From Candidatus Thorarchaeota archaeon (GTDB lineage Archaea > Asgardarchaeota > Thorarchaeia > Thorarchaeales > Thorarchaeaceae), in contig PRDI01000030.1 of the NCBI GenBank assembly GCA_003345595.1, forward strand, positions 1 to 10,626: a stretch of DNA of 10,626 bases, written 5' to 3'. The notes under the pieces are model-generated. The model was not told the origin of the DNA and searched no databases. It saw only the letters and a program-made list of their open reading frames with translations. The translations under genes and the position numbers were made by a program. Below, one piece after another: positions 1 through 10,626 of the stretch. Position 1 is the first letter of the stretch, and each line of letters opens with the position of its first letter.

Positions 1-708
1 TAGTTTTGCCTGCATACAGGTAGGTAGTATCTCCCGAATCTGTGCTCTTGTCGCTATGCCGGGCACCATGGAAGAGAGATGCGACACAAGTTCGTAGAGC
101 TGTTGGAATAGCGTGTCTTCCTGCCCTTCCGATATTTGGCAAAGCGTCTTGAGCTTTGTTATGCATTTGGTTCTGATTGCAAGCACTGGATCCCTAGGAT
201 CGGGGGAATAGCAGAAAGCCCACACAATGTCTAATCTTCTGATGAAAGCAAACCTATCATCTACTGCAAGACAAGATGGCAACATTCTGTCCAAAATCGG
301 CGAACTCGCATCCAAGCTCGAGTTCTCTTTGCTCTCTTTAATCTCGCGTGCGAAGGAATCCGACTGTGCCGTTTTGGGGCTGGGAATAGAGTTCGTGACA
401 AACCTGAAGTGTCTGGCCTGGGCATCACCATCTATCCCATACACCTGAGCGAACTTCTCAAGGACATCCCGGACATCCGCCGGGTACCAGAGTGCATTTT
501 CCCGTCGCTTGACCTGTTCATAGACGATTCTGTCATCCCAGTATAGGGTTATATCCTCAGCATCTTTGTCGACGTCCTCAAAGGAGATCTTGTAGGGCCC
601 TGAGTCTGACAACATCTCGAGTAGCCTAAGAACCCCGACAACAGTTTGATAATAGAACCCTGAAATGGCGCTCTTTCCTGGCAGACCGACTTCCCCATCA
701 TCATTCAT
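1..708 (-). CDS. Cap4/DUF4297-like PD-(D/E)xK dsDNA endonuclease domain protein, 3'-truncated by the window edge (probable defence effector)
   Basis: Translated by hand; absent from the ORF track because it has no stop in the window. ATG at 708, open for 236 codons to position 1: MNDDGEVGLPGKSAISGFYYQTVVGVLRLLEMLSDSGPYKISFEDVDKDAEDITLYWDDRIVYEQVKRRENALWYPADVRDVLEKFAQVYG...RHFRFVTNS...MQAKL. The motifs AxxGFxYQ, E...EDI, YxQVK, a downstream W and FxFVTN match the Cap4-type nuclease domain as I know it. Confidence 0.8.
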   Translation of the reverse strand, partial: MNDDGEVGLPGKSAISGFYYQTVVGVLRLLEMLSDSGPYKISFEDVDKDAEDITLYWDDRIVYEQVKRRENALWYPADVRDVLEKFAQVYGIDGDAQARHFRFVTNSIPSPKTAQSDSFAREIKESKENSSLDASSPILDRMLPSCLAVDDRFAFIRRLDIVWAFCYSPDPRDPVLAIRTKCITKLKTLCQISEGQEDTLFQQLYELVSHLSSMVPGIATRAQIREILPTCMQAKL

Positions 709-835
709 TGCTGGTATAGTTGCCGAACCTTTTCTCCGAAATGGCCTCGATGCAGTGCGCGCCTGAAAGTGGCTATTATGATGCTGGCCCCAGCAATTCC
801 CGTGTCCGCTTTCACCCTATAAACTCATGTCAGGT

Positions 836-908
836 GCGCATTGGTGTAGACTGCAAGAACAAGCCCTCCAAGCTTGGGGCCCGGGTTCGATTCCCGGCAG
901 GCGCACCA
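836..908 (+). pseudogene. Degenerate tRNA-Gly(TCC)-like sequence (pseudo-tRNA or att-site remnant)
   Basis: The 3' part is canonical: anticodon stem CAAGC/GCTTG with loop CC-TCC-AA, 4-nt variable loop, T arm CCGGG-TTCGATT-CCCGG, acceptor 3' strand CAGGCGC, discriminator A, encoded CCA. The 5' part is damaged: GCGCATT instead of GCGCCTG, GC in place of the D-loop GG, poor D stem, and C instead of the invariant U33. Confidence 0.7.
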
Positions 909-1041
909 CACCTCTTGTATTCAGATTTGATGTTAGAGTCCATGTCTACACAATCCTTTTGTTTATCACCTTCTGACGGCGCCCTAGTCAACGAGGAAGT
1001 GCTCCTGTGGAGGCTTCTCATGCTCCAAGCTATGCTATGAC

Positions 1042-1046
1042 GAGGA
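1042..1046 (+). promoter_or_regulatory. Shine-Dalgarno-like site of the topoisomerase IB gene
   Basis: GAGGA 6 nt upstream of the ATG at 1053. Confidence 0.45.
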
Positions 1047-1052
1047 CTTTGC

Positions 1053-3089
1053 ATGGACTCGCTACGACACAATGGCATCTATGTACTTAGACCGCCAGAC
1101 CCCCACAATCTGACTATTCATGTCCGCGGCAAGGACATGATACTGGACGGGCTCCAAGAGGAGATGGCCGTCGCTTGGGTGAAGAAGATCGGTACTCCCT
1201 ACGTAGACGACCCGGTGTTCAAGAGCAACTTCTCAAGGGACTTCAGTAAACAGCTAGGCATCAACCCACCTCTACGGCTTGATGACGTCGGAGAAATAGA
1301 CCTCGCTGAGGTGACTGCATTTGTCGAGGTCCAGCGCAAGAGAAAGGAGATCATGACAAGGGAAGAGAAGAAGGCTGACCTAGAGCGTAGGAAAGCAGAG
1401 AGGGAGCAACTCAAGGAGCACTATGGCTACGCCACAGTTGATAGTCAAAAGATGGAACTGGCAAACTACCAGACTGAACCCTCGGGGATATTCATGGGAC
1501 GTGGTCAGCATCCTCTGAGGGGTAGATGGAAGCAGGGAGCATCTGAAAGAGATGTCACCCTTAATCTCGATCCTAGTGCAGTGCATCCTGACGGGAACTG
1601 GAGGAAGATAATGTGGGTGCCGGACAGCATGTGGATTGCAAAGTGGATCGACAGGCTAACGCGGAAAGAGAAGTACATCTGGTTACATGATTCCACGCCG
1701 ATCAAACAGGAGAGGGAGGAGGCAAAGTTTGACAAGGCTCTCAGAATGGAAGAAAAGACCGACCAGATAAGTTCGTACATCATGGAGGGCCTTCACTCGC
1801 TGGAGGCCAAGCGAAGAGAGATAGCTGCTGCATGCTACTTGATAGACAGACTGAGCCTGCGAGTCGGCGATGAGAAGGACCCCGATGAAGCAGATACAGT
1901 CGGTGCCACTACACTAAGGGTTGAACACCTCACTTTCAAGAAAGAGTCAGTAGTCTTCGATTTTCTGGGAAAAGACAGCGTACCATGGCATAGGGAGCTG
2001 GATCTTCCACCTGACATATTTGAGGTTTTCAAAGAGCTCTATGAGAGGGCATCTGAGAAGGTCGAGTCGTTCAAAGCCCGAGCGAGCACGAAAACTTCTG
2101 CTGACCCCAAGAAGATTGCGCTGATATTTCCCGATGTCAGAAGTACTCACGTTAACAAGTTCTTGAGTGAAGTCGATTCGGATCTGACGGCAAAGGTGTT
2201 CAGAACCCTGCACGCCACTGTGAAGATTCGGGATGAATTGGACCAGAGTAAGGTGAGAAGGACAGATCAAGAGTTTGCAAAGAGGGCCGCGTTCAAGAGC
2301 GCGAACCTCGAGGTCGCCAGAGTCATGAATCATACGAAGCAGGCTCCGAAGGGCTGGGCTAGTACCGCCCAGCGGTACGAATCAAGGATCAGGGCCGCAG
2401 AACAAAAGCTGGCTATGACGAGAAAGCGGCTGACCAGTATGAGAGCGCGGCTGAGAGAGGTCAAGAAGAAGGAGGAAGCCGGACGGGCGAAGTTCGAAGA
2501 ATCGGTCCAGCGACAGAAGCAGATTGTCGACAAGAACTGGCAGTCCGTGATTGCATGGCGGGCGCGCCGTGACAAGGCGAACCTCACTTGGGACAACGCG
2601 AGGGATAGAAGACGCCGAACACGAACGAGCAGGCGCAAGGGTCTGACTACCAAGAAGGAGCGCCTCGATAAGGCAAAGGTTAGAATAGACAATACGAGAG
2701 GCCGGCTTGATAAGATTGAGGCTAGTCTTGTCAATGCACGTGCGCGGTACGAGAAGAGCCGTGATGCTTTGGACAAGAGGGTGGCCGCGTTTGCAGCCCT
2801 GAAGGGAACGTCTGCAGAGAGGATTGACCGCGTCCAGGAGGCAGTCCGAGCCCAGAACGACCGGGTGAAGAAGGCCGAAGCAACTAAGCAGAGGCTCGAG
2901 ACAGACTACGAGTTGGCAAACGCCAGCCGAACATGGAATCTCGGTACCTCTCTCAAGTCGTATGTCCATCCACGTGTAGTGCACAAATGGTGCCAGAGAG
3001 TCGACTTGGATTGGCGATCACTCTATTCCAAGACGCTCCAGAGGAAGTTCGCCTGGGTCGAGATGTCCTCACTATCGGGTCAGAAGTAG
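1053..3089 (+). CDS. top1B: DNA topoisomerase IB (long, eukaryote-like archaeal type), 678 aa
   Basis: Motifs LRHNGI, QEEMAVAW..KIGTPYV, EPSGIFMGRGQHPLRG, YLIDRLSLRVGDEK..EADTVG.TTLRVEH, FDFLGKDS, LTAKVFRT, ANLEVARVMNH and LGTSLKSYVHPR. The catalytic pentad R270/K307/R384/H427/Y637 corresponds to human TOP1 R488/K532/R590/H632/Y723. Confidence 0.97.
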   Translation: MDSLRHNGIYVLRPPDPHNLTIHVRGKDMILDGLQEEMAVAWVKKIGTPYVDDPVFKSNFSRDFSKQLGINPPLRLDDVGEIDLAEVTAFVEVQRKRKEIMTREEKKADLERRKAEREQLKEHYGYATVDSQKMELANYQTEPSGIFMGRGQHPLRGRWKQGASERDVTLNLDPSAVHPDGNWRKIMWVPDSMWIAKWIDRLTRKEKYIWLHDSTPIKQEREEAKFDKALRMEEKTDQISSYIMEGLHSLEAKRREIAAACYLIDRLSLRVGDEKDPDEADTVGATTLRVEHLTFKKESVVFDFLGKDSVPWHRELDLPPDIFEVFKELYERASEKVESFKARASTKTSADPKKIALIFPDVRSTHVNKFLSEVDSDLTAKVFRTLHATVKIRDELDQSKVRRTDQEFAKRAAFKSANLEVARVMNHTKQAPKGWASTAQRYESRIRAAEQKLAMTRKRLTSMRARLREVKKKEEAGRAKFEESVQRQKQIVDKNWQSVIAWRARRDKANLTWDNARDRRRRTRTSRRKGLTTKKERLDKAKVRIDNTRGRLDKIEASLVNARARYEKSRDALDKRVAAFAALKGTSAERIDRVQEAVRAQNDRVKKAEATKQRLETDYELANASRTWNLGTSLKSYVHPRVVHKWCQRVDLDWRSLYSKTLQRKFAWVEMSSLSGQK

Positions 3090-3091
3090 TG

Positions 3092-3136
3092 TGGTGCGCT
3101 CGCCGGGGCTCGAACCCGGACCACATCCATGACAGG
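3092..3136 (-). repeat. 3'-half tRNA-Gly fragment (anticodon loop to CCA); att-like direct repeat of the tRNA-Gly(GCC) 3' end
   Basis: The minus strand reads CCTGTCATGGATGTGGTCCGGGTTCGAGCCCCGGCGAGCGCACCA. It aligns without gaps at 38/45 identity to 7941-7985 (CCTGCCACGGATCCGGCCCGGGTTCGAGTCCCGGCGGGCGCACCA). I found no complementary 5' acceptor strand (GCGCTCG) upstream. Confidence 0.85.
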
Positions 3137-3265
3137 CAGAAACGCCATAATCTGTCATAGATATCGTAATATCAACTACAGCCAATTTCTCTCACACACA
3201 TCGCCGCTACGCAGCCCCCGTTTCTGACTAATCCCGCAACAACAAAGTCCGTGAGATGCACCCCC

Positions 3266-6200
3266 ATGAAACTCCACAAGCACCTATTCCTTGCCGTCCT
3301 GTGCGTTACAGTTTCTCTTCCGCTCGTCACTTTCCAGAGGAACTACGAGCCAGCGGCCACGACCAGCATCGAAGGAAACGCGCCTCAACCGATCGGAGTC
3401 AGCGGAGTGCCAGATACAGTGCCTTCGCAGCCACAGCGAACAGGCTCTTTCGTAGTATCTCAGGACTCAATCAGTGGTACAATGAACCCTGTGAGAGTGA
3501 GGCACTCAGGGTATCAAGTGAGTGACATGGTGAGAGCAAGAACAGACACAGGCACGAACACCAAGAGAAGCCTCACGATTGATGAGTCTGGCGGGTGGTT
3601 CGCAAGCCAGGCCGCAGTTGAGGTGACTGACAGCCGAAGACTGTATGCACTGAATGGCACTTTTGATGCTGGAGTCCTCCCGTGGTGGAATTCAACCTAC
3701 GACCCAAGTGGTGGCCGTCAGACTCAGAGTGCAACCTTCAACTCAACTTGGGAGCATGTTTGCGTCACGAACGTCGGCAGGTATCTTGCCGGCACGTACA
3801 CTCACTATGATGGAACAGAAATCCTCTGGTCGCAGACGGTGACCAATTCGCCATTGGTAGAAGACTTCTCTGTTAGCTTCGAATTCCTCTACGAATCCGG
3901 TCCGCTAGACCCCAACGGCGACGACTTCCCATTCTCGTCGGTCTACCTCGTGTTCTATGCAGACTCCCAGCCATACGTACTTGATCTGCTACATGACCTG
4001 GGCTCTAGAAACACGTGGTACGTCGTATCGGACTTCCGACTCAACATCACTGATGCCCCTTCGACCTTCGACATTGCGATAGGGCTGTGGATTTACGCCC
4101 CCTCCGGCAACCTGATCCTCTCGCCCAACGGAGATTACGATGAGGACGGAAACATAGACGGCTTGGCAAACGCCCAAACAATAGACTTGCGGTTGGACAA
4201 CATAGCATTCGAGGGCATCTACGCACCGGGTTTCGAGGAAGTAGACATGACATTTCATGCCGAAGAAATGGAAGCATCAGTAACAGGGACTTCCACAACT
4301 GGCACAGCGACCATCACGAACCCCTCCTACTGGACTACCGACCACTTGCAGGTGGAGATCACTTCGAATACCAGCATCTCTTTCAGCTATAAGGTCACGC
4401 TCCTGATGCATAAGTACGAGAACTCGTCTTGGGCGAGAGACCCCTCGAAGGCCGGAGTCTTGTATGCGATGACGGAAGGCGGGAGCGCACTGCTCACGCT
4501 TTACACCTACGTCGTTGCATCATATGGTTATGAGAATGTTTCAATCGATATTGAGCATCCCTCAGACTGGGAGAACGTCACGGTACTTGATCCGCTGTTG
4601 AACGACCTCACAAGCCAGTGTAATGTTAGTGAGGGTGCGATTGGTGTTCCAAACGGCCTGTTGAGCCGTGTAGGGTGGTGGGAGATACGACTGGACTGTC
4701 CGAACTATGCAGAGAGTCTGATGGCACAGAAGTATAATACAGCGACCGGCGAGTGGTCAGAGGGCTCACTCTTTCGTGCAGGCAACAAAACAAGGATTCA
4801 TGCAGAACTCGGAACAGCGACAAGTACACCGGACCAAGGCCAACCAGCTCAGATCAGTTGGGTCATGCCCAACGGTACCATCTGGAGAGAAGAGAGCATC
4901 GAAGCCATGATCAACGGGGCACTGAACGGTACATCGTGGACACTTGGGGGACAGAACACAACTGCGGGTCAATGGATGTTGGAGCTGTTCTGGACAAACG
5001 GCACTGAGATTGCGTATGCGGCTACTGGGTTCGACCTGTATCATGCCTCGAGCCTGACCGCAGTCCAGTCAGTCATAGAAACCGAGGCCAATTCCGTCAT
5101 CACAAGCATTCTCAGGTACATTGACACCGACAACGGGCGATACTTGATGCAAGATGAAGCTGTGATTGCGGCTAACTGGTCTTCTGGTTCTGTCACTTAC
5201 GACCCTAATCTTGTGAGGAATTGGTGGGAGGCCGATTTCGACACTTCGGTTGTCGGCGGAGGCGAGTTTCTGGTCGTTGTGGACGCCGTACAGTCGTACT
5301 TCGATGATGCATCATGCCAGTTCACCTTGAGAGTGCTCTATGAAACGACACTCGATGTGACATCAATAGGCGGTCCCCTAGCCACGACATCCTATTTGGA
5401 GAACTACACAGTCTGTATGAGATACTTGCTCGCCAATAGCTCCCCAGTAAATGGCGCAGACATCACGTTGGACTACACGGGCCCTGAGAACGGTCTTTTG
5501 TCCTTGGGCTGGAGGGCTTCTGGAGGCGGCAACTACTCGTTTAGTCTCAAGGGACTTGTGTGTGGGCTGTACGCCGTAACAGTGACGGGAACGAAGCAGT
5601 ATCACTATTCAGCATCTGATACATTCATGTTAATGGTCGCTGAAGCGAACACCGTCTTGAATTCACCCAATGGCACATCGGATCTTGTGAGGATAGGTCA
5701 GACTTACAGACTGGTGGTTCATTACGAGAACAGTTCAGGCGGCGGTCTGGCAGGAGCCGATGTTGTGTTGGACAGTATCAACCCTAGTTCGGGACTCACA
5801 TGTGCCAATTTCACGTATGAAGGCAACGGGGACTACTATGCTGACATAACGCCTGCGGTTGCTGGGACTTACACTCTCATTATGCGAGCTTCACTCTATA
5901 ACCATGTTGAGGGAGTCGTGTCATTCGCCTTGACGGCAATGGCGATTCCCACTGAGCTAACGATCAGCAGCTCAGGAGCGAGCGTAGCCATAGATCAGAT
6001 GTACACCGTGCAGCTGTTGCTGTTGGACGACGAAACCTATCCAGTTGACGGCGCATCCATTACCGTGGTGAACCCGCCGCTTGGACTTTTCTTCCAGGAC
6101 TGCGTGCCGTTGTCCGGAGGCCGCTATAACATTACGATTGAGCCGCTCCAGACGGGAACGTACCAGATTGCCTTCAGAGCATCGCGCGAGAACTATCAGT

Positions 6201-7924
6201 ACTCCACTGTAGGTTTCACTCTCATTGTGGGTTATATCCCGACGAGTCTGACAATCGAAGGCGGCGTGTCATCGGATTCGGTTGTCTTCACTGAGGATTG
6301 CGAGATGACTGTAGCATACTTGCGGACAGACGTGGGACAAGAGATTGAGGAAGCAGACTTCGCCCTGACATCAGTCCCCGTTACAGGGCTCGCATGGCGG
6401 GTCACGAACATGACCAGCGGCTACCGGTTGACATTCAGGACTGAGACTGTCGGCATCTGGATGATCTTCATAACTTCAAACAAAACCGGCTACATGGATG
6501 GCTTTGTCCAGTTCGAACTTGAAGTGACGACGATCCCTTCGACCATCAATCAGATTTCATTGGTGGACGACTTGATCTACGGCAGGCTCTACAATTTCAC
6601 CTTCAACTACGTCATGAATAATGCAACAGGGATTGGAGGTGCCAATGTTACCCGTTCTGGACCGGGGGCCGAGTGGGCAACAGTGGTCGAAACTGGCAAT
6701 GGTCAATATCGAGCTACGATGGCGCCCGAAGCAACAGGAACCTACACTCTCACTCTCATGTTTGAGAAAGAAGGCTGCGACACGAAATCGTCGACACTGT
6801 CCTTCGTCGTCATCCCCGCTAGCATGAGCATTGTCGATGTCCAAGGTCTTAATGCATTGGAGGGCGAAAACACAACACTGAGTTTCGGGTTGATTAACTC
6901 GGACTCGGGGGAGCCCATAGTGGGTGCATCTGTCCAGTTTCAGATTGTCACTTCGACCGGACCCGGAGCTATGACTGCCCTTCGAGAAACTAGCCCGGGC
7001 ATCTATACGGCAACGTTCGTGATGTCGTCGTTCGGAACGTCAGACAAGATCCGAGTCTATGCATCACTAGACAACTATGAACTGGACGTGGACAGCTATG
7101 AGGTGGCTCTTAGCCCCTTGCTCAATGAGAGTGCGCAGCTCGGTCGGACGGTCAGTCAACTTAGTCCGTTCATCTTCGTCCTCTGCGTCGCCATTGTAGG
7201 TCTATCAGCCCGGAGAGCATCGCTCAGCAAGAAACGCAGGTGGAACATCAGAGCTCTGGCCACCAAGAGAAGGTTTGACGACATGAAGAGCCTCATTGGT
7301 GTCATCGTGTTGCATAAGGACAGTGGGATACCGGTGTTCTCCAAGATTCTGAAGAGTGGGCTTGATGAATCGCTCATATCGGGCTTCATAGCGGCTATTA
7401 GTCAATTCAGGTTGGAGTTTGGAGTCGATGAAAAGGAGGGGGCAGTGACACCGATATCCGATATCATCAGGGTGGTCAGAACCAAGAACCTCATATGCGC
7501 ATTCATAACACTCGGCTCCCCTACAGATTCGCAGCAGGAGAAACTCCTGCGGTTTGCGAAGTCTGTCGGACTCATGTTTGACAGCATGTATGATTCGCCG
7601 CCCACCGGTATTATTGACCGTGAACGGTGGACCCAATACGAGAAGCTATTCGACGATCTTCTCGATGGCCATCTTCTTGACGACTACAGATATGCCGAAG
7701 ATATGAAGCTGCCAAGGAGTCTTCGTACAGTCGCCAAAGCTGTGCGCCGGCTGGAGAACCCGGACAAGTTTGGTCTCGAAACCCTTGCCAGAGAGATGAC
7801 CGGCCTCGGCGTAGAGGAAACAAAGGTATACACCGAAATAGCTGATGCCATTGAGAAGCACTATCTGGTCCCATTGCCCTCGCAAACTGACGTGCGCCCC
7901 GAAGCTCCAGACCCTGTACCTTAA
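3266..7924 (+). CDS. Large single-pass membrane/surface glycoprotein: signal peptide, beta-rich N-terminal region, about 7 Ig-like repeats, TM helix, cytoplasmic longin-like domain and possible winged-helix domain
   Basis: The ATG at 3266 (MKLHKHLFLAVLCVTVSLPLVTF) gives a basic-plus-hydrophobic signal peptide; the track start is GTG 3251. There are many NxS/T sequons and ~95-100-aa repeats with GA(D/S/N)(I/V)...GxGxY...GxY (~5040-7110). TM segment SPFIFVLCVAIVGLSA is followed by RRASLSKKRR (positive-inside). The tail IGVIVLHKDSGIPVFSK...DESLISGFIAAISQF has a longin-like pattern. Confidence 0.85.
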   Translation: MKLHKHLFLAVLCVTVSLPLVTFQRNYEPAATTSIEGNAPQPIGVSGVPDTVPSQPQRTGSFVVSQDSISGTMNPVRVRHSGYQVSDMVRARTDTGTNTKRSLTIDESGGWFASQAAVEVTDSRRLYALNGTFDAGVLPWWNSTYDPSGGRQTQSATFNSTWEHVCVTNVGRYLAGTYTHYDGTEILWSQTVTNSPLVEDFSVSFEFLYESGPLDPNGDDFPFSSVYLVFYADSQPYVLDLLHDLGSRNTWYVVSDFRLNITDAPSTFDIAIGLWIYAPSGNLILSPNGDYDEDGNIDGLANAQTIDLRLDNIAFEGIYAPGFEEVDMTFHAEEMEASVTGTSTTGTATITNPSYWTTDHLQVEITSNTSISFSYKVTLLMHKYENSSWARDPSKAGVLYAMTEGGSALLTLYTYVVASYGYENVSIDIEHPSDWENVTVLDPLLNDLTSQCNVSEGAIGVPNGLLSRVGWWEIRLDCPNYAESLMAQKYNTATGEWSEGSLFRAGNKTRIHAELGTATSTPDQGQPAQISWVMPNGTIWREESIEAMINGALNGTSWTLGGQNTTAGQWMLELFWTNGTEIAYAATGFDLYHASSLTAVQSVIETEANSVITSILRYIDTDNGRYLMQDEAVIAANWSSGSVTYDPNLVRNWWEADFDTSVVGGGEFLVVVDAVQSYFDDASCQFTLRVLYETTLDVTSIGGPLATTSYLENYTVCMRYLLANSSPVNGADITLDYTGPENGLLSLGWRASGGGNYSFSLKGLVCGLYAVTVTGTKQYHYSASDTFMLMVAEANTVLNSPNGTSDLVRIGQTYRLVVHYENSSGGGLAGADVVLDSINPSSGLTCANFTYEGNGDYYADITPAVAGTYTLIMRASLYNHVEGVVSFALTAMAIPTELTISSSGASVAIDQMYTVQLLLLDDETYPVDGASITVVNPPLGLFFQDCVPLSGGRYNITIEPLQTGTYQIAFRASRENYQYSTVGFTLIVGYIPTSLTIEGGVSSDSVVFTEDCEMTVAYLRTDVGQEIEEADFALTSVPVTGLAWRVTNMTSGYRLTFRTETVGIWMIFITSNKTGYMDGFVQFELEVTTIPSTINQISLVDDLIYGRLYNFTFNYVMNNATGIGGANVTRSGPGAEWATVVETGNGQYRATMAPEATGTYTLTLMFEKEGCDTKSSTLSFVVIPASMSIVDVQGLNALEGENTTLSFGLINSDSGEPIVGASVQFQIVTSTGPGAMTALRETSPGIYTATFVMSSFGTSDKIRVYASLDNYELDVDSYEVALSPLLNESAQLGRTVSQLSPFIFVLCVAIVGLSARRASLSKKRRWNIRALATKRRFDDMKSLIGVIVLHKDSGIPVFSKILKSGLDESLISGFIAAISQFRLEFGVDEKEGAVTPISDIIRVVRTKNLICAFITLGSPTDSQQEKLLRFAKSVGLMFDSMYDSPPTGIIDRERWTQYEKLFDDLLDGHLLDDYRYAEDMKLPRSLRTVAKAVRRLENPDKFGLETLAREMTGLGVEETKVYTEIADAIEKHYLVPLPSQTDVRPEAPDPVP

Positions 7925-7933
7925 GGATGGACA

Positions 7934-7940
7934 GGAAAAG
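7934..7940 (-). terminator. Short pyrimidine/oligo-T tract after tRNA-Gly
   Basis: The minus strand reads CTTTTCC directly after the CCA; archaeal terminators are oligo-T tracts. Confidence 0.4.
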
Positions 7941-8015
7941 TGGTGCGCCCGCCGGGACTCGAACCCGGGCCGGATCCGTGGCAGGGATCCATCATAGCCC
8001 CTAGACAACGGGCGC
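7941..8015 (-). tRNA. tRNA-Gly(GCC), intronless, CCA encoded
   Basis: GCGCCCG-TT-GTCTAGGGGCTATGATG-GATCC-CTGCCAC-GGATC-CGGC-CCGGG-TTCGAGT-CCCGG-CGGGCGC-A-CCA. Perfect 7-bp acceptor stem, 5-bp anticodon and T stems, anticodon GCC, and discriminator A73 as in archaeal tRNA-Gly. Confidence 0.96.
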
Positions 8016-8041
8016 AGCGACAGAACCCGCGATGGCGAGTG

Positions 8042-8048
8042 TTAAAAA
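8042..8048. promoter_or_regulatory. Archaeal TATA box, probably for tRNA-Gly (- strand) and possibly shared with the divergent acyltransferase gene
   Basis: TTAAAAA on + and TTTTTAA on -, 27-33 nt upstream of the mature tRNA 5' end (8015) and about 21-27 nt upstream of GTG 8069. Confidence 0.55.
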
Positions 8049-8068
8049 GCTTGTCGAAGGAGGGGAGC

Positions 8069-9193
8069 GTGGAATGCAGTTTGGCACTCACAAATCAAGT
8101 GCATTTGGGTGGACCGGTAGTCCAAGAGCGTCTAGACTGGATTGAGATGGCCAAAGGCATTGGTGTGACGTTCGTTGTCCTCGTACACTCCATCATCCCC
8201 CGGATAGACCCTGTGACCATCCATCTTAGTAGCTTCACGATTCCTCTCTTCTTTGTTTTGACAGGGCTGACTTACAACAATGAAAAACACAGAACCCATC
8301 TGAGGAATCTGGCCACCTCACGAGCACGCCAGATTCTGATTCCGTACTTCTCACTCTACGTTATCATGATGGTCCTGTTCATCCCCCTGTCGCCAAGCAT
8401 CGAAACCTACCTGACTCCTGACCAGCTGCTCTTCTGGTTTCTCTACGGCAGTGGTCCTCCAGATTCCGCGACACATCTATGGTTCCTGCAAGTCCTATTC
8501 CTTGCACTGATGCTCTTCGCGGCCCTTGACAGAATCACGTACAGTCTGCCAAGAGCATTCAGATGGGTCATGTCATTACTACTGGTGCTTGCTGCTGACG
8601 TAATCTGGTCTCTCTTCCGCCCCGTCCTAGTCCCGTGGCGAATCAGCTCAGTCCTTGTTGCTGCATCAATGATGATTATTGGTAATGAGATGCGTCGACT
8701 GAGAGGTCTGAAACGTTGGAGCTATGGGTCTCGTATCAGAAACATGATTGATGTTTTACTGGTTGCGACTGTCTTGTTGACATTATCCCAGCTCAACGGG
8801 TTCACTGACATGGCAGTCGACAGATATGGGGTGAGCCTCTGGCTCTACGTTCCAGCAGGAGTCCTGGGCTCGGTACTTGTGTTTCAGGTTTCGAGTCTGC
8901 TCGACAGATTCACGGTTTCAAAGAGGGCCTTCCTCGCTCTTGGCAGCGTATCACAGGAGGTGTACGAAGTGCATCCCGTGCCTTTCTTGTTGGTGCCGGT
9001 AGCCGCCTATGCTTTCGGCATCACCCTAGCGGACAATGCCGACCTGAGTTATTCCCTGTGGCCAGCACGGTTCATACTCGGCACCGGGTTATCTCTTGTG
9101 CTAGTGAATCGTCTGATTAGAAGAAACCGTTTTCTTTCATTAGTCTTCCGCGGCACACCTCTGCACAGAGCATCCAACAGCTCCGAGCGTTGA
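8069..9193 (+). CDS. Acyltransferase family 3 (OafA/fucose-4-O-acetylase-like) polytopic membrane O-acyltransferase
   Basis: Motifs ERLDWIEMAKGIGVTFVVLVH, FTIPLFFVLTG, LIPYF, HLWFL and SQEVYEVH, with roughly 10 hydrophobic segments. The start is uncertain (GTG 8069 after AAGGAGGGG, or GTG 8099/TTG 8105). The track start at 7940 overlaps the tRNA antisense and is rejected. Confidence 0.88.
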   Translation: MECSLALTNQVHLGGPVVQERLDWIEMAKGIGVTFVVLVHSIIPRIDPVTIHLSSFTIPLFFVLTGLTYNNEKHRTHLRNLATSRARQILIPYFSLYVIMMVLFIPLSPSIETYLTPDQLLFWFLYGSGPPDSATHLWFLQVLFLALMLFAALDRITYSLPRAFRWVMSLLLVLAADVIWSLFRPVLVPWRISSVLVAASMMIIGNEMRRLRGLKRWSYGSRIRNMIDVLLVATVLLTLSQLNGFTDMAVDRYGVSLWLYVPAGVLGSVLVFQVSSLLDRFTVSKRAFLALGSVSQEVYEVHPVPFLLVPVAAYAFGITLADNADLSYSLWPARFILGTGLSLVLVNRLIRRNRFLSLVFRGTPLHRASNSSER

Positions 9194-9249
9194 ACAGGAT
9201 TGGCATCAGAGTTAAGAGATGCCTGCGGCCTCTTGCTTCTGGGTGCCTC

Positions 9250-9963
9250 ATGACCGAGAGCAAGCTCCTGAAGAGCCAGAAACGGCAGATCATGCGTGAG
9301 ATCTACGATAATCACATGCTCTTGACCGCGAAGCGCGACCGTCCTGAAGGGTGGAAGCTGCTTTCCGGACTATGGAGCCCGTTCTACATTCAGCTTCGAA
9401 TTCTCAGTTCATTTCCAAGCACTCTGAAGAAAGTAGGAAAAGCCATGTCGTTGATGCTGAAGGAGGAGGCTCCACATGTCAACAGGCTGGTTGGAGTTGC
9501 ATTTGCTGGAGTGCCAATTGCCACGGCTGTGTCCATCGAGTCAGGACTTCCTGCATGCCATACCCGAAAGTTTGTTGGTGTGACATCCGAGGATGACCTT
9601 CAGAAGGCACTGACCCAGTATGGCCAGCACTCGATGCTAGAAGGGGATGTCCAAGATGGTGATGTCCTCTGTCTGGTCGACGACCTTGTAACACAGATGG
9701 ATGCGAAGATCATGGCACGTACTCAAGTCCTCTCTGAGCTGGAGCGACGAGGAATCAAGAATGTGAAGTGTGATGATGTTGCCGTCCTGATCGACCGTCA
9801 GCAGGGGGCGGCTGAGCGTGCAAAGACTTCCGGGATACGTCTGTTCTCGTTGATCAAACTGGTTGACGAGGGGCTTCCCATGATCAAGGACCTCATGTCG
9901 GTAAGTGATTACGATCAGATTAGAGCCTACTTGGCCGACCCCAGCAAGTTCCAAGACCGCTGA
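9250..9963 (+). CDS. pyrE: Orotate phosphoribosyltransferase (divergent type I PRTase), 237 aa
   Basis: WKLLSGLWSPFYIQLR (LxSGxxSxxY hood motif), LVGVAFAGVPIAT, RK...LEG loop, LVDDLVT PRPP motif and VLIDRQQGA. ATG 9250 is preferred over TTG 9190. Confidence 0.8.
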   Translation: MTESKLLKSQKRQIMREIYDNHMLLTAKRDRPEGWKLLSGLWSPFYIQLRILSSFPSTLKKVGKAMSLMLKEEAPHVNRLVGVAFAGVPIATAVSIESGLPACHTRKFVGVTSEDDLQKALTQYGQHSMLEGDVQDGDVLCLVDDLVTQMDAKIMARTQVLSELERRGIKNVKCDDVAVLIDRQQGAAERAKTSGIRLFSLIKLVDEGLPMIKDLMSVSDYDQIRAYLADPSKFQDR

Positions 9964-10033
9964 AGGATGTGAGATATACCAGCATTCTTACAAAGGGCTC
10001 ATCTTCTCGACGTGATAGGTTGTGTCGAGCCCG

Positions 10034-10483
10034 ATGAATGAACAGAAGAGCCCAATTGACCAGATGCTGAACTTGGCGCTTGCGACAGCAATGAACCAGT
10101 ATCAGTTCTACCTTGATATCTCGTCGAAGGTGGAAACTACCAAGGTAAAGGAGTTGCTCTTGTCATTGGCAAGGTCAGAAGAGGCGCTTATCACCAAGAT
10201 TGAGTCGATGATGGCGTCCGGAGTTGTCGACGCTGTCGAGAGAGCGCGCACATTGGAAGAGGACGAGCCCGACGACACCCCATTCGATTTAGTGCAAGCA
10301 GAAACTGATCCCCGTCTGTATGTCTGCAATAGGGCATTGAAAATGACGATGAAGGGCTACACATTCTATCTGTCAATAGCTGCCAGAGCAAAGTCCGAGG
10401 TCATCAGTCGAATGTTCCGCTACTTTGCGCACATGAAAGCGGAACAGATTCGGCAGATTCGCTTCATTTGTGAGAGTCTCTGA
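10034..10483 (+). CDS. Ferritin-like/rubrerythrin-family four-helix-bundle protein with degenerate diiron ligands
   Basis: Two internally repeated helix pairs (LNLALATAMNQYQFYLDISSKVETTKVKELLLSLARSEEALITKI and CNRALKMTMKGYTFYLSIAARAKSEVISRMFRYFAHMKAEQIRQI) match the AxxxExxxxxFY...LAxxExxH rubrerythrin-type repeat in spacing. ATG 10034 is preferred over GTG 10022. Confidence 0.72.
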   Translation: MNEQKSPIDQMLNLALATAMNQYQFYLDISSKVETTKVKELLLSLARSEEALITKIESMMASGVVDAVERARTLEEDEPDDTPFDLVQAETDPRLYVCNRALKMTMKGYTFYLSIAARAKSEVISRMFRYFAHMKAEQIRQIRFICESL

Positions 10484-10572
10484 ACCCGGAACCTAGGACT
10501 GTTTCTGTTAGAACACGTGTTCCAAAGACCGACGACCTCCTTGGTGCGTAACCGAATCTTTTCACCAATACA

Positions 10573-10579
10573 TTTATAT
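10573..10579 (+). promoter_or_regulatory. Candidate TATA box for a gene starting at or beyond the right edge
   Basis: TTTATAT in an AT-rich intergenic stretch; the downstream gene is not visible in the window. Confidence 0.35.
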
Positions 10580-10626
10580 TCATTTGCTCAAATGATAGAA
10601 ACAACGGTCTGTAGAGGACTTGGTCG

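Follow-up and report, generated by a model that had tools for sequence, protein, structure and literature searches.

Probable integration scars in two tRNA-Gly genes flanking the topoisomerase IB gene of a Candidatus Thorarchaeota archaeon

In archaea, att regions that extend from the anticodon loop to the 3′ end of a tRNA gene are typical of tyrosine integrases (PMC8371274), and archaeal integrases can invert DNA between att sites as well as between tRNA genes (PMC5495485; PMC8371274). Here we analysed a stretch of 10,626 nucleotides (the window), which is the entire 10.6-kb contig of a 129-contig metagenome-assembled genome (MAG) of a Candidatus Thorarchaeota archaeon (G000; assembly 83% complete), and in which a topoisomerase IB (TopIB) gene lies between two inward-facing, tRNA-Gly-like repeats. 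A sequence-only reading had proposed that this could be an invertible or mobilised top1B cassette, or a locus where TopIB itself promotes recombination at T-arm sites of tRNA-Gly, and had kept a plainer alternative, in which a housekeeping gene simply lies beside two independent island scars. That alternative is what the data show. Both sites are intact in the closest relative, G001. The repeats are very probably the leftovers of two ordinary tRNA-Gly genes, each disrupted by foreign DNA, and not the ends of a mobile or self-recombining TopIB cassette.

The TopIB neighbourhood and its two repeats

The gene at 1053 to 3089 (+) encodes a eukaryote-like topoisomerase IB of 678 aa, in which the Topoisom_I_N, Topoisom_I and Topo_C_assoc domains (PF02919, PF01028 and PF14370) are all found above the Pfam cut-offs. 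It aligns with PDB 6z01 (4e-128), including the catalytic tyrosine motif. We looked for a second top1B copy in G000 and found none, and the gene is present in 24 of 24 family genomes. In G001, which belongs to the same genus and whose TopIB is 89% identical, neither insert is present: TopIB has an intact tRNA-Gly(UCC) gene 146 nt upstream and an intact tRNA-Gly(GCC) gene 2 nt past its stop codon, both pointing at TopIB and both with the same 3′ flanks as the two repeats of the window, which we call copies A and B. Comparison of neighbourhoods, a check that the sequence-only reading had itself suggested, shows that tRNA-Gly genes flank TopIB across the family in conserved synteny, with tRNA-Gly(UCC) upstream on the TopIB strand and tRNA-Gly(GCC) downstream on the opposite strand. 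The order R10-R20, tRNA(UCC), TopIB, tRNA(GCC), R22-R27 is kept across genera. A mobilised top1B cassette at this locus is not supported, in view of the single copy, the presence of the gene in all 24 genomes, the synteny, and the nature of the repeats, which are remnants of conserved tRNA-Gly genes. TopIB is a vertically inherited bystander and not a mobile unit.

The repeats themselves are largely as first described. On direct reading, only 5 of the 34 positions differ between 878-911 (+) and 3089-3122 taken as its reverse complement, which confirms the reported 29/34 match, and a repeat search gives arms of 42 nt at 875-916 and 3084-3125 (81% complementary). Inverted repeats are also found at the ends of the TopIB segment in relatives (G002 has 136 nt at 76%, and G013 has 83 nt at 78%). 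TopIB is the sole long ORF between the copies, its TAG (3087-3089) lies 2 nt from the right-hand CCA (3092-3094, −), and the CCA is followed by CAC in both copies as opposed to CTTTT after the intact tRNA-Gly(GCC) gene at 7941-8015 (−), so that these three observations of the sequence-only reading stand. In G001, CAC also follows the two tRNA-Gly genes, as their native 3′ flank.

That neither copy is an intact tRNA was also correct. The gene at 7941-8015 is the only tRNA reported by ARAGORN in the whole window and the only one detected there by Infernal (Rfam RF00005), which gave no tRNA match over copies A and B; for copy A the Infernal matches were limited to tmRNA (16 bits) and mascRNA (23 bits). 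Copy A matches the 3′ end of the intact tRNA-Gly(GCC) gene at 30/32 positions and copy B at 27/29, while A and B match each other at 27/31. Since each copy is nearer to the intact gene than to the other copy, their similarity reflects tRNA homology and not chance. The two inverted repeats are the 3′ portions of two paralogous tRNA-Gly genes, UCC and GCC. The earlier description of them as tRNA-Gly 3′ ends holds for their origin but understates copy A, which reaches back to the anticodon stem (860-908).

A single-gene islet inserted in the tRNA-Gly(GCC) gene

Copy B (3092-3136, −) runs from the anticodon loop of tRNA-Gly(GCC) to its CCA. This orphan 3′ part is still at its ancestral place, 2 nt away from the TopIB stop, and has no tRNA 5′ half. 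Beyond it lie a 4.8-kb islet (3137-7940, +), made of one gene with its upstream region and absent at the G001 site, and then the intact tRNA-Gly(GCC) gene (7941-8015, −; found by ARAGORN, 53.3 bits with the Rfam tRNA model), which is identical to the G001 gene. The conserved right flank (8016-10626, +), with the acyltransferase gene R22 followed by R23 and R24, is collinear with G001 and with the family. In blastn comparison with G001, 860-3136 aligns at 91% and 7940-10626 at 90%, collinearly, and positions 2327-2372 of the G001 locus (L032) align twice, with 3091-3136 and with 7940-7985. This 46-bp overlap is thus duplicated in the window and delimits a clean insertion of 3137-7939. Copy B and 7941-7985, on the same strand, form a direct repeat with 38 of 45 positions identical. 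The tRNA-Gly(GCC) gene has therefore received a 4.8-kb single-gene islet at its anticodon loop, with a duplication of the last 45-46 bp of the tRNA: the copy at the far end of the islet completes the functional tRNA gene at 7941-8015, and the old 3′ part has been left beside the TopIB stop. Copy B carries 7 differences over 45-46 nt, 6 of them transitions, and is decaying.

The islet gene (3251-7924) encodes a 1557-aa Ig-repeat surface protein in which Pfam finds only Ig-like and CarboxypepD_reg domains, and it nearly fills the islet, with 114 nt upstream and 16 nt downstream. It belongs to a multicopy family. A 68%-identical orthologue lies in another context in G002, with homology beginning exactly at 3136, and the surroundings of this orthologue have no clear orthologous context in G000.

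Comparable scars are found in relatives. Orphan tRNA-Gly fragments adjoin TopIB in at least five other Thorarchaeota MAGs; at four loci (L084, L094, L132 and L090) these are 3′ fragments that start from the anticodon loop, and at L084 and L094 the intact tRNA lies 1.2-1.4 kb upstream in direct orientation. In G003, a 39-nt direct repeat bounds a 3.4-kb islet at the GCC gene. Islets of one or two genes, devoid of an integrase, recur at precisely the two TopIB-side tRNA-Gly genes in several MAGs.

The islet in the window fits its single gene more tightly than would be expected of a larger element that has decayed, an observation that counts against an island brought by a tyrosine integrase.

Unrelated DNA at the tRNA-Gly(UCC) gene

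Copy A (860-908, +) comprises 49 nt of tRNA-Gly(UCC), from the anticodon stem to the CCA. It does not differ from its G001 orthologue and continues into the native 3′ flank, the spacer and TopIB upstream region at 909-1052 (+) being conserved with G001 (blastn 860-965 at 96%). The homology to G001 ends exactly at 860. The D-arm is absent, the acceptor stem has 2 mismatches, and the 24 nt that precede copy A (836-859) look tRNA-like yet are not the orthologous 5′ half. Unrelated DNA has taken the place of everything 5′ of the anticodon stem; it carries the 5′ part (236 codons) of a gene for an LmuA/Cap4-type defence nuclease (1-708, −; Pfam Cap4_nuclease 7.6e-9, PADLOC LmuA 2.9e-13) running off the contig start, and non-coding junction DNA (709-859). 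No match to 1-859 was found in 60 family genomes or in the syntenic region of G001, and local alignment of 601-859 with the G001 region upstream of the tRNA did not score above shuffled controls. The nuclease gene is cargo of the foreign DNA left of copy A.

The two scars differ in age. Copy B has 7/46 changes, mostly transitions, and copy A has 0/49 relative to G001, although the 4-fold sites of TopIB, our yardstick for neutral divergence, differ by 22%. The left DNA would be one end of another island, integrated more recently. In all relatives for which we retrieved the upstream flank, the core genes R19 and R20 adjoin TopIB; they are missing from the G000 assembly, in which the contig with R17 and R18 ends just short of their expected position and the neighbouring contig stops 1.3 kb before the tRNA position; a contig-end overlap search for contigs C30 and C106 gave none. 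The assembly also has no intact tRNA-Gly(UCC) partner for copy A, which leaves the direct-repeat structure of the left island unproven. The other end of the island, the intact tRNA-Gly(UCC) gene, R19 and R20 probably all lie inside the assembly gap. Exact-pattern scans of genome and metagenome contigs for the copy A junction gave no match. A tRNA-Gly(UCC) with an 800-nt intron, called on contig C17 by ARAGORN in circular mode, proved to be a wrap-around artefact on a truncated long-arm tRNA at the contig end.

Could the junction at 860 be an assembly chimera, produced through a second identical tRNA-Gly(UCC) 3′ copy, with the gene beside TopIB really intact? The window is a whole contig of a fragmented MAG, the join falls at the start of a potential repeat of about 50 nt, and the neighbouring contig breaks off before the tRNA. 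However, no second copy of the 49-nt tRNA part exists in the G000 assembly, and a 50-nt repeat is shorter than typical reads; moreover, even then the junction on the LmuA side would be an integration scar of the same tRNA. We consider this explanation very unlikely.

We give equally little credence to the idea that copy A belongs to a functional interrupted tRNA-Gly(UCC), in which the 5′ exon would begin at 759 and the splicing endonuclease would excise an intron of about 75-95 nt. The heptamer at 759-765 is exactly complementary to the 3′ strand of the copy A acceptor, the bases that precede it match the start of the G001 gene at 11 of 12 positions, and the tRNA part of copy A is unchanged. 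In addition, both tRNA-Gly genes of G002 and G003 have D-loop introns, many tRNA genes of the relatives are 100-140 nt long, and ARAGORN accepts some simulated splice products. Yet in an exhaustive splice simulation every accepted product has a 3-bp D-stem and a D-loop that lacks GG, and 18 nt expected to match the D-arm of G001 fail to do so. The junction DNA contains a 12-bp hairpin (755-766 with 830-841), whose helix sets the putative splice sites 12 bp apart, and the fold shows no bulge-helix-bulge. The 11/12 match is within chance for the search space, and a defence gene replaces the R19 and R20 expected upstream.

An undecayed copy A together with an acceptor-complementary heptamer 94 nt upstream is nonetheless a feature that speaks against an island, with a small chance that the interrupted gene is functional.

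TopIB inversions, candidate recombinases and known systems

In G003, G013 and G015 TopIB, and TopIB alone, has the opposite orientation with respect to the two tRNA genes and the two outer flanks. Congeners keep the standard orientation (G043 for G013, and G000-G002 for G003), so at least two of the flips were independent. One element of the sequence-only reading, inversion of TopIB, thus holds between species, the only level at which both orientations are seen; an invertible top1B cassette is not supported for this locus, and TopIB has the ancestral orientation in the window. Whether TopIB is an invertible segment, flipping by homologous or integrase recombination between the tRNA-Gly repeats and possibly still doing so within populations, is a reading that we regard as possible but doubtful. 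The ends of each flip fall between the tRNA 3′ end and TopIB, integrase-driven inversion between att sites and tRNA genes is precedented in archaea (PMC5495485; PMC8371274), and the two tRNA-Gly 3′ halves are unusually alike in the source genus (30/32). On the other hand, in the sole resolvable case (G002 against G003), the GCC fragment has retained the 11 nt that directly follow its 3′ end, which places the crossover outside the tRNA homology. The spacers are otherwise untraceable: sensitive alignment of the G003 and G002 spacers gave scores at shuffle level, so that the inversion breakpoints cannot be placed, and G013 and G043 (~69%) are too diverged for this purpose. Nor does a recombinase lie nearby.

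No recombinase, invertase or integrase domain was found by Pfam in the ORFs of the window, the islet and the TopIB segment included, which bears out the remark that no integrase is visible. PF00589 has 0 matches in the 83%-complete G000 assembly (models of SSV-type and serine recombinases were outside this search), and the corresponding slots of relatives contain no integrase. The same domain is present in 16 of 41 family genomes, and the 10 integrase loci that we fetched from the family showed no tRNA genes in their vicinity. Both insertions were probably made by tyrosine-type integrases at an att region extending from the anticodon loop to the 3′ end, the enzymes having been either supplied in trans or lost afterwards.

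Poxvirus TopIB is able to promote site-specific recombination in vitro. One may then ask if TopIB, with its tyrosine-recombinase-like chemistry, catalyses insertion and inversion at the adjoining tRNA-Gly sites, as this would explain the integrase-less islets and their recurrence, in several MAGs, at exactly the TopIB-side genes. Moreover, the orphan-fragment survey, which covers the G000 assembly, found no orphan tRNA 3′ ends other than copies A and B (for five relatives, Infernal listed full-length tRNA matches only). However, this is a standard eukaryote-like TopIB with all three Pfam domains, closest to the archaeal structure 6z01, and tRNA-Gly is not adjacent to TopIB at the Bathyarchaeia loci from the same search (37-49% identical). 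The breakpoints are in the anticodon stem and loop, and not in the T-arm that the sequence-only reading had named, and the junction anatomy is that of classic tyrosine-integrase att sites. The patchy distribution of integrases in the family is as expected for mobile elements acting in trans, and nearness to TopIB is trivial, given that both tRNA 3′ ends point at it. Catalysis by TopIB itself is therefore extremely improbable, and so, to the same degree, is the wider claim that the islets and the repeated flips were made by TopIB or another integrase-independent activity on tRNA-Gly anticodon-arm DNA. If true, it would amount to a self-associated recombination hotspot.

The idea of a mobile or self-recombining TopIB thus gives way to documented tRNA-gene integration scars in an Asgard archaeon. 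The TopIB neighbourhood of Thorarchaeota is a hotspot set by two inward-facing tRNA-Gly genes, which gathers small cargo-only islets with no visible integrase and within which the core gene has undergone at least two independent flips. The locus allows one to ask how Asgard genomes gain single accessory genes, which recombinases act in trans, and whether short tRNA-derived inverted repeats drive local inversions.

Tyrosine-integrase islands in tRNA genes (Williams 2002 sublocation classes; PMC8371274) are the closest described systems. As in these, the insert is found on the downstream side of the tRNA, has at its ends a direct repeat of the tRNA segment that runs from the anticodon loop to the 3′ end, restores a functional tRNA while leaving the displaced 3′ part at the old flank, has an empty site in a close relative (here G001) and brings accessory cargo (here a defence nuclease and a surface protein). 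Unlike them, neither insert nor the assembled genome has an integrase, the right islet is one gene that nearly fills the interval, and only one end of the left island is visible. The inversions attributed to the Thermococcus pTN3 integrase (PMC5495485) also involve opposed tRNA-derived sequences that bracket a segment found in both orientations among relatives; there hundreds of kb are inverted, whereas the segment concerned here measures about 2-4 kb and holds one gene, no integrase is found, the breakpoints of the one case that can be traced fall just outside the tRNA homology and the window is uninverted. Aloposons share with this locus a very long gene ending beside an integration-site tRNA gene in an Asgard archaeon, a likeness of layout, but they have tandem genes for 3000-6000 aa where we find one gene for 1557 aa and no ParA/MinD-like or other element genes. 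Finally, TopIB resembles the Thaumarchaeota enzymes and PDB 6z01 in domain architecture, in the aligned catalytic tyrosine motif and in being a core chromosomal gene. It differs from 6z01 in its longer linker, and its place between two tRNA-Gly genes is specific to this Thorarchaeota family.

The tRNA-Gly fragments around TopIB

The window is an entire contig (10,626 bp) of a 2.73-Mb MAG in 129 contigs, 83% complete. Its topoisomerase IB gene (TopIB, 1053-3089, + strand) is eukaryote-like and typical, with all three Pfam domains above cut-offs, and its nearest solved structure is the archaeal 6z01 (4e-128), with which the catalytic tyrosine motif aligned. It lies between the 3′ part of a tRNA-Gly(UCC) (copy A, 860-908, + strand) and that of a tRNA-Gly(GCC) (copy B, 3092-3136, − strand). 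The two repeat strings picked out by a sequence-only reading are indeed present, with 29/34 identity, and a repeat finder lengthened the inverted pair in the window to 42 nt at 81%. Copies A and B match the 3′ end of the sole intact tRNA of the window, a tRNA-Gly(GCC) (7941-8015, − strand), at 30/32 and 27/29 positions, respectively, but each other at only 27/31. As each is nearer to the intact tRNA than to its partner, their similarity reflects tRNA ancestry and not chance.

The nearest relative (G001, 89% TopIB identity) carries an intact tRNA-Gly(UCC) upstream of TopIB on the same strand, and an intact tRNA-Gly(GCC) on the opposite strand, 2 nt past the TopIB stop codon. The 3′ flanks of these genes are those of copies A and B; the CAC that the earlier reading had seen past the CCA is part of this shared 3′ flank. 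In a blastn comparison with G001 we obtained two collinear blocks, window 860-3136 (91%) and 7940-10626 (90%), which overlap in G001 by 46 bp corresponding to tRNA-Gly(GCC) from the anticodon loop to the 3′ end. It follows that window 3137-7939 was inserted, with that segment directly duplicated at its two ends; copy B is the displaced duplicate, still adjoining the TopIB stop, and the copy at 7941-7985 completes the functional tRNA. Leftwards, homology to G001 starts at precisely position 860, where the anticodon stem of tRNA-Gly(UCC) begins, and the DNA 5′ of this point is unrelated to G001 in sequence comparison.

The two scars differ in decay. Compared with the tRNA, copy B is changed at 7/46 positions, six of them by transitions, which is consistent with a long-decaying pseudogene fragment, whereas copy A is changed at 0/49; from the sequence, either it was disrupted recently or the segment may still be under selection. 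This disparity implies independent events of different age. For reference, 22% of the four-fold degenerate sites in TopIB differ between the two genomes. The empty sites of G001, the 46-bp duplication and the unequal decay bear out the plain alternative of the earlier reading, and we hold with considerable confidence that two independent island scars beside a housekeeping gene are the best explanation. A mobilised TopIB cassette, which it had also proposed, is not supported: TopIB is single-copy here, was found in all of the 24 other family genomes sampled, and the repeats are remnants of the tRNA-Gly genes that flank it.

A single gene makes up the right islet, with margins of 114 nt on its upstream side and 16 nt on its downstream side; in its 1557-aa product Pfam recognises Ig-like and CarboxypepD_reg-like repeats. 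It is a member of a large multicopy family spread throughout Thorarchaeota; an orthologue in the congener G002 is 68% identical and lies in another context without tRNA fragments, the homology beginning exactly at window 3136. The left 859 nt have no DNA match among 60 family genomes and code for the N-terminal 236 residues of a nuclease of the Cap4/LmuA type, a gene typical of defence islands. The upstream flank of G001 matches another contig of the same MAG (C106), which stops about 1.3 kb before the tRNA position. Two core upstream genes, R19 and R20, fill this place in all relatives for which an upstream flank was obtained, and were not found in this 83% complete assembly. We infer that both, together with the intact tRNA-Gly(UCC) and the remaining left island, lie in an assembly gap. 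Elsewhere in the window, 9740-9792 (+ strand), inside or overlapping an ORF (9190-9963), has recognisable C and D box motifs and weak matches to the archaeal C/D-box sRNAs sR17, sR33 and sR5 (17-19 bits, below cut-offs).

Copy A and interrupted tRNA-Gly genes

Could copy A belong to a functional interrupted tRNA-Gly(UCC) gene? We consider this very unlikely, and keep it as a minor rival because non-canonical D-loop introns are present in both tRNA-Gly genes of the congeners G002 and G003. Positions 759-765 are the exact complement of its acceptor 3′ strand. Copy A is recognised neither by ARAGORN nor by the Rfam tRNA model. When 2,397 candidate exon joins were simulated, ARAGORN accepted some products, all with a three-pair D-stem and a D-loop lacking the conserved GG. 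The predicted helix geometry is not bulge-helix-bulge, and a short stretch matches the start of the G001 gene no better than expected by chance. The acceptor complement lies in the 5′ arm of a 12-bp hairpin (755-766/830-841), which may descend from the attachment region of the element or from an older piece of tRNA.

The D-loop introns of G002 (L003/L041) and G003 (L028/L036) are about 46 nt long in the UCC and GCC genes and are homologous, and the two genes make up an inverted repeat of 136 nt with 76% identity (for example L041:8802-8937 and 12299-12434), which suggests that intron spread or gene conversion may have occurred between neighbouring isoacceptor genes. Both tRNA-Gly genes lack the intron in G000, the source MAG, and in G001. 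Position 33 is U in nearly all tRNAs, those of the other genera here included; it is C in the tRNA-Gly(UCC) anticodon loops of G000 (865-871) and G001 (L002:1308-1314). A further intron-containing tRNA gene, which ARAGORN misses, probably lies on another contig of G000, where a tRNA-like T-arm, acceptor and CCA (C49:33322-33349, − strand) are preceded at 104 nt by a perfect complement of the acceptor.

Recurrent islets at the tRNA-Gly pair

The comparison of TopIB neighbourhoods called for by the earlier reading (about 55 Thorarchaeota loci with 3-kb flanks) placed tRNA-Gly(UCC) upstream of TopIB in most of them; TopIB loci of Bathyarchaeia and other phyla had no tRNA-Gly nearby. Four loci (L084, L094, L132 and L090) carry orphan tRNA-Gly(UCC) 3′ fragments, starting at the anticodon loop, between the intact-tRNA position and TopIB. 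L084 and L094 have the intact tRNA 1.2-1.4 kb upstream in direct orientation, one 405-aa ORF filling the gap, and at the GCC gene of G003 a 39-nt direct repeat flanks an islet of 3.4 kb with two genes. Such integrase-less islets of one or two genes, lying exactly between an intact tRNA-Gly and an orphan 3′ fragment (L084:1067-2352, L094:956-2351, L035:6294-9715), look cassette-like. Variable slots of other genomes hold unrelated single genes (LRR, WD40, FG-GAP, hydrolase, ClC channel, BNR propeller), with no integrase in any. Elements that target tRNA genes insert downstream of them and both tRNA 3′ ends face TopIB, so every such insertion adjoins TopIB; this geometry by itself accounts for the association.

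The G000 assembly (83% complete) gave no hit to the tyrosine-recombinase domain PF00589, and the domain occurs in only 16/41 family genomes, a patchiness that fits accessory mobile-element enzymes; these Thorarchaeota thus appear to lack a core Xer-type recombinase. With no integrase visible, we can only infer that the insertions were integrase-mediated. Catalysis by TopIB itself, another suggestion of the earlier reading, has nothing specific in its favour and seems scarcely credible from the sequence.

Inversions of TopIB

Three genomes have TopIB alone turned round between the tRNA genes in gene-order maps that take the outer flanks as anchors: G013, G003 (read from two overlapping contigs joined at 99.3% identity) and G015 (with an extra flip of the downstream block). 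The orientation is standard in G043, a congener of G013, and in G000-G002, congeners of G003, so at least two flips were independent. Inversion of TopIB, one part of the earlier proposal, thus holds for these relatives on an evolutionary scale; the window itself keeps the ancestral orientation. In another lineage (genus g3 and others) tRNA-Gly(UCC) itself is reversed, about 198 nt upstream of TopIB; this fixed distance recurs in L056-L062, L070, L079, L087, L093, L097 and L099. The single-copy TopIB of G003, a long-read MAG, shows several in-frame stops in search alignments (L035:9861-11912, equivalent to L036:64-2116), which may be sequencing errors or mark a genuine pseudogene.

The sole pair that could be traced is G002 and G003, in which the 11 nt just 3′ of the GCC fragment remained with the fragment and the spacers could not be matched. 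These observations place the crossovers between the tRNA ends and TopIB and do not allow them to be assigned to tRNA homology. Besides homologous recombination of one repeat with the other, an integrase could have made the flips: integrase-driven inversions between tRNA or att sequences are documented in Thermococcales (PMC5495485, PMC8371274), and such a reaction is the most economical model for the TopIB flips.
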